Source: Escherichia coli (GTDB lineage: Bacteria > Pseudomonadota > Gammaproteobacteria > Enterobacterales > Enterobacteriaceae). From it: a stretch of 64,000 bases of DNA. Of the stretch, positions 1 through 64,000 are shown in pieces (position 1 is the first letter of the stretch; each line of letters starts with the position of its first letter). The notes under the pieces were generated by a model. The model was given only the letters and a program-made list of their open reading frames with translations. It had not been told where the DNA came from and made no database searches. The position numbers were made by a program, and so were the translations under genes. The DNA is taken from assembly GCF_048403405.1 (NCBI RefSeq), contig NZ_CP183129.1; one strand, given 5' to 3'.

Positions 1-8
1 AGGTTCAC

Positions 9-1445
9 ATGTCAAACAACATTCGTATCGAAGAAGATCTGTTGGGTACCAGGGAAGTTCCAGCTGATGCCTACTATGGTGTTCACACTCTGAGAGCGAT
101 TGAAAACTTCTATATCAGCAACAACAAAATCAGTGATATTCCTGAATTTGTTCGCGGTATGGTAATGGTTAAAAAAGCCGCAGCTATGGCAAACAAAGAG
201 CTGCAAACCATTCCTAAAAGTGTAGCGAATGCCATCATTGCCGCATGTGATGAAGTCCTGAACAACGGAAAATGCATGGATCAGTTCCCGGTAGACGTCT
301 ACCAGGGCGGCGCAGGTACTTCCGTAAACATGAACACCAACGAAGTGCTGGCCAATATCGGTCTGGAACTGATGGGTCACCAGAAAGGTGAATATCAGTA
401 CCTGAACCCGAACGACCATGTTAACAAATGTCAGTCCACTAACGACGCCTACCCGACCGGTTTCCGTATCGCAGTTTACTCTTCCCTGATTAAGCTGGTA
501 GATGCGATTAACCAACTGCGTGAAGGCTTTGAACGTAAAGCTGTCGAATTCCAGGACATCCTGAAAATGGGTCGTACCCAGCTGCAGGACGCAGTACCGA
601 TGACCCTCGGTCAGGAATTCCGCGCTTTCAGCATCCTGCTGAAAGAAGAAGTGAAAAACATCCAACGTACCGCTGAACTGCTGCTGGAAGTTAACCTTGG
701 CGCAACAGCAATCGGTACTGGTCTGAACACGCCGAAAGAGTACTCTCCGCTGGCAGTGAAAAAACTGGCTGAAGTCACTGGCTTCCCATGCGTACCGGCT
801 GAAGACCTGATCGAAGCGACCTCTGACTGCGGCGCTTATGTAATGGTTCACGGCGCGCTGAAACGCCTGGCTGTGAAGATGTCCAAAATCTGTAACGACC
901 TGCGCTTGCTCTCTTCTGGCCCACGTGCCGGCCTGAACGAGATCAACCTGCCGGAACTGCAGGCGGGCTCTTCCATCATGCCAGCTAAAGTAAACCCGGT
1001 TGTTCCGGAAGTGGTTAACCAGGTATGCTTCAAAGTCATCGGTAACGACACCACTGTTACCATGGCAGCAGAAGCAGGTCAGCTGCAGTTGAACGTTATG
1101 GAGCCGGTCATTGGCCAGGCCATGTTCGAATCCGTTCACATTCTGACCAACGCTTGCTACAACCTGCTGGAAAAATGCATTAACGGCATCACTGCTAACA
1201 AAGAAGTGTGCGAAGGTTACGTTTACAACTCTATCGGTATCGTTACTTACTTGAACCCGTTCATCGGTCACCACAACGGTGACATCGTGGGTAAAATCTG
1301 TGCCGAAACCGGTAAGAGTGTACGTGAAGTCGTTCTGGAACGCGGTCTGTTGACTGAAGCGGAACTTGACGATATTTTCTCCGTACAGAATCTGATGCAC
1401 CCGGCTTACAAAGCAAAACGCTATACTGATGAAAGCGAACAGTAA
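9..1445 (+). CDS. aspA: aspartate ammonia-lyase (aspartase), 478 aa
   Basis: Full-length ORF; translation matches recalled E. coli AspA ([24 protein letters not shown]...); fumarase/aspartase family signature region [10 protein letters not shown] present. Confidence 0.97.
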
Positions 1446-1471
1446 TCGTACAGGGTAGTACAAATAGAGAA

Positions 1472-1500
1472 GGCACGTCAGATGACGTGCCTTTTTTCTT
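1472..1500 (+). terminator. rho-independent terminator downstream of aspA
   Basis: GC-rich inverted repeat ggcacgtc/gacgtgcc followed by a T-tract (cttttttctt). Confidence 0.6.
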
Positions 1501-1562
1501 GTGAGCAGTAACTTAAAAATAACAATCTAATATCAACTTGTTAAAAAACAAGGAAGGCTAAT

Positions 1563-2864
1563 ATGCTAGTTGTAGAACTCATCATAGTTTTGCTGGCGAT
1601 CTTCTTGGGCGCCAGATTGGGGGGAATAGGTATTGGTTTTGCAGGCGGATTGGGGGTGCTGGTTCTTGCCGCTATTGGCGTTAAACCCGGTAACATCCCG
1701 TTCGATGTCATTTCCATTATCATGGCGGTTATCGCCGCTATTTCTGCCATGCAGGTTGCTGGCGGTCTGGACTATCTGGTTCATCAGACAGAAAAGCTGC
1801 TGCGCCGTAACCCGAAATACATCACGATCCTCGCACCGATCGTGACCTATTTCCTGACAATCTTTGCTGGTACTGGCAACATCTCTCTGGCGACACTGCC
1901 AGTTATCGCTGAAGTTGCGAAGGAACAAGGCGTTAAACCTTGCCGTCCGCTGTCTACTGCAGTGGTATCCGCGCAGATTGCGATCACCGCATCGCCAATC
2001 TCAGCAGCAGTGGTTTACATGTCTTCCGTGATGGAAGGTCATGGCATCAGCTACCTCCATCTGCTCTCCGTGGTCATCCCGTCCACCCTGCTGGCGGTTC
2101 TGGTGATGTCCTTCCTGGTCACTATGCTGTTCAACTCCAAACTCTCTGACGATCCGATTTATCGCAAGCGTCTGGAAGAGGGCCTGGTTGAACTGCGCGG
2201 TGAAAAGCAGATTGAAATCAAATCCGGTGCAAAAACGTCCGTCTGGCTGTTCCTGCTGGGCGTAGTTGGCGTTGTTATCTATGCAATCATCAACAGCCCA
2301 AGCATGGGTCTGGTTGAAAAACCGCTGATGAACACCACCAACGCAATCCTGATCATCATGCTCAGCGTTGCAACTCTGACCACCGTTATCTGTAAAGTCG
2401 ATACCGACAACATCCTCAACTCCAGCACCTTCAAAGCAGGTATGAGCGCCTGTATTTGTATCCTGGGTGTTGCATGGCTGGGCGATACTTTCGTTTCCAA
2501 CAACATCGACTGGATCAAAGATACCGCTGGTGAAGTGATTCAGGGTCATCCGTGGCTGCTGGCCGTCATCTTCTTCTTTGCTTCTGCTCTGCTGTACTCT
2601 CAGGCTGCAACCGCAAAAGCACTGATGCCGATGGCTCTGGCACTGAACGTTTCTCCGCTGACCGCTGTTGCTTCTTTCGCTGCGGTGTCTGGTCTGTTCA
2701 TTCTGCCGACCTACCCGACGCTGGTTGCTGCGGTACAGATGGATGACACGGGTACTACCCGTATCGGTAAATTCGTCTTCAACCATCCGTTCTTCATCCC
2801 GGGTACTCTGGGTGTTGCCCTTGCCGTTTGCTTCGGCTTCGTGCTGGGTAGCTTCATGCTGTAA
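1563..2864 (+). CDS. dcuA: anaerobic C4-dicarboxylate transporter DcuA, 433 aa
   Basis: ORF with RBS aaggaagg; highly hydrophobic product matching recalled DcuA; paralog of the dcuB product in this window; conserved aspA-dcuA linkage. Confidence 0.95.
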   Translation: MLVVELIIVLLAIFLGARLGGIGIGFAGGLGVLVLAAIGVKPGNIPFDVISIIMAVIAAISAMQVAGGLDYLVHQTEKLLRRNPKYITILAPIVTYFLTIFAGTGNISLATLPVIAEVAKEQGVKPCRPLSTAVVSAQIAITASPISAAVVYMSSVMEGHGISYLHLLSVVIPSTLLAVLVMSFLVTMLFNSKLSDDPIYRKRLEEGLVELRGEKQIEIKSGAKTSVWLFLLGVVGVVIYAIINSPSMGLVEKPLMNTTNAILIIMLSVATLTTVICKVDTDNILNSSTFKAGMSACICILGVAWLGDTFVSNNIDWIKDTAGEVIQGHPWLLAVIFFFASALLYSQAATAKALMPMALALNVSPLTAVASFAAVSGLFILPTYPTLVAAVQMDDTGTTRIGKFVFNHPFFIPGTLGVALAVCFGFVLGSFML

Positions 2865-2873
2865 TGACCAATC

Positions 2874-2900
2874 GCGGGGCTTCAGGCCCCGCTTTCTTTC
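2874..2900 (+). terminator. rho-independent terminator downstream of dcuA
   Basis: Hairpin gcggggc-ttcag-gccccgc followed by tttcttt. Confidence 0.55.
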
Positions 2901-2978
2901 CCGCCGACTAACATCCTTCCCCCGTCCGTTGTATAGTGACCTCTCTCTTGCGGTTCCATCTGTTCTTGCGAGGTGTTT

Positions 2979-3317
2979 ATGCTTGATGAAAAAAGTTCGA
3001 ATACCGCGTCTGTCGTGGTGCTATGTACGGCACCGGATGAAGCGACAGCCCAGGATTTAGCCGCCAAAGTGCTGGCGGAAAAACTGGCGGCCTGCGCGAC
3101 CTTGATCCCCGGCGCTACCTCTCTCTATTACTGGGAAGGTAAGCTGGAGCAAGAATACGAAGTGCAGATGATTTTAAAAACTACCGTATCTCACCAGCAG
3201 GCACTGCTGGAATGCCTGAAGTCTCATCATCCATATCAAACCCCGGAACTTCTGGTTTTACCTGTTACACACGGAGACACAGATTACCTCTCATGGCTCA
3301 ACGCATCTTTACGCTGA
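2979..3317 (+). CDS. cutA: divalent-cation tolerance protein CutA, 112 aa
   Basis: ORF track starts at GTG 2973; ATG at 2979 gives [21 protein letters not shown]... matching recalled CutA; 3' end overlaps dsbD start. Confidence 0.9.
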
Positions 3318-4990
3318 TCCTGCTACTTTGCAGCACTTCCGTTTTTGCCGGATTATTCGACGCGCCGGGACGTTCACAATTTGTCCCCGCGGATCAAGCC
3401 TTTGCTTTTGATTTTCAGCAAAACCAACATGACCTGAATCTGACCTGGCAGATCAAAGACGGTTACTACCTCTACCGTAAACAGATCCGCATTACGCCGG
3501 AACACGCGAAAATTGCCGACGTGCAGCTGCCGCAAGGCGTCTGGCATGAAGATGAGTTTTACGGCAAAAGCGAGATTTACCGCGATCGGCTGACGCTTCC
3601 CGTCACCATCAACCAGGCGAGTGCGGGAGCGACGTTAACTATCACCTACCAGGGCTGTGCTGATGCCGGTTTCTGTTATCCGCCAGAAACCAAAACCGTT
3701 CCGTTAAGCGAAGTGGTCGCCAACAACGCAGCGTCACAGCCTGTGTCTGTTCCGCAGCAAGAGCAGCCCACCGCGCAATTGCCCTTTTCCGCGCTCTGGG
3801 CGTTGTTGATCGGTATTGGTATCGCCTTTACGCCATGCGTGCTGCCAATGTACCCACTGATTTCTGGTATCGTGCTGGGCGGTAAACAGCGGCTCTCCAC
3901 TGCCAGAGCATTGTTGCTGACCTTTATTTATGTGCAGGGGATGGCGCTGACTTACACGGCACTGGGTCTGGTGGTTGCCGCCGCAGGGTTACAGTTCCAG
4001 GCGGCGCTACAGCACCCATACGTGCTCATTGGCCTCGCTATCGTCTTTACCTTGCTGGCGATGTCAATGTTTGGCTTGTTTACTCTGCAACTCCCCTCTT
4101 CGCTGCAAACACGTCTCACGCTGATGAGCAATCGCCAACAGGGCGGCTCACCTGGCGGTGTGTTTGTTATGGGGGCGATTGCCGGACTGATCTGTTCACC
4201 ATGCACCACCGCACCGCTTAGCGCGATTCTGCTGTATATCGCCCAAAGCGGGAACATGTGGCTGGGGGGCGGCACGCTTTATCTCTATGCGTTGGGCATG
4301 GGCCTGCCGCTGATGCTAATTACCGTCTTTGGTAACCGCTTGCTGCCGAAAAGCGGCCCGTGGATGGAACAAGTCAAAACCGCGTTTGGTTTTGTGATCC
4401 TCGCACTGCCGGTCTTCCTGCTGGAGCGAGTGATTGGTGATATATGGGGATTACGCTTGTGGTCGGCGCTTGGTGTCGCATTCTTTGGCTGGGCCTTTAT
4501 CACCAGCCTACAGGCCAAACGCGGCTGGATGCGCGTGGTGCAAATAATCCTGCTGGCAGCGGCATTGGTTAGCGTGCGCCCACTTCAGGATTGGGCATTT
4601 GGTGCGACGCATACCGCGCAAACTCAGACGCATCTCAACTTTACACAAATCAAAACGGTAGATGAGTTAAATCAGGCGCTCGTTGAAGCCAAAGGCAAAC
4701 CGGTGATGTTAGATCTCTATGCCGACTGGTGCGTCGCCTGTAAAGAGTTTGAGAAATACACCTTCAGCGACCCGCAGGTGCAAAAAGCGTTAGCAGACAC
4801 GGTATTACTTCAGGCCAACGTCACTGCCAACGACGCACAAGATGTGGCGCTGTTAAAGCATCTTAATGTCCTTGGCCTACCGACAATTCTCTTTTTTGAC
4901 GGACAAGGCCAGGAGCATCCACAAGCACGCGTCACGGGCTTTATGGATGCTGAAACCTTCAGCGCACATTTGCGCGATCGCCAACCGTGA
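3293..4990 (+). CDS. dsbD: thiol:disulfide interchange protein DsbD (DipZ), 565 aa
   Basis: ORF track starts at 3212; internal ATG at 3293 gives [19 protein letters not shown] signal peptide matching recalled DsbD; CxxC motifs (CVLPMYPL..., CSPC, WCVAC thioredoxin-like) visible in the translation. Confidence 0.93.
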
Positions 4991-5026
4991 ACGACACTTG
5001 CAGTGGGAAAGACGGAGGAAAATAGC

Positions 5027-5602
5027 GTGCAACGTGAAGATGTACTGGGAGAAGCCCTGAAATTATTAGAATTACAAGGGATTGCCAACACCACGCTGGA
5101 GATGGTTGCTGAACGTGTGGATTATCCACTGGACGAGCTGCGCCGCTTCTGGCCAGACAAAGAGGCAATCCTCTACGATGCGCTGCGTTATCTTAGCCAA
5201 CAGATAGATGTCTGGCGTCGTCAGCTGATGCTGGACGAAACGCAAACCGCCGAACAAAAGTTGCTGGCACGTTATCAGGCGTTATCGGAGTGCGTTAAAA
5301 ACAACCGCTATCCGGGCTGTCTGTTTATCGCTGCCTGTACGTTTTATCCCGATCCTGGCCACCCTATTCATCAACTGGCCGATCAGCAAAAAAGCGCGGC
5401 CTACGATTTCACCCACGAACTGTTAACCACACTGGAAGTTGACGATCCGGCGATGGTAGCAAAGCAGATGGAACTGGTGCTGGAAGGCTGTTTAAGCCGA
5501 ATGCTGGTGAATCGCAGCCAGGCGGATGTCGACACCGCACATCGGCTGGCGGAAGATATCCTGCGCTTCGCCCGCTGCCGCCAGGGTGGTGCTTTGACCT
5601 GA
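5027..5602 (+). CDS. yjdC: TetR-family transcriptional regulator YjdC, 191 aa
   Basis: GTG start at 5027 preceded by ggagg RBS; translation [31 protein letters not shown] has an N-terminal HTH typical of the TetR family; matches recalled YjdC. Confidence 0.85.
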
Positions 5603-5708
5603 CAGAAACACAGAAAAGAAGCGATTTGCCGCAATCTTAAGCAGTTGAATCGCTTTTACTGAAATTAGGTTGACGAGATGTGCAGATTACGGTTTAATGC
5701 GCCCCGTT

Positions 5709-5784
5709 GCCCGGATAGCTCAGTCGGTAGAGCAGGGGATTGAAAATCCCCGTGTCCTTGGTTCGATTCCGAGTCCGGGCACCA
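5709..5784 (+). tRNA. pheU: tRNA-Phe (anticodon GAA)
   Basis: 76-nt sequence GCCCGGATAGCTCAGTCGGTAGAGCAGGGGATTGAAAATCCCC...GGTTCGATTCCGAGTCCGGGCACCA with canonical D and T-psi-C arms, anticodon loop tGAAa and encoded CCA end. Confidence 0.97.
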
Positions 5785-5794
5785 AATTCATATA

Positions 5795-5826
5795 AACGGA
5801 CCTCCACGGAGGTCCGTTTTTCGTTT
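5795..5826 (+). terminator. rho-independent terminator downstream of pheU
   Basis: Perfect hairpin aaacggacctcc-acgg-aggtccgttt followed by ttttcgtttc. Confidence 0.7.
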
Positions 5827-6400
5827 CAGGACGCCACAATTTAAGCGTTCTGCCTAAAAATCATTTCTACCGAACTCAACCAAATTCTCCCCACAACACC
5901 AGCAATTTGCGGGCATATCCCAATTCGGGAAAATTTGTTCCTGAGCTATAGCACTGACTGACGTGAAATGTCGCGCGGCCCCGTGATGCTGTTGAACGTC
6001 AAATGACGTCATCAGGAGCGTAACGCATCCATAAAGCACAACCTCGGGCAGAACGCCGACTGATGAGATTTTCTGAATGAGAACAAAGAGAAATGTATCA
6101 GTCCGCTTGCTCATGCAAAGACTAACAATCCATAAAAATAGTAAGCGCGCCGGGCAATTTCCCATGGATTATTTTCTGAACATTTTTCTTTGGCAAAGAT
6201 GATGAATTTTGATGATAAGGAATATTACTTCTGGTTCTCAGTAAAATCCTTTCGTAATACTATGTAATCAAGAAGTTTATGGCTGGTAAAAATAACGTCT
6301 TGCATTCACCAATAATATGTAAATAAAACCATCTATAGATGGTAAAAATAGGTTGTGGCAATTATCATTGCATCATTCCCTTTTCTAATGAGTTTCTATT

Positions 6401-7939
6401 ATGCAACAACCTGTAGTTCGCGTTGGCGAATGGCTTGTTACTCCGTCCATAAACCAAATTAGCCGCAATGGGCGTCAACTTACCCTTGAGCCGAGATTAA
6501 TCGATCTTCTGGTTTTCTTTGCTCAACACAGTGGCGAAGTACTTAGCAGGGATGAACTTATCGATAATGTCTGGAAGAGAAGTATTGTCACCAATCACGT
6601 TGTGACGCAGAGTATCTCAGAACTACGTAAGTCATTAAAAGATAATGATGAAGATAGTCCTGTCTATATCGCTACTGTACCAAAGCGCGGCTATAAATTA
6701 ATGGTGCCGGTTATCTGGTACAGCGAAGAAGAGGGAGAGGAAATAATGCTATCTTCGCCTCCCCCTATACCAGAGGCGGTTCCTGCCACAGATTCTCCCT
6801 CCCACAGTCTTAACATTCAAAACACCGCAACGCTCCCTGAACAATCCCCAGTTAAAAGCAAACGATTCACTACCTTTTGGGTATGGTTTTTTTTCCTGTT
6901 GTCGTTAGGTATCTGTGTAGCACTGGTAGCGTTTTCAAGTCTTGATACACGTCTTCCGATGAGCAAATCGCGTATTTTGCTCAATCCACGCGATATTGAC
7001 ATTAATATGGTAAATAAAAGTTGTAACAGCTGGAGTTCCCCGTATCAGCTCTCTTACGCGATAGGCGTGGGTGATTTGGTGGCGACATCACTTAACACCT
7101 TCTCCACCTTTATGGTGCATGACAAAATCAACTACAACATTGATGAACCGAGCAGTTCCGGTAAAACATTATCTATTGCGTTTGTTAATCAGCGCCAATA
7201 CCGTGCTCAACAATGCTTTATGTCGGTAAAATTGGTAGACAATGCAGATGGTTCAACCATGCTGGATAAACGTTATGTCATCACTAACGGTAATCAACTG
7301 GCGATTCAAAATGATTTACTGGAGAGTTTATCAAAAGCGTTAAACCAACCGTGGCCACAACGAATGCAGGAGATGCTCCAGCAAATTTTGCCTCATCGTG
7401 GTGCGTTATTAACTAATTTTTATCAGGCACATGATTATTTACTGCATGGCGATGATAAATCATTGAACCGTGCCAGTGAATTATTGGGTGAGATTGTTCA
7501 ATCATCCCCAGAATTTACCTACGCGAGAGCAGAAAAAGCATTAGTTGATATCGTGCGCCATTCTCAACATCCTTTAGATGAAAAACAATTAGCAGCACTG
7601 AATACAGAAATAGATAACATTGTTACACTGCCGGAATTGAATAACCTGTCCATTATATATCAAATAAAAGCGGTCAGTGCTCTGGTAAAAGGTAAAACAG
7701 ATGAGTCTTACCAGGCGATAAATACTGGCATTGATCTTGAAATGTCCTGGCTAAATTATGTATTGCTTGGCAAGGTTTATGAAATGAAGGGGATGAACCG
7801 GGAAGCAGCTGATGCATATCTCACCGCCTTTAATTTACGCCCAGGGGCAAACACCCTTTACTGGATTGAAAATGGTATATTCCAAACTTCTGTTCCTTAT
7901 GTTGTACCTTATCTCGACAAATTTCTCGCTTCAGAATAA
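6401..7939 (+). CDS. cadC: ToxR-like membrane-bound transcriptional activator CadC, 512 aa
   Basis: Full ORF; N-terminal winged-helix OmpR-like DNA-binding domain, a single TM segment (FWVWFFFLLSLGICVALVAF) and a periplasmic sensor domain; matches recalled CadC. Confidence 0.95.
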   Translation: MQQPVVRVGEWLVTPSINQISRNGRQLTLEPRLIDLLVFFAQHSGEVLSRDELIDNVWKRSIVTNHVVTQSISELRKSLKDNDEDSPVYIATVPKRGYKLMVPVIWYSEEEGEEIMLSSPPPIPEAVPATDSPSHSLNIQNTATLPEQSPVKSKRFTTFWVWFFFLLSLGICVALVAFSSLDTRLPMSKSRILLNPRDIDINMVNKSCNSWSSPYQLSYAIGVGDLVATSLNTFSTFMVHDKINYNIDEPSSSGKTLSIAFVNQRQYRAQQCFMSVKLVDNADGSTMLDKRYVITNGNQLAIQNDLLESLSKALNQPWPQRMQEMLQQILPHRGALLTNFYQAHDYLLHGDDKSLNRASELLGEIVQSSPEFTYARAEKALVDIVRHSQHPLDEKQLAALNTEIDNIVTLPELNNLSIIYQIKAVSALVKGKTDESYQAINTGIDLEMSWLNYVLLGKVYEMKGMNREAADAYLTAFNLRPGANTLYWIENGIFQTSVPYVVPYLDKFLASE

Positions 7940-8304
7940 GTAACTCCCGGGTTGATTTATGCTCGGCAATATTTGTTGTTGAGTTTTTGTATGTTCCTGT
8001 TGGTATAATATGTTGCGGCAATTTATTTGCCGCATAATTTTTATTACATAAATTTAACCAGAAAATGTCCCGCAATCCATTGTAAACATTGAATGTTTAT
8101 CTTTTCATGATATCAACTTGCGATCCTGATGTGTTAATAAAAAACCTCAAGTTCTCACTTACAGAAACTTTTGTGTTATTTCACCTAATCTTTAGGATTA
8201 ATCCTTTTTTCGTGAGTATTCTTAGCGCCAGTTTGGTCTGGTCAGGAAATAGTTATACATCATGACCCGGACTCCAAATTCAAAAATGAAATTAGGAGAA
8301 GAGC
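7940..8304 (+). promoter_or_regulatory. AT-rich cadBA promoter/regulatory region (Pcad; expected CadC and H-NS binding)
   Basis: 365-bp AT-rich intergenic region between cadC and cadB; individual binding sites not delimited here. Confidence 0.4.
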
Positions 8305-9639
8305 ATGAGTTCTGCCAAGAAGATCGGGCTATTTGCCTGTACCGGTGTTGTTGCCGGTAATATGATGGGGAGCGGTATTGCATTATTACCTGCGAACCTA
8401 GCAAGTATCGGTGGTATTGCTATCTGGGGTTGGATTATCTCTATTATTGGTGCAATGTCGCTGGCGTATGTATATGCCCGACTGGCAACAAAAAACCCGC
8501 AACAAGGTGGCCCAATTGCTTATGCCGGAGAAATTTCCCCTGCATTTGGTTTTCAGACAGGTGTTCTTTATTACCATGCTAACTGGATTGGTAACCTGGC
8601 GATTGGTATTACCGCTGTATCTTATCTTTCCACCTTCTTCCCAGTATTAAATGATCCTGTTCCGGCGGGTATCGCCTGTATTGCTATCGTCTGGGTATTT
8701 ACCTTTGTAAATATGCTCGGCGGTACCTGGGTAAGCCGTTTAACCACTATTGGTCTGGTGCTGGTTCTTATTCCTGTGGTAATGACAGCTATTGTTGGCT
8801 GGCATTGGTTTGATGCTGCGACTTATGCTGCTAACTGGAATACTGCGGATACCACTGATGGTCATGCGATCATTAAAAGTATTCTGCTCTGCCTGTGGGC
8901 CTTCGTGGGTGTTGAATCCGCAGCAGTAAGTACTGGTATGGTTAAAAACCCGAAACGTACCGTTCCGCTGGCAACCATGCTGGGTACTGGTTTAGCAGGT
9001 ATTGTTTATATCGCTGCGACTCAGGTGCTTTCCGGTATGTATCCGTCTTCTGTAATGGCAGCTTCCGGTGCTCCGTTTGCAATCAGTGCTTCAACTATCC
9101 TCGGTAACTGGGCTGCGCCGCTGGTTTCTGCATTCACCGCCTTTGCGTGCCTGACCTCTCTGGGCTCCTGGATGATGTTGGTAGGCCAGGCAGGTGTACG
9201 TGCCGCTAACGACGGTAACTTCCCGAAAGTTTATGGTGAAGTCGACAGCAACGGTATTCCGAAAAAAGGTCTGCTGCTGGCTGCAGTGAAAATGACTGCC
9301 CTGATGATCCTCATCACTCTGATGAACTCTGCCGGTGGTAAAGCATCTGACCTGTTCGGTGAACTGACCGGTATCGCAGTACTGCTGACTATGCTGCCGT
9401 ACTTCTACTCTTGCGTTGACCTGATTCGTTTTGAAGGCGTTAACATCCGCAACTTTGTCAGCCTGATCTGCTCTGTACTGGGTTGCGTGTTCTGCTTCAT
9501 CGCGCTGATGGGCGCAAGCTCCTTCGAGCTGGCAGGTACCTTCATTGTCAGCCTGATTATCCTGATGTTCTACGCTCGCAAAATGCACGAGCGCCAGAGC
9601 CACTCAATGGATAACCACACAGCGTCTAACGCACATTAA
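8305..9639 (+). CDS. cadB: lysine:cadaverine antiporter CadB, 444 aa
   Basis: ORF with RBS aggaga; APC-family transporter; paralogous to the adiC product in this window; matches recalled CadB. Confidence 0.95.
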   Translation: MSSAKKIGLFACTGVVAGNMMGSGIALLPANLASIGGIAIWGWIISIIGAMSLAYVYARLATKNPQQGGPIAYAGEISPAFGFQTGVLYYHANWIGNLAIGITAVSYLSTFFPVLNDPVPAGIACIAIVWVFTFVNMLGGTWVSRLTTIGLVLVLIPVVMTAIVGWHWFDAATYAANWNTADTTDGHAIIKSILLCLWAFVGVESAAVSTGMVKNPKRTVPLATMLGTGLAGIVYIAATQVLSGMYPSSVMAASGAPFAISASTILGNWAAPLVSAFTAFACLTSLGSWMMLVGQAGVRAANDGNFPKVYGEVDSNGIPKKGLLLAAVKMTALMILITLMNSAGGKASDLFGELTGIAVLLTMLPYFYSCVDLIRFEGVNIRNFVSLICSVLGCVFCFIALMGASSFELAGTFIVSLIILMFYARKMHERQSHSMDNHTASNAH

Positions 9640-9718
9640 TTAAAAGTATTTTCCGAGGCTCCTCCTTTCATTTTGTCCCATGTGTTGGGAGGGGCCTTTT
9701 TTACCTGGAGATATGACT

Positions 9719-11866
9719 ATGAACGTTATTGCAATATTGAATCACATGGGGGTTTATTTTAAAGAAGAACCCATCCGTGAACTTCATCGCGCGCTTGAAC
9801 GTCTGAACTTCCAGATTGTTTACCCGAACGACCGTGACGACTTATTAAAACTGATCGAAAACAATGCGCGTCTGTGCGGCGTTATTTTTGACTGGGATAA
9901 ATATAATCTCGAGCTGTGCGAAGAAATTAGCAAAATGAACGAGAACCTGCCGTTGTACGCGTTCGCTAATACGTATTCCACTCTCGATGTAAGCCTGAAT
10001 GACCTGCGTTTACAGATTAGCTTCTTTGAATATGCGCTGGGTGCTGCTGAAGATATTGCTAACAAGATCAAGCAGACCACTGACGAATATATCAACACTA
10101 TTCTGCCTCCGCTGACCAAAGCATTGTTTAAATATGTTCGTGAAGGTAAATATACTTTCTGTACTCCTGGTCACATGGGCGGTACTGCATTCCAGAAAAG
10201 CCCGGTAGGTAGCCTGTTCTATGATTTCTTTGGTCCGAACACCATGAAATCTGATATTTCCATTTCAGTATCTGAACTGGGTTCTCTGCTGGATCACAGT
10301 GGTCCACACAAAGAAGCAGAACAGTATATCGCTCGCGTCTTTAACGCAGACCGCAGCTACATGGTGACCAACGGTACTTCCACTGCGAACAAAATTGTTG
10401 GTATGTACTCTGCTCCGGCAGGCAGCACCATTCTGATTGACCGTAACTGCCACAAATCGCTGACCCACCTGATGATGATGAGCGATGTTACGCCAATCTA
10501 TTTCCGCCCGACCCGTAACGCTTACGGTATTCTTGGTGGTATCCCACAGAGTGAATTCCAGCACGCTACCATTGCTAAGCGCGTGAAAGAAACACCAAAC
10601 GCAACCTGGCCGGTACATGCTGTAATTACCAACTCTACCTATGATGGTCTGCTGTACAACACCGACTTCATCAAGAAAACACTGGATGTGAAATCCATCC
10701 ACTTTGACTCCGCGTGGGTGCCTTACACCAACTTCTCACCGATTTACGAAGGTAAATGCGGTATGAGCGGTGGCCGTGTAGAAGGGAAAGTGATTTACGA
10801 AACCCAGTCTACTCACAAACTGCTGGCGGCGTTCTCTCAGGCTTCCATGATCCACGTTAAAGGTGACGTAAACGAAGAAACCTTTAACGAAGCCTACATG
10901 ATGCACACCACCACCTCTCCGCACTACGGTATCGTGGCGTCCACTGAAACCGCTGCGGCGATGATGAAAGGCAATGCAGGTAAGCGTCTGATCAACGGTT
11001 CCATTGAACGTGCGATCAAATTCCGTAAAGAGATCAAACGTCTGAGAACGGAATCTGATGGCTGGTTCTTTGATGTATGGCAGCCGGATCATATCGATAC
11101 CACTGAATGCTGGCCGCTGCGTTCTGACAGCACCTGGCACGGCTTCAAAAACATCGATAACGAGCACATGTATCTTGACCCGATCAAAGTCACCCTGCTG
11201 ACTCCGGGGATGGAAAAAGACGGCACCATGAGCGACTTTGGTATTCCGGCCAGCATCGTGGCGAAATACCTCGACGAACATGGCATCGTTGTTGAGAAAA
11301 CCGGTCCGTATAACCTGCTGTTCCTGTTCAGCATCGGTATCGATAAGACCAAAGCACTGAGCCTGCTGCGTGCTCTGACTGACTTCAAACGTGCGTTCGA
11401 CCTGAACCTGCGTGTGAAAAACATGCTGCCGTCTCTGTATCGTGAAGATCCTGAATTCTATGAAAACATGCGTATTCAGGAACTGGCTCAGAATATCCAT
11501 AAACTGATTGTTCACCACAATCTGCCGGATCTGATGTATCGCGCATTTGAAGTGCTGCCGACAATGGTAATGACTCCGTATGCTGCGTTCCAGAAAGAGC
11601 TGCACGGTATGACCGAAGAAGTTTACCTCGACGAAATGGTAGGTCGTATTAACGCCAATATGATCCTTCCGTATCCGCCGGGAGTTCCTCTGGTAATGCC
11701 GGGTGAAATGATCACCGAAGAAAGCCGTCCGGTTCTGGAGTTCCTGCAGATGCTGTGTGAAATCGGCGCTCACTATCCGGGCTTTGAAACCGATATTCAC
11801 GGTGCATACCGTCAGGCTGATGGCCGCTATACCGTTAAGGTATTGAAAGAAGAAAGCAAAAAATAA
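9719..11866 (+). CDS. cadA: inducible lysine decarboxylase CadA, 715 aa
   Basis: ORF track starts at 9680; ATG at 9719 gives MNVIAILNHMGVYFKEEP matching recalled CadA; PLP-lysine motif region STHKLL present; paralog of the adiA product. Confidence 0.95.
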   Translation: MNVIAILNHMGVYFKEEPIRELHRALERLNFQIVYPNDRDDLLKLIENNARLCGVIFDWDKYNLELCEEISKMNENLPLYAFANTYSTLDVSLNDLRLQISFFEYALGAAEDIANKIKQTTDEYINTILPPLTKALFKYVREGKYTFCTPGHMGGTAFQKSPVGSLFYDFFGPNTMKSDISISVSELGSLLDHSGPHKEAEQYIARVFNADRSYMVTNGTSTANKIVGMYSAPAGSTILIDRNCHKSLTHLMMMSDVTPIYFRPTRNAYGILGGIPQSEFQHATIAKRVKETPNATWPVHAVITNSTYDGLLYNTDFIKKTLDVKSIHFDSAWVPYTNFSPIYEGKCGMSGGRVEGKVIYETQSTHKLLAAFSQASMIHVKGDVNEETFNEAYMMHTTTSPHYGIVASTETAAAMMKGNAGKRLINGSIERAIKFRKEIKRLRTESDGWFFDVWQPDHIDTTECWPLRSDSTWHGFKNIDNEHMYLDPIKVTLLTPGMEKDGTMSDFGIPASIVAKYLDEHGIVVEKTGPYNLLFLFSIGIDKTKALSLLRALTDFKRAFDLNLRVKNMLPSLYREDPEFYENMRIQELAQNIHKLIVHHNLPDLMYRAFEVLPTMVMTPYAAFQKELHGMTEEVYLDEMVGRINANMILPYPPGVPLVMPGEMITEESRPVLEFLQMLCEIGAHYPGFETDIHGAYRQADGRYTVKVLKEESKK

Positions 11867-11877
11867 TTAGCTCGTAC

Positions 11878-11906
11878 AAGGGAAGTGGCTTGCCACTTCC
11901 CTTTTT
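11878..11906 (+). terminator. rho-independent terminator downstream of cadA
   Basis: Hairpin gggaagtgg-cttg-ccacttccc followed by ttttttg. Confidence 0.7.
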
Positions 11907-11924
11907 TGCTCATAAGGAGAACAC

Positions 11925-13382
11925 ATGAAAACACCCTCACAGCCGCGCGCGATATACTATATCGTGGCGATCCAAATCTGGGAGTACTTCAGTTTTTACG
12001 GCATGCGTGCCTTACTCATTCTCTATCTCACCCATCAGCTTGGTTTTGATGATAACCATGCCATCAGCCTGTTCAGCGCATATGCTTCTCTGGTTTACGT
12101 TACCCCTATTCTCGGCGGCTGGCTTGCCGACCGCCTGCTCGGCAACCGCACTGCAGTGATTGCCGGCGCGCTGTTAATGACCCTTGGCCATGTAGTGCTG
12201 GGCATTGATACAAATTCAACCTTTAGCCTGTATCTGGCGCTGGCAATCATTATTTGTGGCTACGGTTTATTCAAATCAAACATCAGCTGTTTGCTTGGCG
12301 AGCTCTACGACGAGAACGATCATCGACGTGATGGCGGTTTTTCGCTGCTGTATGCTGCAGGCAATATCGGTTCTATCGCCGCCCCCATCGCCTGCGGCCT
12401 GGCTGCTCAGTGGTATGGATGGCATGTTGGCTTTGCCCTTGCGGGTGGCGGCATGTTTATCGGTTTGTTGATTTTCTTAAGCGGTCATCGTCATTTCCAG
12501 TCCACGCGTAGTATGGATAAGAAAGCGCTCACTAGCGTCAAATTTGCCTTACCAGTATGGAGCTGGTTAGTGGTGATGCTCTGTTTAGCCCCAGTATTTT
12601 TTACCCTGCTGCTGGAGAACGACTGGTCCGGATATTTGCTGGCGATCGTTTGCCTCATTGCAGCACAAATCATTGCCCGCATGATGATCAAATTCCCCGA
12701 ACACCGCCGTGCTCTTTGGCAAATTGTATTGTTGATGTTTGTCGGGACGTTGTTCTGGGTACTGGCACAACAGGGCGGCAGTACCATCAGCTTGTTTATC
12801 GATCGCTTTGTGAATCGTCAGGCATTCAATATTGAAGTACCTACAGCACTATTCCAGTCGGTGAATGCCATTGCGGTGATGCTCGCTGGGGTTGTTCTGG
12901 CCTGGCTGGCGTCGCCAGAAAGCCGCGGCAATTCAGCATTGCGCGTCTGGCTGAAGTTTGCCTTTGGCTTACTGCTGATGGCTTGTGGCTTTATGTTGCT
13001 GGCATTTGATGCCCGACATGCAGCGGCTGGCGGTCAAGCGTCAATGGGCGTGATGGTATCCGGGCTGGCGCTAATGGGCTTTGCTGAACTCTTTATTGAC
13101 CCGGTGGCGATTGCGCAAATCACGCGTCTGAAAATGTCTGGCGTATTAACCGGTATTTATATGCTGGCAACAGGCGCGGTCGCCAACTGGCTGGCAGGCG
13201 TCGTGGCACAGCAGACGACAGAGTCGCAAATTAGCGGTATGGCAATTGCCGCTTACCAGCGATTCTTTTCTCAGATGGGAGAGTGGACGTTGGCTTGTGT
13301 CGCGATCATCGTGGTATTGGCCTTTGCTACCCGTTTTCTGTTTAGCACGCCGACGAATATGATACAGGAGAGCAACGATTAA
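11925..13382 (+). CDS. dtpC: proton-dependent di/tripeptide transporter DtpC (YjdL), 485 aa
   Basis: ORF with RBS aaggag; POT/PTR2-family MFS transporter; matches recalled DtpC. Confidence 0.93.
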
Positions 13383-13618
13383 CTGTCGTAAAAACAATTG
13401 GTTATGAATAAATTAACTTTCAGTTTATCACACTAGCAAATCGAGATTAATAAGTCATTTAAACCATTTTTATGGTTATTTATTAGTGATATCAACTTGA
13501 GGTAAGCGTTAGTTTCGATAAGATAAACTGAGTTATTAATAGTCGAGGCAGATAATACAGTGTACCGATCTGTCTCTTTATCTACGCTAAATTGAAAGCT
13601 GGATTTAGAGGAACCAAA

Positions 13619-15136
13619 ATGTCTGAACGAGAAACACGGGGAGCCAATGAGGCTATTGATTTTAACGATGAACTGAGAAATCGCCGCGAAAAACTGGCGG
13701 CACTACGTCAGCAAGGTGTGGCGTTTCCCAATGATTTTCGCCGCGACCATACCTCTGACCAGTTGCACGAAGAGTTTGATGCGAAGGATAACCAGGAACT
13801 GGAATCCTTAAACATTGAAGTCTCGGTTGCTGGCCGAATGATGACCCGTCGTATCATGGGGAAAGCCTCCTTTGTAACGTTGCAGGATGTCGGTGGCCGT
13901 ATTCAACTGTACGTTGCAAGAGATAGCCTGCCAGAAGGTGTTTATAACGATCAGTTTAAAAAATGGGATCTGGGTGACATTATCGGTGCCCGCGGTACGC
14001 TGTTTAAGACGCAAACGGGTGAGCTTTCCATTCACTGTACTGAGCTGCGCCTGCTGACTAAAGCACTACGTCCTTTACCAGATAAATTCCATGGTCTGCA
14101 GGATCAGGAAGTCCGTTATCGTCAACGTTATCTGGACCTCATCGCTAACGATAAATCCCGTCAAACGTTTGTTGTCCGTTCAAAAATTCTGGCCGCTATC
14201 CGTCAGTTCATGGTCGCGCGCGGCTTTATGGAAGTAGAAACCCCGATGATGCAGGTAATTCCAGGTGGGGCATCTGCTCGCCCGTTTATTACCCATCATA
14301 ACGCTCTGGATTTAGATATGTACCTGCGTATCGCGCCAGAGCTGTATCTGAAACGTCTGGTTGTAGGCGGTTTTGAACGGGTATTCGAAATCAACCGTAA
14401 CTTCCGTAATGAAGGTATTTCTGTTCGCCATAATCCTGAGTTCACAATGATGGAACTCTACATGGCGTATGCGGATTACCACGATTTGATTGAACTGACA
14501 GAGTCACTGTTCCGCACCCTGGCACAAGAGGTTCTGGGTACCACTAAAGTCACTTATGGCGAGCATGTGTTTGATTTCGGCAAACCGTTTGAAAAACTCA
14601 CCATGCGCGAAGCAATCAAAAAATATCGTCCAGAAACCGATATGGCCGACCTGGATAATTTTGATGCCGCTAAAGCATTAGCTGAATCTATTGGTATTAC
14701 GGTAGAGAAAAGCTGGGGGCTGGGACGTATTGTCACGGAGATCTTTGATGAAGTGGCAGAAGCACATCTGATTCAGCCAACCTTTATTACGGAATATCCC
14801 GCAGAAGTGTCACCGCTGGCGCGCCGTAATGATGTTAACCCGGAAATCACCGACCGATTTGAATTCTTCATCGGTGGTCGTGAAATCGGTAATGGTTTTA
14901 GCGAATTAAACGACGCAGAAGATCAGGCTGAACGTTTCCAGGAACAGGTTAACGCTAAAGCTGCAGGTGACGACGAAGCCATGTTCTATGACGAAGATTA
15001 CGTGACTGCGCTGGAATATGGTTTGCCACCAACCGCTGGTCTGGGTATTGGTATCGACCGAATGATTATGCTGTTTACAAACAGTCATACTATTCGCGAC
15101 GTTATTCTCTTCCCGGCGATGCGCCCACAGAAATAA
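13619..15136 (+). CDS. lysU: lysyl-tRNA synthetase, heat-inducible isoform LysU, 505 aa
   Basis: ORF track starts at 13592; ATG at 13619 gives the [25 protein letters not shown]-terminus of class II LysRS; position next to dtpC/cadA identifies it as lysU rather than lysS. Confidence 0.93.
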
Positions 15137-15148
15137 TTTTCACTTTAA

Positions 15149-15182
15149 TGAACGAAGCAGTCAGGCGACTGCTTCGTTCATC
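15149..15182. terminator. hairpin between convergent lysU and ghoT (possible bidirectional terminator)
   Basis: 12-bp perfect inverted repeat tgaacgaagcag/ctgcttcgttca; no strong T-tract on either side. Confidence 0.4.
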
Positions 15183-15254
15183 ATTCCGCAAATCCAGTTT
15201 TGAGGAGAGACGCTTCGTTTCACGATAACCAGCGGGTCCACTCAACTACAGCTC

Positions 15255-15428
15255 CTAAAAGAGAGAAAAAAGTAATGCCACAGGCAGACTCATTGGCCAG
15301 GTTATTCCGACCAGGAATGCACTAAGTAAACGAATATGTGTTTTCTCATGTGAGATAAACCAGATAATGACAAAGGATATGTTCACACCAATCACATAAA
15401 AAATTAATATTTTAGAGAATAGTGCCAT
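15255..15428 (-). CDS. ghoT: type V toxin GhoT, small membrane-lytic peptide, 57 aa
   Basis: Not in the supplied ORF track (below size cutoff); minus-strand translation read by hand gives MALFSKILIFYVIGVNISFVIIWFISHEKTHIRLLSAFLVGITWPMSLPVALLFSLF, matching recalled GhoT; immediately downstream of ghoS. Confidence 0.85.
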   Translation of the reverse strand: MALFSKILIFYVIGVNISFVIIWFISHEKTHIRLLSAFLVGITWPMSLPVALLFSLF

Positions 15429-15455
15429 TTTTTATGTTCTTCTTATCCTTCCTGG

Positions 15456-15752
15456 CTACTTGTAAAACTGACGGAAATAGTCATCAACGGTCATAATGTT
15501 GAGGTCAAAATCAATATCCGGTAAGTCTAAGCATTTAAGCCTGATTAAATCTTCGATTTCACTTGCGGCTAACGATGTCGTTATTGCGAAGGAGTTTTCA
15601 TTCAATTGTCGTGGTATCCCATATTCATCAGCCACGATAGAGGAGAAATTCATATCATACATCAATGATCTTAACCTTAAGAACACTGAGGAATAAGATG
15701 ATGGATAATCAAAAGAAACAACATAAGTATTGAACTTGTTTTTACCTTCCAT
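15456..15752 (-). CDS. ghoS: type V antitoxin GhoS (endoribonuclease cleaving ghoT mRNA), 98 aa
   Basis: ORF MEGKNKFNTYVVSFDYPSSYSSVFLRLRSLMYDMNFSS... matches recalled GhoS (YjdK). Confidence 0.9.
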   Translation of the reverse strand: MEGKNKFNTYVVSFDYPSSYSSVFLRLRSLMYDMNFSSIVADEYGIPRQLNENSFAITTSLAASEIEDLIRLKCLDLPDIDFDLNIMTVDDYFRQFYK

Positions 15753-15978
15753 AATATGACTCCTATCAATATTGAACGCTCTGGGGACGCAAAACTTATT
15801 AACCCCGATTGATGATTCTCATATAGGAGATATTCTTTTTTTTGCTCAGTAAAGGGGATGACTTGGGACAAAAAAACGCGCTCTCTGCCCATTCTTTGTG
15901 CATCCCCCTACCCTTCAGATGCTCACCTGCATCACACCGCGGAGAGCATGAAAAATATTGTGACTCTGTACTCTCCCA

Positions 15979-16251
15979 TCAACTGCGAATATCATCATAC
16001 TCCCGCGTTTTATCAAATTCGTGTTTCGCAAATGGGCATAGTGGGATAATTTTTCGTTTTTCCCGACGCATTTTTTCCACGACTTTCGCAACCAGCTGTT
16101 TACCAATCCCCTGCCCTTTCAGGCTTTCATCGACATCGGTATGTTCGATAATCGCTAAATTCTCTCCGGTCGGCACAAAGACAATTTCAGCGATTTGCTT
16201 GCCCTGTTCGTCATTAATGTAAAATTTATTGTGGCCTTCGCGTATTTCCAT
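15979..16251 (-). CDS. yjdJ: GNAT-family N-acetyltransferase YjdJ, 90 aa
   Basis: ORF with acetyl-CoA-binding-like motif ([18 protein letters not shown]); matches recalled YjdJ. Confidence 0.85.
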
Positions 16252-16262
16252 TTTACCCTCGC

Positions 16263-16493
16263 TTATTTATGACGGTATTTCAGCGCGCCGCTCGGGCACG
16301 TATCAATCACTTTAACCACAGTGGCAACGTCGACTTCATCCGGCATGATCCACGGCTTTCGTTTGAGATTAAATAACTTGCCGTTGCCACGTACGCAATT
16401 GCCAGAATGCTGACATATCGCAGTATTGAAATAGACATCGATCTTTTCGCCGGTATAACAGCGATAACCCCCGTCCAGTAGCGCCCGATCCAT
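16263..16493 (-). CDS. yjdI: small cysteine-rich protein YjdI (DUF1271, putative Fe-S/ferredoxin-like), 76 aa
   Basis: [41 protein letters not shown]...CPSGALKY with spaced cysteines; matches recalled YjdI. Confidence 0.85.
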
Positions 16494-16673
16494 GACCTTC
16501 CCTCTCTCATCAGTATGATTATCGCTATAAGCATAGCCCCGGAATCTTCATTCAGCACTGGCAGTTTCCGTTGCCAGAATCTCTTCCCCTATATAGCCAA
16601 TCATTCTTACTCCCTTTGAATTACCCGCCTCATCAGAGATAATGCTTAAGAAATTTGTCACACAAGGAAGCTG

Positions 16674-18305
16674 ATGAGACATTCATTGCCCTACCGCATG
16701 TTACGCAAACGTCCGATGAAATTGAGTACCACAGTGATCTTAATGGTCAGCGCGGTACTGTTCTCGGTGCTATTGGTGGTGCATCTGATTTACTTCTCGC
16801 AAATCAGTGATATGACGCGAGACGGGCTAGCCAACAAGGCACTGGCGGTGGCGCGTACCCTCGCCGACTCGCCGGAAATCCGGCAGGGCTTGCAGAAAAA
16901 ACCGCAGGAGAGCGGCATCCAGGCCATCGCGGAAGCCGTGCGCAAACGCAACGATCTGCTGTTTATTGTCGTTACCGATATGCAAAGTCTTCGCTATTCG
17001 CACCCTGAAGCCCAGCGTATTGGTCAGCCATTTAAAGGTGATGACATCCTTAAGGCGCTGAATGGCGAAGAAAATGTCGCTATCAATCGCGGTTTTCTGG
17101 CGCAGGCTTTACGCGTATTTACCCCCATCTACGATGAAAATCATAAACAAATTGGCGTGGTGGCGATCGGCCTTGAGTTAAGTCGCGTGACCCAACAGAT
17201 CAATGACAGTCGCTGGAGCATTATCTGGTCGGTATTATTTGGCATGCTGGTCGGACTGATTGGCACCTGCATTCTGGTTAACGTACTGAAAAAAATTCTT
17301 TTTGGCCTGGAACCCTACGAAATCTCCACGCTGTTTGAGCAACGCCAGGCCATGTTGCAGTCCATCAAAGAAGGCGTCGTTGCCGTGGACGATCGCGGCG
17401 AGGTCACGCTGATCAACGATGCCGCACAAGAATTGCTGAATTACCGTAAGTCGCAGGACGATGAGAAACTGTCGACGCTCAGCCACGCGTGGTCACAGGT
17501 GGTAGATGTCTCGGAAGTGTTACGCGACGGTACCCCGCGCCGCGACGAAGAGATTACGATTAAAGATCGGCTATTACTGATCAACACCGTTCCGGTGCGC
17601 AGTAATGGCGTTATCATCGGTGCCATTTCAACCTTCAGGGACAAAACTGAAGTACGTAAACTGATGCAGCGACTCGACGGTCTGGTCAACTATGCTGACG
17701 CACTTCGTGAACGATCCCACGAATTTATGAATAAATTGCATGTGATTCTCGGATTATTGCATCTGAAGAGTTATAAGCAGTTGGAAGATTACATTCTCAA
17801 AACAGCCAATAACTATCAGGAAGAGATTGGCTCTCTGCTGGGTAAGATCAAATCTCCGGTTATCGCTGGTTTTTTGATCAGCAAGATTAACCGCGCGACC
17901 GATTTAGGCCATACGCTGATTTTAAACAGTGAAAGCCAGCTGCCAGACAGCGGCAGTGAGGACCAGGTCGCGACGCTGATTACCACATTGGGAAATCTGA
18001 TAGAAAACGCGCTGGAAGCATTAGGGCCGGAACCCGGAGGCGAAATTAGCGTAACATTGCACTACCGTCACGGCTGGCTGCACTGTGAAGTTAACGATGA
18101 TGGACCGGGGATCGCACCCGACAAAATCGATCACATTTTTGACAAAGGTGTCTCGACAAAAGGAAGCGAGCGAGGCGTCGGTTTAGCACTTGTCAAACAA
18201 CAGGTAGAAAATCTCGGCGGCAGCATCGCCGTGGAATCGGAACCCGGGATTTTCACACAATTTTTTGTCCAGATACCCTGGGACGGGGAGAGGTCGAACA
18301 GATGA
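16674..18305 (+). CDS. dcuS: C4-dicarboxylate sensor histidine kinase DcuS, 543 aa
   Basis: Full ORF; TM segments flank a periplasmic sensing domain; H-box and HATPase motifs (DDGPGI) present; matches recalled DcuS. Confidence 0.95.
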   Translation: MRHSLPYRMLRKRPMKLSTTVILMVSAVLFSVLLVVHLIYFSQISDMTRDGLANKALAVARTLADSPEIRQGLQKKPQESGIQAIAEAVRKRNDLLFIVVTDMQSLRYSHPEAQRIGQPFKGDDILKALNGEENVAINRGFLAQALRVFTPIYDENHKQIGVVAIGLELSRVTQQINDSRWSIIWSVLFGMLVGLIGTCILVNVLKKILFGLEPYEISTLFEQRQAMLQSIKEGVVAVDDRGEVTLINDAAQELLNYRKSQDDEKLSTLSHAWSQVVDVSEVLRDGTPRRDEEITIKDRLLLINTVPVRSNGVIIGAISTFRDKTEVRKLMQRLDGLVNYADALRERSHEFMNKLHVILGLLHLKSYKQLEDYILKTANNYQEEIGSLLGKIKSPVIAGFLISKINRATDLGHTLILNSESQLPDSGSEDQVATLITTLGNLIENALEALGPEPGGEISVTLHYRHGWLHCEVNDDGPGIAPDKIDHIFDKGVSTKGSERGVGLALVKQQVENLGGSIAVESEPGIFTQFFVQIPWDGERSNR

Positions 18306-19021
18306 TCAATGTATTAATTATCGATGACGACGCAATGGTCGCGGAGCTGAATCGCCGATACGTAGCACAAATCCCGGGCTTTCAATGCTGTGGAACAGCC
18401 TCGACGCTGGAGAAAGCCAAAGAGATTATCTTCAATAGCGATACGCCTATCGACCTGATATTGCTCGATATCTATATGCAAAAAGAGAACGGGCTCGATT
18501 TACTGCCTGTCCTGCATAACGCACGTTGCAAAAGTGATGTGATTGTCATCTCCTCCGCAGCCGATGCGGCAACCATTAAAGATTCGCTGCATTACGGTGT
18601 CGTGGATTACCTGATCAAACCCTTCCAGGCTTCCCGCTTTGAAGAGGCGCTCACCGGCTGGCGGCAAAAGAAAATGGCGCTGGAAAAACATCAGTATTAT
18701 GACCAGGCCGAGCTTGATCAGCTAATCCACGGCAGCAGCTCCAACGAGCAGGATCCTCGTCGCTTGCCAAAAGGCTTAACGCCGCAGACGTTACGCACGC
18801 TGTGCCAGTGGATTGACGCGCATCAGGACTATGAGTTTTCAACCGACGAGCTGGCTAACGAGGTTAACATTTCGCGTGTTTCCTGCCGTAAATACCTCAT
18901 CTGGCTGGTCAACTGCCACATCTTGTTCACCAGTATCCATTATGGCGTCACGGGGCGTCCGGTTTACCGTTACCGTATTCAGGCAGAACACTACTCACTG
19001 CTGAAACAATATTGCCAATAA
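18302..19021 (+). CDS. dcuR: response regulator DcuR, 239 aa
   Basis: ATGA start/stop overlap with dcuS; CheY-like receiver (IIDDD...LLDIYM) and C-terminal HTH; matches recalled DcuR. Confidence 0.95.
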   Translation: MINVLIIDDDAMVAELNRRYVAQIPGFQCCGTASTLEKAKEIIFNSDTPIDLILLDIYMQKENGLDLLPVLHNARCKSDVIVISSAADAATIKDSLHYGVVDYLIKPFQASRFEEALTGWRQKKMALEKHQYYDQAELDQLIHGSSSNEQDPRRLPKGLTPQTLRTLCQWIDAHQDYEFSTDELANEVNISRVSCRKYLIWLVNCHILFTSIHYGVTGRPVYRYRIQAEHYSLLKQYCQ

Positions 19022-19591
19022 CGGATCGCTGGTTATCTGTAAGTAATAATTATTACTGTAATGCAAAATATTCCTGGCACAAGTTACATTCTTCATCAGT
19101 AAAACTTGTGCCAGATCAAATATAATTATCCCTCCATCATCGTTAAAAATTAATATCTCTTCAGATGAACGGTGTTTTTAATTTCAAAACGCTAACAAAA
19201 GTTAATTAACTATTATGTCACCCGCATTATGTGTATTTTTACCCACAAATGGGTAGATCAGATTAATCTATATACCTAATGATATCTGCCCTGAGAACAA
19301 AAAATAGACCGATAAATATCAATAAGATAATAGCAAACAAAACATTAACATCTGCGCAGTACAAACTATAAACCCATCGCCAGAGAGTTTTTCTCTCTGA
19401 AAAAGCCGCTTATCACAGTGCATAAATTTGCCGCTGCTTTAATCAGCCAATATTCACTGTGAGGTATTTGCTAAAGCCGGTAACGACCAAACGGATATTT
19501 AGTCAGGCTCTGAAAACAGTTCATACAAAACAGAACGTGACTGTGATCTATTCAGCAAAAATTTAAATAGGATTATCGCGAGGGTTCACAC

Positions 19592-20932
19592 ATGTTATTT
19601 ACTATCCAACTTATCATAATACTGATATGTCTGTTTTATGGTGCCAGAAAGGGTGGTATCGCGCTGGGTTTATTAGGCGGTATCGGTCTGGTCATTCTGG
19701 TCTTCGTCTTCCACCTTCAGCCAGGTAAACCACCGGTTGATGTCATGCTGGTTATCATTGCGGTGGTGGCGGCATCGGCGACCTTGCAAGCTTCGGGCGG
19801 TCTTGATGTCATGCTGCAAATTGCCGAGAAGCTGCTGCGCCGCAACCCGAAATATGTCTCAATTGTCGCGCCGTTTGTGACCTGTACGCTGACCATTCTT
19901 TGCGGTACGGGTCATGTGGTTTACACCATTCTGCCGATCATCTACGACGTCGCCATTAAGAACAACATCCGTCCGGAACGCCCGATGGCGGCAAGTTCTA
20001 TCGGTGCACAGATGGGGATTATCGCCAGTCCGGTGTCGGTTGCAGTCGTGTCTCTGGTTGCGATGCTGGGTAATGTCACCTTTGATGGTCGCCATCTTGA
20101 GTTCCTCGACCTGCTGGCAATCACCATTCCATCGACGTTAATCGGTATCCTGGCGATCGGTATCTTCAGCTGGTTCCGCGGTAAAGATCTGGATAAAGAC
20201 GAAGAGTTCCAGAAATTCATCTCCGTACCGGAAAACCGTGAGTATGTTTACGGTGATACCGCGACGCTGCTCGATAAAAAACTGCCGAAAAGCAACTGGC
20301 TTGCAATGTGGATCTTCCTCGGGGCAATCGCTGTAGTCGCACTTCTTGGTGCTGATTCGGACCTGCGTCCATCCTTCGGTGGCAAACCGCTGTCGATGGT
20401 ACTGGTTATTCAGATGTTTATGCTGCTTACCGGGGCGCTGATTATTATCCTGACCAAAACCAATCCCGCGTCTATCTCAAAAAACGAAGTCTTCCGTTCC
20501 GGTATGATCGCCATCGTGGCGGTGTACGGTATCGCATGGATGGCTGAAACCATGTTCGGTGCGCATATGTCTGAAATTCAGGGCGTACTGGGTGAAATGG
20601 TGAAAGAGTATCCGTGGGCCTATGCCATTGTTCTGCTGCTGGTTTCCAAGTTTGTAAACTCTCAGGCTGCGGCGCTGGCGGCGATTGTTCCGGTCGCGCT
20701 GGCGATCGGCGTTGATCCGGCATACATCGTGGCTTCAGCACCGGCTTGCTACGGTTATTACATCCTGCCGACTTATCCGAGCGATCTGGCAGCGATTCAG
20801 TTTGACCGTTCCGGCACCACCCACATCGGTCGCTTCGTCATCAACCACAGCTTTATTCTGCCGGGGTTGATTGGTGTGAGCGTATCGTGCGTCTTCGGCT
20901 GGATCTTCGCCGCGATGTACGGGTTCTTATAA
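19592..20932 (+). CDS. dcuB: anaerobic C4-dicarboxylate antiporter DcuB, 446 aa
   Basis: Hydrophobic ORF paralogous to the dcuA product (shared LLRRNPKY motif); preceded by a 570-bp AT-rich regulatory region; matches recalled DcuB. Confidence 0.95.
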
Positions 20933-21009
20933 ATGCACTTTGCGTGCCGCCCGTGACTACGCGGCACGCCATTTTCGAATAACAAATACAGAGTTACAGG
21001 CTGGAAGCT

Positions 21010-22656
21010 ATGTCAAACAAACCCTTTATCTACCAGGCACCTTTCCCGATGGGGAAAGACAATACCGAATACTATCTACTCACTTCCGATTACGTTAGCG
21101 TTGCCGACTTCGACGGCGAAACCATTCTGAAAGTGGAACCAGAAGCCCTGACCCTGCTGGCGCAGCAAGCCTTTCACGACGCTTCTTTCATGCTCCGCCC
21201 GGCCCACCAGAAACAGGTCGCGGCTATTCTTCACGATCCAGAAGCCAGCGAAAACGACAAGTACGTGGCGCTGCAATTCTTAAGAAACTCCGAAATCGCC
21301 GCCAAAGGCGTGCTGCCGACCTGCCAGGACACCGGCACTGCGATCATCGTCGGTAAAAAAGGCCAGCGCGTGTGGACCGGTGGCGGTGATGAAGAAGCGC
21401 TGTCGAAAGGCGTCTATAACACCTATATCGAAGATAACCTGCGCTATTCACAGAACGCGCCGCTGGACATGTATAAAGAGGTCAACACCGGCACGAACCT
21501 GCCTGCGCAAATCGACCTGTACGCGGTAGATGGCGATGAGTACAAATTCCTTTGCGTTGCGAAAGGCGGCGGCTCTGCCAACAAAACGTATCTCTACCAG
21601 GAAACCAAAGCCCTGCTGACTCCCGGCAAACTGAAAAACTTCCTCGTCGAGAAAATGCGTACCCTCGGTACTGCAGCCTGCCCGCCGTACCATATCGCGT
21701 TTGTGATTGGCGGTACGTCTGCGGAAACCAACCTGAAAACCGTCAAGTTAGCAAGCGCTCACTATTACGATGAACTGCCGACGGAAGGGAACGAACATGG
21801 TCAGGCGTTCCGCGATGTCCAGCTGGAACAGGAACTGCTGGAAGAGGCCCAGAAACTCGGTCTTGGCGCGCAGTTTGGTGGTAAATACTTCGCGCACGAC
21901 ATTCGCGTTATCCGTCTGCCACGTCACGGTGCATCCTGCCCGGTAGGCATGGGCGTCTCCTGCTCCGCTGACCGTAACATTAAAGCGAAAATCAACCGCG
22001 AAGGTATCTGGATCGAAAAACTGGAACACAACCCAGGCCAGTACATTCCGGAAGAACTGCGCCAGGCCGGTGAAGGCGAAGCGGTGAAAGTTGACCTTAA
22101 CCGCCCGATGAAAGAGATCCTCGCCCAGCTTTCGCAATACCCGGTATCCACCCGCTTGTCGCTCACCGGCACCATTATTGTGGGTCGAGATATTGCACAC
22201 GCCAAGCTGAAAGAGCTGATTGACGCCGGTAAAGAACTGCCGCAGTACATCAAAGATCACCCGATCTACTACGCGGGTCCGGCGAAAACGCCTGCCGGTT
22301 ATCCATCAGGTTCACTTGGCCCAACCACCGCAGGTCGTATGGACTCCTACGTGGATCTGCTGCAATCCCACGGCGGCAGCATGATCATGCTGGCGAAAGG
22401 CAACCGCAGCCAGCAGGTTACCGACGCGTGCCATAAACACGGCGGCTTTTACCTCGGTAGCATCGGCGGTCCAGCGGCGGTACTGGCGCAGCAGAGCATC
22501 AAGCATCTGGAATGCGTCGCTTATCCGGAGCTGGGTATGGAAGCTATCTGGAAAATCGAAGTAGAAGATTTCCCGGCGTTTATCCTGGTCGATGACAAAG
22601 GCAACGACTTCTTCCAGCAAATCGTCAACAAACAGTGCGCGAACTGCACTAAGTAA
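21010..22656 (+). CDS. fumB: class I (Fe-S) fumarate hydratase FumB, 548 aa
   Basis: Full [27 protein letters not shown]...; conserved dcuB-fumB linkage; matches recalled FumB. Confidence 0.95.
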
Positions 22657-22778
22657 CCTCTTCGGCCCAGCGCCTGGCAGCATGCTGCCAGGTGATCCCC
22701 CTGGGCCACCTCTTTTGCGATTGTAATTTCACGCTTGCTGGTGAATAGTCAGTATTTTCCCTGACTTGCGAACTCACC

Positions 22779-23408
22779 ATGACCCGCACACTCAAGCCGT
22801 TAATTCTTAACACCAGCGCACTGACGCTAACGTTAATCCTGATTTATACCGGCATTTCGGCCCATGACAAACTCACCTGGCTGATGGAAGTGACACCGGT
22901 GATTATTGTCGTGCCGCTACTGCTTGCCACCGCCAGACGTTATCCGTTAACGCCGCTGCTCTATACGCTCATTTTCTTTCACGCCATCATCCTGATGGTC
23001 GGCGGACAATACACCTACGCGAAAGTCCCCGTTGGTTTTGAGGTGCAGGAATGGCTGGGGTTGAGCCGTAATCCGTATGACAAACTGGGGCATTTTTTCC
23101 AGGGGCTGGTGCCTGCACTGGTGGCACGAGAGATCCTTGTGCGCGGGATGTACGTTCGCGGACATAAGATGGTGGCGTTTCTGGTCTGCTGCGTGGCGCT
23201 GGCGATAAGCGCGATGTATGAATTAATCGAGTGGTGGGCGGCGCTGGCAATGGGCCAGGGAGCGGATGATTTTCTCGGCACCCAGGGCGACCAGTGGGAC
23301 ACGCAATCCGATATGTTCTGCGCGCTGCTTGGCGCATTAACGACGGTGATATTTCTCGCTCGCTTTCATTGCCGCCAGCTACGGCGCTTTGGCTTGATAA
23401 CCGGATAA
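22779..23408 (+). CDS. yjdF: inner-membrane protein YjdF (DUF2238), 209 aa
   Basis: Hydrophobic multi-TM ORF; matches recalled YjdF; function unknown. Confidence 0.85.
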   Translation: MTRTLKPLILNTSALTLTLILIYTGISAHDKLTWLMEVTPVIIVVPLLLATARRYPLTPLLYTLIFFHAIILMVGGQYTYAKVPVGFEVQEWLGLSRNPYDKLGHFFQGLVPALVAREILVRGMYVRGHKMVAFLVCCVALAISAMYELIEWWAALAMGQGADDFLGTQGDQWDTQSDMFCALLGALTTVIFLARFHCRQLRRFGLITG

Positions 23409-23424
23409 CAACGTGCGCTTTGTT

Positions 23425-23460
23425 GACGCCGGATGCGGCGTGAATTCCTTATCCGGTCTA
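23425..23460. repeat. REP (repetitive extragenic palindromic) element between convergent yjdF and melB
   Basis: gacgccggatgcggcgtgaa...ccttatccggtctac imperfect palindrome of the REP family. Confidence 0.5.
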
Positions 23461-23546
23461 CAAAATTTGCAAATCCAAAGCATTACATTAAGACATGGCC
23501 TGATAAACATATCGCATCAGGCCATTTTCGTTAGCTATTGTCCACG

Positions 23547-24968
23547 TCAGGCTTTCACATCACTCACTGCACCGACCGGAATATCAGCATGAACAGGCTC
23601 GGGCGGTACTTTGCGATATTTATCCAGCAGATGGATCTGGATCCTGCGCAGCGTGTCACCATTGAGGCGATAGAAACGGAAGTAGAGAATCAGCGTTACC
23701 ATGAAAAACAGAGTCGGTAGAGCAATCATAATAAACTGCATACCTAATAGGGCTTGCGTAGACTGTTCAACATTCGGTACATAGCCAATCATCCCTAACA
23801 CAACCGCAATGAAAAAAGCCGCAAAGGCTGAACCGCCCTTCACCACCATAGTCTGCACGGAGTAAGCGATGCTTTCACAGCGTACGTGCAGTTTATATTC
23901 ACCGTAATCAACGGTATCTGCCACCATGATGACCTGTAATACCCAGAAAAGCGCCGTTCCCACATTCAGCAAGATACCCGCAATCACAATGAGGACGACG
24001 TTGTGATAGCTCATTAATGCCATTAACAGGAGAACACCACAGCTTAACACCGGAAGAATAGATGCTCCGGCCCATAAAATGCGTCGGGATAATGATTTAA
24101 CTAAGCGTGGGAAGAATACTAACGTCACCAGGTTAGCAGCTCCCGCATACGACAGATAATAGGGGAACAAATCCGCATCACCGATAACATATGAGAAATA
24201 ATAGATAGCAAAGCCGGTAATAATATTGCTGGCTACATTATAAGCAAGAGCCATACCCAAGAGGCATGAAAGCTGATCGTTTTTATAAATAAGCGCAACG
24301 ATGGCTTTAAGTGTCAGATGGCTTCCTTCAGCAGACGGTTGATTGTCTGACGAAAAGACTTCATGCACATTGCGCAGAGTGATGATGGTTGAAACAATAA
24401 AAAAGGCGATCAGTACCAGAGTGAACATCTGAAAGCCAAATCCCCGATCGCCACCGCCGACATAATTAACAAATGGTAGCGTCACACCTGCCGTAACAAA
24501 GCCCGCCAGACTGGCAAAAAAACGCGGATAAGGAACCAGTTGTTCGCGCTCACGTTTATCGAGCGTTATGGTTGGAACCAGCGACCAGAAGGGAATATCC
24601 ATAATGGTGTAAGTCATGCCCCAGAGGATGTAGGTCACGCAAACAAAGACAATCTGAGTAGTACCTTCAAACAGATGCGCACTAAAGAGGAGAAATAAGA
24701 TTACAGAGTTTGCCAACGTACCGATCAGGATCCAGGGTTTGAACTTACCCCATCGCGATCGCGTAGCATTTACAATCCATCCCATAATCGGATCGTTAAT
24801 AGCATCCCAGATCCTCGCCACCAGAAACAAAGTACCGACCAAACCCACAGACAGCCCGACGACATCGGTGTAGTAATACATGAGGTACATATACACAATG
24901 CCGATCGCAAAATCCTTCCCGAACGCTCCAAATCCATAACTGAGTTTTGTAGTCATTGAAATGCTCAT
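23547..24968 (-). CDS. melB: melibiose:Na+/H+/Li+ symporter MelB, 473 aa
   Basis: ORF track starts at 24992; ATG at 24968 gives [20 protein letters not shown] matching recalled MelB. Confidence 0.93.
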
Positions 24969-25070
24969 AGGGTATCGGGTCGCTGTTACCAACGCCCGCC
25001 TTCTGTTATTGGTATCGTCAGAGGTGTGCGCCGGAATAAATCCCCCGGCGCAGTAGCGTTTAGTCGCGTT

Positions 25071-26426
25071 TTAACGGTGCAACCAGCCTGGCAGCCAGTC
25101 GCCGTGGGCGGCAATCAGGTCGTCAACAAGAGCATATATTTCGTCAATGCCCAGCACGGCGGCAGTATGCGGGTCCATCATCGCGGCGTGGTAAACACGG
25201 TCGCGATTTTCCGTAAGAATAGCTTCAGTCAGCAGCGTCTGTACGTTGATGTTGGTTTGCATCAGGGCGGCCAGATGCGAAGGTAGCGTACCGACTTTGG
25301 TCGGCTGAATGCCATTAGCATCAACCAGACAGGCTACTTCCACGCAACATCCTTGTGGCAGGTTATCAATCAAACCCTCGTTACGGACGTTGCCGTAAAT
25401 CACACTCGGCTCGCCAGTCCAGATAGCGTTCATGATTGTGCTGGCATATTCCCGTGACGGTTTAATATCAATCCGGGAGGCGTTTTTATACTCCTCCAGC
25501 TCTTTATGCCAGTTCGCCAGCTGCTCGACGCAGCGTTTCGGGTACTCATCCAGCGGTACTTTATAACGCTCAATCAAATCCTCACGACCTGGCTTAATAA
25601 ACCACGGTGTGTACTCAGCAAAATGTTCTGACGATTCCGTGACGAAGTAGCCCAGCTTTTTGAACATTTCGTAGCGCACAATATTCTGGCAGCGAGTATT
25701 GCCATGAATATTCGGCTTCGGTGCCTGCCCTGCTTCATAAGCCGCCAGCAGTTCCGGGTAGAGATTCACGTAACTGCCGTCGGCGGTTTTGCGCTCCAGT
25801 TCCAGGTAAAACGCCATATGGTTGATACCTGCGCAACGGTAACGCAGCGTAGCCGGGTCGATATTGAGGTCACGCGCCAGCTCTTCCGCCGTTCCCTGCA
25901 CCGAATGGCACAGCCCGACCTGTTTGATATGCGGATAGCGGGCATACATCGCCCAGGTATTCATCGCCATTGGGTTAACGTAGTTGAGCATGGTGGCATC
26001 GGGGCAGACTTCCGTCATGTCCTCGCAAATTTGCCACAGGTGCGGAATGGTACGTAGCGCGCGCATAATACCGCCCGGCCCCAACGTATCGGCAATGGTT
26101 TGTTCCAGACCATGCCGCTTACAGACCTCGAAATCAGTCACCGTGCAAGGTTCATAACCGCCAATCTGAAATGCCACCACCACAAAATCGGCATCCTGTA
26201 AGGCTTCTTTCTGTTGGGTGTGGCAGGTGATTTTGCCGCTGGCCCCTGCTGAATCCATCAGCTTACGCACCACAATGTGCGACTCTTCCAGGCGGGTGGG
26301 ATCAATGTCCATCAGGGCAATATGCGCCGTTTTCAGCGCCTCGCGATGGAACACATCACCAAGAATATTTTTAACGAAAATCGTCGAACCAGCGCCGATA
26401 AATGTAATTTTGGGTGCAGACATCAT
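25071..26426 (-). CDS. melA: alpha-galactosidase MelA (GH4, NAD+/Mn2+ dependent), 451 aa
   Basis: Full ORF MMSAPKITFIGAGSTIFVKN with N-terminal Rossmann GxGS motif; matches recalled MelA. Confidence 0.95.
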   Translation of the reverse strand: MMSAPKITFIGAGSTIFVKNILGDVFHREALKTAHIALMDIDPTRLEESHIVVRKLMDSAGASGKITCHTQQKEALQDADFVVVAFQIGGYEPCTVTDFEVCKRHGLEQTIADTLGPGGIMRALRTIPHLWQICEDMTEVCPDATMLNYVNPMAMNTWAMYARYPHIKQVGLCHSVQGTAEELARDLNIDPATLRYRCAGINHMAFYLELERKTADGSYVNLYPELLAAYEAGQAPKPNIHGNTRCQNIVRYEMFKKLGYFVTESSEHFAEYTPWFIKPGREDLIERYKVPLDEYPKRCVEQLANWHKELEEYKNASRIDIKPSREYASTIMNAIWTGEPSVIYGNVRNEGLIDNLPQGCCVEVACLVDANGIQPTKVGTLPSHLAALMQTNINVQTLLTEAILTENRDRVYHAAMMDPHTAAVLGIDEIYALVDDLIAAHGDWLPGWLHR

Positions 26427-26708
26427 GCAGATCTCCTGGCTTGCTTGAATAACTTCATCATGGCAGGCGAATCTGCAGAAAACCTCCGGCTTCCAGGTTG
26501 AGCATTCCCATAAACTCAGATCCTGCGTGAAGCAGCAGTAAATCTGAGTTTATGGGAATAAGTTACCTGAAAAGCAGAGTTTTCGGCCTCATGATGCTCG
26601 GACGCTCCCCTCGCCGCTGTGGGAAGAGGGTGAAAACCGTGCTCCCACTCGCAGTCATCCTCCCTCACTCCTGCCATAATTCTGATATTCCAGGAAAGAG
26701 AGCCATCC

Positions 26709-27617
26709 ATGAATACAGATACGTTTATGTGCAGCAGCGACGAAAAACAGACCCGCAGCCCGCTGTCGCTGTATTCGGAATACCAGCGGATGGAGATTGA
26801 GTTTCGCTCACCGCATATCATGCCCACCAGCCACTGGCATGGTCAGGTCGAAGTGAATGTGCCTTTCGATGGCGATGTGGAATACCTGATCAACAATGAA
26901 AAAGTGAGTATCAATCAGGGACATATCACGCTGTTCTGGGCCTGTACACCGCACCAACTAACAGATACCGGAACCTGTCAGAGCATGGCGATTTTTAATC
27001 TGCCGATGCATCTGTTTCTCTCCTGGCCGCTGGATAAAGACCTGATTAACCACGTCACTCACGGCATGGTGATCAAATCACTGGCGACACAGCAACTTAG
27101 TCCGTTTGAAGTGCGCCGCTGGCAGCAGGAATTAAACAGTCCGAATGAGCAAATTCGCCAGCTCGCCATTGATGAAATTGGCCTGATGCTCAAGCGATTT
27201 AGCCTCTCTGGCTGGGAACCGATTCTGGTCAATAAAACCTCGCGCACACACAAAAACAGCGTCTCGCGCCATGCGCAATTTTATGTCAGCCAGATGCTGG
27301 GCTTTATTGCCGAAAACTATGATCAGGCGCTGACCATCAACGATGTGGCTGAGCACGTCAAACTTAACGCCAACTATGCAATGGGGATATTCCAGCGGGT
27401 CATGCAATTGACGATGAAACAGTACATTACCGCGATGCGCATCAACCACGTTCGCGCGTTACTGAGCGATACCGATAAAAGTATTCTCGATATTGCCCTG
27501 ACGGCAGGCTTTCGTTCAAGTAGTCGTTTTTACAGCACGTTCGGCAAATATGTCGGCATGTCGCCGCAACAATACCGCAAACTTAGCCGACAGCGCCGCC
27601 AGACGTTTCCCGGCTAA
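26709..27617 (+). CDS. melR: AraC-family melibiose operon activator MelR, 302 aa
   Basis: Divergent from melAB; C-terminal AraC-type HTH; matches recalled MelR. Confidence 0.93.
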   Translation: MNTDTFMCSSDEKQTRSPLSLYSEYQRMEIEFRSPHIMPTSHWHGQVEVNVPFDGDVEYLINNEKVSINQGHITLFWACTPHQLTDTGTCQSMAIFNLPMHLFLSWPLDKDLINHVTHGMVIKSLATQQLSPFEVRRWQQELNSPNEQIRQLAIDEIGLMLKRFSLSGWEPILVNKTSRTHKNSVSRHAQFYVSQMLGFIAENYDQALTINDVAEHVKLNANYAMGIFQRVMQLTMKQYITAMRINHVRALLSDTDKSILDIALTAGFRSSSRFYSTFGKYVGMSPQQYRKLSRQRRQTFPG

Positions 27618-27815
27618 AGACGATATCAGTATCAGCCAAAAAAATAGTTTAGCCGTCGATAATAAGCAGTGAAAATAATTTAAAATAATCACATAACATA
27701 TTGTTTATAAAAACAAATATTTCAAAAATGTTTGTTTTTCACGCGCTTTACAGCCCGAAAAGGCCGGAAGATACTTGCCCGCAACGAAGATTCCTTCATA
27801 ACCGGGTAAGCAATG

Positions 27816-30083
27816 ATGAAAGTATTAATTGTTGAAAGCGAGTTTCTCCATCAAGACACCTGGGTCGGTAACGCCGTTGAGCGTCTGGCTGATGCTTTAA
27901 GCCAGCAAAATGTTACCGTGATTAAATCCACCTCCTTTGATGATGGTTTTGCCATTCTCTCTTCAAACGAAGCCATTGACTGCCTGATGTTCAGCTATCA
28001 AATGGAACATCCGGACGAACATCAAAACGTCAGACAATTGATCGGTAAGCTTCATGAGCGCCAACAAAACGTGCCGGTCTTCCTGTTGGGCGATCGGGAA
28101 AAAGCCCTCGCCGCAATGGACCGGGATCTGCTGGAGCTTGTCGATGAATTCGCCTGGATTCTGGAAGATACCGCCGACTTTATCGCCGGACGCGCCGTTG
28201 CCGCGATGACCCGCTACCGCCAGCAGCTGTTGCCGCCACTGTTTAGCGCGCTGATGAAATATAGCGACATCCATGAATATTCCTGGGCAGCACCAGGCCA
28301 CCAGGGCGGCGTTGGTTTTACCAAAACACCCGCCGGACGTTTCTACCATGACTACTATGGTGAAAACCTGTTCCGCACCGACATGGGCATCGAACGAACT
28401 TCCCTCGGTTCTTTGCTTGACCATACTGGCGCATTTGGCGAAAGCGAAAAATATGCCGCACGCGTATTTGGTGCCGATCGCTCCTGGTCGGTAGTCGTCG
28501 GTACTTCCGGCTCTAACCGCACCATCATGCAGGCTTGCATGACCGATAACGATGTCGTGGTCGTTGACCGTAACTGCCATAAATCCATCGAACAAGGCTT
28601 GATGCTGACAGGCGCGAAACCGGTCTACATGGTGCCAAGCCGCAACCGCTACGGCATTATCGGGCCAATCTATCCGCAGGAAATGCAACCTGAAACCTTG
28701 CAGAAGAAAATCAGTGAAAGCCCGCTGACTAAAGACAAAGCCGGGCAAAAACCGTCTTACTGCGTGGTGACCAACTGCACCTATGACGGCGTGTGTTATA
28801 ACGCTAAAGAAGCGCAGGATCTGCTGGAAAAAACCTCCGATCGTCTGCACTTTGACGAAGCCTGGTACGGCTATGCACGTTTCAACCCGATCTATGCCGA
28901 TCACTATGCCATGCGCGGCGAACCTGGCGATCACAACGGTCCTACCGTTTTCGCCACCCACTCCACCCACAAACTGCTGAATGCGCTGTCACAGGCCTCT
29001 TATATTCATGTACGTGAAGGTCGTGGGGCGATTAACTTCTCCCGCTTCAACCAGGCCTACATGATGCATGCCACCACCTCCCCGCTGTATGCCATCTGCG
29101 CATCCAACGACGTGGCGGTGTCGATGATGGACGGCAACAGCGGCCTGTCACTGACTCAGGAAGTGATCGACGAAGCGGTTGATTTCCGTCAGGCGATGGC
29201 GCGGCTGTATAAAGAGTTCACCGCTGACGGTAGCTGGTTCTTCAAACCGTGGAACAAAGAAGTCGTCACCGACCCACAAACCGGCAAAACCTATGACTTT
29301 GCTGACGCACCAACCAAACTGCTGACCACCGTTCAGGACTGCTGGGTCATGCATCCGGGCGAAAGCTGGCACGGCTTCAAAGATATTCCGGATAACTGGA
29401 GTATGCTCGACCCAATTAAAGTCAGCATCCTTGCTCCGGGAATGGGTGAAGATGGTGAACTGGAAGAAACCGGTGTTCCGGCGGCGCTGGTCACTGCCTG
29501 GCTTGGTCGCCACGGCATTGTGCCTACCCGCACCACTGACTTCCAAATCATGTTCCTGTTCTCTATGGGCATAACCCGTGGGAAATGGGGGACTCTGGTT
29601 AACACCCTTTGCTCCTTCAAACGCCACTATGACGCCAACACACCGCTGGCGCAGGTGATGCCGGAACTTGTTGAACAATATCCTGACACTTACGCGAACA
29701 TGGGGATTCACGATCTGGGTGACACCATGTTTGCCTGGCTGAAAGAAAACAACCCTGGCGCACGGTTGAACGAAGCCTATTCCGGCCTGCCGGTGGCGGA
29801 AATCACCCCACGTGAAGCGTACAACGCGATTGTCGACAACAATGTCGAACTGGTATCCATTGAAAACCTACCAGGACGCATCGCGGCAAACTCAGTTATC
29901 CCGTATCCGCCAGGAATCCCGATGCTGCTGTCTGGTGAAAACTTCGGCGATAAAAACAGTCCGCAAGTAAGTTATTTACGCTCGCTGCAATCCTGGGACC
30001 ATCATTTCCCTGGATTTGAACACGAAACTGAAGGGACTGAAATTATTGACGGTATTTACCACGTTATGTGTGTGAAAGCGTAA
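27816..30083 (+). CDS. adiA: biodegradative (acid-inducible) arginine decarboxylase AdiA, 755 aa
   Basis: ORF track starts at tandem ATG 27813; second ATG gives MKVLIVESEFLHQD matching recalled AdiA; PLP motif STHKLL; paralog of the cadA product. Confidence 0.94.
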   Translation: MKVLIVESEFLHQDTWVGNAVERLADALSQQNVTVIKSTSFDDGFAILSSNEAIDCLMFSYQMEHPDEHQNVRQLIGKLHERQQNVPVFLLGDREKALAAMDRDLLELVDEFAWILEDTADFIAGRAVAAMTRYRQQLLPPLFSALMKYSDIHEYSWAAPGHQGGVGFTKTPAGRFYHDYYGENLFRTDMGIERTSLGSLLDHTGAFGESEKYAARVFGADRSWSVVVGTSGSNRTIMQACMTDNDVVVVDRNCHKSIEQGLMLTGAKPVYMVPSRNRYGIIGPIYPQEMQPETLQKKISESPLTKDKAGQKPSYCVVTNCTYDGVCYNAKEAQDLLEKTSDRLHFDEAWYGYARFNPIYADHYAMRGEPGDHNGPTVFATHSTHKLLNALSQASYIHVREGRGAINFSRFNQAYMMHATTSPLYAICASNDVAVSMMDGNSGLSLTQEVIDEAVDFRQAMARLYKEFTADGSWFFKPWNKEVVTDPQTGKTYDFADAPTKLLTTVQDCWVMHPGESWHGFKDIPDNWSMLDPIKVSILAPGMGEDGELEETGVPAALVTAWLGRHGIVPTRTTDFQIMFLFSMGITRGKWGTLVNTLCSFKRHYDANTPLAQVMPELVEQYPDTYANMGIHDLGDTMFAWLKENNPGARLNEAYSGLPVAEITPREAYNAIVDNNVELVSIENLPGRIAANSVIPYPPGIPMLLSGENFGDKNSPQVSYLRSLQSWDHHFPGFEHETEGTEIIDGIYHVMCVKA

Positions 30084-30202
30084 CCACTATTCCGCTGAAG
30101 GCGTAATTGTTTAAATAACATTACGCCGCCTGGCTTGAGGCCTTTTAAGTATGGCAACGTTTTCATAAAAATTGCTGCAAACAAAAAATGTCATACTTTT
30201 TG

Positions 30203-30228
30203 CGCGGTCCCACCCCGCGCTTTTTTTT
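30203..30228 (+). terminator. rho-independent terminator downstream of adiA
   Basis: Hairpin gcgcgg-tcccacc-ccgcgc followed by tttttttt. Confidence 0.65.
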
Positions 30229-30408
30229 GCCTGTTATTTACCCTGTAAAAAAATATGTACATGAGAAATTACTATAAAAATTTGTAATATTAGTAAAACT
30301 TGTTATTTTTATGCATGTTTATATTCATCATACAATTATATAACCATTTCCCGGTATCGCTTCGCTTTAGCGAGAACTGGTCTTTTATTCGCACTCAGGA
30401 GTACATGT

Positions 30409-31170
30409 ATGAGGATTTGCAGCGACCAACCTTGTATTGTTTTATTGACTGAAAAAGATGTCTGGATAAGGGTGAATGGGAAAGAACCTATTAGCCTTAA
30501 AGCTAACCATATGGCGTTATTAAATTGTGAAAATAATATTATCGACGTCTCCTCTCTTAATAACACTTTGGTTGCTCATATTAGTCACGACATCATCAAA
30601 GATTACCTCCGGTTTCTGAATAAAGATCTCTCGCAAATACCAGTATGGCAACGTAGTGCTACGCCCATCCTCACCCTGCCATGCCTGACGCCAGACGTCT
30701 TTCGCGTTGCCGCGCAACATAGCATGATGCCCGCTGAAACTGAGTCAGAAAAGGAACGAACACGTGCATTATTATTCACTGTGCTATCCCGTTTTCTCGA
30801 CAGTAAAAAATTCCTTTCACTAATGATGTATATGTTACGTAATTGTGTAAGTGACAGCGTTTATCAAATTATTGAAAGCGATATCCACAAAGACTGGAAT
30901 CTTAGTATGGTAGCCAGTTGTTTATGTCTTAGCCCGAGTCTGTTAAAGAAAAAGCTGAAAAGCGAAAACACCAGTTATAGCCAAATAATCACCACCTGCC
31001 GCATGCGTTATGCCGTAAATGAATTAATGATGGACGGTAAAAATATCTCTCAGGTATCACAATCCTGCGGCTACAACAGTACGTCGTACTTTATTTCTGT
31101 CTTTAAAGACTTCTACGGTATGACGCCTCTGCATTATGTTAGTCAGCACAGAGAACGCACTGTCGCCTGA
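30409..31170 (+). CDS. adiY: AraC-family regulator AdiY, 253 aa
   Basis: ORF MRICSDQPCIVLLTEKDVWIRVNG...; located between adiA and adiC; preceded by a very AT-rich upstream region; matches recalled AdiY. Confidence 0.92.
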   Translation: MRICSDQPCIVLLTEKDVWIRVNGKEPISLKANHMALLNCENNIIDVSSLNNTLVAHISHDIIKDYLRFLNKDLSQIPVWQRSATPILTLPCLTPDVFRVAAQHSMMPAETESEKERTRALLFTVLSRFLDSKKFLSLMMYMLRNCVSDSVYQIIESDIHKDWNLSMVASCLCLSPSLLKKKLKSENTSYSQIITTCRMRYAVNELMMDGKNISQVSQSCGYNSTSYFISVFKDFYGMTPLHYVSQHRERTVA

Positions 31171-31306
31171 TTTTTAACCTTAACGAAGAGCTATATTAAT
31201 AACGGCATCAGCGATAACCCGGTCGATAATAATTCAACTATCGAATGCAGGCGTATGATATGACGTAATTTATTGTCACGAAGCTCGCCTTCGCAGGAGT
31301 TTAATT

Positions 31307-32644
31307 ATGTCTTCGGATGCTGATGCTCACAAAGTGGGCTTAATCCCCGTCACCCTGATGGTGTCGGGGAATATTATGGGGTCAGGTGTTTTTCTGTTAC
31401 CTGCAAACCTGGCCTCCACTGGCGGGATTGCCATTTATGGATGGTTGGTGACGATTATCGGTGCGCTGGGGCTCTCGATGGTATACGCCAAAATGTCGTT
31501 CCTCGACCCAAGTCCTGGTGGTTCTTACGCTTACGCCCGCCGCTGCTTTGGGCCGTTTCTCGGTTATCAAACCAACGTCCTCTACTGGCTGGCCTGCTGG
31601 ATCGGCAATATCGCCATGGTGGTCATTGGCGTAGGTTATTTAAGTTACTTCTTCCCGATTCTGAAAGATCCATTGGTATTAACCATCACCTGCGTCGTGG
31701 TGCTGTGGATCTTCGTCCTGCTGAACATTGTCGGTCCGAAAATGATCACCCGCGTGCAGGCCGTTGCCACCGTGCTGGCGCTGATCCCCATCGTCGGGAT
31801 TGCCGTATTTGGCTGGTTCTGGTTCCGTGGTGAAACCTATATGGCGGCATGGAACGTCAGCGGCCTGGGCACCTTCGGCGCGATTCAAAGTACCCTTAAC
31901 GTTACGCTGTGGTCGTTCATCGGTGTGGAAAGTGCCTCCGTTGCCGCAGGTGTGGTGAAAAACCCGAAACGCAACGTCCCTATCGCCACCATTGGTGGGG
32001 TATTGATTGCCGCCGTTTGCTATGTGCTCTCCACCACCGCGATTATGGGGATGATCCCTAATGCCGCACTGCGCGTTTCTGCCTCGCCATTCGGTGATGC
32101 CGCACGGATGGCGTTGGGTGACACCGCCGGGGCCATTGTTTCCTTCTGCGCAGCTGCGGGTTGCTTAGGTTCACTGGGCGGCTGGACATTGCTGGCGGGT
32201 CAAACGGCGAAAGCCGCTGCCGATGACGGACTGTTCCCACCAATTTTTGCCCGTGTAAATAAAGCGGGCACGCCAGTGGCGGGGCTGATTATCGTCGGTA
32301 TTTTGATGACCATCTTCCAGCTCAGCAGCATTTCACCAAACGCGACCAAAGAGTTCGGTCTGGTTTCTTCCGTCTCGGTCATCTTTACACTGGTGCCATA
32401 TCTTTACACCTGTGCGGCGTTACTGCTGCTCGGCCACGGTCACTTTGGTAAAGCACGTCCGGTATATCTGGCAGTTACTACCATTGCCTTCCTCTACTGC
32501 ATCTGGGCCGTGGTGGGGTCCGGGGCGAAAGAGGTTATGTGGTCATTTGTCACCCTGATGGTCATCACCGCCATGTATGCGCTGAATTACAACCGGCTGC
32601 ATAAAAACCCGTATCCCTTAGATGCACCAATAAGCAAAGATTAA
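31307..32644 (+). CDS. adiC: arginine:agmatine antiporter AdiC, 445 aa
   Basis: APC-family transporter paralogous to the cadB product; matches recalled AdiC. Confidence 0.95.
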
Positions 32645-32668
32645 TTCCCCTTAATCCAGCAAACATAA

Positions 32669-32709
32669 AAGCCAACCTTAAGAACTTAAGGTTGGCTTAA
32701 TTTTGCTTT
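32669..32709 (+). terminator. rho-independent terminator downstream of adiC
   Basis: Hairpin aagccaaccttaag-aac-ttaaggttggctt followed by aattttgcttt. Confidence 0.6.
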
Positions 32710-32747
32710 GCGAGCATATGCGCACTTTGTTCGATGGAAACACCGTG

Positions 32748-34391
32748 ATGTTGAAGCGCCTACTAAAAAGACCCTCTTTGAATTTACTCGCCTGGCTATT
32801 ATTGGCCGCTTTTTATATCTCTATCTGCCTGAATATTGCCTTTTTTAAACAGGTGTTGCAGGCGCTGCCGCTGGACTCGCTGCATAACGTACTGGTTTTC
32901 TTGTCGATGCCGGTCGTCGCCTTCAGCGTGATTAATATTGTCCTGACACTAAGCTCTTTCTTATGGCTTAATCGACCGCTGGCCTGCCTGTTTATTCTGG
33001 TCGGCGCGGCTGCACAATATTTCATAATGACTTACGGCATCGTCATCGACCGCTCGATGATTGCCAATATTATTGATACCACTCCGGCAGAAAGTTATGC
33101 GTTGATGACGCCGCAAATGTTATTAACGCTGGGATTCAGCGGCGTGCTTGCTGCGCTGATTGCCTGCTGGATTAAAATCAAACCAGCCACCTCGCGCCTG
33201 CGCAGTGTTCTTTTCCGTGGTGCCAATATTCTGGTTTCTGTACTGCTGATTTTGCTGGTCGCCGCACTGTTTTATAAAGACTACGCCTCGTTGTTTCGCA
33301 ATAACAAAGAGCTGGTGAAATCCTTAAGCCCCTCTAACAGCATTGTTGCCAGCTGGTCATGGTACTCCCATCAGCGACTGGCAAATCTGCCGCTGGTGCG
33401 AATTGGTGAAGACGCGCACCGCAACCCATTAATGCAGAAAGAGAAACGTAAAAATTTGACCATCCTGATTGTCGGCGAAACCTCGCGGGCGGAGAACTTC
33501 TCCCTCAATGGCTATCCGCGTGAAACTAACCCGCGGCTGGCAAAAGATAACGTGGTCTATTTCCCTAATACCGCATCTTGCGGCACGGCAACGGCAGTTT
33601 CAGTACCGTGCATGTTCTCGGATATGCCGCGTGAGCACTACAAAGAAGAGCTGGCACAGCACCAGGAAGGCGTGCTGGATATCATTCAGCGAGCGGGCAT
33701 CAACGTGCTGTGGAAAGACAACGATGGCGGCTGTAAAGGCGTTTGCGATCGCGTACCTCACCAGAACGTCACCGCGCTGAACCTGCCTGGTCAGTGCATC
33801 AACGGCGAATGCTATGACGAAGTGCTGTTCCACGGGCTGGAAGAGTACATCAATAACCTGCAGGGTGATGGCGTGATTGTCTTACACACCATCGGCAGCC
33901 ACGGTCCGACCTATTACAACCGCTATCCGCCGCAGTTCAGGAAATTTACCCCAACCTGCGATACTAACGAGATCCAGACCTGTACCAAAGAGCAACTGGT
34001 GAACACTTACGACAACACGTTGGTTTACGTCGACTATATTGTTGATAAAGCGATTAATCTGCTGAAAGAACATCAGGATAAATTCACCACCAGCCTGGTT
34101 TATCTTTCTGACCACGGTGAGTCGTTAGGTGAAAATGGCATCTATCTGCACGGTCTGCCTTATGCCATCGCCCCGGATAGCCAAAAACAGGTACCAATGC
34201 TGCTGTGGCTGTCGGAGGATTATCAAAAACGGTATCAGGTTGACCAGAACTGCCTGCAAAAACAGGCGCAAACGCAACACTATTCACAAGATAATTTATT
34301 CTCCACGCTATTGGGATTAACTGGCGTTGAGACGAAGTATTACCAGGCTGCGGATGATATTCTGCAAACTTGCAGGAGAGTGAGTGAATGA
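32748..34391 (+). CDS. eptA: lipid A phosphoethanolamine transferase EptA (PmrC/YjdB), 547 aa
   Basis: ORF track starts at TTG 32703; ATG at 32748 gives [26 protein letters not shown] matching recalled EptA; N-terminal TM domain plus sulfatase-like periplasmic domain. Confidence 0.9.
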
Positions 34392-35056
34392 AAATTCTGA
34401 TTGTTGAAGACGATACGCTGTTATTGCAGGGATTGATTCTGGCGGCGCAAACCGAAGGCTACGCGTGCGATGGCGTGACAACCGCGCGGATGGCGGAACA
34501 AAGCCTTGAGGCCGGTCATTACAGCCTGGTGGTACTGGATTTAGGGTTACCCGACGAAGATGGACTGCATTTTCTCGCCCGTATCCGGCAGAAAAAATAC
34601 ACCCTGCCGGTACTGATCCTCACCGCTCGCGATACGCTGACCGACAAAATCGCCGGGCTGGATGTCGGTGCCGATGACTATCTGGTGAAGCCTTTTGCGC
34701 TGGAAGAGTTACACGCCCGTATCCGCGCCCTGCTACGACGCCATAATAATCAGGGCGAAAGTGAGCTGATTGTTGGCAATCTGACGCTGAATATGGGTCG
34801 CCGTCAGGTATGGATGGGCGGTGAAGAGTTGATTCTGACGCCCAAAGAATATGCTCTGCTGTCACGGTTAATGCTCAAAGCAGGCAGTCCGGTGCATCGG
34901 GAAATTCTCTACAACGACATCTATAACTGGGACAATGAACCCTCGACTAACACCCTGGAAGTGCATATCCACAATCTGCGCGACAAAGTGGGCAAAGCCC
35001 GTATCCGCACCGTGCGCGGCTTTGGCTATATGCTGGTCGCAAATGAGGAAAACTAA
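34388..35056 (+). CDS. basR: response regulator BasR (PmrA), 222 aa
   Basis: ATGA overlap with eptA; OmpR-family receiver plus winged helix ([16 protein letters not shown]...); matches recalled BasR. Confidence 0.95.
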
Positions 35057-35065
35057 TTGAATCTG

Positions 35066-36157
35066 ATGCGTTTTCTGCGCCGACCAATATCGCTGCGCCA
35101 ACGGCTGATATTGACCATTGGGGCCATTTTGTTGGTGTTTGAGCTGATCAGCGTCTTCTGGCTATGGCATGAAAGTACCGAGCAGATTCAGCTGTTTGAG
35201 CAGGCGCTACGCGACAATCGCAACAACGATCGCCACATCATGCGTGAGATCCGCGAGGCGGTCGCCAGCCTGATCGTCCCCGGCGTCTTTATGGTCAGCC
35301 TGACGCTATTTATCTGCTATCAGGCGGTACGCCGCATCACCCGCCCGCTGGCGGAGCTGCAAAAAGAGCTGGAAGCGCGCACCGCCGACAACTTAACGCC
35401 CATTGCCATTCACAGCGCCACCCTCGAAATCGAAGCGGTGGTTTCGGCGTTAAACGATCTGGTCAGTCGCCTGACCAACACGCTGGATAACGAAAGGTTG
35501 TTTACCGCTGACGTCGCGCACGAACTGCGAACGCCACTGGCGGGGGTGCGTTTGCATCTGGAACTGCTGGCGAAAACGCATCACATTGATGTAGCACCGT
35601 TAGTGGCACGGCTTGATCAGACGATGGAGAGCGTCTCCCAGCTGCTGCAACTGGCGCGTGCCGGACAGTCATTTTCTTCCGGTAATTATCAACATGTAAA
35701 ACTGCTGGAAGATGTCATTCTCCCCTCGTATGACGAACTCAGTACCATGCTCGACCAGCGACAGCAAACCCTGCTATTGCCAGAGAGCGCCGCCGACATC
35801 ACCGTTCAGGGTGATGCAACCCTGCTGCGGATGTTATTGCGAAACCTGGTAGAAAACGCCCATCGTTACAGCCCGCAAGGCAGCAACATTATGATTAAGC
35901 TGCAAGAAGATGGCGGAGCGGTCATGGCCGTTGAAGATGAAGGACCGGGTATTGATGAGAGTAAATGCGGGGAGTTGAGTAAAGCGTTTGTACGTATGGA
36001 CAGCCGTTATGGCGGGATTGGTCTGGGGTTAAGTATTGTCAGCCGCATTACACAGTTGCATCACGGGCAGTTTTTCCTGCAAAACCGGCAAGAGACTTCC
36101 GGCACGCGGGCCTGGGTACGGCTGAAGAAAGATCAGTACGTGGTAAACCAGATATAA
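35066..36157 (+). CDS. basS: sensor histidine kinase BasS (PmrB), 363 aa
   Basis: ORF track starts at TTG 35057; ATG at 35066; two TM segments, H-box (VAHELRTPL) and HATPase (EDEGPGI); matches recalled BasS. Confidence 0.9.
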   Translation: MRFLRRPISLRQRLILTIGAILLVFELISVFWLWHESTEQIQLFEQALRDNRNNDRHIMREIREAVASLIVPGVFMVSLTLFICYQAVRRITRPLAELQKELEARTADNLTPIAIHSATLEIEAVVSALNDLVSRLTNTLDNERLFTADVAHELRTPLAGVRLHLELLAKTHHIDVAPLVARLDQTMESVSQLLQLARAGQSFSSGNYQHVKLLEDVILPSYDELSTMLDQRQQTLLLPESAADITVQGDATLLRMLLRNLVENAHRYSPQGSNIMIKLQEDGGAVMAVEDEGPGIDESKCGELSKAFVRMDSRYGGIGLGLSIVSRITQLHHGQFFLQNRQETSGTRAWVRLKKDQYVVNQI

Positions 36158-36222
36158 AGAAAGCTGCTGACCACCAGCACGCTGAACACGGTAGTTAAAC
36201 TTTCATAAACACGGTTTTTCAT
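36133..36222 (-). CDS. pmrR: small membrane protein PmrR, 29 aa, convergently overlapping basS 3' end
   Basis: Hand translation of the minus strand: strong RBS ggaggagag then ATG giving MKNRVYESLTTVFSVLVVSSFLYIWFTTY*; matches recalled PmrR; overlaps the last 25 nt of basS. Confidence 0.75.
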   Translation of the reverse strand: MKNRVYESLTTVFSVLVVSSFLYIWFTTY

Positions 36223-36330
36223 TGCACTCTCCTCCGTTAACCTGGAGGAGAGTATGCGCGTCAGAGATTAAGTGAACCTTAAGACTTCAATTGGCCTGAT
36301 AAGACAGCGTCTCAGGCCATCCGTTTCAGC

Positions 36331-37833
36331 TTATTCATCAATTCGCGGATGTTGCTGCACCAGGCGGGTACGTTTCGCCTGCAAATCGGCAATCTCGTGG
36401 TCAATATCATCGATTTTCTGCTCGATATTATCGTAATGCTCGACGAGAATTTCCTTCGCTTCCTGTATATCTGACGCCGCCGGTGTCGCACCTTTCAACG
36501 GACGATTTGCCGTCTCTTTCATGGTTACGCCGGTGATTAAACCAACCACCGCCACTACCATCAGGTAATAGGCAGGCATCATCAGATTCTGCGAGCTTTC
36601 GACCAGCCAGGCCGCCAGTGTTGGCGTCAGACCGGCAACCAGCACCGAAATATTAAATGCCGCCGCCAGCGCGCTGTATCGGATATGCGTCGGGAACATC
36701 GCTGGCAAGGTAGAAGCCATAACGCCCGTAAAGCAGTTAAGGATCACCGCCAGCATCAGTAACCCGGCAAAAATCAGGCCGATGACGTTACTGTTAATCA
36801 GAATAAACGCCGGGATCGCCAACACAAACAGTGCAACACTACCAAGTAGCACAAACGGACGACGGCCAAAACGGTCACTCAGCAAGCCCATCACCGGCTG
36901 GACAAACAGCATACCGATCATAATGGCGATAATAATCAGCACCCCGTGGTCTTCGGAGTAATGCAGGTTATGCGACAAATAACTCGGCATATAGGTCAGC
37001 AACATGTAGTAAGTCACGTTGGTGGCAATTACCAGACCAATACACGTCAACAGGCTGCGCCAGTGTTTGGTGGCAATCTCTTTAAACGAGACTTTCGGGC
37101 CATCCTGCAAACCTTCGCGGTCGCCCTGTTCCAGTTTATCAACATGCTGCTGGAACGCCGGAGTCTCTTCCAGCGCATGGCGCAGGTAAAGCCCGATAAT
37201 CCCTAACGGCAGAGCAATAAAGAACGGAATACGCCAGCCCCAGTCGAGGAAGTTCGCTTCGCCGACAATGGTCGAAATTAACACCACCACGCCCGCACCC
37301 AGCACAAACCCGGCAATAGAACCGAAGTCCAGCCAGCTGCCCATAAATCCACGTTTACGGTCAGGGGAGTATTCCGCAACAAATATCGACGCCCCGGTAT
37401 ATTCACCGCCGACCGAGAAACCTTGTGCCATCTTACAGATCAACAGCAGAATCGGTGCCCAAATACCAATCGTATCGTAGGACGGTATTAAGCCAATACA
37501 GAACGTACTGATCGACATAATCACAATAGTGATAGCGAGGATCTTCTGGCGACCATATTTATCGCCCAACATACCAAAGAAGAGTCCACCAAGCGGTCGA
37601 ATCAGAAAGGGAACGGAGAAAGTGGCAAGTGCAGCAACCATCTGCACGCTGGGGTCAGCCCCCGGGAAAAAAACTTTACCTAATGCGTAAGCAACAAAAC
37701 CATAAACACCAAAATCAAACCATTCCATTGCATTACCCAGTGATGCTGCGGTAATGGCTTTACGCAGTTTACCGTCATCAATAATGGTGACATCACGAAG
37801 GGTAATTGGTTTTACTTTTTTCCTTTTCAGCAT
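36331..37833 (-). CDS. proP: osmosensing proline/glycine betaine:H+ symporter ProP, 500 aa
   Basis: ORF track starts at 37866; ATG at 37833 gives MLKRKKVKPITLRDVTIIDDGKLRK matching recalled ProP; MFS with C-terminal coiled-coil tail (DDIDHEIADLQAKRTRLVQQ). Confidence 0.93.
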   Translation of the reverse strand: MLKRKKVKPITLRDVTIIDDGKLRKAITAASLGNAMEWFDFGVYGFVAYALGKVFFPGADPSVQMVAALATFSVPFLIRPLGGLFFGMLGDKYGRQKILAITIVIMSISTFCIGLIPSYDTIGIWAPILLLICKMAQGFSVGGEYTGASIFVAEYSPDRKRGFMGSWLDFGSIAGFVLGAGVVVLISTIVGEANFLDWGWRIPFFIALPLGIIGLYLRHALEETPAFQQHVDKLEQGDREGLQDGPKVSFKEIATKHWRSLLTCIGLVIATNVTYYMLLTYMPSYLSHNLHYSEDHGVLIIIAIMIGMLFVQPVMGLLSDRFGRRPFVLLGSVALFVLAIPAFILINSNVIGLIFAGLLMLAVILNCFTGVMASTLPAMFPTHIRYSALAAAFNISVLVAGLTPTLAAWLVESSQNLMMPAYYLMVVAVVGLITGVTMKETANRPLKGATPAASDIQEAKEILVEHYDNIEQKIDDIDHEIADLQAKRTRLVQQHPRIDE

Positions 37834-38096
37834 AGCTTTCCTCGCAGAGTTGGCCCATTTCCGCAAACGCCAGAAAAATCAGCGCGACGGCCGCAAAAGG
37901 GGAGCGGGAATTGCAGGATGCAATCTCTGTAACAAGCGTAGCGGGTTTGCTTACACCCTCCGGTTAAGGAATGTACAATCAAACCAGTTGACGCCTGAAT
38001 TGGGCAGTTAATGACCTTTTTACCCTACCAGTGTTTAAATTTGTGATCAACTTCACACATGTATTTCGTTTAGGACTCATTGGTGTAACTGATTAT

Positions 38097-38975
38097 TTAC
38101 ACCAAATTTACAGAGAAGATTTCCTCGACCATTGCCCCCGCCAGACGCTGCGCTGAACAGAGTCGTGGCATCCCCAGCGCGACAGTTTGCCAGCGTTGGG
38201 TCACTGACCAGCAAACGGGTTGTTTATCTGCCGTGGTCCACTTTCCCAGCCAACTTAAAAAATCAGCATGATCCCCGCCCGTCGGAATGGTCGAAGAGGC
38301 AAACCACTGATGGTAATAGTGACGCGTGGTCGGTGCCGCATTGATACTCTCTGCCAGATGTTGTGTCGCTTTCTCGCGCAAATCACCCAGCAACAACGCC
38401 ACCGCTTGCGGGCTTCCCAGACGGCAGGCATCGCCAAATGCCCCCCAGCGCAACTCCTCCAGAACGATAAAACAGCGCCCAGGCAACGACCAGGCGTTAT
38501 ACGCCCCAGCACGCCAGCGGGTAAAAATTTGCTCGCTCTGTTCACCCGCCTGCACCAGTAGGCCTCGTTGCGTTAACGCCTTTTCCTTCCAGCGACAACG
38601 GGCTGAAAACCACTCATACAAGGCGGCAATTTGCTGGGGGAGCTCCGGGAAAGCAGAGTGCTGGCGGTGATCCATTTTTTGCAGCAGCGCCAGATGCTGC
38701 GCGATCTGCGTCAGCGCCAGATGACCGGGATCCAGCATCGACGCCAGTTTTTCCACCAATGTCAGACGCAGGCTAAGCGGCGCATTTAACATCCCGCCGT
38801 TCGTCCATGCCTGAAGCTGCACACGCGCAAGAAGTTCCTGCATCAGTCGTTCACGAAACTGCTGCTGATGGGTTTGTGGATGGCGGGCATCATCGCCCTG
38901 CGCCAGATCCACTAAAAAGCGCGGATGAACCGACTCCAGCACGCGACCGGGGCCGTCCAGTAACGTCTTGATCAA
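38097..38975 (-). CDS. yjcZ: uncharacterised protein YjcZ, 292 aa (co-operonic partner of the dynamin-like CrfC)
   Basis: ORF whose start overlaps the crfC stop by 4 nt; matches recalled YjcZ. Confidence 0.88.
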   Translation of the reverse strand: MIKTLLDGPGRVLESVHPRFLVDLAQGDDARHPQTHQQQFRERLMQELLARVQLQAWTNGGMLNAPLSLRLTLVEKLASMLDPGHLALTQIAQHLALLQKMDHRQHSAFPELPQQIAALYEWFSARCRWKEKALTQRGLLVQAGEQSEQIFTRWRAGAYNAWSLPGRCFIVLEELRWGAFGDACRLGSPQAVALLLGDLREKATQHLAESINAAPTTRHYYHQWFASSTIPTGGDHADFLSWLGKWTTADKQPVCWSVTQRWQTVALGMPRLCSAQRLAGAMVEEIFSVNLV

Positions 38976-41200
38976 TATCGTTCTGCCGTGAAAAGTGTTT
39001 GAATATCATCGCGTAACAGCTGAGCGTCGGTGTAAATCCAGCTGTGAGTCATCACAGCCTGCTGCAATTGCTGCTGCATCAGCCTGACCACCGATTCATT
39101 TTGTTGACGCAGAGCCAGGCTTTCGCGTAAACGCGTCTGTAATTCCGTCAAACATGAAGCGAACTCAGCGAAAAAAGTATTCATGCCTGCCGTAACAGAT
39201 TCATCGACCTGCTCTGCCAGAACTTTAGCCATTTGTTGGCAATAAAGATCGACTTCTGCGCTTAATGCTCGTTGCAACACACTGTAATCAACCGTCTCTG
39301 TCGGGGATTTCTCATTTCCCCGTCCCCAGTCGGGCTGATTCAACCAGCGCGAAAAAGTCTCACGCACAACGCCTAAACGCGTGCTCTGCTCGTCCGTTGC
39401 TTCCTGGCGCGAAATGACTTCACTGAACAGCTGGCGAGTGTTGAAGTGGGGAACTGCGCCGTGAAAAACAGGAAAATGAAACCCAGGACGAAACCCTGAC
39501 TCGCTCAATTCCATTTTGACTTGTTGCTCAATGGGGCGAATAACATCGGTTAACACCCGGCAAAGGGTGGATTCCAGCTCGGCAAAACGCAGCGTAAAGT
39601 CGCGACTGATGGTGTTCTGCGCCGTCTGTAACAGTGTCTCACAGCGGGTACGAATCTCGCTTAACGGCTCCGAATCATCCTGAAACAAGGCGGCTAACTG
39701 CGCATTCACCGCATCTTGCTGTTGACGCAGAAAGTAGTTGGCGGAGGTCAGGGCCAGCTCGATTTCATGTTTAATTTCGCCGCTCACCTGCGCCTGATTG
39801 AGTTGCAATAGCTGCAAACTTTCTTCGATCTGATGGATATTTTGCCGCAATTGTTCACAAGCGACGTTTAACCCGTGCGCACGAAAATCCAGGTATTCCC
39901 GCGCCTGCTGCCCGTAATTCAACAGTTTATGCGCGGCAGATCGCAGAGCATACAACGAGGCGTTAGTGTAAGCGGCATGAAGCAACGCCTGAATTGGCTT
40001 GGCGAACAGCGAATCTTCCCACAACTGATCGGCAGCATGACGAATATGTTCGAGGTCCGCCAGATCGGCATGACGCCAGCGCCTGCCGAGCGCGGCATGG
40101 GCAAAATCTTCCACCCAGCGTTGTTGCTCTGGCGCGGGTAACTTACCGTTGTTGGCTAACTCATGGCGCGCCCGATTCGCCAGGTAGCCCCACATCGACG
40201 ACACTGGAAATATCTGCTGTGGCGTAATACAGCCTTTCATCAGCGTCCCGGAAATCAGTGCCCGCACCTGGTCGGCGTCGTCACTGTTACGATCCTGTTG
40301 ATCGAACTTATTGACCAGCACATACAGCGGCACCGATTGCCCCACCGCCAAAATCGCCTCACGGACCTCTTCATCGGAGATCGATTTCAGTTGCGTATAA
40401 TCCAGCACCGCCAGTACCGCCGAGGCGCGTGCCAGCTGCTGGTTAAGCATTTTTTGCAGATGCGGTTGCCCGGCTTCATTTGGCCCGGGGGTATCCAGTA
40501 ACGTCAACTGACCGGGATAACTCTCCAGCCCCGCCAGATGGACAAACTCCACTTCAATCACGGGAATATGCTCAATGGCGGCGTAAGCAGAAAAAGGAAA
40601 ATCGACGTCCAGCGCCTTCGCCAGTCGCACCAAATCATTCAAACTTTTCAGACAATGAAAAATAGGCTGGGCACCCAGATAATATTTTTCGAAAGCGACG
40701 CCATTTTCGATCCGCTGCATAAGCGCACGCATATCTTTATCTATTTCCAGCACATCGGTCAGATGCTTAATATCGCAATCACGCAGGCGCTGTTGTAATT
40801 TTTGAATTAAACAATCGATTGGCGCGACATGTGAAAAATGCAGTACCGGTTCCTTTTGCCCGGGCGTATGGCGAATAAGCGTCGGCAGCGCAGTCATTGG
40901 GCGATTACGATTAGGCAGAACCTCCGTACCAACAATGGCATTAATGGTGGTTGATTTCCCTGCTTTCATGGTACCGACAATCGCCAGCACCATTTCCAGT
41001 CGGGAAATTTTACGCAACTCATTATTCAGCATCGCGTGACGTTCGGCGATATTAGGCTGACTCCAGGGTAAAGCCAGTTGTGGCGCATCGTCTCCGGGGA
41101 CAGAGAGAGGCATTTTTTCCAGTAACTGCAACTGTTGGCGAGAAAGCTGTAACAGGCGTTCAGCCTCCTGACTTAACTCATACAGGGTCTGTGTGTACAT
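38972..41200 (-). CDS. crfC: dynamin-like GTPase CrfC (YjdA), 742 aa
   Basis: ORF with P-loop/G1 motif GTMKAGKST near the N-terminus and long predicted helical/coiled-coil regions; matches recalled YjdA/CrfC. Confidence 0.9.
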   Translation of the reverse strand: MYTQTLYELSQEAERLLQLSRQQLQLLEKMPLSVPGDDAPQLALPWSQPNIAERHAMLNNELRKISRLEMVLAIVGTMKAGKSTTINAIVGTEVLPNRNRPMTALPTLIRHTPGQKEPVLHFSHVAPIDCLIQKLQQRLRDCDIKHLTDVLEIDKDMRALMQRIENGVAFEKYYLGAQPIFHCLKSLNDLVRLAKALDVDFPFSAYAAIEHIPVIEVEFVHLAGLESYPGQLTLLDTPGPNEAGQPHLQKMLNQQLARASAVLAVLDYTQLKSISDEEVREAILAVGQSVPLYVLVNKFDQQDRNSDDADQVRALISGTLMKGCITPQQIFPVSSMWGYLANRARHELANNGKLPAPEQQRWVEDFAHAALGRRWRHADLADLEHIRHAADQLWEDSLFAKPIQALLHAAYTNASLYALRSAAHKLLNYGQQAREYLDFRAHGLNVACEQLRQNIHQIEESLQLLQLNQAQVSGEIKHEIELALTSANYFLRQQQDAVNAQLAALFQDDSEPLSEIRTRCETLLQTAQNTISRDFTLRFAELESTLCRVLTDVIRPIEQQVKMELSESGFRPGFHFPVFHGAVPHFNTRQLFSEVISRQEATDEQSTRLGVVRETFSRWLNQPDWGRGNEKSPTETVDYSVLQRALSAEVDLYCQQMAKVLAEQVDESVTAGMNTFFAEFASCLTELQTRLRESLALRQQNESVVRLMQQQLQQAVMTHSWIYTDAQLLRDDIQTLFTAERY

Positions 41201-41505
41201 AGAAAATTCTTCCTTAAAGCAAATTTTGTTACTTTTATTTAGCCAGATTGTTTTTGAGTTCTGTTTTCGGCTTTTATAATTACTGCAAGAAATAATTTTA
41301 TATTTAGAGTGTTGTTTTTTATTAGAATAAATAACGTCTTCCGATACGTTTAAAACGTCAGAAAGATAAAAATATCATTTGAATTAAAAAAAGAACAAGT
41401 AGAGCATTAACCTTATCTTAAATAATAAATGGAGGCAAAAAGATTATTTTCTTTTTGCGTTTCCTTTCAAATGAAAACGATCGTCGTCTAAAATCAGCAG
41501 TACCC

Positions 41506-41534
41506 CCGACAAACTCAGGGATTTTGTGTATAAT
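41506..41534 (+). promoter_or_regulatory. putative sigma-70 promoter for yjdM
   Basis: Perfect -10 TATAAT at 41529-41534 preceded by tgtg; candidate -35 ccgaca 17 bp upstream; about 68 bp before the yjdM ATG. Confidence 0.35.
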
Positions 41535-41601
41535 TGCGGCCTTTTTCGGCAATCTGCCGTTTTTTGGCGCTTTTGCCCTGCTGACTTTTGAGGAAATCCA
41601 C

Positions 41602-41937
41602 ATGTCATTACCACACTGCCCAAAATGCAACTCCGAATACACCTACGAAGATAACGGCATGTACATCTGCCCGGAATGTGCCTACGAATGGAACGACGCA
41701 GAACCTGCACAGGAAAGCGACGAGCTGATCGTTAAAGATGCTAACGGCAATCTGCTGGCTGACGGCGACAGCGTTACCATCATTAAAGATCTGAAGGTGA
41801 AAGGTAGCTCTTCGATGCTGAAAATTGGCACCAAAGTGAAAAACATCCGCCTGGTTGAAGGCGACCATAACATCGATTGCAAAATCGACGGTTTTGGTCC
41901 GATGAAACTGAAATCTGAGTTTGTGAAAAAGAACTGA
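41602..41937 (+). CDS. yjdM: zinc-ribbon protein YjdM (PhnA-like), 111 aa
   Basis: ORF track starts upstream in frame; ATG at 41602 with RBS gagga gives [30 protein letters not shown] with a CxxC...CxxC zinc ribbon; matches recalled YjdM. Confidence 0.9.
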
Positions 41938-41955
41938 TTGTATTGTGATCGGTAA

Positions 41956-42031
41956 GCCGGATAAGGCGCTCGCGCCGCATCCGGCAACGATGCCGACTGC
42001 CTGATGCGACGCTGACCGCGTCTTATCAGGC
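41956..42031. repeat. BIME (two inverted REP elements) between yjdM and yjdN
   Basis: gccggataaggcgctcgcgccgcatccggc and gcctgatgcgacgctgaccgcgtcttatcaggc REP-family palindromes. Confidence 0.6.
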
Positions 42032-42096
42032 TTCCCTCTCATCTGTATAAATTTCGAACTACACTTAAGTGGCTTCTCTTAACTGAGGTCACCATC

Positions 42097-42540
42097 ATGC
42101 CGTTAAGTCCCTACCTCTCTTTTGCCGGTAACTGTGCCGACGCAATTGCTTATTATCAACGTACGTTGGGCGCTGAACTGCTCTATAAAATCAGCTTCGG
42201 CGAAATGCCAAAATCAGCGCAGGACAGCGCCGAGAACTGCCCTTCCGGAATGCAATTTCCCGATACCGCCATCGCCCACGCCAATGTGCGCATTGCCGGA
42301 AGCGATATCATGATGAGCGATGCTATACCGTCAGGAAAAGCCAGCTACTCCGGCTTTACGCTGGTGCTCGATTCGCAACAGGTCGAAGAAGGAAAACGCT
42401 GGTTTGACAACCTTGCCGCTAACGGAAAAATCGAAATGGCCTGGCAGGAAACTTTCTGGGCGCATGGCTTCGGCAAAGTCACCGATAAATTTGGCGTACC
42501 GTGGATGATTAATGTCGTCAAACAACAACCAACGCACTAA
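42097..42540 (+). CDS. yjdN: glyoxalase/VOC-family protein YjdN (PhnB), 147 aa
   Basis: ORF MPLSPYLSFAGNCADAIAYYQRTLGAELLYKISFGEM...; matches recalled YjdN. Confidence 0.88.
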   Translation: MPLSPYLSFAGNCADAIAYYQRTLGAELLYKISFGEMPKSAQDSAENCPSGMQFPDTAIAHANVRIAGSDIMMSDAIPSGKASYSGFTLVLDSQQVEEGKRWFDNLAANGKIEMAWQETFWAHGFGKVTDKFGVPWMINVVKQQPTH

Positions 42541-42595
42541 CCCGCCGGGAGGGCCGCCCTCCCGCACTGTCATCGAAATCTCGTTAACTCTTCAT

Positions 42596-42638
42596 CCGTT
42601 AGTCACTTTTAGTTAACAAAATCGTCACAATAATCCGC
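42596..42638 (+). promoter_or_regulatory. candidate Pho box (PhoB binding) in the phnC promoter
   Basis: ccgttagtcacttttagttaacaaaatcgtcacaataa contains GTCAC-containing direct repeats at roughly 11-bp spacing, ending about 35 bp upstream of phnC; resembles the Pho-box consensus. Confidence 0.45.
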
Positions 42639-42672
42639 CACGATGGAGCCACTTTTTTAGGGAGGCTGCATC

Positions 42673-43461
42673 ATGCAAACGATTATCCGTGTCGAGAAGC
42701 TCGCCAAAACCTTCAATCAGCATCAGGCGCTGCACGCGGTTGATCTGAACATTCATCACGGTGAAATGGTGGCTCTGCTTGGGCCGTCGGGTTCCGGCAA
42801 ATCCACCCTTTTACGTCACTTAAGCGGTTTGATTACCGGCGATAAATCTGCCGGTAGCCATATCGAGCTGCTGGGCCGCACAGTCCAGCGCGAAGGCCGC
42901 CTGGCCCGCGATATCCGCAAAAGCCGCGCCAACACCGGCTACATCTTCCAACAATTCAACCTGGTGAATCGCCTGAGCGTACTGGAGAACGTGCTGATTG
43001 GCGCGCTCGGCAGCACGCCATTCTGGCGCACCTGTTTTAGCTACTTCACTCGCGAGCAGAAACAGCGCGCGTTACAGGCGCTAACCCGCGTTGGCATGGT
43101 GCACTTTGCCCATCAGCGCGTTTCCACCCTCTCCGGCGGACAGCAGCAGCGTGTGGCGATTGCCCGCGCGCTGATGCAGCAGGCGAAGGTGATTCTGGCG
43201 GACGAACCCATCGCCTCGCTGGACCCGGAATCAGCGCGCATCGTGATGGACACCCTGCGCGACATCAACCAGAACGACGGCATTACCGTGGTCGTCACGC
43301 TGCATCAGGTGGATTACGCCCTGCGCTACTGCGAACGCATCGTCGCCCTGCGCCAGGGGCACGTCTTCTACGACGGCAGCAGCCAACAGTTTGATAACGA
43401 ACGCTTTGATCATCTCTATCGCAGCATCAACCGCGTCGAAGAGAACGCGAAAGCTGCCTGA
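42673..43461 (+). CDS. phnC: phosphonate ABC transporter ATP-binding protein PhnC, 262 aa
   Basis: Walker [13 protein letters not shown] signature LSGGQQQRV, Walker B ILADEP; matches recalled PhnC. Confidence 0.95.
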
Positions 43462-43485
43462 CATCCCCATCATTGAGGAAAACGA

Positions 43486-44502
43486 ATGAACGCTAAGATA
43501 ATTGCCTCGCTGGCCTTCACCAGCATGTTCAGCCTCAGCACCCTGTTAAGCCCGGCGCACGCCGAAGAGCAGGAAAAGGCGCTGAATTTCGGCATTATTT
43601 CAACGGAATCACAGCAAAACCTGAAACCGCAATGGACGCCGTTCTTACGGGATATGGAGAAGAAGCTGGGCGTAAAGGTCAACGCCTTCTTTGCCCCGGA
43701 CTACGCGGGCATTATCCAGGGGATGCGCTTCAATAAAGTGGATATCGCCTGGTACGGCAACCTGTCGGCGATGGAAGCGGTGGATCGCGCCAACGGTCAG
43801 GTCTTCGCCCAGACGGTCGCGGCGGATGGATCGCCAGGTTACTGGAGCGTGTTGATCGTCAACAAAGACAGCCCGATCAACAACCTGAACGATCTGCTGG
43901 CGAAGCGGAAAGATCTCACCTTCGGTAATGGCGATCCTAACTCCACCTCTGGCTTCCTCGTCCCCGGTTACTACGTCTTCGCCAAAAACAATATCTCCGC
44001 CAGCGACTTCAAGCGCACCGTCAATGCCGGGCATGAAACCAACGCGCTGGCCGTCGCCAACAAGCAGGTGGATGTGGCGACCAACAACACCGAGAACCTC
44101 GACAAGCTGAAAACCTCCGCACCGGAGAAGCTCAAAGAGCTGAAAGTGATCTGGAAATCGCCGCTGATTCCAGGCGATCCGATCGTCTGGCGCAAAAATC
44201 TGTCCGAAACCACCAAAGACAAGATCTACGACTTCTTTATGAATTACGGCAAAACGCCGGAAGAGAAAGCGGTGCTGGAACGCCTGGGCTGGGCCCCGTT
44301 CCGCGCCTCCAGCGACCTGCAACTGGTACCGATTCGCCAGCTCGCGCTGTTTAAAGAGATGCAGGGCGTGAAAAGCAATAAAGGGCTGAATGAGCAGGAC
44401 AAGCTGGCGAAAACCACCGCGATTCAGGCGCAGCTGGATGACCTGGACCGCCTGAACAACGCGTTAAGCGCGATGAGTTCGGTAAGTAAAGCGGTGCAGT
44501 AA
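43486..44502 (+). CDS. phnD: phosphonate ABC transporter periplasmic binding protein PhnD, 338 aa
   Basis: Signal peptide MNAKIIASLAFTSMFSLSTLLSPAHA; matches recalled PhnD. Confidence 0.95.
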   Translation: MNAKIIASLAFTSMFSLSTLLSPAHAEEQEKALNFGIISTESQQNLKPQWTPFLRDMEKKLGVKVNAFFAPDYAGIIQGMRFNKVDIAWYGNLSAMEAVDRANGQVFAQTVAADGSPGYWSVLIVNKDSPINNLNDLLAKRKDLTFGNGDPNSTSGFLVPGYYVFAKNNISASDFKRTVNAGHETNALAVANKQVDVATNNTENLDKLKTSAPEKLKELKVIWKSPLIPGDPIVWRKNLSETTKDKIYDFFMNYGKTPEEKAVLERLGWAPFRASSDLQLVPIRQLALFKEMQGVKSNKGLNEQDKLAKTTAIQAQLDDLDRLNNALSAMSSVSKAVQ

Positions 44503-44516
44503 TGTGCTCGATCGAT

Positions 44517-44604
44517 CCCCTCTCCCTTGAGGGAGAGGGTTAGGGTGAGGGGGAAATGCGCACGCTGATGCCCTCACCCCGGCCCTCTCCCACAGGGAGA
44601 GGGA
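44517..44604. repeat. nested GC-rich palindromic intergenic repeat between phnD and phnE
   Basis: Two CCCTCTCCC-N4-GGGAGAGGG hairpins flanking complementary GGGTGAGGG / CCCTCACCC segments; resembles small E. coli intergenic repeat families. Confidence 0.55.
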
Positions 44605-44627
44605 GAAAACATTAAACGGAGCAATAT

Positions 44628-45407
44628 ATGCAAACCATCACCATCGCCCCACCCAAGCGCAGCTGGTTCTCGCTTCTGAGCTGGGCCATTGTACTCGCCG
44701 TGCTGGTCGTCTCGTGGCAGGGCGCGGAAATGGCCCCGCTCACGCTGATCAAAGACGGCGGCAACATGGCAACCTTCGCCGCCGACTTCTTCCCGCCCGA
44801 TTTCAGCCAGTGGCAGGATTACCTCACCGAAATGGCCGTCACGCTGCAAATCGCCGTCTGGGGCACCGCGCTGGCGGTGGTTCTCTCCATCCCCTTTGGC
44901 CTGATGAGCGCCGAAAACCTGGTGCCGTGGTGGGTTTACCAACCCGTTCGCCGCCTGATGGACGCCTGCCGCGCCATTAACGAGATGGTCTTCGCCATGC
45001 TGTTCGTGGTCGCCGTCGGTCTCGGTCCGTTCGCTGGCGTACTGGCGCTGTTTATCCACACCACCGGCGTGCTCTCCAAACTGCTTTCCGAAGCGGTAGA
45101 AGCAATTGAACCCGGCCCGGTGGAAGGTATTCGCGCCACCGGTGCCAACAAGCTGGAAGAGATTCTCTACGGCGTGCTGCCACAGGTGATGCCGCTGCTG
45201 ATCTCCTACTCCCTCTATCGCTTCGAATCCAACGTCCGCTCGGCGACCGTCGTCGGCATGGTCGGCGCGGGCGGGATCGGCGTCACCCTGTGGGAAGCGA
45301 TTCGCGGTTTCCAGTTCCAGCAAACCTGCGCCCTGATGGTGCTGATTATCGTCACGGTCAGCCTGCTGGATTTCCTCTCTCAACGGTTGCGTAAGCACTT
45401 TATCTGA
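44628..45407 (+). CDS. phnE: phosphonate ABC transporter permease PhnE, intact 259-codon ORF
   Basis: Uninterrupted [38 protein letters not shown]... with multiple TM segments and ABC-permease EAA-like loop. Confidence 0.9.
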
Positions 45408-45427
45408 TAAGCGAGGCATTGATATCT

Positions 45428-46153
45428 ATGCACTTGTCTACACATCCGACCAGCTACCCAACACGCTATCAGGAGATAGCCGCAAAACTTGAGCAGGAGC
45501 TTCGTCAACACTACCGCTGCGGCGACTATCTTCCCGCCGAGCAGCAACTGGCGGCGCGCTTTGAGGTGAACCGCCACACCCTGCGCCGCGCCATCGACCA
45601 ACTGGTGGAAAAAGGCTGGGTACAGCGCCGTCAGGGCGTCGGCGTGCTGGTGCTGATGCGCCCGTTCGATTACCCGCTCAACGCCCAGGCGCGTTTTAGC
45701 CAGAACCTGCTGGATCAGGGCAGCCATCCCACCAGCGAAAAACTGCTGTCTGTGCTGCGCCCGGCCTCCGGTCACGTCGCTGACGCGCTGGGGATAACCG
45801 AGGGCGAGAACGTTATCCACCTGCGCACCCTGCGTCGGGTCAACGGCGTCGCGCTCTGTTTAATCGACCACTACTTTGCGGACCTCACCCTCTGGCCGAC
45901 GCTGCAACGCTTCGACAGCGGCTCGCTGCACGATTTTCTGCGCGAGCAAACGGGGATTGCGCTGCGCCGCAGCCAGACGCGGATCAGCGCCCGCCGCGCC
46001 CAGGCCAAAGAGTGCCAGCGTCTTGAAATCCCGAATATGTCGCCGCTGCTGTGCGTGCGCACCCTTAACCACCGTGACGGTGAAAGCAGCCCGGCGGAGT
46101 ACTCCGTCAGCCTGACGCGCGCCGACATGATTGAATTCACTATGGAGCACTGA
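45428..46153 (+). CDS. phnF: GntR-family repressor PhnF, 241 aa
   Basis: ATG at 45428 (MHLSTHPTSYPTRYQEIAAKLEQ) with N-terminal GntR HTH; ORF track begins at TTG 45419. Confidence 0.92.
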   Translation: MHLSTHPTSYPTRYQEIAAKLEQELRQHYRCGDYLPAEQQLAARFEVNRHTLRRAIDQLVEKGWVQRRQGVGVLVLMRPFDYPLNAQARFSQNLLDQGSHPTSEKLLSVLRPASGHVADALGITEGENVIHLRTLRRVNGVALCLIDHYFADLTLWPTLQRFDSGSLHDFLREQTGIALRRSQTRISARRAQAKECQRLEIPNMSPLLCVRTLNHRDGESSPAEYSVSLTRADMIEFTMEH

Positions 46154-46606
46154 ATGCACGCAGATACCGCGACCCGCCAGCACTGGATGTCCGTGCTGGC
46201 ACACAGCCAACCGGCTGAACTGGCAGCCCGCCTGAAGGCGCTGAACATCACTGCCGACTATGAAGTAATCCGCGCCGCTGAAACCGGCCTGGTGCAGATT
46301 CAGGCGCGGATGGGTGGCACCGGCGAACGCTTTTTTGCTGGCGACGCCACGCTCACCCGCGCCGCCATACGCCTGACTGACGGCACGCTCGGCTACAGCT
46401 GGGTGCTGGGGCGCGACAAACAGCACGCCGAACGCTGCGCGCTGATCGACGCGCTGATGCAGCAAACCCGCCATTTTCAAAACTTATCAGAAACTCTTAT
46501 TGCCCCGCTGAACGCTGACCGTATGGCACGCATTGCCGCACGCCAGGCCGAAGTAAACGCCAGCCGGGTCGACTTCTTTACGATGGTTCGCGGAGACAAC
46601 GCATGA
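46154..46606 (+). CDS. phnG: C-P lyase core complex subunit PhnG, 150 aa
   Basis: ORF and operon position; matches recalled PhnG. Confidence 0.93.
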
Positions 46607-47187
46607 CCCTGGAAACCGCTTTTATGCTTCCCGTGCAGGATTCCCAGCACAGTTTTCGTCGCCTGTTAAAGGCCATGAGCGAGCCGGGCGTGATTGTCGC
46701 CCTGCATCAGCTCAAACGCGGCTGGCAGCCGCTGAATATCGCCACCACCAGCGTGCTGCTGACGCTGGCCGATAACGACACGCCGGTGTGGCTTTCTGCG
46801 CCATTAAGTAACGATATCGTCAGCCAGAGCCTGCGTTTTCATACCAACGCGCCGCTGGTCAATCAGCCGGAACTGGCGACCTTCGCGGTAACGGATGAGG
46901 CGATTTCCAGCGAACAGCTCAACGCTCTTTCCAGCGGCACCGCTGTTGCGCCGGAAGCGGGCGCGACGCTGATTTTACAGGTCGTCAGCCTGAGCGGCGG
47001 GCGCATGCTGCGCCTTACTGGCGCGGGTATTGCCGAAGAACGAATGATCGCTCCGCAGCTGCCGGAGTGCATTCTGCACGAACTCACCGAGCGCCCGCAC
47101 CCGTTCCCGCTCGGCATCGACCTGATCCTGACCTGCGGCGAGCGGCTGCTGGCTATCCCGCGAACCACTCATGTGGAGGTGTGCTGA
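46603..47187 (+). CDS. phnH: C-P lyase core complex subunit PhnH, 194 aa
   Basis: ATGA overlap with phnG; matches recalled PhnH. Confidence 0.93.
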
Positions 47188-48251
47188 TGTACGTTGCCGT
47201 GAAAGGGGGCGAGAAGGCGATCGACGCCGCCCACGCCCTGCAAGAGAGCCGACGCCGGGGCAATACCGATTTGCCTGAACTGAGCGTCGCCCAGATTGAA
47301 CAGCAGCTTAATCTTGCAGTAGATCGCGTGATGACCGAAGGCGGCATTGCCGACCGCGAACTGGCGGCGCTGGCGCTGAAACAGGCCAGCGGCGATAACG
47401 TCGAAGCGATTTTCCTGCTACGCGCCTACCGCACCACGCTGGCGAAGCTCGCGGTAAGCGAGCCGCTCGACACCACGGAGATGCGTCTCGAACGGCGTAT
47501 TTCAGCGGTTTATAAAGACATTCCCGGCGGCCAACTGCTTGGCCCAACCTACGACTACACCCATCGCCTGCTCGATTTCACCCTGCTGGCAAACGGCGAA
47601 GCGCCGACGCTGACCACCGCCGACAGCGAACAACAGCCGTCGCCGCACGTTTTCAGCCTGCTGGCGCGTCAGGGGCTGGCGAAGTTTGAAGAAGATAGCG
47701 GCGCACAGCCGGACGACATCACCCGCACGCCGCCGGTTTACCCCTGCTCACGCTCCTCCCGCCTGCAACAATTAATGCGCGGCGACGAAGGCTATTTGCT
47801 GGCGCTGGCCTACTCCACCCAGCGTGGTTACGGACGCAATCATCCGTTCGCAGGCGAAATCCGCAGCGGCTATATCCACGTGTCGATTGTGCCGGAAGAG
47901 CTGGGATTTGCGGTGAACGTCGGCGAACTGCTGATGACCGAATGTGAAATGGTCAACGGTTTTATCGACCCGCCGGATGAGCCGCCGCACTTCACGCGCG
48001 GCTACGGGCTGGTGTTCGGCATGAGCGAGCGCAAAGCGATGGCGATGGCGCTGGTTGACCGCGCTCTACAAGCCCCGGAGTACGGCGAGCACGCGACAGG
48101 CCCGGCGCAGGATGAAGAGTTCGTGCTGGCGCATGCCGACAACGTCGAAGCCGCAGGCTTTGTCTCGCACCTTAAACTCCCGCACTACGTCGATTTCCAG
48201 GCCGAACTGGAGCTACTCAAACGTCTGCAACAGGAGCAGAACCATGGCTAA
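47187..48251 (+). CDS. phnI: C-P lyase core complex subunit PhnI, 354 aa
   Basis: ATG at 47187 overlapping the phnH stop ([19 protein letters not shown]); ORF track starts at an upstream in-frame codon. Confidence 0.92.
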   Translation: MYVAVKGGEKAIDAAHALQESRRRGNTDLPELSVAQIEQQLNLAVDRVMTEGGIADRELAALALKQASGDNVEAIFLLRAYRTTLAKLAVSEPLDTTEMRLERRISAVYKDIPGGQLLGPTYDYTHRLLDFTLLANGEAPTLTTADSEQQPSPHVFSLLARQGLAKFEEDSGAQPDDITRTPPVYPCSRSSRLQQLMRGDEGYLLALAYSTQRGYGRNHPFAGEIRSGYIHVSIVPEELGFAVNVGELLMTECEMVNGFIDPPDEPPHFTRGYGLVFGMSERKAMAMALVDRALQAPEYGEHATGPAQDEEFVLAHADNVEAAGFVSHLKLPHYVDFQAELELLKRLQQEQNHG

Positions 48252-49089
48252 TCTGAGCGGCTACAACTTTGCCTACCTCGACGAGCAGACCAAACGCATG
48301 ATCCGCCGCGCCATCTTAAAAGCGGTGGCGATCCCCGGTTATCAGGTGCCGTTTGGCGGGCGCGAGATGCCGATGCCGTACGGCTGGGGAACTGGTGGTA
48401 TCCAGCTTACCGCCAGCGTGATTGGCGAAAGCGACGTGTTGAAGGTGATTGACCAGGGTGCGGATGACACCACCAACGCCGTGTCGATTCGCAACTTCTT
48501 TAAGCGCGTGACCGGGGTAAACACCACTGAACGTACGGACGATGCGACGCTTATCCAGACGCGTCACCGCATCCCCGAAACGCCGCTGACTGAAGATCAG
48601 ATCATTATCTTCCAGGTGCCAATCCCGGAACCGCTGCGCTTTATCGAGCCGCGCGAAACGGAGACCCGCACTATGCACGCGCTGGAGGAGTACGGCGTGA
48701 TGCAGGTGAAACTGTATGAAGATATCGCCCGCTTCGGTCATATCGCCACCACTTATGCCTATCCGGTGAAGGTGAACGGGCGCTACGTGATGGACCCGTC
48801 GCCGATCCCGAAATTCGATAACCCGAAAATGGACATGATGCCCGCCCTGCAGCTGTTCGGCGCAGGGCGCGAGAAGCGCATCTATGCGGTGCCGCCGTTT
48901 ACCCGCGTGGAAAGCCTCGATTTCGACGATCACCCGTTCACCGTTCAGCAGTGGAATGAGCCATGCGCCATCTGCGGATCGACCCACAGCTATCTTGATG
49001 AAGTGGTGCTGGATGACGCCGGAAACCGCATGTTTGTCTGCTCCGATACCGATTATTGCCGCCAACAGAGCGAGGCAAAAAACCAATGA
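48244..49089 (+). CDS. phnJ: C-P lyase catalytic subunit PhnJ (radical SAM-related, 4-Cys cluster), 281 aa
   Basis: ATG at 48244 (MANLSGYNFAYLDEQTKRMIRRAILKA); C-terminal CxxC...C...C cysteines (CAICGS...CSDTDYC). Confidence 0.93.
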   Translation: MANLSGYNFAYLDEQTKRMIRRAILKAVAIPGYQVPFGGREMPMPYGWGTGGIQLTASVIGESDVLKVIDQGADDTTNAVSIRNFFKRVTGVNTTERTDDATLIQTRHRIPETPLTEDQIIIFQVPIPEPLRFIEPRETETRTMHALEEYGVMQVKLYEDIARFGHIATTYAYPVKVNGRYVMDPSPIPKFDNPKMDMMPALQLFGAGREKRIYAVPPFTRVESLDFDDHPFTVQQWNEPCAICGSTHSYLDEVVLDDAGNRMFVCSDTDYCRQQSEAKNQ

Positions 49090-49844
49090 ATCAACCGTTA
49101 CTTTCGGTCAATAACCTGACCCACCTTTACGCGCCGGGCAAAGGCTTTAGCGATGTCTCTTTTGATTTATGGCCGGGGGAAGTGCTGGGCATCGTCGGGG
49201 AATCCGGCTCCGGGAAGACCACGCTGCTGAAATCAATCTCCGCGCGCCTGACGCCGCAGCAGGGGGAGATTCGCTATGAAAACCGCTCCCTCTATGGCAT
49301 GAGCGAAGCCGACCGCCGCCGTTTACTGCGCACCGAATGGGGCGTGGTACATCAGCATCCGCTCGACGGCCTGCGCCGCCAGGTGTCGGCAGGCGGCAAT
49401 ATCGGCGAGCGGCTGATGGCGACCGGGGCGCGTCATTACGGCGATATTCGCGCCACCGCGCAGAAGTGGCTGGAAGAGGTGGAGATTCCCGCTAACCGGA
49501 TCGACGACCTGCCAACCACCTTTTCCGGCGGCATGCAGCAGCGTTTGCAGATTGCCCGCAACCTGGTGACGCATCCGAAGCTGGTGTTTATGGACGAACC
49601 AACCGGCGGGCTGGATGTGTCGGTGCAGGCGCGCCTGCTCGACCTGCTGCGCGGCCTGGTGGTGGAGCTGAACCTGGCGGTGGTGATTGTCACCCACGAT
49701 TTAGGCGTCGCCCGCCTGCTGGCGGACCGTTTGCTGGTGATGAAGCAGGGGCAAGTAGTGGAGAGTGGGTTAACCGACCGCGTGCTCGACGACCCTCACC
49801 ATCCATATACCCAGCTGCTGGTGTCATCGGTTTTGCAGAATTGA
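49086..49844 (+). CDS. phnK: C-P lyase accessory ABC-type ATPase PhnK, 252 aa
   Basis: ATG at 49086 overlapping the phnJ stop; Walker [10 protein letters not shown], signature FSGGMQQRL. Confidence 0.93.
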
Positions 49845-49850
49845 GCCAGT

Positions 49851-49934
49851 GCCGGATACGGCGTAAACGCCTTATCCGGCCGACAAATGCGCTCCCCGTA
49901 GGTCGGATAAGACGCGTCAGCGTCGCATCCGACA
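49851..49934. repeat. BIME (two inverted REP elements) inside the phn operon between phnK and phnL
   Basis: gccggatacggcgtaaacgccttatccggc and gtaggtcggataagacgcgtcagcgtcgcatccgaca. Confidence 0.6.
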
Positions 49935-49954
49935 CCCGAACCACGAGGCGAAAA

Positions 49955-50635
49955 ATGATTAACGTACAAAACGTCAGTAAAACCTTCATCCTGCACCAGC
50001 AAAACGGCGTGCGCCTGCCCGTCTTACAACGTGCCTCGCTCACCGTCAACGCAGGCGAATGCGTGGTGCTTCACGGCCACTCCGGCAGCGGCAAATCAAC
50101 TCTGCTGCGCTCGCTGTACGCCAACTATCTGCCCGATGAAGGGCAAATCCAGATCAAACATGGTGACGAGTGGGTAGACCTGGTCACTGCGCCAGCGCGC
50201 AAAGTGGTGGAAATCCGCAAAACCACTGTCGGCTGGGTGAGCCAGTTTCTGCGCGTCATCCCGCGTATTTCGGCACTGGAAGTGGTGATGCAGCCTCTGC
50301 TCGATACCGGCGTACCGCGTGAAGCCTGCGCCGCTAAAGCCGCCCGATTACTGACGCGCCTGAACGTGCCTGAGCGCCTGTGGCACCTTGCGCCATCAAC
50401 CTTCTCCGGCGGTGAACAACAGCGCGTCAACATCGCCCGCGGCTTTATCGTCGACTACCCTATTCTGCTGCTCGACGAACCCACCGCCTCGCTGGACGCC
50501 AAAAACAGCGCCGCGGTGGTGGAACTAATTCGCGAAGCCAAAGCCCGTGGCGCGGCCATCGTCGGCATTTTCCATGACGAAGCCGTACGCAATGACGTCG
50601 CCGACCGCCTGCACCCAATGGGAGCCTCTTCATGA
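49955..50635 (+). CDS. phnL: C-P lyase accessory ABC-type ATPase PhnL, 226 aa
   Basis: ATG at 49955 ([21 protein letters not shown]); Walker [10 protein letters not shown]. Confidence 0.93.
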
Positions 50636-51768
50636 TTATCAATAACGTTAAGCTGGTGCTGGAAAACGAAGTGGTGCACGGTTCGCTGGAGATGCAGGAC
50701 GGTGAAATCCGCGCCTTTGCCGAAAGCCAGAGCCGCCTGCCGGACGCGATGGACGGCGAAGGTGGCTGGCTGCTGCCGGGGCTGATTGAGCTGCATACCG
50801 ATAATCTGGATAAATTCTTCACCCCGCGCCCGAAAGTTGACTGGCCCGCCCATTCAGCGATGAGCAGCCACGACGCGCTGATGGTGGCAAGCGGCATCAC
50901 CACCGTACTGGACGCCGTGGCGATTGGTGATGTGCGCGACGGCGGCGATCGGCTGGAGAATCTGGAGAAGATGATCAACGCCATCGAAGAGACGCAGAAA
51001 CGCGGCGTCAACCGCGCCGAGCACCGCCTGCACCTGCGCTGCGAACTGCCGCACCACACCACGTTGCCGCTGTTTGAAAAACTGGTGCAGCGCGAACCGG
51101 TGACGCTGGTATCGCTGATGGACCACTCGCCAGGCCAGCGCCAGTTCGCCAATCGCGAGAAGTATCGCGAATATTATCAGGGCAAATATTCCCTCACCGA
51201 TGCGCAGATGCAGCAGTACGAAGAAGAGCAATTGGCGCTCGCCGCACGCTGGTCGCAGCCAAATCGCGAAACCATCGCCGCAATGTGCCGCGCGCGACAC
51301 ATTGCGCTCGCCAGCCACGATGACGCCACGCACGCCCACGTTGCCGAATCCCACCAGCTTGGCAGCGTGATCGCCGAATTTCCCACCACGTTCGAAGCGG
51401 CAGAAGCCTCGCGCAAGCATGGCATGAACGTGCTGATGGGCGCGCCGAATATCGTGCGCGGCGGTTCGCACTCCGGCAACGTGGCGGCCAGTGAACTGGC
51501 GCAGCTTGGCCTGCTGGATATCCTCTCTTCCGACTACTACCCCGCCAGCCTGCTCGATGCGGCATTTCGCGTCGCCGATGACGAGAGCAACCGCTTTACG
51601 CTGCCGCAGGCGGTGAAGTTGGTGACCAAAAATCCGGCGCAGGCGCTTAATCTCCAGGATCGCGGGGTGATTGGCGAGGGCAAACGCGCCGACCTGGTGC
51701 TGGCGCATCGCAAGGGCAATCACATTCATATCGACCACGTCTGGCGTCAGGGTAAAAGGGTGTTCTGA
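50632..51768 (+). CDS. phnM: amidohydrolase-family PhnM (ribosyl-triphosphate diphosphohydrolase), 378 aa
   Basis: ATGA overlap with phnL; metal-dependent hydrolase motif region HTDNLD. Confidence 0.93.
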
Positions 51769-52325
51769 TGACGGGAAAACTGATTTGGTTAATGGGGGCC
51801 TCTGGCTCCGGAAAAGACAGTCTGTTGACGGAACTCCGCCAGCGGGAACAAACTCAGCTACTGGTAGCGCATCGCTACATCACGCGCGCCGCCAGCGCCG
51901 GAAGTGAAAACCATATCGCCCTGAGCGAGCAGGAGTTTTTTACCCGCGCGGGGCAAAATCTGCTGGCCTTAAGCTGGCACGCTAACGGCCTGTATTATGG
52001 CGTCGGCGTCGAGATTGACCTCTGGCTGCACGCTGGATTTGACGTGATGGTCAACGGCTCACGCGCCCATCTGCCGCAGGCGCGGGCGCGCTATCAATCG
52101 GCGCTGCTGCCCGTTTGTTTACAGGTTTCGCCGGAGATCCTGCGCCAGCGCCTCGAAAACCGTGGTCGTGAAAATGCCAGTGAAATTAACGCCCGACTGG
52201 CACGCGCTGCCCGCTATACTCCTCAGGATTGTCTTACGCTCAATAATGACGGCAGCCTGCGCCAGTCGGTCGACAAGCTGCTGACGCTGATTCATCAGAA
52301 GGAGAAACACCATGCCTGCTTGTGA
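51768..52325 (+). CDS. phnN: ribose 1,5-bisphosphate phosphokinase PhnN, 185 aa
   Basis: P-loop GASGSGKDS; overlaps phnM stop. Confidence 0.93.
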
Positions 52326-52746
52326 GCTTCGCCCGGCTACGCAGTACGACATCGACGCAGTTTACGCGCTGATTTGTGAGCTAAAACAGGCGGAGTTTGA
52401 CCACCACGCGTTTCGCGTGGGGTTTAACGCCAATCTGCGCGACCCGAACATGCGCTACCATTTGGCGCTGCTGGATGGCGAGGTTGTCGGCATGATCGGT
52501 CTGCATTTGCAGTTTCATCTGCATCATGTCAACTGGATCGGCGAAATTCAGGAACTGGTGGTGATGCCGCAGGCGCGCGGTCTGAACGTCGGTAGTAAAT
52601 TACTGGCATGGGCAGAAGAAGAAGCCCGCCAGGCCGGGGCAGAAATGACCGAGCTTTCCACCAACGTCAAGCGCCACGACGCGCACCGTTTCTATCTGCG
52701 CGAAGGCTATGAGCAGAGCCACTTCCGCTTCACCAAGGCGCTGTAA
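52312..52746 (+). CDS. phnO: aminoalkylphosphonate N-acetyltransferase PhnO (GNAT), 144 aa
   Basis: ORF and operon position; overlaps phnN 3' end. Confidence 0.92.
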
Positions 52747-52747
52747 C

Positions 52748-53506
52748 ATGAGCCTGACCCTCACACTTACTGGCACTGGCGGCGCACAGGGCGTTCCCGC
52801 ATGGGGCTGTGAGTGCGCGGCCTGCGCCAGAGCGCGGCGCTCATCGCAGTATCGCCGCCAGCCATGCAGCGGCGTCGTGAAGTTTAACGACGCGATCACC
52901 CTGATCGACGCCGGGCTGCACGATCTCGCCGATCGCTGGTCGCCCGGATCGTTCCAGCAGTTTTTGCTGACGCACTACCATATGGATCACGTGCAGGGGC
53001 TGTTTCCGCTGCGCTGGGGCGTGGGCGATTCGATCCCGATCTACGGCCCGCCGGATGAACAGGGCTGCGACGATCTGTTTAAACATCCGGGCCTGCTTGA
53101 TTTCAGCCACACGATGGAACCGTTTGTGGTGTTTGATTTACAGGGGTTACAGGTCACGCCCCTGCCGCTCAACCACTCAAAACTGACCTTCGGTTATCTG
53201 CTGGAAACGGCACACAGCCTGGTGGCGTGGCTGTCTGACACCGCTGGCTTGCCGGAAAAAACGCTGAAATTTTTACGCAATAATCAGCCGCAGGTAATGG
53301 TGATTGATTGCAGCCATCCGCCGCGTGCGGATGCGCCGCGTAATCACTGTGATTTAAACACCGTGCTGGCGCTGAATGAGGTTATCCGCTCGCCACGGGT
53401 GATTCTGACGCATATCAGCCACCAGTTTGATGCGTGGCTGATGGAAAACGCACTGCCGTCGGGGTTTGAGGCGGGGTTTGATGGGATGGAGATTGGGGTG
53501 GCGTGA
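52748..53506 (+). CDS. phnP: phosphodiesterase PhnP (metallo-beta-lactamase fold), 252 aa
   Basis: ATG at 52748 ([23 protein letters not shown]); HxHxDH-type motif THYHMDH; ORF track starts upstream in frame. Confidence 0.92.
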
Positions 53507-53560
53507 TGGGATGGAGATTGGGGTGGCGTGATGGGATGGAGATTGGGGTGGCGTGATGGG
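53481..53560. repeat. tandem direct repeat, about 3.2 copies of a 25-bp unit spanning the phnP stop codon
   Basis: Unit atgggatggagattggggtggcgtg at 53481-53505, 53506-53530 and 53531-53555, then partial atggg; copy 1 encodes the phnP C-terminus ...DGMEIGVA*. Confidence 0.9.
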
Positions 53561-53597
53561 GAGAATGTGCTCGCTGGCCCCCTCACCCGAGCCTACC

Positions 53598-53927
53598 TCA
53601 TCGCCCATACTCATCTTCCATTCTCCGCTCTTCATCCTCCAGTTGCCGACGCTCCTGATCAAGCTGGCGCTGGCGATCGTCCAGCTGCCTGCGGCGATCT
53701 TCAAACTGGCGGCGGCGGTCGTCATATTGTCTGCGCCGATCGTCGCTCACTTCACGCTGCCAGCCGTCGTCGTGCGAATCTTCATAGTCTCGCCCACGGT
53801 CAGGGTTATAAGCATCGTTAATCGCCTGCTGAATATTGCCAATGGTGTCGTCGATAATATCGGCCTGGGCCGGAACGGTGGACAGCGTGAGCAGGGTGAA
53901 TAAAAGAAATAGCGGAAAGCGTTTCAT
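53598..53927 (-). CDS. yjdP: secreted charged repeat protein YjdP, 109 aa
   Basis: Signal peptide MKRFPLFLLFTLLTLSTVPAQA; C-terminal Arg/Asp/Gln-rich heptad repeats; matches recalled YjdP. Confidence 0.85.
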   Translation of the reverse strand: MKRFPLFLLFTLLTLSTVPAQADIIDDTIGNIQQAINDAYNPDRGRDYEDSHDDGWQREVSDDRRRQYDDRRRQFEDRRRQLDDRQRQLDQERRQLEDEERRMEDEYGR

Positions 53928-53995
53928 TAGCCAACCTCAAAAAGAAACTCTATCCACATTAGTCATTACTCATCCATGCAAGTAGTGGATGAATC

Positions 53996-54313
53996 TCAAT
54001 TTCTCCGCTGCTCTATTGCCGTAATCGCCTCCACGTGTTGTTGATGACGACCGCCTTCGTACTGCGCGCCCAGCCACGCATCCACAATCATTTTTGCCAG
54101 TTCGAGGCCAACCACTCGTGAACCAAAAGCCAGTGCAACTTCACTGGCATAATGCGGATAATCAGTGCGCTCTGACGACCTGGTGTCTTTATCAATCACC
54201 TCACTCATTGACCATGAATAAAAGGCTGGCACAGCAACGCAGAATCCTGCGGTGCCAGCGACATGACCGCCCATTGCTCCGGTACGTTTTTTAATAAAAA
54301 ACACCGGTTGCAT
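53996..54313 (-). pseudogene. rpiB: rearranged remnant of ribose-5-phosphate isomerase B (rpiB), 105-codon ORF
   Basis: C-terminal 42 aa (FGSRVVGLELAKMIVDAWLGAQYEGGRHQQ.VEAITAIEQRRN) and an internal block (VIDK.T.SSERTDYPHYAS.VALA) match recalled RpiB, but about 50 central residues are missing and the first 34 residues are unrelated. Confidence 0.5.
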
Positions 54314-54565
54314 TGATTAATTGTGCTCAGTATTTGCCGAAGTACAATATATATAATAAATATATAAAACACCTCATATTATTTACAGAGATAATAAATT
54401 CGCGTAATTTTCCCTCTTCAGCACAAATGCCTAATAAAATGGCGCGTTCAGCTCACACTTCTACTTATTAAAGTCGCAATTTCCCAATTATGATAACGCC
54501 AGCTTTAAATGACGTATTTTGCATGGATTACATATTTACGACACAAATGATAAATGGAGATTTAT

Positions 54566-56551
54566 ATGAATAACTCTCGGTTATTCCGTTTGAGCAGGAT
54601 TGTTATTGCGTTAACTGCCGCCAGCGGCATGATGGTAAATACCGCTTACGCAACAGATGAAGCGAAAGCCGCCACTCAATATACCCAACAGATTAATCAG
54701 AATTACGCCAAATCATTACCGTTTAGCGATCGTCAGGATTTTGACGATGCCCAGCGTGGATTTATCGCCCCGCTGCTGGATGAAGGTATTCTGCGTGATG
54801 CTAACGGTAAAGTTTACTACCGCGCAGACGATTACAAATTTGATATTAATGCCGCTGCGCCGGAAACCGTAAACCCCAGCCTGTGGCGTCAGTCGCAAAT
54901 CAACGGTATTTCTGGCCTGTTCAAAGTCACCGATAAAATGTATCAGGTGCGCGGCCAGGATATCTCTAACATTACGTTCGTTGAGGGCGAGAAAGGCATT
55001 ATTGTTATCGACCCACTGGTGACGCCGCCTACCGCAAAAGCCGCACTTGATCTTTACTTCCAGCATCGTCCGCAAAAACCGATTGTTGCTGTGATTTACA
55101 CCCACAGCCACGCCGACCATTATGGCGGTGTGAAAGGCATTATCTCTGAAGCCGATGTTAAATCCGGCAAAGTTCAGGTGATTGCTCCAGCTGGCTTTAT
55201 GGACGAAGCCATCAGCGAAAACGTGCTGGCGGGTAACATCATGAGCCGCCGTGCGCTCTACTCTTACGGTCTGTTACTGCCGCACAACGCGCAAGGCAAC
55301 GTGGGCAACGGCCTTGGCGTGACGCTGGCAACGGGCGACCCGAGCATTATTGCACCGACTAAAACTATCGTCAGAACTGGCGAGAAGATGATTATCGACG
55401 GCCTGGAGTTTGACTTCCTGATGACCCCAGGTAGCGAAGCGCCAGCCGAAATGCACTTCTATATTCCGGCCCTGAAAGCCCTGTGTACCGCCGAGAACGC
55501 CACGCATACCCTGCACAACTTCTACACTCTGCGCGGCGCGAAAACCCGCGATACCAGCAAGTGGACCGAGTACCTGAACGAAACGCTGGATATGTGGGGT
55601 AACGACGCGGAAGTACTGTTTATGCCGCACACCTGGCCGGTCTGGGGCAATAAGCATATCAATGATTATATTGGTAAATATCGCGATACTATCAAGTACA
55701 TTCACGACCAGACCCTGCACCTGGCGAACCAGGGCTACACCATGAATGAAATCGGCGACATGATTAAGCTGCCGCCTGCGCTTGCCAATAATTGGGCCAG
55801 CCGCGGCTATTACGGTTCTGTCAGCCACAACGCCCGCGCGGTATATAACTTCTATCTTGGCTATTACGACGGTAACCCGGCTAACCTGCATCCCTATGGT
55901 CAGGTGGAGATGGGTAAACGTTACGTGCAGGCGCTGGGCGGTTCTGCCCGTGTCATCAACCTGGCGCAAGAAGCGAACAAGCAAGGTGATTACCGTTGGT
56001 CGGCAGAACTGCTGAAACAGGTGATTGCCGCCAACCCAGGTGACCAGGTCGCGAAGAATCTGCAAGCGAATAACTTTGAACAGCTGGGCTATCAGGCCGA
56101 GTCCGCCACCTGGCGCGGTTTCTACCTGACCGGCGCGAAAGAGCTGCGCGAAGGGGTACATAAGTTCAGCCACAGCTCCACCGGTTCCCCGGACACCCTT
56201 CGCGGGATGTCGGTCGAAATGCTATTCGACTTTATGGCCGTTCGCCTCGATAGCGCGAAAGCCGCAGGTAAGAATATCAGCCTGAACTTCAATATGAGCA
56301 ACGGCGATAACCTCAACCTGACGCTGAACGATAGCGTGCTTAACTACCGTAAAACGCTGCAACCTGAAGCCAACGCCTCTTTCTACATCAGCCGTGAAGA
56401 TCTTCACGCCGTGCTGACCGGACAAGCCAAAATGGCGGATCTGGTAAAAGCGAAGAAAGCCAAAATTATTGGCAATGGTGCGAAACTGGAAGAAATTATT
56501 GCCTGTCTGGATAATTTCGATTTGTGGGTGAATATCGTAACCCCAAATTAA
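54566..56551 (+). CDS. yjcS: putative alkyl/aryl-sulfatase YjcS (metallo-beta-lactamase superfamily), 661 aa
   Basis: ATG at 54566 with RBS tggaga ([21 protein letters not shown]...YA signal peptide); HxHxDH motif HSHADH; ORF track starts 12 nt upstream. Confidence 0.9.
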
Positions 56552-56561
56552 TGCCACTCAC

Positions 56562-56595
56562 TTTTGGGGGCCCTTAAGCCCCCAAAAGCATTTAT
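56562..56595 (+). terminator. rho-independent terminator downstream of yjcS
   Basis: Hairpin ttttgggggc-ccttaa-gcccccaaaa followed by a T/A-rich tail. Confidence 0.55.
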
Positions 56596-56759
56596 TTAAA
56601 AAATATATACAGCAAATTAATACATAAAATATATAAGTTATGAATGCGGTGGCTGAATAAAGCTATTTTTATTCATCGAGAAAATAGCCATACTGACGCC
56701 TTCAATGGATATTGATATTCACTACAGATATTGTTCGCAGCAGACAGGATGTATTTAAT

Positions 56760-57035
56760 ATGCCAACAGTTCTCTCTCGCATGGCGATGCAACTCAAAAA
56801 AACAGCCTGGATAATTCCCGTCTTCATGGTTTCGGGATGCTCATTATCTCCGGCAATCCCGGTGATCGGCGCTTATTATCCCAGCTGGTTTTTCTGCGCC
56901 ATTGCCAGCCTTATTTTGACGCTCATCACGAGGCGAATTATTCAGCGGGCAAATATCAATCTGGCATTTGTCGGAATTATTTATACCGCCCTTTTTGCTC
57001 TCTACGCCATGCTGCTCTGGCTGGCATTTTTCTAA
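56760..57035 (+). CDS. ytcA: small lipoprotein YtcA, 91 aa
   Basis: ATG at 56760 (MPTVLSRMAMQLKKTAWIIPVFMVSGCSL lipobox); ORF track starts upstream in frame; directly upstream of mdtN. Confidence 0.85.
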   Translation: MPTVLSRMAMQLKKTAWIIPVFMVSGCSLSPAIPVIGAYYPSWFFCAIASLILTLITRRIIQRANINLAFVGIIYTALFALYAMLLWLAFF

Positions 57036-57053
57036 TTTATTTGAGACGCGCTC

Positions 57054-58085
57054 ATGGAAAGTACGCCGAAAAAAGCTCCTCGCAGTAAATTCCCTGCTCT
57101 GTTAGTGGTTGCGTTGGCGCTGGTTGCCCTTGTTTTCGTTATCTGGCGCGTAGACAGTGCGCCATCAACTAATGACGCCTACGCGTCAGCAGATACCATT
57201 GATGTGGTGCCGGAAGTCAGCGGTCGCATTGTAGAACTGGCGGTCACCGACAACCAAGCGGTGAAACAGGGCGATTTGCTGTTCCGCATCGACCCGCGCC
57301 CGTACGAAGCCAATCTGGCGAAAGCCGAAGCCTCCCTCGCGGCGCTGGATAAGCAAATTATGCTCACCCAGCGTAGCGTTGACGCGCAACAGTTTGGTGC
57401 CGACTCGGTTAATGCCACGGTAGAAAAAGCCCGTGCCGCCGCGAAACAGGCCACAGATACATTACGCCGCACCGAGCCATTACTGAAAGAAGGTTTTGTC
57501 TCAGCGGAAGACGTTGACCGTGCAAGAACTGCGCAGCGCGCTGCAGAAGCGGATCTTAATGCCGTATTGTTACAGGCGCAGTCAGCCGCCAGCGCCGTCA
57601 GCGGCGTCGATGCGCTGGTGGCGCAACGTGCGGCGGTCGAAGCGGATATTGCCCTGACCAAACTGCATCTGGAAATGGCGACCGTTCGCGCGCCGTTTGA
57701 TGGCCGGGTCATTTCCCTCAAAACCTCCGTCGGGCAATTTGCTTCTGCCATGCGCCCTATTTTCACCCTAATCGACACTCGTCACTGGTACGTGATCGCC
57801 AATTTCCGCGAAACTGATCTGAAAAATATTCGCTCAGGTACACCCGCAACGATTCGCCTGATGAGCGACAGCGGCAAAACCTTCGAGGGTAAAGTGGATT
57901 CGATTGGCTACGGCGTGCTACCGGATGACGGCGGCCTGGTGCTGGGCGGCCTGCCGAAAGTGTCTCGTTCTATTAACTGGGTCCGCGTTGCCCAGCGTTT
58001 TCCGGTCAAAATCATGGTTGATAAACCTGACCCGGAAATGTTCCGCATCGGCGCTTCGGCAGTCGCTAATCTTGAGCCGCAATAA
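57054..58085 (+). CDS. mdtN: efflux system membrane fusion protein MdtN (SdsR), 343 aa
   Basis: HlyD/EmrA-family ORF with N-terminal TM anchor and coiled-coil region; matches recalled MdtN. Confidence 0.93.
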   Translation: MESTPKKAPRSKFPALLVVALALVALVFVIWRVDSAPSTNDAYASADTIDVVPEVSGRIVELAVTDNQAVKQGDLLFRIDPRPYEANLAKAEASLAALDKQIMLTQRSVDAQQFGADSVNATVEKARAAAKQATDTLRRTEPLLKEGFVSAEDVDRARTAQRAAEADLNAVLLQAQSAASAVSGVDALVAQRAAVEADIALTKLHLEMATVRAPFDGRVISLKTSVGQFASAMRPIFTLIDTRHWYVIANFRETDLKNIRSGTPATIRLMSDSGKTFEGKVDSIGYGVLPDDGGLVLGGLPKVSRSINWVRVAQRFPVKIMVDKPDPEMFRIGASAVANLEPQ

Positions 58086-60136
58086 TGAGCGCGCTCAACT
58101 CCCTGCCATTACCGGTGGTCAGGCTGCTGGCGTTCTTTCATGAAGAGTTAAGCGAGCGGCGACCAGGCCGCGTGCCGCAGACTATGCAACTCTGGGTAGG
58201 CTGCCTGCTGGTGATTCTGATCTCGATGACTTTTGAGATCCCTTTTGTGGCGTTATCACTGGCAGTGCTGTTTTACGGTATTCAGTCGAACGCGTTTTAC
58301 ACCAAATTTGTGGCGATCTTGTTTGTGGTCGCCACGATGCTGGAAATCGCCAGCCTGTTTTTGATCTACAAATGGTCATATGGCGAACCGTTGATCCGAT
58401 TGATCATTGCCGGACCGATCCTGATGGGCTGCATGTTTTTGATGCGCACCCATCGGTTGGGGCTGGTCTTTTTCGCCGTCGCCATTGTCGCTATTTACGG
58501 GCAAACCTTCCCCGCCATGCTCGACTATCCGGAAGTGGTCGTGCGCTTAACCCTGTGGTGTATCGTTGTTGGCCTCTATCCAACCTTGCTGATGACGTTA
58601 ATCGGCGTGCTGTGGTTTCCCAGCCGCACCATTACGCAAATGCATCAAGCGCTTAATGATCGGCTTGATGATGCCATTAGTCACCTGACGGACAGCCTCG
58701 CACCGCTACCCGAAACGCGGATTGAAAGAGAGGCGCTGGCGCTGCAAAAACTCAATGTCTTTTGCCTCGCGGACGATGCCAACTGGCGAACTCAGAGCGC
58801 ATGGTGGCAAAGCTGCGTGGCAACGGTAACCTACATTTACTCGACGCTGAATCGCTACGATCCCACCTCTTTTGCTGATTCTCAGGCAATTATTGAATTT
58901 CGGCAAAAATTAGCCACAGAAATCAACAAACTGCAGCATGCCATTGCCGAAGGTCAGTGCTGGCAAAGCGACTGGCGGATCACTGAAAGTGAAGCGATGG
59001 CGGCACGGGAATGTAACCTGGAGAATATCTGCCAGACATTGTTGCAACTGGGTCAGATGGACCCGAATACGCCGCCAACGCCCGCCACCAAACCGCCATC
59101 AATGGTCGCCGACGCTTTTACCAATCCAGACTATATGCGCTACGCGGTAAAAACGCTGCTCGCCTGTTTGATCTGTTACACCTTCTACAGCGGCGTGGAC
59201 TGGGAAGGCATTCACACCTGTATGCTGACCTGCGTGATCGTCGCTAACCCGAATGTTGGTTCGTCGTATCAGAAAATGGCGCTGCGTTTTGGCGGTGCCT
59301 TCTGCGGTGCAATTCTGGCGCTGTTATTCACGCTACTGGTCATGCCCTGGCTGGACAATATTGTCGAATTGCTGTTTGTGCTGGCACCGATTTTCCTGTT
59401 GGGCGCATGGATTGCCACCAGCTCTGAACGCTCTTCTTATATCGGCACACAGATGGTGGTTACCTTCGCGCTCGCCACGCTCGAAAATGTTTTTGGCCCG
59501 GTGTACGACCTGGTGGAAATTCGCGATCGCGCCCTGGGTATCATCATTGGTACCGTGGTGTCCGCGGTGATTTACACCTTTGTCTGGCCTGAAAGTGAAG
59601 CGCGCACACTGCCGCAAAAACTGGCTGGCGCGCTGGGTATGTTGAGTAAAGTAATGCGGATCCCACGCCAGCAGGAAGTCACGGCTCTGCGCACTTATCT
59701 GCAAATTCGTATAGGTCTGCATGCGGCGTTTAATGCCTGTGAAGAGATGTGCCAACGCGTGGCGCTGGAGCGTCAACTGGACAGCGAAGAACGCGCTTTA
59801 CTGATTGAACGTTCGCAAACGGTTATTCGTCAGGGCCGCGATATTCTTCACGCCTGGGATGCAACCTGGAACTCGGCGCAAGCGCTGGATAACGCACTAC
59901 AGCCGGACAGAGCAGGTCAGTTTGCCGACGCACTGGAGAAATACGCCGCCGGTCTGGCAACCGCACTCAGCCGTTCTCCTCAAATAACGCTTGAAGAAAC
60001 ACCCGCCTCGCAGGCCATCCTGCCGACCTTATTAAAACAGGAGCAACACGTCTGCCAGCTTTTCGCCCGCTTGCCAGACTGGACAGCCCCGGCATTAACG
60101 CCCGCCACGGAACAGGTACAAGGAGCCACGCAATGA
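58085..60136 (+). CDS. mdtO: efflux system inner-membrane component MdtO (SdsQ), 683 aa
   Basis: Start overlaps mdtN stop by 1 nt; FUSC/aromatic acid exporter-like membrane protein; matches recalled MdtO. Confidence 0.93.
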   Translation: MSALNSLPLPVVRLLAFFHEELSERRPGRVPQTMQLWVGCLLVILISMTFEIPFVALSLAVLFYGIQSNAFYTKFVAILFVVATMLEIASLFLIYKWSYGEPLIRLIIAGPILMGCMFLMRTHRLGLVFFAVAIVAIYGQTFPAMLDYPEVVVRLTLWCIVVGLYPTLLMTLIGVLWFPSRTITQMHQALNDRLDDAISHLTDSLAPLPETRIEREALALQKLNVFCLADDANWRTQSAWWQSCVATVTYIYSTLNRYDPTSFADSQAIIEFRQKLATEINKLQHAIAEGQCWQSDWRITESEAMAARECNLENICQTLLQLGQMDPNTPPTPATKPPSMVADAFTNPDYMRYAVKTLLACLICYTFYSGVDWEGIHTCMLTCVIVANPNVGSSYQKMALRFGGAFCGAILALLFTLLVMPWLDNIVELLFVLAPIFLLGAWIATSSERSSYIGTQMVVTFALATLENVFGPVYDLVEIRDRALGIIIGTVVSAVIYTFVWPESEARTLPQKLAGALGMLSKVMRIPRQQEVTALRTYLQIRIGLHAAFNACEEMCQRVALERQLDSEERALLIERSQTVIRQGRDILHAWDATWNSAQALDNALQPDRAGQFADALEKYAAGLATALSRSPQITLEETPASQAILPTLLKQEQHVCQLFARLPDWTAPALTPATEQVQGATQ

Positions 60137-61599
60137 TCAATCGTCAACTTTCACGTCTGCTGTTGTGCAGCATTCTCGGCAGCACGACGCTGATTTCCGG
60201 CTGTGCCCTGGTACGCAAGGATTCTGCGCCTCATCAACAGCTCAAACCTGAACAAATCAAACTGGCCGATGATATTCATCTTGCCAGCTCCGGCTGGCCG
60301 CAGGCGCAGTGGTGGAAACAACTCAATGACCCGCAGTTGGATGCCCTGATCCAACGGACGCTAAGTGGTTCACACACCCTCGCCGAAGCGAAACTGCGGG
60401 AAGAAAAAGCGCAGTCCCAGGCCGATTTGTTAGATGCTGGTTCACAGTTGCAGGTGGCAGCGTTAGGGATGCTCAACCGCCAACGTGTCTCGGCGAACGG
60501 CTTTTTAAGCCCTTATGCGATGGATGCGCCCGCACTGGGGATGGACGGGCCGTACTATACGGAAGCCACAGTCGGTTTGTTTGCCGGATTGGATCTTGAT
60601 TTGTGGGGTGTGCATCGCTCAGCGGTTGCCGCCGCCATTGGCGCGCATAATGCCGCGCTGGCAGAAACCGCAGCAGTAGAGCTATCGCTGACCACGGGCG
60701 TAGCGCAGCTTTATTACAGTATGCAGGCCAGCTATCAGATGCTCGATCTGTTAGAACAAACTCGCGATGTGATTGATTACGCGGTAAAAGCGCACCAGAG
60801 TAAAGTGGCGCACGGTCTGGAAGCGCAAGTGCCTTTCCACGGCGCGCGGGCACAGATTCTGGCGGTCGATAAACAAATTGCTGCCGTTAAAGGGCAAATC
60901 TCCGAAACGCGAGAATCTCTGCGCGCATTGATTGGCGCGGGAGCCAGCGATATGCCGGAGATCAGACCGGTGGCATTACCGCAAGTCCAGACCGGCATTC
61001 CGGCGACACTCTCTTATGAGTTGCTCGCCAGACGCCCGGATCTGCAAGCCATGCGCTGGTATGTTCAGGCGTCATTAGATCAGGTGGATTCCGCGCGGGC
61101 GTTGTTCTACCCGAGCTTTGATATCAAAGCGTTTTTCGGCCTGGATTCTATCCACCTGGATACCTTATTCAAAAAAACCAGTCGCCAGTTCAACTTTATC
61201 CCAGGTCTGAAATTGCCGCTGTTTGACGGTGGACGGTTGAATGCCAATCTCGAAGGCACTCGCGCCGCCAGCAACATGATGATTGAACGTTACAACCAGT
61301 CAGTGCTGAATGCGGTGCGCGACGTTGCCGTCAACGGCACGCGTCTGCAAACGCTCAACGACGAGCGAGAGATGCAGGCTGAACGCGTGGAAGCAACGCG
61401 CTTCACCCAGCGCGCTGCCGAGGCCGCCTATCAGCGCGGCTTAACCAGCCGCTTACAGGCCACCGAAGCCCGGTTGCCAGTGCTTGCCGAGGAGATGTCA
61501 TTACTGATGCTGGACAGCCGCCGGGTGATCCAAAGCATTCAGTTGATGAAATCGCTGGGCGGCGGGTATCAGGCAAGTCCCGTCGTCGAGAAAAAATAA
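60133..61599 (+). CDS. mdtP: efflux system outer-membrane factor MdtP (SdsP), 488 aa
   Basis: ATGA overlap with mdtO; lipoprotein signal (LLLCSILGSTTLISGC); TolC/OprM-like; matches recalled MdtP. Confidence 0.93.
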   Translation: MINRQLSRLLLCSILGSTTLISGCALVRKDSAPHQQLKPEQIKLADDIHLASSGWPQAQWWKQLNDPQLDALIQRTLSGSHTLAEAKLREEKAQSQADLLDAGSQLQVAALGMLNRQRVSANGFLSPYAMDAPALGMDGPYYTEATVGLFAGLDLDLWGVHRSAVAAAIGAHNAALAETAAVELSLTTGVAQLYYSMQASYQMLDLLEQTRDVIDYAVKAHQSKVAHGLEAQVPFHGARAQILAVDKQIAAVKGQISETRESLRALIGAGASDMPEIRPVALPQVQTGIPATLSYELLARRPDLQAMRWYVQASLDQVDSARALFYPSFDIKAFFGLDSIHLDTLFKKTSRQFNFIPGLKLPLFDGGRLNANLEGTRAASNMMIERYNQSVLNAVRDVAVNGTRLQTLNDEREMQAERVEATRFTQRAAEAAYQRGLTSRLQATEARLPVLAEEMSLLMLDSRRVIQSIQLMKSLGGGYQASPVVEKK

Positions 61600-61607
61600 A
61601 ATGTCTG

Positions 61608-61680
61608 CCGCGTGATGGCTGTCACGCGGTATTTCGTTTCGTCACGTCAAAACTGACGACAGCCTGTTTTTCGTCAGAGT
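61608..61680 (+). promoter_or_regulatory. mdtP terminator hairpin and fdhF upstream activating region (candidate FhlA binding repeats)
   Basis: Hairpin ccgcgtgatggctgtcacgcgg followed by repeated tttcgtc / gtcacg / tgacgac motifs about 60-120 bp upstream of the sigma-54 promoter. Confidence 0.45.
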
Positions 61681-61729
61681 TTTGAATAAATAGTGCCCGT
61701 AATATCAGGGAATGACCCCAAATAAAATG

Positions 61730-61746
61730 TGGCATAAAAGATGCAT
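61730..61746 (+). promoter_or_regulatory. sigma-54 (-24/-12) promoter of fdhF
   Basis: TGGCAT-aaaaga-TGCAT matches the TGGCAC-N5-TTGCA consensus, with GG and GC 12 bp apart. Confidence 0.75.
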
Positions 61747-61796
61747 ACTGTAGTCGAGAGCGCGTATGCGTGATTTGATTAACTGGAGCGAGACCG

Positions 61797-63944
61797 ATGA
61801 AAAAAGTCGTCACGGTTTGCCCCTATTGCGCATCAGGTTGCAAAATCAACCTGGTCGTCGATAACGGCAAAATCGTCCGGGCGGAGGCAGCGCAGGGGAA
61901 AACCAACCAGGGTACCCTGTGTCTGAAGGGTTATTATGGCTGGGACTTCATTAACGATACCCAGATCCTGACCCCGCGCCTGAAAACCCCCATGATCCGT
62001 CGCCAGCGTGGCGGCAAACTCGAACCTGTTTCCTGGGATGAGGCACTGAATTACGTTGCCGAGCGCCTGAGCGCCATCAAAGAGAAGTACGGTCCGGATG
62101 CCATCCAGACGACCGGCTCCTCGCGTGGTACGGGTAACGAAACCAACTATGTAATGCAAAAATTTGCGCGCGCCGTTATTGGTACCAATAACGTTGACTG
62201 CTGCGCTCGTGTCTGACACGGCCCATCGGTTGCAGGTCTGCACCAATCGGTCGGTAATGGCGCAATGAGCAATGCTATTAACGAAATTGATAATACCGAT
62301 TTAGTGTTCGTTTTCGGGTACAACCCGGCGGATTCCCACCCAATCGTGGCGAACCACGTAATTAACGCTAAACGTAACGGGGCGAAAATTATAGTCTGCG
62401 ATCCACGCAAAATTGAAACCGCGCGCATTGCGGACATGCACATTGCACTGAAAAACGGCTCGAACATCGCGCTGTTGAATGCGATGGGCCATGTCATTAT
62501 TGAAGAAAATCTGTACGACAAAGCATTCGTCGCTTCCCGTACAGAAGGCTTTGAAGAGTATCGTAAAATCGTTGAAGGCTACACGCCGGAGTCGGTTGAA
62601 GATATCACCGGCGTCAGCGCCAGTGAGATTCGTCAGGCGGCACGGATGTATGCCCAGGCGAAAAGCGCCGCCATCCTGTGGGGCATGGGTGTAACCCAGT
62701 TCTACCAGGGCGTGGAAACCGTGCGTTCTCTGACCAGCCTCGCGATGCTGACCGGTAACCTCGGTAAGCCGCATGCGGGTGTAAACCCGGTTCGTGGTCA
62801 GAACAACGTGCAGGGTGCCTGCGATATGGGCGCGCTGCCGGATACGTATCCGGGATACCAGTACGTGAAAGATCCAGCTAACCGTGAGAAATTCGCCAAA
62901 GCCTGGGGCGTGGAAAGCCTGCCAGCGCATACCGGCTATCGCATCAGCGAGCTGCCGCACCGCGTAGCGCATGGCGAAGTGCGTGCCGCGTACATTATGG
63001 GCGAAGATCCGCTGCAAACTGACGCGGAGCTGTCGGCAGTACGTAAAGCCTTTGAAGATCTGGAACTGGTTATCGTTCAGGACATCTTTATGACCAAAAC
63101 CGCGTCGGCGGCGGATGTTATTTTACCGTCAACGTCGTGGGGCGAGCATGAAGGCGTGTTTACTGCGGCTGACCGTGGCTTCCAGCGTTTCTTCAAAGCA
63201 GTTGAGCCGAAATGGGATCTGAAAACGGACTGGCAAATCATCAGTGAAATTGCCACTCGTATGGGTTATCCGATGCACTACAACAACACCCAGGAGATCT
63301 GGGATGAGTTGCGTCATCTGTGCCCGGATTTCTACGGTGCGACTTACGAGAAAATGGGCGAACTGGGCTTCATTCAGTGGCCTTGCCGCGATACTTCAGA
63401 TGCCGATCAGGGGACTTCTTATCTGTTTAAAGAGAAGTTTGATACCCCGAACGGTCTGGCGCAGTTCTTCACCTGCGACTGGGTAGCGCCAATCGACAAA
63501 CTCACCGACGAGTATCCGATGGTACTGTCAACGGTGCGTGAAGTTGGTCACTACTCTTGCCGTTCGATGACCGGTAACTGTGCGGCACTGGCGGCGCTGG
63601 CTGATGAACCTGGCTACGCACAAATCAATACCGAAGACGCCAAACGTCTGGGTATTGAAGATGAGGCATTGGTTTGGGTGCACTCGCGTAAAGGCAAAAT
63701 TATCACCCGTGCGCAGGTCAGCGATCGTCCGAACAAAGGGGCGATTTATATGACCTACCAGTGGTGGATTGGTGCCTGTAACGAGCTGGTTACCGAAAAC
63801 TTAAGCCCGATTACGAAAACGCCGGAATACAAATACTGCGCCGTGCGCGTCGAGCCGATCGCCGATCAGCGCGCCGCCGAGCAGTACGTGATTGACGAGT
63901 ACAACAAGTTGAAAACTCGCCTGCGCGAAGCGGCACTGGCGTAA
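61797..63944 (+). CDS. fdhF: formate dehydrogenase H, selenocysteine-containing (in-frame UGA = Sec140), 715 aa
   Basis: Two ORF-track ORFs (61797-62216 and 62265-63944) are in the same frame across TGA at 62214-62216; N-terminal 4Fe-4S cysteine motif CPYCASGCKINL; matches recalled FdhF. Confidence 0.93.
62214..62260 (+). other. selenocysteine UGA codon plus downstream SECIS stem-loop
   Basis: TGA followed by cacggcccatcggttgcaggtctgcaccaatcggtcggtaatggcg, which can form the SelB-binding hairpin. Confidence 0.8.
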
Positions 63945-63958
63945 TACAGTCCTTTCTA

Positions 63959-63987
63959 CAGCCTCCTTTCGGAGGCTGTTTTTTTAT
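63959..63987 (+). terminator. rho-independent terminator downstream of fdhF
   Basis: Hairpin cagcctcc-tttc-ggaggctg followed by tttttttat. Confidence 0.75.
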
Positions 63988-64000
63988 CCATTCGAACTCT

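Follow-up and report, generated by a model that had tools for sequence, protein, structure and literature searches.

The two-gene locus followed up here, in a 64,000-nucleotide stretch of Escherichia coli DNA (contig NZ_CP183129.1; the whole stretch is hereafter the window), is the rdcA(crfC/yjdA)–rdcB(yjcZ) operon of E. coli, and it very probably encodes a dynamin-like GTPase and a partner protein, which together activate the diguanylate cyclase DgcE. The operon is already known and experimentally characterised, and the window locus itself adds little. On the basis of its distant relatives, we tentatively propose that YjcZ/RdcB may be an adaptor or regulatory subunit of an undescribed class of dynamin modules, the three-gene form of which may attack membranes as a conflict system directed against phages or plasmids or acting by abortive infection, and that core rdcA–rdcB could be a domesticated, phospholipase-less sister that was rewired to DgcE and cyclic di-GMP (c-di-GMP).

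Identity and conservation of the operon

The DNA of the locus is 100% identical to an E. coli chromosome annotated with crfC and rdcB (best match, TUM14771), and both coding-sequence boundaries are the same in the RefSeq annotation (Table 1). A preliminary description of the window, made from its letters and open reading frames, had already named the genes crfC/yjdA and yjcZ, in agreement with the RefSeq names crfC and rdcB. Its account of a 742-amino-acid GTPase, a 4-nucleotide overlap, a 292-amino-acid protein and an AT-rich upstream region of about 400 bp is borne out by the open reading frames and the base composition. Its ranking of the operon as the least understood module of the window is out of date, as the operon has been characterised in K-12 (PMC6510439) and both genes carry names in RefSeq.

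At the junction of the two genes (...CGATATTGATC...), the TGA stop codon of crfC overlaps the TTG start codon of rdcB by 4 nucleotides. The NTGA overlap is retained in 81 of 87 related loci, as ATGA in most genera and as TTGA in Escherichia only; this retention, together with the hundreds of homologues found for each of crfC and rdcB, indicates that the open reading frames and their overlap are not due to chance. The locus occurs in 5419 of 5426 complete E. coli genomes (99.9%), with DNA identities of 95–100%, and is thus part of the core genome. For the genome scan for orthologues, the query was the closer subset of an 80-sequence alignment; the named RdcB matches included no chromosome of Salmonella or Klebsiella. 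The preliminary description had proposed an analysis of neighbourhood conservation, and synteny proved to be fixed: crfC lies directly upstream of rdcB in all 80 of the enterobacterial species loci, and the same neighbours surround the pair across these 80 species. On the 3′ side of rdcB, a gap of 230 bp is followed by proP; in Citrobacter and Enterobacter the downstream gap is 1.7 kb and contains an oppositely oriented gene for a KdgT-like permease.

Table 1. Features of the crfC–rdcB locus, in window coordinates
Feature	Position	Strand	Basis
crfC (= rdcA = yjdA) coding sequence, 742 amino acids, dynamin-like GTPase, ATG start	38972..41200	-	ORF list
rdcB (= yjcZ) coding sequence, 292 amino acids, TTG start, RdcA partner	38097..38975	-	ORF, Pfam, RefSeq
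4-nucleotide overlap TTGA (rdcB start TTG, crfC stop TGA), translational coupling	38972..38975	-	Sequence
Intragenic FliA (sigma-28) promoter in crfC, 224 nucleotides upstream of the rdcB start	39200..39227	-	Site match
Poorly predicted 'tip' between long stalk helices, residues 568–638	39287..39499	-	Model
G2 catalytic threonine T103 codon	40892..40894	-	Translation, conservation
P-loop/G1 codons GTMKAGKST (residues 76–84, including K82)	40949..40975	-	Translation
Beta-clamp-binding motif codons, 41-QLALP	41066..41080	-	Translation; motif named in PMC6374313
Shine–Dalgarno-like AAGGAAG upstream of the crfC ATG	41209..41215	-	Direct sequence reading
Sigma-70-like match TTGAAA-16-AATAAT, 10/12, consensus match only	41443..41470	-	
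AT-rich divergent intergenic region crfC–yjdM, crfC promoter region	41201..41601	.	401 bp, 31.7% GC

A dynamin-like GTPase and an all-helical partner

The assignment of CrfC to the dynamin-like GTPases in the preliminary description was right. The protein matches Pfam Dynamin_N at residues 72–277 (E = 7e-18) and, over residues 1–742, the NCBIfam equivalog NF007368 (1587.6 bits, against a cutoff of 1146), and its predicted model is dynamin-like, with a helical neck and stalk bundle that follows a large G domain. The G-domain motifs are kept in 77–80 of 80 orthologues: the P-loop VGTMKAGKST (residues 75–84) in 78 and the G2 motif RNRPMTALP in 77. T103 is invariant in 42 dynamins of both clades (the core two-gene clade and the three-gene clade described below), and K82 (G1) and T103 (G2) are both intact in the CrfC of the window. 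Between the long stalk helices lies a tip that is predicted to be disordered (pLDDT below 50 at residues 581–636). It includes a motif that is common to both dynamin clades, DWGWE[DS]Y, which reads DWGRGNE in E. coli, and on the basis of the model the tip (residues 568–638) is a candidate for a partner- or membrane-facing region. Neither protein has a transmembrane-like segment, and no hydrophobic paddle was found in CrfC (maximum Kyte–Doolittle value of 1.21 over 19 residues).

RefSeq names the second gene product 'diguanylate cyclase regulator RdcB family protein'. Its sole Pfam match is PF13990 (YjcZ; E = 9e-144, residues 21–287); a scan against NCBIfam gave no family, and a sequence search of the PDB returned only chance matches to GFP fusions (E > 0.2). 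Structure prediction of YjcZ, a step suggested in the preliminary description, gave an all-alpha AlphaFold2 model (pLDDT of 90.6), for which a structure search found no match outside its own family. Residues conserved across the family are G181 (invariant) and W177, G178, R277 and E285 (nearly invariant). RdcB may be an all-helical subunit with a regulatory or adaptor role for the GTPase; it could activate the GTPase, promote nucleotide release or act in assembly.

Activation of DgcE and c-di-GMP signalling

The function of the operon has been worked out in K-12, where deletion of either rdcA or rdcB phenocopies the deletion of dgcE for CsgD, curli and c-di-GMP (PMC6510439, Pfiffer et al. 2019). 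Both proteins are required to activate DgcE, and GTP inhibits this activation (PMC6510439). The physical contact between CrfC and YjcZ, on which the preliminary description had made its reading of the module depend, has already been measured and published: in two-hybrid assays RdcA binds RdcB as well as the MASE1 domain of DgcE (PMC6510439). K-12 RdcA is reported to be soluble and self-associating, with the MASE1 domain, which is embedded in the membrane, as its docking site (PMC6510439). The GTPase-dead variant T103D is inactive and its binding to DgcE is abolished, and K82A, which lacks the P-loop lysine that is required for GTP binding, is still active (PMC6510439). A genome-wide FRET-To-Sort screen in 2026 again recovered rdcA and rdcB as c-di-GMP activators (PMC13031359). 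Deletion of yjcZ alone gave no motility phenotype (PMC4183435), which counts against an explanation of the operon through DgcE. The link to DgcE rests on published K-12 experiments and not on the window sequence, and dgcE lies outside the window.

According to the published K-12 work, nucleotide-free RdcA is the active form, GTP inhibits it, and exit from the inhibited state needs GTP hydrolysis. The c-di-GMP made by DgcE, for which both proteins are needed, switches on CsgD, curli and cellulose and slows the flagella via YcgR. Because nucleotide-free RdcA is active and GTP is inhibitory, it has been proposed that RdcA/RdcB acts as a sensor of the drop in GTP as cells enter stationary phase. 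The label 'unknown function' that the 292-amino-acid protein received in the preliminary description is outdated in the light of these studies (PMC6510439) and of the RefSeq name rdcB, and should give way to 'RdcB, co-activator of DgcE'.

A flagellar promoter within crfC and the upstream region

The 3′ part of crfC contains a FliA site that is identical at 28 of 28 positions to the site TAAAGTTCTGGCAGAGCAGGTCGATGAA defined by ChIP–seq and RNA-seq in PMC4183435, in which the intragenic FliA promoter drives rdcB and links it to the flagellar regulon. This promoter was absent from the preliminary description. It is conserved across enterobacterial genera as TAAAG[CT]TT-N11-GTCGAT, and conservation at third codon positions is 0.85 in the FliA hexamers versus 0.605 across the whole of crfC, a level that only 3 of 733 control windows with an identical layout attain. 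From the exact match of the site, we predict that in this strain too the sigma-28 promoter gives rdcB its own flagellar-regulon input. Conservation of the promoter, even at synonymous sites, together with that of the NTGA overlap, argues that a separate supply of RdcB, timed by the flagellar regulon, is functionally important.

Upstream of crfC, the intergenic region is markedly AT-rich, at 31.7% GC compared with 51.6% for the whole window, in which a GC content under 33% is seen in only 0.4% of 401-bp segments. No FliA consensus occurs in positions 41201–41601 within three mismatches, in agreement with PMC4183435. The crfC–yjcZ operon is listed as H-NS-bound and is upregulated 2.6-fold on over-expression of SlyA (PMC5797941). 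The region contains 7 sigma-70-like sites when 4.1 are expected from shuffles, so that the match listed in Table 1 is weak evidence for a promoter.

Dynamin–YjcZ–Patatin cassettes

Distant YjcZ relatives are found in a three-gene order, Dynamin–YjcZ–Patatin, at 73 of the 74 metagenome loci that could be assessed (24 clusters at 70% identity), and the genes overlap by 4–10 nucleotides. RefSeq labels the three products 'dynamin family protein', 'RdcB family protein' and 'patatin-like phospholipase family protein', and the GGGxxG, GxSxG and DGG motifs of the patatin are intact; in the E. coli accessory cassette the GxSxG motif reads GASIG, with S42 as the catalytic serine. No conserved fourth gene is present and the flanks vary. 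The cassettes lie on islands and plasmids, often adjoining defence genes; in E. coli, one paralogous cassette has a patchy distribution (48% of complete genomes) and is sited on an island similar to CP4-44, a cryptic prophage of K-12, and others occur on IncF plasmids between insertion sequence elements. Besides about half of E. coli genomes, many other Proteobacteria carry the three-gene form. A search of 50,697 phage records found no YjcZ paralogue. Our literature searches for a dynamin and patatin defence system, for YjcZ-like proteins and for PF13990 returned nothing relevant, and the cassette is undescribed as far as we found; a paper on an O118 genome does no more than name the cassette genes among those of an island.

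The general role of the YjcZ family may be to link dynamins of this type to the protein that delivers the output, which would be DgcE in the core module and the patatin phospholipase in the mobile cassettes, its sisters. If YjcZ/RdcB is such an adaptor and core rdcA–rdcB a domesticated sister of a conflict cassette, the role of RdcB and the nucleotide-state logic of RdcA could be transferred directly to the triggering of the phospholipase cassette. The cassette is a candidate for a new defence system, and also an experimental route to the biochemical role of RdcB.

The chances are close to even, and slightly short of it, that the core two-gene module arose by domestication, as a relative of the mobile conflict cassette that is devoid of the phospholipase and was rewired to DgcE and the flagellar regulon. 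Aligned over its full length, CrfC shares 33% identity with the dynamin encoded by the accessory cassette of E. coli (E = 5e-121), RdcB shares 31% with the YjcZ protein of that cassette, and both the near-constant three-gene order and the spread of the cassette family across many genera (as judged from AlphaFold-database names), set beside a two-gene clade that is enterobacterial, are in keeping with such a descent. However, in a midpoint-rooted neighbour-joining tree of the family, which has no outgroup, the two-gene and three-gene clades are sisters and are not nested, so that loss and gain of the phospholipase are indistinguishable.

A proposed main role of CrfC in clamp binding at the replication fork

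It is unlikely that CrfC acts chiefly at the replication fork and in nucleoid partition, through oligomers that bind the beta-clamp by means of 41-QLALP and tether sister forks, with YjcZ as an incidental companion. The replication-fork literature to which the preliminary description alluded is correctly attributed to CrfC: the summary in PMC6374313 covers clamp binding, nucleoid equipartition and focus localisation, with anucleate cells in the deletion and Q41A mutants, and RefSeq calls the product 'clamp-binding protein CrfC'. QLALP is indeed present at residues 41–45, in a flexible, low-confidence linker (residues 35–43, pLDDT below 50) of the kind that is usual for short clamp-binding motifs. 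However, Q41, which cannot be mutated without loss of clamp binding, is found in the E. coli orthologue alone among those of 80 species; the corresponding position reads PLTLPW in other Escherichia and V[LQ]PLHF in most genera, and the segment is missing in some, whereas the G motifs, the pairing with rdcB and the FliA promoter are conserved throughout. Moreover, deletion of crfC causes no growth defect, binding to the clamp does not depend on GTP, and much of the in vivo work relied on plasmid-expressed protein (PMC6510439), and a role at the clamp leaves the requirement for rdcB unexplained. Restriction of the clamp-binding glutamine to E. coli supports the view that the clamp role is a recent moonlighting activity, a second function of CrfC that would have arisen within the E. 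coli lineage.

A proposed role in defence and membrane stress

A membrane-protection or anti-phage role for core crfC–rdcB itself, as proposed for Bacillus subtilis DynA and for Eleos (LeoA/LeoBC), is highly improbable: CrfC belongs to the dynamin superfamily, has weak PADLOC matches (LeoBC, E = 8.5e-6; LeoA, E = 4e-5) and phospholipase-bearing sister cassettes near defence genes, and yjdA is slightly induced under Bdellovibrio attack (PMC2859166), but the PADLOC scores are 23.2 and 20.9 bits and partial, RdcB has no PADLOC match, the effector gene is missing (no patatin profile matches anywhere in the window, and rdcB is followed by the gap and proP), both proteins lack a membrane-binding hydrophobic segment, the core status and fixed neighbours run counter to the patchy occurrence on islands that characterises defence systems, and our literature search found no paper that ties yjdA or rdcA to a phage phenotype. 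The second role in stress or defence that the preliminary description had raised is unsupported at this locus, given its weak PADLOC matches and its core, syntenic position, and is supported indirectly at the level of the family, through the mobile cassettes near defence genes. One literature match for 'YjdA' and membrane stress concerned an unrelated B. subtilis protein and was set aside.

Comparison with known systems

The RdcA and RdcB of K-12 show no substantive difference from the window proteins: the genes, the overlap, K82, T103 and the 28-nucleotide FliA promoter are the same, and the window strain is not K-12. The mobile cassettes resemble the core operon in their homologous dynamin and YjcZ genes, the order of these genes and their overlapping stop and start codons, and differ from it in having a third overlapping gene for a patatin, in being mobile and in having no QLALP. 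Beta-clamp-binding proteins carry motifs of the QL[SD]LF type, and Hda a motif of the QLSLPL type. E. coli CrfC likewise has 41-QLALP(W) with the key glutamine, in a disordered N-terminal linker, but among 80 species its motif has that glutamine in E. coli only.

Among dynamin-like systems, Eleos (LeoA/LeoBC, as defined in PADLOC) shares a dynamin-type G domain with CrfC. However, CrfC scores far below the family level, no second gene of the LeoBC type is present, and the locus belongs to the syntenic core genome and not to an island; because the Leo matches are weak and partial and RdcB is unmatched, we rejected an assignment to Eleos. In tandem pairs such as the two halves of DynA, DLP1/DLP2 and LeoA/LeoBC, both members are dynamin-like GTPases, whereas RdcB is a non-GTPase with an orphan fold, and the likening of the operon to bacterial two-gene dynamin modules in the preliminary description is therefore loose. 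Finally, in comparison with SynDLP, Nostoc BDLP, Campylobacter DLP1/DLP2, IniA and B. subtilis DynA, CrfC is without a hydrophobic paddle or transmembrane segment, and the known output of RdcA is the activation of a signalling enzyme rather than membrane fusion or fission.

Identity and published function of the operon

The 742-amino-acid dynamin-like GTPase and the 292-amino-acid protein that follows it, for which a preliminary description claimed a 4-nt overlap and an AT-rich upstream region, were borne out in every detail by the open reading frames, junction and base composition. The junction sequence, CGATATTGATC, shows that the TGA stop codon of crfC (also yjdA or rdcA) and the TTG start codon of rdcB (yjcZ) share 4 nt, and the 401 bp upstream of crfC (41201-41601) have a GC content of 31.7%, compared with a window mean of 51.6%. 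The crfC-rdcB stretch is 100% identical to an E. coli chromosome and was found in 5419 of 5426 complete E. coli genomes, in which RefSeq labels the products 'clamp-binding protein CrfC' and 'YjcZ-like / diguanylate cyclase regulator RdcB family protein'. It lies between proP on one side and yjdM, yjdN and phn genes on the other. Against the NCBIfam CrfC equivalog, which has a cutoff of 1146, CrfC reaches 1587.6 bits, and RdcB matches Pfam PF13990 (YjcZ; E 9e-144). The feature is real, correctly identified and already known. Two Rfam small RNAs occur nearby: the enterobacterial STnc630 (183 bits; gathering score 55), which lies just 3' of the proP stop and is thus probably derived from the proP 3' untranslated region, and the nucleoid-associated non-coding RNA naRNA4/CssrE, directly after yjdM (87.5 bits; gathering score 59.5).

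Because the function of RdcA and RdcB has been published (PMC6510439, PMC13031359), it is out of date to speak of a 'protein of unknown function' or of the 'least understood module'. YjdA and YjcZ were renamed by Pfiffer et al. in 2019, who reported that deletion of rdcA or rdcB phenocopies deletion of dgcE in macrocolony matrix, CsgD level, csgB expression and cellular c-di-GMP, with non-additive effects (PMC6510439). In two-hybrid assays RdcA bound itself, RdcB and the MASE1 domain of DgcE, so that the lack of a CrfC-YjcZ interaction, which the preliminary description had named as refuting its idea, is already countered by a measured one; RdcB did not bind DgcE (PMC6510439). The GTPase-dead RdcA-T103D is inactive and loses DgcE binding, whereas RdcA-K82A, without the P-loop lysine for GTP binding, is fully active, so that the active form is nucleotide-free RdcA and GTP is an inhibitor (PMC6510439). 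Such RdcA, together with RdcB, has been shown by others to dock on MASE1 and switch on c-di-GMP synthesis, an effect that GTP inhibits. The proposed signal is the drop in GTP on entry into stationary phase, and for RdcB a role as GTPase activator or nucleotide-release factor was suggested (PMC6510439).

A genome-wide FRET-To-Sort screen from 2026 again recovered rdcA, rdcB and dgcE among low-c-di-GMP mutants, and strongly associated YnjH with the system (PMC13031359). The gene ynjH, located outside the window, is also a FliA target (PMC4183435), and its product may be an additional component. Earlier work had cast CrfC as a nucleoid-partition factor that binds the clamp and carries the motif 41-QLALP (PMC6374313). 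The crfC-yjcZ operon is among the listed binding targets of the nucleoid protein H-NS, which fits the AT-rich upstream region, and its expression rises 2.6-fold on over-expression of the regulator SlyA (PMC5797941).

A conserved promoter inside crfC

The preliminary description overlooked a FliA (sigma-28) promoter within yjdA that drives yjcZ, mapped by Fitzgerald et al. in 2014, who stated that an earlier predicted FliA promoter upstream of yjdA was wrong (PMC4183435). The published 28-nt site is present as an exact copy, and no FliA-like site with three or fewer mismatches occurs in region 41201-41601. The site is kept as TAAAG[CT]TT-N11-GTCGAT in 80 enterobacterial orthologous loci, with variable spacer codons. 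Mean third-codon-position conservation is 0.85 in the two hexamers versus 0.605 gene-wide; of 733 windows laid out in this way, only 3 reach 0.85. Two promoters therefore serve rdcB: that of the operon, from which it is translationally coupled to crfC, and its own conserved one, which belongs to the flagellar regulon. The window carries the operon intact, and both the coupling and the two-promoter layout are conserved. Another FliA consensus match, the second-best of the window, TAAAGTTTACTACCGCGCAGACGATTA, has 2 mismatches and may be due to chance, as about 0.55 such matches are expected per window.

Coordinates of features in the window and in comparison loci (L-numbers) outside it
Feature	Position	Strand	Details
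STnc630	36126-36291	-	Rfam
rdcB	38097-38975	-	292 aa, TTG start; ORF list
FliA promoter	39200-39227	-	224 nt upstream of rdcB start
CrfC stalk tip	39287-39499	-	compared with L002-L081
crfC	38972-41200	-	742 aa, ATG start; ORF list
CrfC N-terminal linker	41066-41080	-	compared with L002-L081
naRNA4/CssrE	41955-42032	+	Rfam
Second FliA match	54808-54834	+
Permease gene	L006:8925-9935	-
Permease gene	L021:8935-9933	-
Three-gene cassette	L092:10361-14714		E. coli SK1144 chromosome; dynamin family, RdcB family, patatin-like phospholipase; 4-nt overlaps
Three-gene cassette, related copy	L093:6773-10991		K. pneumoniae IncFII plasmid
WYL-domain regulator	L097:2114-3211	as dynamin gene	directly upstream of it; PADLOC WYL E 3e-23
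WYL-domain regulator	L171:2356-3444	as dynamin gene	directly upstream of it; PADLOC WYL E 3e-26
WYL-domain regulator	L120:2842-3147	as dynamin gene	directly upstream of it; PADLOC WYL E 2e-10
JukA-like gene	L105		directly downstream of cassette; homologue in L118
Type IV restriction enzyme	L105
PDC-M27C helicase	L131
RtcR/CARF regulator	L152
NERD-helicase	L087
PhdYeFM-PIN toxin-antitoxin pair	L082

Protein features and conservation

The P-loop of CrfC, VGTMKAGKST, spans residues 75-84, within a Pfam Dynamin_N match (residues 72-277, E 7e-18). An AlphaFold2 model built from 42 homologues (pLDDT 79, pTM 0.69) has an N-terminal helix, a disordered linker (30-47), a G domain (69-350) and very long helices (414-567 and 639-741) with a poorly predicted tip between them (568-638). 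The stalk tip, which is conserved and disordered, may be a surface that faces a partner or the membrane. RdcB, modelled from 80 family members, is confidently all-alpha (pLDDT 90.6, pTM 0.91), and a Foldseek search of AFDB50 returned YjcZ-family proteins alone, many of them wrongly labelled 'chemotaxis protein'. G181 is invariant across the family, and K19, W154, G157, L175, W177, G178, W224, P253, P270, R277 and E285 nearly so. Neither protein has a transmembrane-like segment.

Scanning one genome per species, we found that the best 80 rdcB loci were all from Enterobacteriaceae, including Escherichia, Citrobacter, Enterobacter, Kosakonia, Phytobacter, Lelliottia, Leclercia, Trabulsiella, Yokenella, Pluralibacter, Atlantibacter, Franconibacter and Siccibacter, among others. 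A crfC homologue is directly upstream in all 80, proP is downstream in most, and the yjdM region is on the far side in 78, although that query was one base out of frame and so marks the locus rather than the protein. Among the named matches listed, there was no chromosomal RdcB orthologue from Salmonella or Klebsiella, despite the very large sequencing effort on both genera; their chromosomes may lack the core module. The NTGA overlap is retained in 81 of 87 loci and the G1-G4 motifs in 77-80 of 80 orthologues. These conserved features point to a flagellar-regulon function of the GTPase plus RdcB.

Of the 80 orthologues, only that of E. coli has the clamp-binding glutamine Q41; the segment reads PLTLPW in two other Escherichia species and V[LQ]PLHF in most genera, and is absent in a few. 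From these alignments, clamp binding by CrfC seems to be a peculiarity of the E. coli lineage. The Escherichia linker is about 8 residues shorter, with QLALPW versus V[LQ]PLHF, and at the stalk tip DWGRGNE (in E. coli) replaces DWGWE[DS]Y, the motif common to the two-gene clade and the three-gene clade described below. The dynamin tree also places Escherichia on a long branch, and the rdcB start TTG, in place of ATG, is Escherichia-specific. Together, linker, tip motif, branch and start codon may reflect lineage-specific neofunctionalization. In Citrobacter and Enterobacter, a membrane permease of about 335 amino acids, KdgT-like by sequence, is encoded on the opposite strand between rdcB and proP, an interval that in E. 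coli is a 230-bp gap alone.

A possible defence role, and mobile cassettes

For the second role in stress or defence that the preliminary description raised, or for a membrane role, PADLOC, an effector scan, synteny and the literature provided no evidence at crfC-rdcB. CrfC matched LeoBC (23 bits) and LeoA (21 bits) only partially and RdcB had no match in PADLOC; the window contains no patatin or other effector gene, literature searches on yjdA and phage found no relevant phenotype, and the core, syntenic nature of the locus counts against such a role.

Outside the window, an exhaustive profile-free search for YjcZ-family proteins (about 200 representatives) led to a different arrangement. All five distant representatives inspected (22-32% identity to RdcB) are flanked by genes for a Dynamin_N protein (750-880 aa) and a patatin, and stop codons overlap start codons at the junctions; one member with 33% identity, which clusters with RdcB, has a two-gene locus. 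A metagenome scan yielded 80 loci (24 clusters at 70% identity), with the order Dynamin-YjcZ-Patatin in 73 of 74 loci with room on both sides, intact patatin motifs (GGGxxG, GxSxG as GASIG, and DGG) in 70 of 75, variable flanks and no conserved fourth gene. One such cassette is present in 2614 of the 5426 complete E. coli genomes, where it is part of an island similar to the K-12 cryptic prophage CP4-44; the island also contains yeeS/yeeT, cbeA/cbtA, an antirestriction gene and IS100. Klebsiella, Enterobacter and E. coli have related cassettes, flanked by IS elements, on IncF conjugative plasmids, whereas phage genomes yielded none.

Several known defence systems are controlled by WYL regulators, and such a regulator precedes the dynamin gene in three different cassette clusters. 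In anecdotal sampling, without a control set, many loci had nearby genes that match known or candidate PADLOC defence models or have another link to defence or mobile elements (see table).

Literature searches found no paper describing the cassette, which is a worthwhile separate lead. PADLOC gave only generic profiles for its dynamins and patatins, and no match for the YjcZ protein of the one cassette tested. We infer that RdcB is a regulatory or adaptor subunit and that its family couples such dynamins to an output protein, which would be DgcE in the core module and a phospholipase in the mobile cassettes. In a midpoint-rooted neighbour-joining tree the two-gene and three-gene clades are sisters, and thus loss and gain of the patatin fit it alike. 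CrfC and the cassette dynamin share 33% identity over their full length (E 5e-121), and RdcB and the cassette YjcZ protein share 31%.

Follow-up and report, generated by a model that had tools for sequence, protein, structure and literature searches.

The window, that is the whole 64,000-nucleotide stretch of Escherichia coli DNA that was analysed, carries phnC, phnD, phnE, phnF and the genes that follow them on its plus strand, according to the list of open reading frames. A single Pho-regulated promoter upstream of phnC drives the phnC-P operon. The phnD stop codon (TAA, 44500-44502) and the phnE start codon (ATG at 44628) are separated by a spacer of 125 nt, which holds a nested, GC-rich palindrome (Table 1). 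Strain TUM14771 is 100% identical to the window. Over the phn region (42000-48800), the identity to K-12 and to most E. coli is about 96%, and only 6 of 5426 E. coli genomes reach at least 99% over positions 44000-45000; this low identity points to a divergent lineage or to an imported segment.

Table 1. Features of the phnD-phnE spacer and of related sites (positions in the window)
Feature	Position	Strand	Basis or remark
phnD, phosphonate ABC transporter binding protein	43486..44502	+	ORF; phnD annotation in matching genomes
Whole BoxC composite: left flank + unit A + centre + inverted unit B + right flank	44503..44610	.	about 108 nt recurs at the non-homologous K-12 hrpB-mrcB spacer
Left flank module TGTGCTCGATCGAT, common to other BoxC composites	44503..44516	+	sequence comparison
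BoxC/TM_ECO unit type A, CCCTCTCCC-TTGA-GGGAGAGGG-TTA-GGGTGAGGGG	44518..44552	+	K-12 and E24377A matches
HPG1 G4 motif inside the type A unit	44531..44551	+	21-mer from Kaplan 2016
Central spacer GAAATGCGCACGCTGAT, apical loop region of the long hairpin	44553..44569	.	conserved in other-genus copies
BoxC/TM_ECO unit type B, minus-strand reading CCCTCTCCCTGTGGGAGAGGGCCGGGGTGAGGGC; holds the HPG2 motif	44570..44603	-	K-12 and E24377A matches
Composite right flank AGAAAAC	44604..44610	+	sequence comparison
phnE Shine-Dalgarno sequence (SD) GGAG	44618..44621	+	14 nt 3' of hairpin foot, 6 nt 5' of ATG 44628
phnE permease, intact in the window	44628..45407	+	ORF; matching genomes; K-12 alignment
Site of the K-12 phnE 8-bp (GCTGGCGT) slippage insertion	45033..45050	+	pairwise alignment with K-12
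Degenerate trace of another BoxC unit (K-12 TM_ECO no. 22, phnP-yjdP spacer)	53562..53590	-	K-12 comparison

The first hairpin of the palindrome is formed by CCCTCTCCC (44518-44526), a TTGA loop and GGGAGAGGG (44531-44539). It is followed by TTA, by GGGTGAGGG (44543-44551), by a centre of 17-19 nt and by CCCTCACCC (44571-44579), after which come CGG and a second hairpin, with CCCTCTCCC (44583-44591) and GGGAGAGGG (44595-44603) on the two sides of an ACA loop. A preliminary description of the sequence had noted two near-identical hairpins, each with a loop of four nucleotides, around complementary segments. Both 9-bp GC hairpins are real, and the complementary segments GGGTGAGGG and CCCTCACCC between them can be read directly in the sequence; the second loop, however, has 3 nt, and the pattern with a four-nucleotide loop matches once. 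The nested palindromic arrangement is far beyond chance. The window contains four copies of GGGAGAGGG (0.24 expected) and three of GGGTGAGGG (0.18 expected), none of 100 shuffled sequences had any match to the pattern with the four-nucleotide loop, and a repeat search returned nested inverted repeats that include arms of 27 nt at 44525-44551 and 44571-44597. The repeated unit also exceeds the interval first reported (44517-44604), its real extent being 44503-44610, with the first base immediately 3' of the phnD stop codon.

A full-text search with two 9-mers led to the study of Holder et al. (2015; NAR 43:10126, PMC4666352), in which the motif, named first BoxC and then PIT for potential intrastrand triplex (Hoyne & Maher), is called TM_ECO and in which Table 1 lists 23 units in K-12. 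Both units of the window have the three-block BoxC layout, CCCTCNCCC, a short loop, GGGNGAGGG, a 3-nt loop and GGGTGAGGG, over 34-37 nt. The type B unit has exactly the sequence of no. 106 of strain E24377A and of K-12 TM_ECO nos. 1 and 4; the type A unit matches E24377A no. 107 throughout and departs from K-12 TM_ECO no. 2 at its final base alone. A second loop TTA defines type A and CCG type B, palindromic sites always pair one A with one B, and such an inverted pair is present at five K-12 sites (Holder et al., 2015; PMC4666352). In the window the second loops are TTA (44540-44542) and CGG (44580-44582), the latter being CCG on the minus strand. By these matches, the copy is in the 'palindromic' configuration, with type A on the plus strand and type B on the minus strand inside a composite of about 108 bp. 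The K-12 hrpB-mrcB pair (TM_ECO 1+2) aligns with this composite over about 108 nt, both flanks included, and the two copies have TGTGCTCGATCG(G/A)T and AGAAAAC in common. Compared feature by feature, the window element and BoxC/PIT/TM_ECO are alike in their three-block units, in the inverted A+B pairing, in the intergenic site (here the phnD-phnE spacer), in multi-copy dispersal, in the hrpB-mrcB flanks and in 'palindrome effect' deletions, and we found no defining difference. The phnD-phnE palindrome is thus almost certainly one copy of the enterobacterial dispersed repeat BoxC (PIT, TM_ECO, HPG1/HPG2 motif).

The locus itself is not new. Table S8 of Holder et al. (2015; PMC4666352) lists TM_ECO 106/107 of E24377A, with these exact sequences, at NC_009801 4655133-4655217. 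We found this interval to fall within the phnD-phnE spacer of E24377A, and the locus was therefore already catalogued. Petrillo et al. (2008; PMC2267715) also obtained BoxC as a family of stem-loops. What is added here is the census of alleles, the alternation with BIMEs and the occupancy of the spacer in both orientations across genera. A genome-wide search for other copies found them in abundance: a 97-nt query matched 63,436 places in 5279 of the 5426 complete E. coli genomes, the median genome having 13, and only 46 of the places were on plasmids, the rest being chromosomal. BoxC copies number 2 in CFT073, 27-30 in other E. coli and up to 143 in Enterobacter asburiae. Earlier work on BoxC/PIT reportedly includes Bergler 1992, Bachellier 1996/1999 and Hoyne & Maher 2000/2002. 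For annotation, a conspicuous GC-rich palindrome is explained as a routine BoxC repeat.

Folded as RNA, positions 44500-44630 gave -72 kcal/mol, as compared with -41.9 ± 3.5 kcal/mol for shuffled sequences (z = -8.55), and none of 200 shuffles was as good. The preliminary description had suggested a cruciform or a multi-stem RNA, and an extremely stable RNA or cruciform-type structure is indeed predicted. The minimum free energy (MFE) form is one long imperfect hairpin, with a core of -67.1 kcal/mol, and the three-stem alternative (-54.7 kcal/mol) is 12 kcal/mol worse; in the model, the three-stem form is a plausible co-transcriptional intermediate. The opposite strand folds nearly as strongly (-64.7 kcal/mol). 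In the transcript, the predicted hairpin of about 38 bp starts 14 nt past the phnD stop codon and ends 14 nt before the phnE SD, and it is followed by AGAAAACAUUAAAC. A scan against Rfam at a permissive E-value returned only chance matches to miRNA hairpins, with at most 26.7 bits against gathering thresholds of 55-168, and neither a family for the BoxC element nor a cis-regulatory RNA or riboswitch was among the matches.

A very stable, GC-rich hairpin almost directly after a stop codon could act as an attenuator or an intrinsic terminator, so that fewer transcripts would read through into phnE-P. We consider this highly improbable, and the candidate was rejected as a Rho-independent terminator, being a GC hairpin with no U-run. 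There is no U-tract on either strand, and a scan of 44300-44800 on both strands found no terminator-like site. Read-through is required for the distal genes phnF-P, given the structure of the operon, and this also counts against a terminator. In the published tests of PIT elements with respect to promoter, terminator and RNA polymerase, as related by Holder et al. (2015; PMC4666352, citing Hoyne & Maher 2002), no activity and no effect were seen, including no terminator activity. Our promoter scan of the element likewise gave no match.

The other role suggested in the preliminary description was control of phnE translation, by a multi-stem RNA that tunes access to the ribosome-binding site (RBS). 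The closeness of the hairpin end to the SD is in keeping with this idea, as is a helix of 5 bp that is drawn in the MFE structure of every BoxC allele: UGCUC in the left flank (44505-44509) is complementary to GAGCA (44619-44623), which overlaps the SD, and in a partition function computed for a 260-nt context the SD bases have a low probability of being unpaired. The foot of the hairpin (44604) is nevertheless 14 nt upstream of the SD, and the RBS is not occluded by the element itself. This pairing of the SD is weak, bridges large loops and has other partners in a larger context; the UGCUC/GAGCA helix is weak and probably fortuitous, and the local SD pairings appear ambiguous and weak in the models and not attributable to the BoxC element. 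The distribution of the element does not help the idea either, since it is missing from most E. coli, whose SD region is the same, is inverted in other genera and is a generic repeat with copies at unrelated loci. Thus, a cis-acting role in phnE translation seems unlikely. Nor is the element a regulatory device specific to this locus: it is a dispersed BoxC/PIT/TM_ECO copy in whose place most E. coli have a BIME or a collapsed hairpin.

To count the alleles of the spacer, we searched the 5426 complete E. coli genomes with junction-specific queries. A K-12-type BIME spacer was present in 3745 genomes (69%), and a BoxC-derived spacer of any kind in 1505 (28%); the phnD junction with unit A was found in 455 (8%), and the full BoxC pair in 348 (6.4%). 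Remnants collapsed to a single hairpin account for about 1050 genomes (about 19%) and outnumber the full pair by about 3:1. In K-12 the spacer has no BoxC and contains a REP pair (BIME) instead, GTAGGTCGGATAAG...CTTATCCGGCCTAC; relative to the window, the replacement covers the whole spacer, beginning at the stop codon and ending about 12 nt short of the ATG. That 69% of the genomes carry a BIME and about 19% a collapsed hairpin implies that the BoxC pair is dispensable for phn function. In the alignment of the spacers, the BoxC centre GCTGATGCC resembles the K-12 BIME linker GTTGATGCC, probably by chance.

Three distinct and independent deletion alleles were seen in the spacer alignment, and in each the deletion ends lie in short direct repeats within the palindrome. 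In the A35 type, 64 nt are lost between the two copies of GGGAGAGGG and the TTGA loop is kept; in the EC9 type, 65 nt are lost between the two copies of CCCTCTCCC and the ACA loop is kept; in the JNEC-KY172 type, 58 nt are lost between two AGGG motifs. The BoxC pair is structurally unstable and is reduced to a single hairpin by recombination, or by slippage, between the direct repeats of 9 nt inside it. The indel hot spot within the spacer is therefore the BoxC element itself, and deletions of this sort were described before as a 'palindrome effect' (Holder et al., 2015; PMC4666352). The predicted hairpins fold with -23 to -24 kcal/mol in the remnants, with -50 kcal/mol in the BIME and with -72 kcal/mol in the full pair. 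That the remnants keep a hairpin need not reflect selection, because the deletion mechanism leaves one.

This instability is distinct from the one for which phnE is known. The preliminary description had tied the palindrome to the classic frameshift instability of phnE, a tempting but wrong connection that we have removed and that fails on both position and strain: the 8-bp GCTGGCGT insertion of K-12 maps to about 45032 of the window, inside the phnE ORF and 430 nt downstream of the element, and K-12 is a strain that does not have the element. At the slippage site of the window, an imperfect copy, ACTGGCGC, comes after GCTGGCGT; there is no insertion, and phnE is intact.

That a BIME takes the place of the BoxC pair in most E. 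coli bears on how the two families are related. Like the REP/BIME sequences of the K-12 allele and of malE-malF and hisJ-hisQ, BoxC here consists of short, GC-rich, imperfect palindromes in inverted pairs, is transcribed within an operon, typically after the gene for an ABC binding protein, and would form hairpins in the mRNA; at the phnD-phnE site the two are interchangeable. The REP-like organisation (units of about 35 nt, inverted pairs, an intergenic site after a binding-protein gene) and the alternation at this position with a genuine BIME could suggest that the element belongs to the REP/BIME family and is moved by a RAYT (TnpA-REP) transposase. Unlike REP/BIME, however, BoxC is of unrelated sequence and has a third G-block with triplex and G4 potential. 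The terminal GTAG/CTAC tetranucleotide and the similarity to the REP consensus, both present in the K-12 allele, are lacking from 44503-44610, and membership was rejected on these grounds. We know of no RAYT partner, and of no transposase association of any kind, for BoxC, and find this origin extremely unlikely. An mRNA-stabilising role has been shown for REP, not for BoxC. REPINs and MITE-like palindromic doublets offer a further comparison: they too are inverted doublets of a short repeat that form a long hairpin and are homogeneous across copies and species. At the junctions compared, the BoxC doublet shows no target-site duplication: the element is palindromic, and no duplicated flank is present at the window or the K-12 hrpB-mrcB junctions. 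To our knowledge, no transposase is associated with the BoxC doublet.

The third G-block brings in a possible role of DNA structure. Two 21-mers of the form G3N3G3N3G3N3G3, GGGAGAGGGTTAGGGTGAGGG and GGGAGAGGGCCGGGGTGAGGG, have exact matches on the plus and minus strands. The former is the HPG1 sequence of the HPG1/HPG2 'G-quadruplex-hairpin-duplex switch' and corresponds to 44531-44551; the HPG2 21-mer is the complement of 44571-44591 (Kaplan et al., 2016; PMC5100583). A non-B structure in single-stranded DNA, either an intrastrand triplex or a G4-hairpin-duplex switch, could conceivably affect replication, recombination or transcription. The units match sequences that form triplexes (CD/NMR) and G4s (CD) in vitro, and the phnD-phnE locus shows indel polymorphism, as published for TM_ECO loci. 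Against this, published DMS footprints taken in vivo gave no sign of the triplex, and in double-stranded DNA it is the duplex form that prevails. Here, unlike in lone HPG1 or HPG2, complementary C-blocks adjoin the G-blocks; G4-aware RNA folding retained the Watson-Crick hairpin (-67 kcal/mol, as compared with -13 kcal/mol for the isolated G-run), which is thus predicted to beat the G4 by more than 50 kcal/mol. Moreover, all the deletions observed are explained by direct-repeat slippage within the palindrome, for which a triplex is unneeded. We therefore regard a function of this kind as improbable.

We then looked at the spacer in other Enterobacteriaceae. A scan for PhnD in GTDB species representatives gave 80 loci, in 79 of which phnE lies downstream. 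At least one complete BoxC unit was present in the spacer of 29 species loci and only a BoxC-type hairpin in 8; the spacer held an E. coli-type REP/BIME in 22 and other strong palindromes, several of them clearly REP-like (e.g., in Cedecea and Dryocola), in 18, and was short (22-23 nt) and unstructured in the remaining 2. A strongly folding palindrome is therefore present in 77 of the 79 species. Among the 29 loci with complete units, 11 have tail-to-tail pairs like that of the window, 13 have head-to-head pairs, 1 has a tandem duplication of the composite and 4 have single units. BoxC material occurred in 37 of the 79 spacers as against three units in 684 kb of flanking sequence, an enrichment of more than 100-fold. 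The composite exists in both orientations, the Lelliottia and E. asburiae copies being its exact reverse complement, flanks included, and the collapse from a pair to a single hairpin has also taken place in Pseudocitrobacter and Enterobacter species.

The sequence of the element is conserved well beyond that of its neighbours. The 93-nt core (44516-44608) is identical at 87-91 of 93 positions in most Enterobacter, Lelliottia and Kluyvera copies (range 78-91 of 93 over 14 loci), whereas the adjacent 300 nt of phnD and phnE are only 77-86% identical in the genera compared. Conservation of the core above the neighbouring codons argues for re-delivery or sequence-specific homogenisation of the element, or else for a strong constraint on its primary sequence, the loops and the centre included. 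It may be that the spacer is a conserved landing or retention site in which unrelated palindrome families (BoxC, REP/BIME and others) are swapped across at least 10 enterobacterial genera, with the BoxC composite of 93 nt staying about 95% identical in either orientation beside genes of only about 80% identity, although we hold this to be somewhat doubtful. Were it so, there would be either a sequence-specific homing or gene-conversion machinery for BoxC or real selection for an intercistronic hairpin, and the latter would amount to a host function for BoxC that has eluded 30 years of work. In any event, conservation across genera and in both orientations sharpens the question of how BoxC is propagated and homogenised.

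Some of these loci have features of their own. Four copies from Enterobacter, Lelliottia and Kluyvera have a 93-nt core that is 94-98% identical to that of E. coli, in either orientation. Pseudocitrobacter faecalis has the whole BoxC composite as a tandem duplicate, in a spacer of 251 nt. Pseudocitrobacter is about 95% identical to E. coli downstream of phnE and about 89% upstream, a step that suggests horizontal exchange of the phn region. In Pseudenterobacter, Leclercia and Buttiauxella, three to four tandem units of about 40-45 nt lie between two outward-facing BoxC units, and these spacers, of 225-279 nt, fold with -112 to -143 kcal/mol.

Transcription of phnC-P passes through the element and would place an imperfect hairpin of about 38 bp, with a predicted -67 to -72 kcal/mol, between phnD and phnE in the message. 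In operons for ABC transporters, REP/BIME sequences after the gene for the binding protein (malE-malF, hisJ-hisQ) shield the upstream mRNA from 3' exonucleases and set the ratio of binding protein to permease. By analogy, the BoxC hairpin could be a barrier to 3'-to-5' exonucleases and possibly a substrate for RNase III, and the phnCD message would then be favoured over the distal message, with neither termination nor occlusion of the phnE RBS. Because REP/BIME hairpins act in this way in ABC operons, and because most E. coli have a BIME at precisely this position, a REP-like intercistronic hairpin is, we infer, the most likely consequence of the BoxC pair, albeit one that we propose tentatively. 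We counted in its favour the REP pair found at the same place in K-12 and in 69% of E. coli, the palindrome in 77 of 79 species together with a hairpin of -23 kcal/mol or stronger in every E. coli allele, and an element with neither terminator nor promoter. The two species with an unstructured spacer of 22-23 nt count against it. A bias of folding towards the sense strand was sought in 77 orthologous spacers and none was found, the antisense strand being the more stable in 50 of 76 with a median difference of 1.9 kcal/mol. The lack of such a bias and the occurrence of both orientations argue for a palindrome that matters as DNA over an RNA selected in the mRNA sense. These two points, together with the negative PIT tests as related in the literature, are the reason why we do not hold the REP-like role with more confidence. 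Our literature search found no later functional work on PIT/TM_ECO, and a search for a link between REP and tmRNA and for studies of the phnD/phnE REP gave nothing directly usable.

A neutral or selfish passenger is about as likely as the REP-like role. The BoxC pair would then have no effect on phn expression, sitting in a spacer that tolerates, or attracts, palindromes, and would be lost slowly by deletion. Such a passenger is readily reconciled with a full pair that is a minority allele (6%) outnumbered about 3:1 by its remnants, that is replaceable by a BIME, that occurs in both orientations and that folds with no bias for the sense strand. The negative functional tests of PIT elements, so far as they are summarised in Holder et al. 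(2015; PMC4666352), and the lack of association between TM_ECO and gene function in the same study point the same way. Less easily explained are the near-universal presence of a palindrome in this single spacer, whatever the genus (77 of 79), the more than 100-fold enrichment of BoxC in the spacer relative to the flanks and a BoxC core that is conserved far above the neighbouring codons. A triplex or G4 function of the DNA is less likely than either the REP-like role or the passenger. Overall, the account that combines BoxC identity, behaviour at the level of DNA and a putative REP-like role is likely to be the best explanation. The full pair, the three collapsed hairpins and the BIME form a natural allelic series in sequenced strains, and this series is a ready-made test of a REP-like action of BoxC on the operon mRNA.

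A further BoxC site lies downstream of phnP. The K-12 phnP-yjdP spacer (NC_000913.3 4314197-4314344) contains TM_ECO no. 22 and a second BoxC-like hairpin. In the window, CCCTCACCC at 53580-53588 marks a remnant of which only GGCCCCCTCACCC is left, and about 115 nt of the K-12 sequence are missing; this is a second BoxC-associated indel in the same operon region. Next to it, a perfect 25-bp tandem repeat, TGATGGGATGGAGATTGGGGTGGCG, runs across the phnP stop codon (53479-53560; 3.3 copies, 100% identical), where only one copy is found in K-12. Every copy of TGATGGGATGGAGATTGGGGTGGCG carries TGA, which leaves the PhnP protein as it is. On the opposite strand, in the yjdP region, an imperfect 21-bp tandem repeat (53672-53744; 3.5 copies, 75% matches) probably reflects a repeated peptide within YjdP.

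Follow-up and report, generated by a model that had tools for sequence, protein, structure and literature searches.

The closest described counterparts of the locus analysed here are the phnE alleles of Escherichia coli K-12 and E. coli B. In K-12, phnE has 8 bp inserted or duplicated at positions 407-414 (5'-GCTGGCGT), and deletion of these 8 bp restores the function of PhnCDE (PMC6469041, PMC3463581). According to the passages of PMC6469041, PMC3463581 and PMC4759930 that cite Makino 1991 and Iqbal 2004, phosphonate transport is regained when slippage between the direct repeats removes one unit, and such slippage occurs at high frequency (PMC4759930). The switching of K-12 phnE is reported to be reversible (Iqbal 2004, cited in PMC6469041 and PMC3463581). 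E. coli B and the K-12 revertants are proficient in the use of phosphonates (PMC3463581, PMC6469041), and PhnCDE imports orthophosphate in addition to phosphonates (PMC6469041).

The DNA analysed, hereafter the window, is a stretch of 64 kb of E. coli chromosome. We consider it highly probable that it carries the common in-frame ('ON') form of phnE within a complete, PhoB-activated phnCDEFGHIJKLMNOP operon, in which PhnCDE would serve as an ABC importer of phosphonate and phosphate. The phnE reading frame runs on the + strand (44628-45407) from an ATG at 44628 to a TGA at 45405-45407, comprising 259 codons with no internal stop, and a GGAG Shine-Dalgarno sequence lies 8 nt 5' of the ATG. The product, annotated in RefSeq as WP_001193496.1, matched the NCBIfam PhnE equivalog profile TIGR01097 with 311.3 bits (cut-off 216.7; E = 4.5e-93), residues 16-258 of 259 covering profile positions 8-251 of 252. 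The binding-protein-dependent transport inner-membrane domain PF00528 was found at residues 88-258 with 91.8 bits against a cut-off of 26.4. Directly 5' on the same strand are phnC and phnD, encoding the ATPase and the binding protein. The profile match from end to end, together with the open frame, bears out the description of phnE in an earlier note on this DNA as an uninterrupted 259-codon permease gene. PhnE of the window shares its fold family, BPD_transp_1 (PF00528), with MetI, a type I ABC importer permease of known structure (PDB 3dhw and 6cvl), to which residues 125-254 align at E = 6e-06, indicating a distant relationship; no solved PhnE structure turned up in the sequence-based search.

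K-12 MG1655 (NC_000913.3), where phnE is annotated as the pseudogene b4583, was used as the reference and both loci were aligned. The cryptic K-12 allele, phn(EcoK0), lies at the same locus with the same neighbours and is 97% identical in nucleotide sequence to the window outside the repeat. Alignment revealed that the sole indel within phnE is one 8-bp unit. The K-12 tract consists of three units, GCTGGCGT GCTGGCGT GCTGGCGC, starting at ORF position 406, whereas the window has two units, GCTGGCGT ACTGGCGC, at ORF positions 406-421 (45033-45048, + strand). Translated from the homologous ATG, K-12 phnE loses the frame beyond codon 140 and meets a stop at codon 190, whereas the frame of the window, with its two units, is read through to codon 259; removal of one unit from K-12 phnE in silico restored a protein of 259 aa. 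The earlier note had described K-12 phnE as cryptic through an extra copy of a short direct repeat and had asked for this alignment, which placed the extra unit exactly as expected; no frameshift or premature stop emerged in phnE of the window. Since there are two units where K-12 has three, the frame is not shifted and no reversion is needed, and the strain is predicted from its genotype to be phosphonate-competent as it stands. The second unit also carries a G to A substitution at 45041, which is synonymous (Val138, GTG to GTA) and interrupts the direct repeat, so that the two units agree at 6 positions instead of 7. The ATG taken as the start of phnE in the window is the one used in other RefSeq genomes. 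As a separate observation on the reference, the annotation of b4583 (11444-12282 in the K-12 stretch compared) begins 51 nt 5' of the homologous ATG, at a start that sits in a REP element; by these coordinates, phnE is made 17 codons too long.

Comparison with the functional alleles revealed a close agreement. In both phn(EcoB) and the allele of the K-12 Phn+ revertant, phn(EcoK+), the tract at ORF position 406 consists of two 8-bp units, the product has 259 aa and the operon order is that of the window. The nucleotide differences to the window number 18-22 and are synonymous or near-synonymous; among the distinguishing features, the first base of the second repeat unit is A in the window and G in phn(EcoB) and phn(EcoK+). 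At the protein level, PhnE of the window differs from that of E. coli B (BL21) at one residue, V21I, and the same single difference was found against K-12 PhnE translated after removal of the 8 bp. The identical protein, WP_001193496.1, is also annotated in strain DG342-2, where 12 differences to the window were counted over the 780 positions of the phnE DNA. Given one residue of difference to alleles known to function, PhnE of the window would be expected to transport phosphonate and phosphate.

The distribution of the two forms was determined in a collection of 5,426 complete E. coli genomes, 5,394 of which contain phnE. For a 104-nt query spanning the three units of K-12, exact matches were obtained in 1,001 records and matches of 95-99% identity in another 8, and about 3,935 others aligned with an 8-nt gap, giving the 96-nt footprint of the two-unit allele. 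The three-unit allele thus accounts for about 1,009 and the two-unit allele for about 3,935 of 4,944 scored records; these counts cover 4,944 records and not 5,394, as a short-query megablast misses some 480-500 genomes whose alleles lack an exact word of 28 nt. The reciprocal query from the window placed 994 records in the three-unit band, and in an evenly spaced sample of full-length phnE matches, 12 of 59 had the 788-789-nt footprint of three units. The in-frame two-unit allele is therefore present in about 80% of complete genomes and the OFF allele in about 19-20%, and an intact phnE is the norm of the species. The vast majority of strains have likewise been described as carrying a functional phnE (PMC6469041). 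This reverses the contrast implied by the earlier note; it is K-12 that is the exception. The three-unit OFF allele was seen in K-12 derivatives and in isolates from chicken, cattle, humans and waste water.

A rival reading is that phnE is a phase-variable contingency gene caught in the ON state, which would turn OFF through the gain of a unit at an appreciable rate, so that competence would describe a state of the population and not a fixed genotype. We regard this as unlikely, even with the reversible switching of K-12 phnE that PMC6469041 and PMC3463581 report from Iqbal 2004, the frequent slippage between direct repeats (PMC4759930) and the three units found in about 19% of complete genomes all speaking in its favour. 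A phase-variable locus of the slip-strand kind is marked by a perfect tandem tract within coding sequence, with a unit number that varies among close relatives; here the unit number does vary across the species, and the tract, GCTGGCGT ACTGGCGC, is imperfect. The exact 36-mer across the interrupted tract occurs in 408 of the 5,426 genomes, and none of these 408, all with the GTA variant, shows an expanded form with a gained unit, compared with about 1,000 genomes that have three units where GTG leaves the tract uninterrupted, both being raw counts taken regardless of phylogeny. The three-unit genomes could also stem from one or a few events, many of them possibly sharing one K-12-like ancestor instead of reflecting repeated switching. 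One might propose that the G to A change at 45041 lowers the gain of a unit by slipped-strand pairing and so locks phnE in the ON state, out of reach of phase variation; we offer this tentatively and hold it to be rather unlikely.

The integrity of the operon was examined gene by gene. All 14 genes from phnC to phnP are present in order on one strand, colinear with K-12 and with no internal stop, and each has an ATG start and a stop where expected. The 13 Phn proteins other than PhnE aligned with the intact K-12 proteins from end to end without gaps, at identities from 95.7% (PhnN) to 100% (PhnF). The importer genes phnC (42673-43461; ATPase, 262 aa, 98.5% identical to K-12 PhnC) and phnD (43486-44502; periplasmic phosphonate-binding protein, 338 aa, 99.4%) precede phnE, which is followed by phnF (45428-46153), encoding a GntR-type regulator of 241 aa. 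The C-P lyase core is encoded by phnG (46154-46606), phnH (46603-47187), phnI (47187-48251) and phnJ (48244-49089), at 95.9-99.3% identity to K-12 and with junctions that overlap or abut. Then come the genes of the ATP-binding subunits, phnK (49086-49844) and phnL (49955-50635), assigned by alignment with the K-12 proteins, and the full-length phnM (50632-51768), phnN (51768-52325), phnO (52312-52746) and phnP (52748-53506), at 95.7-99.3%. The 14-gene C-P lyase operon is thus complete, as the earlier note had stated. Its further statement that the junctions are tight or overlapping is correct for 11 of 13, the spacings from phnC to phnP being 24, 125, 20, 0, -4, -1, -8, -4, 110, -4, -1, -14 and +1 bp; the exceptions are phnD-phnE (125 bp) and phnK-phnL (110 bp), which are comparable to the 105 and 110 bp at the same places in K-12. 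Terminator-like matches were not enriched in the operon (20 versus 13.6 ± 4.3 in shuffled sequences), one of them falling on the repeat tract, and were disregarded; when all of the window was scanned with Rfam, no RNA family was placed within the phn operon.

The same scan located three RNA families elsewhere in the window. The enterobacterial sRNA STnc630 (183 bits; 36126-36291, - strand) overlaps the small-protein gene pmrR, which RefSeq places at 36133-36222 between pmrB and proP. The nucleoid-associated noncoding RNA 4, naRNA4 (87.5 bits; 41955-42032, + strand), lies between yjdM and yjdN. SECIS_2 (87 bits; 62209-62263, + strand) lies within fdhF and indicates the UGA that is read in frame as selenocysteine in formate dehydrogenase H; for this reason fdhF appears split in a plain ORF scan.

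Upstream of phnC, the 132 bp preceding the gene are 95.5% identical to K-12 with no indel. By homology to K-12, the promoter region is placed at 42596-42634 on the + strand and contains putative phased PhoB half-sites (CCGTTAGTCAC TTTTAGTTAAC AAAATCGTCAC). Within it, the 18-mer GTTAACAAAATCGTCACA (42612-42629, + strand) is homologous to the PhoB ChIP-seq motif at phnC of K-12 MG1655, ATTAACCAAATCGTCACA (PMC10294691 Table 1), and matches it at 16 of 18 positions. In K-12, phnC RNA amounted to 32,470 in the wild type versus 13 in the delta-phoB strain (PMC10294691). The TCAC/TAAC/TCAC cores and their 11-bp phasing are unchanged between the window and K-12. Three changes from K-12 to the window were found in the Pho-box region (42596-42629), namely CTGTTAG to CCGTTAG in the first upstream heptamer, TTTTAAT to TTTTAGT and AACC to AACA; they sit in or beside the PhoB half-sites, two of them within the 18-mer. 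We read AATAAT at 42629-42634 as a putative -10-like element of phnC. Nothing in the window matched the textbook Pho box, CTGTCATAWAWCTGTCAY, with up to 3 mismatches allowed, the phnC site being a weak match to the consensus. The phnC Pho box of K-12 has the lowest affinity and fires latest among the Pho promoters tested (PMC4447250), and the PhoB site of phnC is poorly conserved between species (PMC10294691). A scan of the phnC promoter for the sigma-70 consensus likewise gave nothing, as expected of a PhoB-dependent promoter that has no -35 element. The promoter allele of the window is shared by about 390 complete genomes at 99% identity or more over the 132 bp. A candidate Pho box 5' of phnC, as the earlier note had it, is thus supported, its basis being homology to the K-12 ChIP-seq site and not resemblance to the consensus.

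The phnD-phnE spacer is filled by a palindromic dispersed intergenic repeat of about 106 bp (44503-44610), recognised by its inverted arms and its predicted RNA fold of -72 kcal/mol (z = -8.0). It may be a boxC-like element. Members of the family are dispersed, occurring at 1-5 places (median 2) in each genome with any match, and K-12 has a copy of 94.5% identity in the hrpB-mrcB interval, where no repeat is annotated in the K-12 record. In place of this palindrome, K-12, BL21 and SA186 have a different element in the spacer, presumably a REP pair, and this K-12-type element is also that of phn(EcoB) and phn(EcoK+), in contrast to the window; strain DG342-2 has a collapsed version of 60 nt. 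At least three repeat-element states therefore exist at this position across E. coli. The palindrome is unlike an intrinsic terminator because no T-run follows it. REP elements act in other ABC-importer operons, and by analogy the palindrome may make the phnCD message on its 5' side more stable and determine how much binding protein is made relative to permease. A hairpin-forming repeat in the spacer could also lower the expression of phnE relative to phnD.

These features bear on a further alternative, that the frame is open and the allele or operon is nevertheless impaired, through weaker activation by PhoB, through expression reduced by the palindrome or through V21I. The base changes at and around the PhoB motif, the structure of -72 kcal/mol between phnD and phnE and the already low affinity of the phnC site (PMC4447250) would fit such an impairment. 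The TCAC/TAAC/TCAC cores with their phasing are kept, however, and some 390-410 genomes with these promoter and spacer alleles retain an intact operon, which suggests that the operon is maintained rather than decaying. A structured repeat also occupies the spacer in K-12 and E. coli B, where the system is functional once phnE is in frame (PMC3463581). V21I, for its part, is a conservative substitution in the N-terminal hydrophobic segment, and the identical protein recurs in the annotation of at least one further genome, that of DG342-2, on a distinguishable phnE sequence. An impaired operon is therefore very improbable in our judgement, and we keep to a complete operon with phnE in frame.

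It is also extremely unlikely that the tract really has three units, one of which was lost in sequencing or assembly. Short tandem repeats are open to miscalling in general, with nothing specific to the window pointing that way, whereas a tract of 16 bp is trivial for any sequencing platform, the exact 36-mer recurs in 408 independent complete genomes and two units are found in about 80% of all genomes. Strain 4621 (NZ_CP103479.1, 4671448-4735447), which differs from the entire 64-kb window by one mismatch, argues in the same direction. Over 1,101 bp around phnE, strains 4621, MS 69-1 and TUM1226 are 100% identical to the window. In RefSeq, the gene order of the strain 4621 counterpart is aspA ... 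cadCBA ... dcuSR ... melAB ... adiA/Y/C, eptA-basRS, proP, yjdM, yjdN, phnC-phnP, yjdP, the rpiB remnant, yjcS, mdtNOP and fdhF, with no pseudogene flag, in keeping with a complete phn operon.

The rpiB remnant downstream of the phn genes encodes 105 aa on the - strand (53996-54313, the downstream part extending to about 54400) and aligns with residues 29-149 of K-12 RpiB at 53% identity, with gaps in 53 of 121 columns. It is directly followed by yjcS, and alsR and alsB, which lie 3' of rpiB in K-12, are absent; the remaining genes of the D-allose operon, alsACEK, are presumably missing from the window as well.

Length of the reading frame alone proves nothing at phnE, because the antisense strand has an even longer ORF of 281 codons (44574-45419, - strand), and it is the homology of the + strand product to PhnE that settles the matter. 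The idea that this antisense ORF, by virtue of its greater length, is the real gene in place of phnE has practically no chance of being right, as its 281-aa product matched no Pfam family even at E <= 1 and was rejected as a gene on that ground, RefSeq does not annotate it, and the + strand product is a full-length PhnE. DNA of about 60% GC yields long spurious ORFs, and the phn operon has about 60% GC compared with 42-45% in its flanks; the antisense ORF is most likely a by-product of this composition.

From what is generally established about the Pho regulon and the C-P lyase steps, we propose the following course of events for the in-frame operon of the window. Under phosphate starvation, phosphorylated PhoB would bind the phased half-sites 5' of phnC and recruit RNA polymerase. 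PhnD would capture phosphonate in the periplasm, and PhnE together with PhnC would import it. The products of phnG to phnP would then convert it to usable phosphorus via the ribosyl-phosphonate intermediates of the C-P lyase pathway, with PhnGHIJKLM, PhnN, PhnO and PhnP expected to accomplish the cleavage of the C-P bond and the salvage. For the window allele, the open reading frames, the unit count, the homology to alleles that function and the conserved promoter are direct results, and expression, transport and growth on phosphonates are predictions.

The finding of an intact phnE is correct and already well known. Published work covers the crypticity of K-12 phnE, the 8-bp repeat behind it, the reversion of this allele and the presence of a functional phnE in most E. 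coli (Makino 1991 and Iqbal 2004, as cited in PMC6469041 and PMC3463581). What is mildly new lies at the population level, namely that the three-unit OFF allele is found in about one fifth of complete genomes, among them human and farm-animal isolates besides K-12 laboratory strains, and that a group of 408 genomes shares the interrupted repeat. Beyond correct annotation the result has little import: unlike K-12, the strain is to be treated as genotypically Phn+. This genotype bears on metabolic models, on the phenotypes of glyphosate and phosphonate utilisation and on the uptake of phosphate by PhnCDE.

Follow-up and report, generated by a model that had tools for sequence, protein, structure and literature searches.

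The 110 nucleotides between phnK and phnL in the stretch of Escherichia coli DNA analyzed here (64,000 nucleotides of contig NZ_CP183129.1, hereafter the window) hold an ordinary E. coli REP doublet, present as a single copy and of the sort called an "atypical BIME". The kind of element is already catalogued, and the same copy is found in the K-12 reference genome. The doublet sits in the only non-overlapped junction of phnG-P, and we place slightly better than even chances on a role in which it would act as an exonuclease barrier and mildly attenuate transcription, biasing expression toward phnC-K over phnL-P. A first-pass annotation had suggested that the repeats could be exonuclease barriers or partial terminators that uncouple phnLMNOP from phnC-K. 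The barrier or partial-terminator reading appears to fit both the anatomy of the junction and the usual behavior of operon-internal REPs; "uncouples" looks too strong, and we prefer to say that the element may bias expression.

The limits of the gap, 49845-49954, are given by the open reading frame list and by the RefSeq annotation of strain TUM14771, which is 100% identical to the window over 6 kb (identity to K-12 is about 95.5%). The phnK stop codon (TGA, 49842-49844, plus strand, from the same annotation) lies 6 nt before the first paired base of REP-1. This first unit (49851-49884, plus strand) is y-type and in the iREP orientation on the mRNA strand, with a 30-nt stem-loop at 49851-49880 and a CGAC tail at 49881-49884; an inverted-repeat search recovers it as an imperfect palindrome with 14-nt arms that are 93% complementary. 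A 13-nt linker, AAATGCGCTCCCC (49885-49897, plus strand), free of an IHF consensus, joins it tail-to-tail to REP-2 (49898-49934, plus strand), a z1-like unit of 37 nt in the REP orientation that comprises GTAG at 49898-49901 and a 32-nt stem-loop at 49902-49933. REP-1 and REP-2 are mutually inverted, their tails facing each other over the linker. The remaining plus-strand positions, 49935-49957, form the unstructured translation-initiation region of phnL, with the Shine-Dalgarno sequence GAGG at 49945-49948 and the ATG at 49955-49957; CGAACCACGAGGCGAAAAATG of this region is common to E. coli alleles that bear another repeat. The window has 6 matches to the REP tail consensus, against 0.74 expected; REP-1 fits it with one mismatch and REP-2 with none.

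Palindromes, tail consensus and RNA folds confirm the earlier assignment of paired inverted REP palindromes (a BIME) to this junction, and its 110 bp separation and placement of the repeats match the stop at 49842-49844 and the start at 49955. The same annotation held that most phn genes overlap or abut, and this is true of every other phnF-phnP junction in the window. The sole other large gap of the operon, 125 nt, lies between phnD and phnE.

In RNA folds of the window allele, REP-1 and REP-2 are separate, independent hairpins: REP-1 is predicted at -20.6 kcal/mol (z -5.2; 12 bp with a C/U bulge) and REP-2 at -19.9 kcal/mol (z -6.3; 12 bp with a 2x2 internal loop). The entire gap folds at -48.4 kcal/mol (z -4.8), with 0 of 200 shuffles as good, and the Shine-Dalgarno sequence and start codon of phnL are left unpaired. 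At the other end, the predicted lower stem of REP-1 reaches into the phnK stop codon. Because REP-1 begins 6 nt past that stop, a terminating ribosome must melt it, and such ribosomes might stall there, so that the mRNA would be cleaved, PhnK tmRNA-tagged and PhnK output lowered. Liang, Rudd and Deutscher are said to have set, in 2015, a stop-to-REP limit of about 15 nt for stalling of this sort, and the spacing found here falls within it. According to a report cited in the RepRanger article (PMC12306157), close to half of E. coli REPs can make ribosomes stall shortly before the stop codon, and the mRNA is cleaved endonucleolytically. Against this, the sequence offers no obvious reason to lower PhnK alone, and PhnK and PhnL can bind jointly as a double dimer in Phn(GHIJKL)2 (PMC9947105). 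Stalling at REP-1 is distinctly improbable in our judgment; it is compatible with a stabilizing element and not exclusive of it, and if it did occur REP-2 would stay the constant barrier.

REPs are a RAYT-associated family with hundreds of copies in E. coli, of which they are the commonest small palindromic repeats. The typing of REP-1 and REP-2 as y, z1 or z2 was made by consensus sequences, not by a model, and is provisional. Both units are G+C-rich imperfect palindromes of 30-40 nt with an internal mismatch or bulge, as expected of E. coli REPs. They are extragenic, lying between a stop and a start codon, and repeated, with similarity to both REP325 and REP324 as found in MG1655. By convention a REP is a palindrome with GTAG at its 5' foot, which reads CTAC on the complement (Ton-Hoang et al., PMC3333891); REP-2 has its GTAG at 49898-49901, and the CGAC of REP-1 is one change from CTAC, a G/T difference at 49882, with CTAC present at this position in MG1655 and 4 other alleles. 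As an observation in its own right, the change from CTAC to CGAC in the window affects the complement of GTAG, the motif required for REP transposase binding (PMC3333891). The arrangement of iREP(y), 13-nt linker and z1-like REP, tail to tail, is that of a generic BIME.

As to the BIME subclasses, the doublet resembles BIME-1 (RIP/RIB) in combining a y and a z1-like unit, in single copy and in inverse orientation. BIME-1, however, has a long conserved L linker, frequently with a site for IHF binding, and a search for the IHF consensus WATCAANNNNTTR found no match within or near the phnK-phnL element; BIME-1 was ruled out because the linker is short (13 nt) and the IHF consensus absent. BIME-2, built of tandem y and z2 copies, was likewise ruled out, as this is a single unit with no z2 REP, REP-2 being 37 nt and z1-like. 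The Rfam model RF02564 (naRNA4) matches the element at 39.0, 40.9 and 29.5 bits, below the gathering threshold of 59.5; the model was derived from the REP325 array, and the sub-threshold matches fit membership in the REP family. In Rfam searches of the region and of the whole window, the element matched no RNA family besides these.

The repeats might instead work as DNA, the BIME being a site bound or cleaved by gyrase, IHF, Pol I or HU that would organize supercoiling or the nucleoid around the long phn unit. BIMEs as a class do bind these proteins (PMC3184786; PMC3333891). Here the missing IHF consensus and the 13-nt linker in place of a long L motif argue otherwise, gyrase cleavage is reported for BIME-2 (in a title cited by PMC12306157 and PMC3184786) and the doublet is not a tandem y/z2 array, and in Harris 2026 REPs showed no role in the nucleoid or in long-range contacts. 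A DNA-level role is very improbable.

The element is presumably REP322 or REP323 in the numbering of the Harris 2026 preprint, a label that follows from order alone, because the neighbors there are REP321 (yjcO-gltP), REP324 (phnD-phnE) and REP325 (yjdM-yjdN). In the papers searched, no mention of a REP between phnK and phnL was found.

MG1655 carries the same 110-nt element with three SNPs, at 49848, 49858 and 49882. This divergence of 3/110 is to be compared with 97/699 (13.9%) at the four-fold sites of phnJ-phnN (binomial p of about 8e-5), so that the gap is about 5-fold less diverged than the adjacent four-fold sites. Among 7 alleles from diverse lineages there are 7 variable columns and not one broken base pair: 2 of the columns are paired and interchange through G-U/A-U, 1 is in a bulge, 1 in a loop, 1 in the CTAC tail and 2 in the 5' spacer. 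In the covariation analysis of the 7 E. coli alleles, 100% of cells were paired, with only two one-sided changes and none compensatory. Selection on the hairpins and ribosome binding site could account for the low divergence of the gap, and so, equally, could gene conversion between REP copies or a short recombination tract. The low divergence and the kept pairing count for the barrier and attenuation role; gene conversion, as a possible cause of the low divergence, counts against resting that role on selection.

Some observations on these haplotypes may be added. The MG1655 allele (L001:5897-6006), with CTAC intact and a G at the position of 49858, is predicted to form a single long REPIN-like hairpin at -61 kcal/mol, against the two hairpins at -48.4 of the window allele. 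The four-fold divergence of 13.9% over phnJ-phnN (48244-52325), with few amino-acid changes, seems high within E. coli. Only eleven records are at least 99% identical over 1 kb. This suggests that the phn haplotype of the window is old or imported.

The phnK-phnL junction was scanned in 5,426 complete E. coli genomes. The REP doublet allele is found in 4,838 (89%), and another 545 (10%) have a 176-nt gap taken up by a G+C-rich palindromic repeat of unrelated sequence, CCCTCTCCC-N-GGGAGAGGG ... TTAGGGTGAGGGG. All that the two alleles have in common is the stop codon at their left end and CGAACCACGAGGCGAAAAATG at their right; both inserts therefore lie in exactly one slot. The alternative repeat may be of the "BoxC" family. 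One genome, strain RMDEC465, has an allele in which three REPs adjoin a divergent phnL 5' end. In this allele (L083:746-912) the y REP is retained, and after it come a z2-like REP, a long linker rich in A+T and a second y REP. The sequence around the phnL start diverges (ATGATCCGC...), and the whole resembles a joint made by recombination at the BIME.

Relatives were surveyed through 80 species retrieved by PhnL. An empty junction of 7-9 nt (e.g., TAAGAGGCGAACATG) is seen in Leclercia, one Enterobacter, one Citrobacter, Hafnia, Shimwellia and Cedecea neteri, and REPs of the species' own, in 1-3 copies, occupy the junction in Kluyvera, Lelliottia, E. cloacae, E. asburiae, C. werkmanii, Pluralibacter and one Cedecea. 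Three tandem GGGAGAGGG-type units are present in L040. This contig, labeled Pseudocitrobacter faecalis DSM 27453, has a 298-nt gap (2203-2500) with units of about 60 bp and a fold of -156 kcal/mol; its PhnL protein is 100% identical to that of the window, with 92-93% identity in DNA, and the species label may need checking.

Over the 80 species the median K-L gap is 25 nt, with values of 0 or below in only 4 of them, and the median gaps over the same loci are -8 for I-J, -4 for J-K, -4 for L-M and -1 for M-N. K-L is the sole junction in phnI-N that seldom overlaps. On these figures, it is a permissive landing site for repeats, which would land there because it is the only place in the block where an insertion damages nothing. 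Because K-L rarely overlaps in these species and the relatives with an empty junction are also non-overlapping, the loss of translational coupling between phnK and phnL is ancient and older than the BIME. The REP doublet is dispensable, not fixed in the operon and replaceable. Its absence from about 10% of E. coli and from many relatives stands against a strong effect in the barrier and attenuation role.

The same distribution invites the reading that the doublet is a neutral passenger, a selfish or hitch-hiking repeat at the sole harmless site with no measurable effect on phn expression. Its presence in close relatives is patchy, empty junctions of 7-9 nt work fine, an unrelated repeat substitutes for it in the 545 E. 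coli genomes, and K-L is the only open junction. REP-terminated genes, moreover, show no general lengthening of half-life (Harris 2026 preprint), a result that counts against the barrier and attenuation role as well, and phnL is not below phnK in the LB data considered below. Two points tell against complete neutrality. The gap is some five times less diverged than the flanking four-fold sites, every substitution keeping the pairing, and two hairpins of -20 kcal/mol, transcribed and untranslated, are expected to hinder 3'-5' exonucleases as documented REPs do. We consider a wholly neutral element unlikely, while giving it a real chance of being correct. On present evidence the doublet is probably a tolerated, possibly mildly useful passenger, and not a required regulator.

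A further reading of the same alleles is that selection keeps strong RNA structure at the phnG-K / phnL-P boundary, and that this place is filled convergently by whichever palindromic repeats are available. If so, the REP doublet in 89% of E. coli, the GGGAGAGGG-type repeat in 10%, the three copies in L040 and the species REPs of six other genera would all be fillers of one hairpin slot, and conservation of the gap five times better than at neighboring four-fold sites would follow. This is improbable, and we raise it tentatively.

Scans of both strands for terminators found no U-tract or terminator-like site after either hairpin (REP-2 is followed by ACCCGAACCACG), and scans of both strands of the gap for promoters found no promoter-like (sigma-70-like) site; inspection by eye of the minus strand inside phnL revealed no promoter-like site. 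An intrinsic (Rho-independent) terminator was dropped, the hairpins having no U-tract, as was an internal promoter for phnL-P, for which the scans of both strands were empty. Small open reading frames across the gap, on either strand, were set aside as mechanical only. RNA-seq under phosphate starvation, at 2 h and 4 h, assembled a full 14-gene phnC-P transcript, with coverage that falls along the operon (PMC3734233). Because there is no U-tract and no promoter, and because the full transcript forms under phosphate starvation, any termination at the BIME would be weak.

In low-expression samples of the same study the assemblies break at K|L, giving phnG-K in one and phnL-P in another, the latter assembly having its putative "TSS" 133 nt within phnL (PMC3734233). 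Together with the falling coverage, the breaks are indirect evidence for a REP stabilizer or attenuator. The breaks may be due only to the discarding of non-unique reads from the repeats. In LB, the baseMean values are 9.9 for phnG, 16.3 for phnH, 19.2 for phnI, 16.4 for phnJ, 32.3 for phnK, 118.2 for phnL and 43.2 for phnM (Harris 2026 supplement). The phnL reads (118) exceed those of phnK (32), the reverse of the upstream bias that the barrier and attenuation role would give, and this counts against that role; the counts are near background, and the spike just downstream of the BIME could represent antisense reads or a cryptic start. The phn operon is silent in 3'-end maps made from rich medium.

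The separate phnG-K and phnL-P assemblies and the phnL spike in LB are what would be expected were the BIME a true operon boundary, ending a phnC-K transcript and leaving phnL-P to a promoter of its own. That arrangement is barely credible. It would have to do without a U-tract terminator or sigma-70-like promoter on either strand, the full phnC-P transcript is assembled on induction, and the supposed start of phnL-P falls well within phnL. In addition, PhnL ATPase activity is required for growth on phosphonate (PMC9947105), and phn is described as a single unit of 14 cistrons (PMC3734233, PMC9947105). The need for PhnL ATPase, with the binding of PhnL to the core complex together with PhnK (PMC9947105), likewise argues against a strong effect of the doublet in the barrier and attenuation role.

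Transcripts on the other strand have also been recorded. The supplement of Li et al. 2013 has an antisense segment of 481 nt (MG1655 v2 4315582-4316062) that corresponds to about 50291 to 49811 on the minus strand of the window; as given there, it begins inside phnL, spans the BIME and stops 34 nt into phnK. The scans turned up no promoter-like site for it. If selection does maintain structure at the phnG-K / phnL-P boundary, the palindrome may also cap this antisense RNA starting inside phnL (Li 2013 supplement). With respect to Rho, the part of the Harris 2026 supplement dealing with Rho-binding sites that overlap or lie near REPs has REP321 and REP324 among the matches listed; REP322 and REP323 are not among the matches listed in that part of the table, which is no evidence of absence.

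Returning to the barrier and attenuation role, the process that we envision would begin with endonuclease cleavage downstream of the doublet, after which the hairpins would stop PNPase and RNase II, and phnC-K fragments would outlast those of phnL-P. Modest, partly Rho-dependent attenuation at the hairpins is possible as well. The distance from the phnK stop to the phnL Shine-Dalgarno sequence is about 100 nt here versus 1-2 nt in the relatives with an empty site; phnL would therefore need de novo initiation, and the extra ~100 nt would abolish any coupling of the two genes by termination and reinitiation. The net result would be a mild upstream bias, with PhnC-K in excess of PhnL-P and the operon not split. 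Such a bias is seen for REP-containing tandem gene pairs generally, whose median log2 upstream/downstream ratio is 0.96 vs -0.09 in controls (Harris 2026 preprint).

The closest known parallel is malE-malF, where the half-life of malE is 3.5 min and that of malFG 1 min (PMC5927463). Both junctions have inverted REP hairpins in an untranslated gap within an operon, without a U-tract, and in both the upstream segment is expected to outlive the downstream one (PMC5927463). The malE-malF effect, though, has been measured, whereas the phnK-phnL junction is known here from sequence, and there is no obvious need for PhnK in large excess over PhnL. REP325, between the tandem genes yjdM and yjdN 8 kb upstream in the window, belongs to the same family and has been found by experiment to be both an attenuator/terminator and a stabilizer (Harris 2026 preprint). 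Its units in MG1655 align at 78% to the phnK-phnL doublet, but REP325 of MG1655 is a y/z2 array of 12 hairpins and the phnK-phnL element a single y/z1-like doublet; because of this difference any effect at phnK-phnL is expected to be much weaker. The yjdM-yjdN gap of the window itself (41955-42032) has one naRNA4-type BIME unit (Rfam, 87.5 bits, above threshold) where MG1655 has the 12-hairpin array.

The other REP doublet of the phn operon is REP324, at phnD-phnE of MG1655. Its z1-like REP is 92% identical to REP-2, but its units are head to head where those of phnK-phnL are tail to tail, and in the window it is replaced by a repeat of the CCCTCTCCC/GGGAGAGGG type. The phnD-phnE gap of the window (44503-44628) has two CCTCTCCC-N-GGGAGAGG palindromes plus TTAGGGTGAGGGG and folds at -72 kcal/mol (z -8.2). 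This allele occurs in 357 of the 5,426 E. coli genomes and is of the same repeat family as the phnK-phnL replacement in 545. Two unrelated families of palindromic repeats thus alternate at both open phn junctions, K-L and D-E, among E. coli strains.

The element is of little consequence in itself: its family is the best known among the repeats of E. coli, and the same copy is present in K-12. An effect, if measured, would add one more case of expression tuned by REPs within an operon and might hint at the amount of PhnL-P required by the C-P lyase core. What remains mildly interesting is evolutionary, namely the alternation of repeat families and the conservation of the doublet far beyond neighboring four-fold sites. 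The natural allelic series at this one junction (REP doublet, unrelated repeat, or the empty gap of relatives) offers a clean test bed for the "context-dependent terminator/stabilizer" model of REPs. Elsewhere in the window, the Rfam matches above threshold are the STnc630 sRNA (36126-36291, minus strand, 183 bits), a tRNA (5709-5781, plus strand) and a SECIS element (62209-62263, plus strand).

Follow-up and report, generated by a model that had tools for sequence, protein, structure and literature searches.

Three of the described systems that stand closest to the tandem array analysed here are of interest for its structure and origin, and one for its possible function. Low-copy "VNTR" or minisatellite duplications (MLVA-type loci) resemble the array in consisting of perfect head-to-tail copies, in having alleles that differ by whole units (1, 2 or 3 copies in the present case), in an origin that slipped-strand mispairing at a short direct repeat could explain, and in being usable as clone markers. 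The array differs from such loci in that it has very few copies, is polymorphic in one rare haplotype only (6 multi-copy genomes out of 5,405) and shows a single copy number in all six of its RefSeq carriers. A second counterpart is found in the phn operon itself, where phnE of E. coli K-12 contains an 8-bp repeat switch which changes both the reading frame and the phenotype and makes the operon cryptic. The phnE repeat and the array would be related by the same process, the gain or loss of a tandem unit by slippage, but the array, unlike the phnE repeat, alters no reading-frame product, and phnE itself is annotated as intact (780 bp) in the lineage that carries the array. Literature pairing phnP with a tandem repeat in E. 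coli, or with VNTR or MLVA, was not found; the array is an ordinary feature of a well-known kind, and this particular locus appears to be undescribed.

The third system occupies the same spacer. The gap between phnP and yjdP in K-12 contains CCCCTCACCCTAACCCTCTCCCCAGAGGGGCGAGGG, the reverse complement of TMECO #22 (4,314,285-4,314,320), an element which Holder et al. 2015 (PMC4666352) list in their Table 1 and which is also HPGQ 51 in Kaplan et al. 2016 (PMC5100583). According to Holder et al. 2015, indel variation within 1-500 nt is unusually high at TMECO (BoxC/PIT) loci, and PIT/TMECO elements are without promoter or terminator activity. TMECO #22 shares with the array its location in the phnP-yjdP spacer, its richness in G and the reported proneness of such loci to indels, but the array duplicates phnP coding sequence in tandem and is not a dispersed repeat. 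The fourth comparison is with rut regions, which the yjdP-sense RNA of the array resembles in being about 80 nt long, C-rich (56%), G-poor (4%), unstructured and situated directly after a stop codon; this likeness is compositional only, and an allele with one copy is already C-rich.

The window analysed here is a stretch of 64,000 nucleotides (64 kb) of E. coli DNA. Tandem Repeats Finder reports within it a perfect 25-bp tandem array at 53479-53560, with 3.3 copies, 100% matches, 0 indels and a score of 164, which reads as three copies of the unit TGATGGGATGGAGATTGGGGTGGCG followed by TGATGGG (Table 1). This is the top-scoring tandem repeat of the window, in which just one other repeat, a degenerate 21-bp repeat within yjdP, scores 40 or more. 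The unit has 3 exact matches in the window compared to 0.00 expected from 100 shuffles, and it occurs nowhere else in the 64 kb, even when up to 3 mismatches are allowed, so that the locus contains two or more head-to-tail, highly identical copies beyond what chance would produce. The array begins in the last 8 codons of phnP and occupies 54 bp of the 91-bp gap between phnP and yjdP. An earlier note on this DNA had described a repeat that spans the phnP stop codon in a convergent gap of about 90 bp; that description holds, as does its count of about 3.2 copies, and its coordinates are good to 2 bp (a start at 53481 as compared to 53479 here). Copy 1 is the sole copy in nearly all E. coli.

Table 1. 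Coordinates of the array, its component copies and the flanking genes in the window.
Feature	Position	Strand	Description
phnP	52748..53506	+	252 aa, counted from the annotated start; last gene of the phn C-P lyase operon; stop codon TGA at 53504-53506
copy 1	53479..53503	+	inside phnP; part of an F codon and the codons for DGMEIGVA
copy 2	53504..53528	+	first triplet TGA is the phnP stop codon
copy 3	53529..53553	+	wholly intergenic; missing from the 2-copy assemblies GCA_045618685.1 and GCA_974496725.1
partial copy TGATGGG	53554..53560	+	7-bp direct repeat of the first 7 bases of the unit
remaining gap	53561..53597		holds CCCCCTCACCC, the sole remnant of the BoxC/PIT/TMECO #22 element that fills the K-12 gap
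yjdP	53598..53927	-	DDRRRQL repeat protein, 109 aa; convergent with phnP

Since 25 is not a multiple of 3, the frame of the TGA that opens each unit differs from copy to copy: the triplets at 53479, 53504, 53529 and 53554 lie in frames 2, 0, 1 and 2 relative to phnP. Because every unit opens with TGA and the phnP reading frame runs through copy 1, the earliest stop in that frame comes after copy 1 whatever the number of units, and PhnP is therefore untouched at any copy number of one or more. Simulated alleles with 1 to 6 copies all encode an identical PhnP C-terminus, which bears out the earlier proposal that changes in copy number leave the protein unaltered, and the annotations of all carriers agree on one PhnP (WP_000059935.1) and one YjdP (WP_000819737.1). 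The related proposal that every copy carries the same stop context is imprecise, as the TGA changes frame between copies and only the second TGA serves as the phnP stop. A contingency (phase-variable) locus was considered and rejected, since repeat number changes no reading frame and the array lies 3' of both genes. There are no promoter-like sites in 53000-54300, and none in the gap in particular. The phnP stop codon overlaps an ATG at 53504 (TGATG), and, as read by eye, the allele with three copies gains a predicted 16-codon ORF (53504-53556) which shares its final 8 residues with PhnP and whose nearest GGAG lies 13 nt upstream.

The distribution of the array was mapped using the 36-mer GGAGATTGGGGTGGCGTGATGGGATGGAGATTGGGG, which exists only where two units abut. 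The census set comprised 5,426 RefSeq complete E. coli genomes, in 5,405 of which the phnP-yjdP region is present. Any expansion of the canonical unit with a 25-bp period must contain this junction, and the other genomes with a canonical unit can for that reason be assigned one copy. The junction was found in 6 of the 5,426 genomes, exactly twice in each, giving three copies, and the remaining 5,399 of the 5,405 genomes with the locus have a single copy. The six carriers are TUM14771 and TUM1226 from Japan, MS 69-1 (colon), GN02461 (blood) and 4621 (Houston; blood) from the USA, and isolate 68 from Spain. Over 23 kb their reported identity to the window is 100.0% and their bit scores equal, or barely fall short of, that of a full match, while the next-best genome has 98.4% identity; on the sequence evidence the six genomes are one clone, which is rare and human-associated, and the window derives from this clone or from a strain nearly identical to it.

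A look-up of the exact PhnP protein in a wider assembly collection adds one further assembly with three copies (CP088348.1) and at least two assemblies with two copies, GCA_045618685.1 and GCA_974496725.1, both of which lie outside the RefSeq complete set. The first of these has one unit fewer than the window and otherwise shows 2 substitutions in 20.7 kb, and by this measure it belongs to the same clone as the window. The second is the same as the window only across approximately 51000-55030, where one repeat unit and 1 substitution set it apart, and to either side of this segment the divergence is about 2%; the shared 4-kb tract, which runs from the 3' end of phnM to the 5' end of yjcS, looks like a recent import by recombination that brought the array to another background. 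The haplotype with one copy is represented by strain 06-00048 (alfalfa sprout, USA). This strain has 579 differing alignment columns relative to the window over 12 kb (roughly 4%, gap columns counted), but across 53411-53813 it is the same as the window save for an exact gap of 50 bp, or two units, and a synthetic window allele reduced to one copy matches it at 82 of 82 bases. Judged by this match, strain 06-00048 carries the exact ancestor haplotype. Strains thus differ by whole units, with 1, 2 and 3 copies on one local haplotype.

The possibility that the array is an assembly artefact, produced by the expansion or collapse of reads, was raised in the earlier note as a condition that would refute its account, and it is hardly credible. 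It is suggested by nothing other than the perfection of the copies, and no support for it was found. Identical arrays of three copies are present in seven independent complete assemblies from different laboratories in Japan, the USA and Spain, the 82-bp array is shorter than one Illumina read, and the assembly with two copies that belongs to the clone has no other indels in the flanking 20 kb.

The allele distribution also bears on the idea of a hypervariable VNTR or contingency locus, in which slipped-strand copy-number change is frequent. The occurrence of three allele sizes on one haplotype is what such a locus would produce, as is the coexistence within one clone of forms with two and three copies that are only 2 substitutions apart in 20.7 kb. 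However, the six complete genomes of the clone are epidemiologically unrelated and all have exactly three copies, no allele with four or more copies was seen among the genomes examined, and the junction 36-mer has no exact match in 100,044 GTDB species representatives or in JGI metagenome contigs. Copy number is in addition unable to switch any reading frame or promoter, and two steps, from one copy to two and from two to three, suffice to explain all observed alleles. A hypervariable locus is consequently improbable; the census of alleles with two and three copies beyond the complete RefSeq genomes is very small, and the mutation rate is poorly bounded. The expectation that slipped-strand variability between strains is likely stands insofar as alleles with one, two and three copies do exist, but it fits poorly with a collection in which 5,399 of 5,405 loci have one copy and every RefSeq carrier has three. 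The evidence lends weak support to the expectation of a VNTR and describes a locus that acts as a slow lineage marker, with its variation confined to one haplotype.

The haplotype with one copy indicates how the array could have originated. A unit flanked by a short direct repeat is the classic substrate for replication slippage in tandem-duplication mutagenesis, and in this haplotype the unit is bounded by a 7-bp direct repeat, TT[TGATGGG]ATGGAGATTGGGGTGGCG[TGATGGG]GAG, with 18 bp between the repeats. The partial copy TGATGGG is already in the ancestor haplotype of strain 06-00048, and it is likely that the TGATGGG repeat provided the microhomology for the first slippage event. In the proposed mechanism the nascent strand would misalign between the two TGATGGG repeats and one 25-bp unit would be gained, after which the resulting 57-bp periodic tract would ease the gain of a second unit. 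The sole physical effect of these events would be to make the phnP-yjdP gap longer by 25 or 50 bp. Slippage driven by a hairpin was rejected, since the array as single-stranded DNA has no self-structure and folds at 0 kcal/mol. We infer that the array is probably a neutral, lineage-restricted tandem duplication generated by replication slippage.

Such a duplication would have arisen in a spacer that already belonged to the BoxC/TMECO loci prone to indels in E. coli. Among the E. coli loci compared, the gap between phnP and yjdP has at least nine lengths, from 27 to 158 bp, and several of these alleles resemble deletions by microhomology in which the G-rich arms of TMECO #22 and a second, partial copy were the partners (for example, O157:H7 compared to K-12). 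The lineage of the window keeps just an 11-bp remnant of TMECO #22, CCCCCTCACCC. The 25-bp unit was itself considered as a member of the BoxC/PIT/TMECO family and rejected, as it does not match the consensus CCCTCNCCC-N3-6-GGGNGAGGG-N3-GGGNGAGGG; a regex scan with this consensus finds no element in the phnP-yjdP gap of the window and one in the K-12 locus (positions 532-566 of the extracted locus). Elsewhere in the window two complete BoxC/PIT/TMECO elements lie in opposite orientation in the phnD-phnE spacer, at 44518-44551 on the plus strand and 44571-44603 on the minus strand, and GCA_974496725.1, which is otherwise related to the window there, has indels exactly at 44502-44613, the site of both elements. 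Under the slippage account the array would have been stable enough to mark one human-associated clone and would have moved once, on the 4-kb recombination tract.

A separate question is whether the array affects the 3' ends of the two convergent transcripts, either through structure or through composition. The earlier note had supposed that the array could form alternative structures that affect termination or mRNA stability, and the structural predictions for the most part do not support this. The region 53479-53597 contains no terminator-like site on either strand, that is, no G+C-rich hairpin followed by a U-tract of the kind that identifies an intrinsic terminator, and Rfam 15 has no match at an E-value of 1 or less on either strand of 52500-54500. 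A 201-nt region folds no better than its shuffles on either strand (z = -0.81 and +1.15), and the array alone, as minus-strand RNA, is unstructured in ViennaRNA, with a minimum free energy of 0.0 kcal/mol. The one exception is a borderline stem in the phn-sense 3' region of 137 nt, in which the C/U-rich sequence antisense to the yjdP 3' end may pair with the two extra copies. The predicted folding energy of this region is -61.5 kcal/mol (z = -2.0; 5 of 200 shuffles do equally well), a value which is weak evidence, the limits of the region having been picked after the first fold was seen; the version with one copy folds at -18.2 kcal/mol (z = -0.8).

No other 78-nt stretch of the 64 kb is as G/C-skewed as the array, which has 45 G and 3 C on the plus strand, about 6.8 SD from the mean, and an allele with one copy would still rank first in the window by this measure. 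Each unit read on the minus strand contains 14 C and 1 G in 25 bases. The sharpest flip in strand skew in the window is found here as well, from the G-rich 53461-53562 (G 45, C 3 per 78 nt) to the C-rich 53578-53655 (C 39, G 8) on the plus strand, and the two convergent transcripts therefore each meet a C-rich, G-poor stretch just past their own stop codon. In a yjdP read-through transcript the array would form a C-rich, G-poor tract. With 45 C and 3 G in 78 nt, little structure and a position past the stop codon, this tract has the composition of a rut region, for which some 70-80 nt of C-rich, G-poor and little-structured RNA past a stop codon would be expected; the yjdP-sense RNA is thus a candidate for a Rho-loading site, in a resemblance that is compositional only.

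These properties can be assembled into the alternative that the expansion tunes how the convergent phn and yjdP transcripts terminate or how stable their 3' ends are. On this account the rut-like C-rich tract of the yjdP transcript is lengthened from about 32 nt to 82 nt, and the phn transcript gains a long protective stem. The C-richness of the minus-strand unit, the rank of the array as the most skewed 78-nt window of the 64 kb and its lack of structure as minus-strand RNA all fit the account, as does the difference between the fold of the 137-nt region and that of its one-copy version, and the gap has no intrinsic terminator, so that factor-dependent termination is plausible. However, composition is insufficient to define a rut site, and C-richness is already a property of the one-copy allele, which 99.9% of genomes have; the 137-nt stem was delimited with the first fold in view, and in the 201-nt context folding is no better than in shuffles; carriers of two and three copies coexist in one clone with no sign of selection; and literature linking phnP to Rho-dependent termination was not found. 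We regard such tuning as unlikely. Its most specific form, in which the 25-bp expansion adjusts, in this lineage alone, a factor-dependent termination zone that serves the phn operon and yjdP in both directions, is distinctly improbable. The terminator, Rfam and fold results lend no support to a regulatory role for the array. The neutrality in the slippage account is nevertheless an argument from absence of evidence, and the skew and the predicted stem may correspond to an effect on transcript 3' ends.

The richness of the plus strand in G raises a further structural alternative, modelled on what has been proposed for the BoxC/HPGQ elements of the K-12 gap, namely that the array forms a G-quadruplex or triplex which acts as a structural block. 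Nine tracts of three or four G occur in 53461-53561 and, with a loop limit of 9 nt, give ten overlapping G4 patterns, and K-12 has HPGQ 51 (TMECO #22) in the same spacer. The number of patterns is 0 at the canonical loop length of up to 7 nt, however, and the minimum-energy fold that ViennaRNA predicts when G-quadruplex energies are included contains no quadruplex. The unit is off the TMECO consensus, and the PIT/TMECO elements themselves are reported to lack promoter and terminator activity (PMC4666352). A structural block of this kind is very improbable.

Several features of the neighbourhood can be recorded alongside the array. The degenerate 21-bp tandem repeat in yjdP (53672-53744; 3.5 copies, 75% identity) encodes the DDRRRQL repeats of YjdP. 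The gene is 357 bp in strain EcPF7 as compared to 330 bp and has an internal stop in strain MB64, and this repeat may therefore itself vary in length. In the region beyond yjdP, down to about 54566, only a 318-bp remnant of the RpiB family (53996-54313, minus strand) precedes yjcS; the lineage of the array lacks the als operon and a complete rpiB (450 bp in K-12), and O157:H7 and O157:H16 strains have a hybrid sensor kinase/response regulator at the rpiB/als position instead.

The array carries little biological weight, since PhnP is unchanged by it. If the reading in which it belongs to a termination zone were true, each unit would extend a Rho-loading tract on the yjdP read-through RNA and would also extend a G-rich arm that, paired with the C/U-rich region downstream, would cap the 3' end of the phn mRNA, so that copy number would set the antisense interference between phn and yjdP, and the locus would be a small natural example of the tuning of convergent transcription by repeat length. 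As a probably neutral duplication, the array matters in two other respects. It is a documented case of microhomology-mediated tandem duplication at an indel-prone BoxC/TMECO spacer, for which the ancestor and intermediate alleles are available as well as the derived one, and its junction, GGAGATTGGGGTGGCGTGATGGGATGGAGATTGGGG, is a near-unique marker for one human-associated clone of E. coli and for the 4-kb recombination tract derived from that clone.

Follow-up and report, generated by a model that had tools for sequence, protein, structure and literature searches.

A common deletion allele between yjdP and yjcS in Escherichia coli carrying a probable pseudogene remnant of rpiB

The D-allose regulon of Escherichia coli K-12, composed of rpiB and of alsR(rpiR)-alsBACEK, is said to be covered, at least in part, by the work of Kim et al. 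in 1997, Sorensen & Hove-Jensen in 1996 and Poulsen et al. in 1999. In the E. coli RpiB enzyme, Cys66 is the catalytic base and His99 another catalytic residue (PMC4783025). The rpiR/rpiB spacer contains the only target of RpiR, a single operator, as well as the rpiB promoter site (PMC5934670). The als genes are absent from EAEC 042, which does not grow on D-allose (Chaudhuri et al. 2010, PLoS One, PMC2808357). In EHEC O157:H7, the island OI167 (lmvK-lmuKAIZYX-lmvR) is devoted to sugar utilisation and virulence regulation (mBio 2023, PMC10128022). On the yjcS side, binding of RpoN holoenzyme and NtrC in vitro has been reported for the K-12 yjcS spacer (PMC8743547).

The analysed stretch of DNA (the window, 64,000 nucleotides) displays the gene order phnM-N-O-P (+), yjdP (-), an ORF of 105 codons (-) and yjcS (+). 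In K-12 (JM109, locus L002), the same flanks surround an intact rpiB (149 aa) and the divergent alsR-alsB-alsA-alsC-alsE-alsK operon, which is the layout given in the original prediction. The variable segment measures 6,977 bp in K-12 versus 346 bp in the window, and neither an intact rpiB nor the als genes were found at this site or elsewhere in the 64-kb window. The interval 53500-54700 is 100% identical to strain TUM14771. An assembly artefact at the junction was ruled out, as the same contiguous sequence is present in 1,567-1,569 complete genomes. PGAP places the yjcS start at 54566, and the longest yjcS ORF is preceded by the spacer 54314-54553. This spacer was predicted to consist of about 240 bp of AT-rich DNA and indeed comprises 240 bp with 31% G+C, versus 51.6% for the whole window; it is mostly the normal yjcS spacer, kept in every allele and partly in Kluyvera. 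The features of the locus are listed in the table.

Table. Features of the yjdP-yjcS interval in the window, with the corresponding positions in K-12 JM109 (locus L002).
Feature	Window position	Strand	K-12 position (L002)	Basis and remarks
yjdP, DDRRRQL-repeat protein, conserved left flank gene	53598..53927	-		ORF list; PGAP annotation of identical strain; 98.7% identity to K-12
yjdP start, spacer and rpiB codons 105-149	53900-54133		12306-12539	98.7% identity
Conserved left flank	53928..54003	.		Ends in motif GTAGTGGATGAATCTCAATT, the left edge of the variable cassette point
Chimeric 105-codon ORF, probable rpiB pseudogene remnant	53996..54313	-		PGAP: WP_001183284.1, 'RpiB/LacA/LacB family sugar-phosphate isomerase'
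rpiB 3' piece, codons 105-149 and stop	53996..54133	-	12402-12539	blastn versus K-12, 98.6% identity; 2/132 positions differ
Junction 1, 159-bp in-frame deletion (RpiB residues 54-106)	54124..54133			Exact AGCCAG direct repeat at 54128-54133; 9/10 match over CAAAAGCCAG
rpiB codons 29-53, alignment	54124-54203		12689-12768	87.5% identity
Internal rpiB block, codons 29-52	54134..54203	-		Between the two deletions; 87.5% identity to K-12
Junction 2, ~6.56 kb (about 6,557 bp) gone	54204..54211			Breakpoint not placeable to the base because of diverged sequence
Last 6 nt of alsK (CCATGA) and stem-loop downstream of alsK	54212..54263	+	19326-19377	78.8% identity to K-12
Scar-allele-specific 78-bp segment	54264..54341	.		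No K-12 counterpart; second hairpin CCGGTACGTTTTTTAATAAAAAACACCGG; source of the ATG of the ORF at 54311-54313
Conserved AT-rich yjcS upstream spacer (30% G+C), right flank	54342..54565	+		Starts at motif (A)ATATATATAATAAA, where all alleles converge
yjcS upstream spacer and yjcS start	54342-54700		19379-19738	93.9% identity
yjcS, alkyl sulfatase, conserved right flank gene	54566..56551	+		ORF list; PGAP

The anatomy of the interval was established by low-stringency blastn and by setting the window directly against the two K-12 sides in a three-way comparison. The minus-strand ORF of 105 codons is present as predicted and derives from rpiB. Its residues 63-105 correspond to RpiB 107-149 with a single substitution relative to K-12 (R137H), and its residues 38-62 to RpiB 29-53 with three substitutions; these are the C-terminus and the one internal block that the original prediction had recognized. 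The central residues lacking, put at about 50, number 53. The N-terminus is unrelated to RpiB as proposed, but extends over 37 residues rather than 34, and these codons are non-coding DNA (the hairpin and the 78-bp segment) read backwards. The last two codons of rpiB (AAT TGA) fall inside the left-edge motif. The remnant is real, but the term "rearranged" was too strong, the pieces being collinear with K-12 without inversion or transposition. Two deletions and the 78-bp extra segment are sufficient to account for the structure relative to K-12, and the proposed search for breakpoints and microhomology located one of the deletions at the AGCCAG direct repeat. The second deletion removed rpiB codons 1 to ~28, the rpiB/alsR promoter-operator spacer, alsR, alsB, alsA, alsC, alsE and alsK except for its last few codons. 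The computed folds reveal that the stem downstream of alsK is preserved through paired changes, with GTTGGCAC/GTGCCAAC in K-12 and GCTGGCAC/GTGCCAGC in the window.

The 78-bp segment displays no match elsewhere in the window, in K-12, O157, E. whittamii, a divergent lineage labelled 'E. coli' (L007) or 60-odd fetched loci. It is also absent from the OI167 alleles and from als+ E. coli, and among the 5,426 genomes searched its matches occur only in scar alleles. The OI167 cassette was considered as the source of the odd pieces of the scar and was rejected, the two having no sequence in common in the scar interior. An Rfam scan of the junction returned only mir-48, outside the scar and at chance level (18.6 bits versus a gathering score of 69, E=0.97).

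The original prediction had left the choice between a deletion and an ancestral absence at a strain-variable junction, and the state of the locus in other species bears directly on it. In E. whittamii and in the divergent lineage L007, the order yjdP-rpiB-als-yjcS is collinear with K-12, with 93% and 91% identity over 7.7 kb. In two Kluyvera species, on the other hand, yjdP directly adjoins yjcS (L011 and L012, about 9660-10005), and the spacer aligns with the left flank of the window (to GAATCTCAATT) joined to its right flank (from ATAATAAATATA), with no rpiB or alsK sequence in this spacer. Related genera thus possess an empty site, and PGAP calls the ORF a normal CDS; from these two facts one could argue that als was never present in this lineage and that the ORF is an independent small gene merely resembling RpiB. 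Collinear DNA homology to both ends of the cassette refutes this reading, to which we give next to no probability: the window contains two collinear rpiB fragments with 98.6% and 87.5% DNA identity, as well as the alsK stop codon and downstream hairpin, none of which occur in the empty site, and als occupies the same site in other Escherichia lineages. Since the window has rpiB and alsK sequence and the empty site has none, the window descends from an occupied site, and on this comparison the locus is a deletion scar rather than an ancestral absence. Retention of DNA internal to the cassette thus decides for deletion, at a junction which is strain-variable as foreseen, with at least three common alleles.

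The motif at the left boundary, GTAGnGGAkGAwTCTCAATT, is kept in different genera (Kluyvera L011 and L012; O157 L003 713-790), and both rpiB and the unrelated lmvK take their final codon and stop (AAT TGA) from it. The motif GTAGTGGATGAATCTCAATT is common to the als, OI167 and Kluyvera empty-site alleles, and the same flank-encoded ...AATTGA is used as end by both rpiB and lmvK.

The two collinear fragments of the parent gene, together with intact alleles at the same locus in relatives, are those expected of a deletion-derived remnant. Using the NCBIfam curated cut-offs, the remnant is not recognized as a functional member of the RpiB families: it scores 78.3 bits with TIGR01120 (cut-off 138.65) and 60.7 bits with TIGR00689 (cut-off 88.3), versus 255.7 and 211.1 bits for the K-12 RpiB. 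The Pfam profile LacAB_rpiB (PF02502) matches the remnant at model positions 102-138 of 138, plus a weak match to positions 25-50. Both Cys66 and His99 are included in the missing residues 54-106, residues 1-28 are also gone, and the alignment to the structures 1NN4 and 2VVR covers only two separate segments. An AlphaFold2 single-sequence model, a type of model that is often poor, has a mean pLDDT of 46.4 with no residue at or above 70 and contains helices only. The rpiB/alsR spacer is deleted in the scar, and the native promoter and operator have disappeared with it. Upstream of the new ATG there is no Shine-Dalgarno-like sequence of the kind found in native rpiB (GGGGAAG); at the sequence level, the native promoter/operator and the translation-initiation signal are thus both lost. 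A simple scan found no sigma-70-like site at the remnant, a result of little weight as the same scan found no yjcS promoter either. The AT-rich upstream spacer could harbour a cryptic divergent promoter that such a scan would miss.

The variation of the ORF was examined in the same perspective. In seven alleles, 14 sites vary, of which 8 are non-synonymous and 6 synonymous, where 77% non-synonymous would be expected (P=0.085, with low power). Variable sites make up 4.3% of the ORF versus 2.9-4.9% of the flanks. The ORF is open in 8/8 alleles, from lineages up to ~3-4% apart, an observation of little weight given so few substitutions. The ratio of non-synonymous to synonymous changes leans slightly to purifying selection (P=0.085) and may indicate a weak constraint on the ORF. 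Together with the predicted helical nature of the kept C-terminal part and the constant openness of the frame, this ratio somewhat under the neutral expectation could suggest a maintained and expressed small protein, either an RpiB C-terminal helical fragment that binds to or interferes with another protein, or a chimeric ORF with a new function. We consider such a protein highly improbable. It would have neither promoter/operator nor Shine-Dalgarno sequence, its 37 N-terminal codons derive from a hairpin and intergenic DNA, its variability equals that of the flanks, and a 105-codon ORF that has undergone only 14 substitutions is expected to stay intact by chance. Moreover, scar strains possess no RpiB partner, and the predicted fold is of low confidence. 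The remnant is probably unexpressed and is, with high confidence, a pseudogene that PGAP has annotated as a CDS.

The internal block differs from K-12 at 9/75 positions and the adjoining 3' piece at 2/132 (Fisher p=0.002), that is a divergence of 12% for the block versus 1-7% elsewhere in these flanks. Six of the nine nucleotide differences are synonymous; five of the nine are unique to the scar lineage when E. whittamii and L007 are compared, with two hits in one codon. A divergence of 12% requires an extra assumption, which is either insulation of the block with neutral decay or descent from a divergent als cassette. For the former, the flank has likely been homogenised up to junction 1 by recombination with als+ strains, while the 70-bp block insulated between the deletions keeps its old divergence, to which decay was added. 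The latter would derive the scar from a divergent (~12-20%), possibly foreign, rpiB-als cassette, the rpiB 3' end having been overwritten later by recombination with ordinary E. coli alleles. This origin would account for an identity that falls precisely at junction 1 from 98.6% to 87.5% (Fisher p=0.002), for the hairpin piece that is only 78.8% identical and the 78 bp without counterpart, and for the 6/9 synonymous differences, as expected if the gene was still functional while diverging. No such intact cassette was found, however, in the 5,426 E. coli genomes or in the retrieved Escherichia outgroups, the samples are small (75 and 52 bp), and decay after inactivation fits equally well with differences of which 5/9 are unique to the scar and two lie in one codon. 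We therefore regard a divergent cassette as unlikely; it would in any case alter the history and not the nature of the feature. An attempt to recognize an old linked haplotype by a decay of divergence away from the junction was dropped, the phn-yjcS region being mosaic at 93-99% identity and giving no clean signal.

The strain BHUCD02 is als+ and K-12-like, and displays exactly eight differences from K-12 across the yjdP-alsR interval. All eight are of the scar type and are localized in a 50-bp stretch inside its intact rpiB (L072 8704-9153), where they change RpiB by G34D, W36R and Q49E. This patch is apparently a short gene conversion from the pseudogene allele into a live rpiB. BHUCD02 is one of eight genomes, out of 5,426, that match only the internal block.

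Other differences were observed in the surrounding region. At 53479-53597 of the window, 3.3 copies of a 25-bp unit, TGATGGGATGGAGATTGGGGTGGCG, span the phnP stop codon, versus one copy in K-12 and O157; in EAEC 042, phnP is longer owing to a different 12-bp duplication. A second variable spot is the phnP-yjdP spacer, where K-12 has one or two palindromic CCCTCTCCCC...GGGGCGAGGGG repeat elements that are not present in the window. The intervals 50134-53400 (phn operon) and 54342-58341 (yjcS-mdtN) are strongly mosaic among the window, K-12 and 042, with 250-bp windows ranging from 91% to 100% identity, which points to frequent recombination across this chromosomal region.

The distribution of the alleles was analysed in 5,426 complete E. 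coli genomes. The contiguous scar junction was found in 1,567-1,569 of them (~29%) with 95-100% identity, K-12-type als DNA in 3,404, and the OI167 lyxose/mannose island at the same point in 411. These counts add up to 5,384, which is consistent with mutually exclusive alleles, and the remainder includes IS1-mediated losses. Each edge has one motif that is common to all the alleles. The scar occurs, among others, in E. coli W, O111:H8, O178:H19 and EAEC 042, the first three of which we take to belong to phylogroup B1 and the last to phylogroup D. The point is multi-allelic: its flanking genes and boundary motifs match those of the published island and of the als cassette (PMC10128022). Eight of the 1,569 scar alleles were inspected at base level and aligned over 969-1,021 bp with zero gaps, EAEC 042 being at 97.3%. 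As the three structural features are identical and gap-free in these eight alleles, they appear to have been inherited together from one event, and the scar allele probably arose once. It now segregates at about 29% in E. coli, in more than one phylogroup. Literature searches yielded the 042 case and the OI167 paper, but no account of this polymorphism at the level of phylogroups.

The presence of several alleles with common boundaries also invites a broader reading, in which the yjdP-yjcS point is a cassette-exchange site with sharp edges (GAATCTCAATT on the left, ATATATATAATAAA on the right) that swaps unrelated sugar-utilisation modules (als, OI167 and others), and in which, in addition, the scar donates sequence to live rpiB, as the BHUCD02 patch would illustrate, or the 105-aa ORF is expressed with a function of its own. 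Taken as a whole, this combination seems very unlikely to us.

Some genomes deviate from the three common alleles. In EC291 (L004 9288-10029), an IS1 lies directly against a 5'-truncated yjcS and is bordered by yjdM at its opposite end; the locus lacks the cassette together with yjdP and the entire phn operon, a rare fourth state. Escherichia sp. MOD1-EC7003 (L005 8500-10000) has another allele, where yjcS is preceded, at a distance of ~390 bp, by the end of a 144-aa ORF whose size resembles that of phnO; no match to yjdP, rpiB or als was found in this locus, ORFs of the size of basRS and proP are nearby and most of phn is apparently absent. Finally, the scar allele is present in NZ_CP026085.1 (H103), a 4.83-Mb RefSeq genome labelled 'DH5alpha'. 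True K-12 derivatives are als+, and this genome is probably mislabelled.

The region is very probably the decayed remnant of an rpiB-alsRBACEK cassette formerly located between yjdP and yjcS. In the proposed history, a 159-bp in-frame deletion would have occurred inside rpiB between two AGCCAG repeats, a position that fits replication slippage or a microhomology-mediated event, and a second deletion, presumably in this order, would have taken away the ~6.56 kb between rpiB codon ~28 and the alsK end. The interval now retains the two pieces of rpiB and the alsK-proximal hairpin, along with the 78 bp that have no match outside the scar alleles in the sequences searched. The minus-strand reading of the non-coding remainder stays open by chance and supplies an ATG, hence the existence of a 105-codon ORF. 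Cells with the scar would not catabolise D-allose and would depend on RpiA for the isomerisation of ribose-5-phosphate.

The scar is an ordinary, common and previously reported gene-loss allele, the loss of als having been published in 2010 for EAEC 042, with a mis-annotated pseudogene, and it has little importance beyond bookkeeping. What is new is of minor extent: the internal block has diverged strongly, and it seems to have been copied into a live rpiB in one als+ strain. The scar accounts for the lack of D-allose use in EAEC 042 and, judging from the genomes, would do so in ~29% of complete E. coli genomes, including E. coli W and many STEC. The CDS annotated as 'RpiB/LacA/LacB family sugar-phosphate isomerase' in more than 1,500 RefSeq genomes is most probably a pseudogene, and pangenome or metabolic-model work should leave it out when isomerases are counted; one mastitis association study already has the presence of rpiB and alsB as fitness-associated. 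For the polymorphism in which als, scar and OI167 are three alternatives at a single cassette point, exact breakpoints are now available. On a small scale, the diverged block trapped in the scar, with its seeming transfer into a live gene of one strain, illustrates that recombination homogenises flanks but not the DNA insulated between deletions.

Compared with the known systems, the K-12 rpiB-als region represents the parent arrangement, with the same yjdP and yjcS flanks, collinear fragments and a shared hairpin downstream of alsK. The window differs from the K-12 regulon by the 6.7 kb that are missing, including RpiB 1-28 and 54-106, the promoter-operator spacer and all six als genes. EAEC 042 is similar to the window, with the same scar and the same 318-nt remnant ORF between yjcS and yjdP (97.3% identity over 1,021 bp, gapless), but the 042 paper (PMC2808357) mentions neither the rpiB remnant, nor the two-deletion structure, nor the population frequency. 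OI167 resembles the als cassette and the scar in having its left and right boundaries at the same motifs, whereas it is a functional island of 9.2 kb found in 411 genomes that has nothing in common with the scar interior. As in generic short-CDS pseudogene remnants, the scar contains a domain fragment below the family cut-offs and a fortuitous start codon of non-coding origin, it lacks recognizable signals for expression, and its variation may be neutral. In contrast to such remnants, it has an unusually wide distribution, with 29% of complete genomes, and a stable structure, and a 50-bp patch of it has apparently been passed to the live rpiB of the als+ strain BHUCD02.
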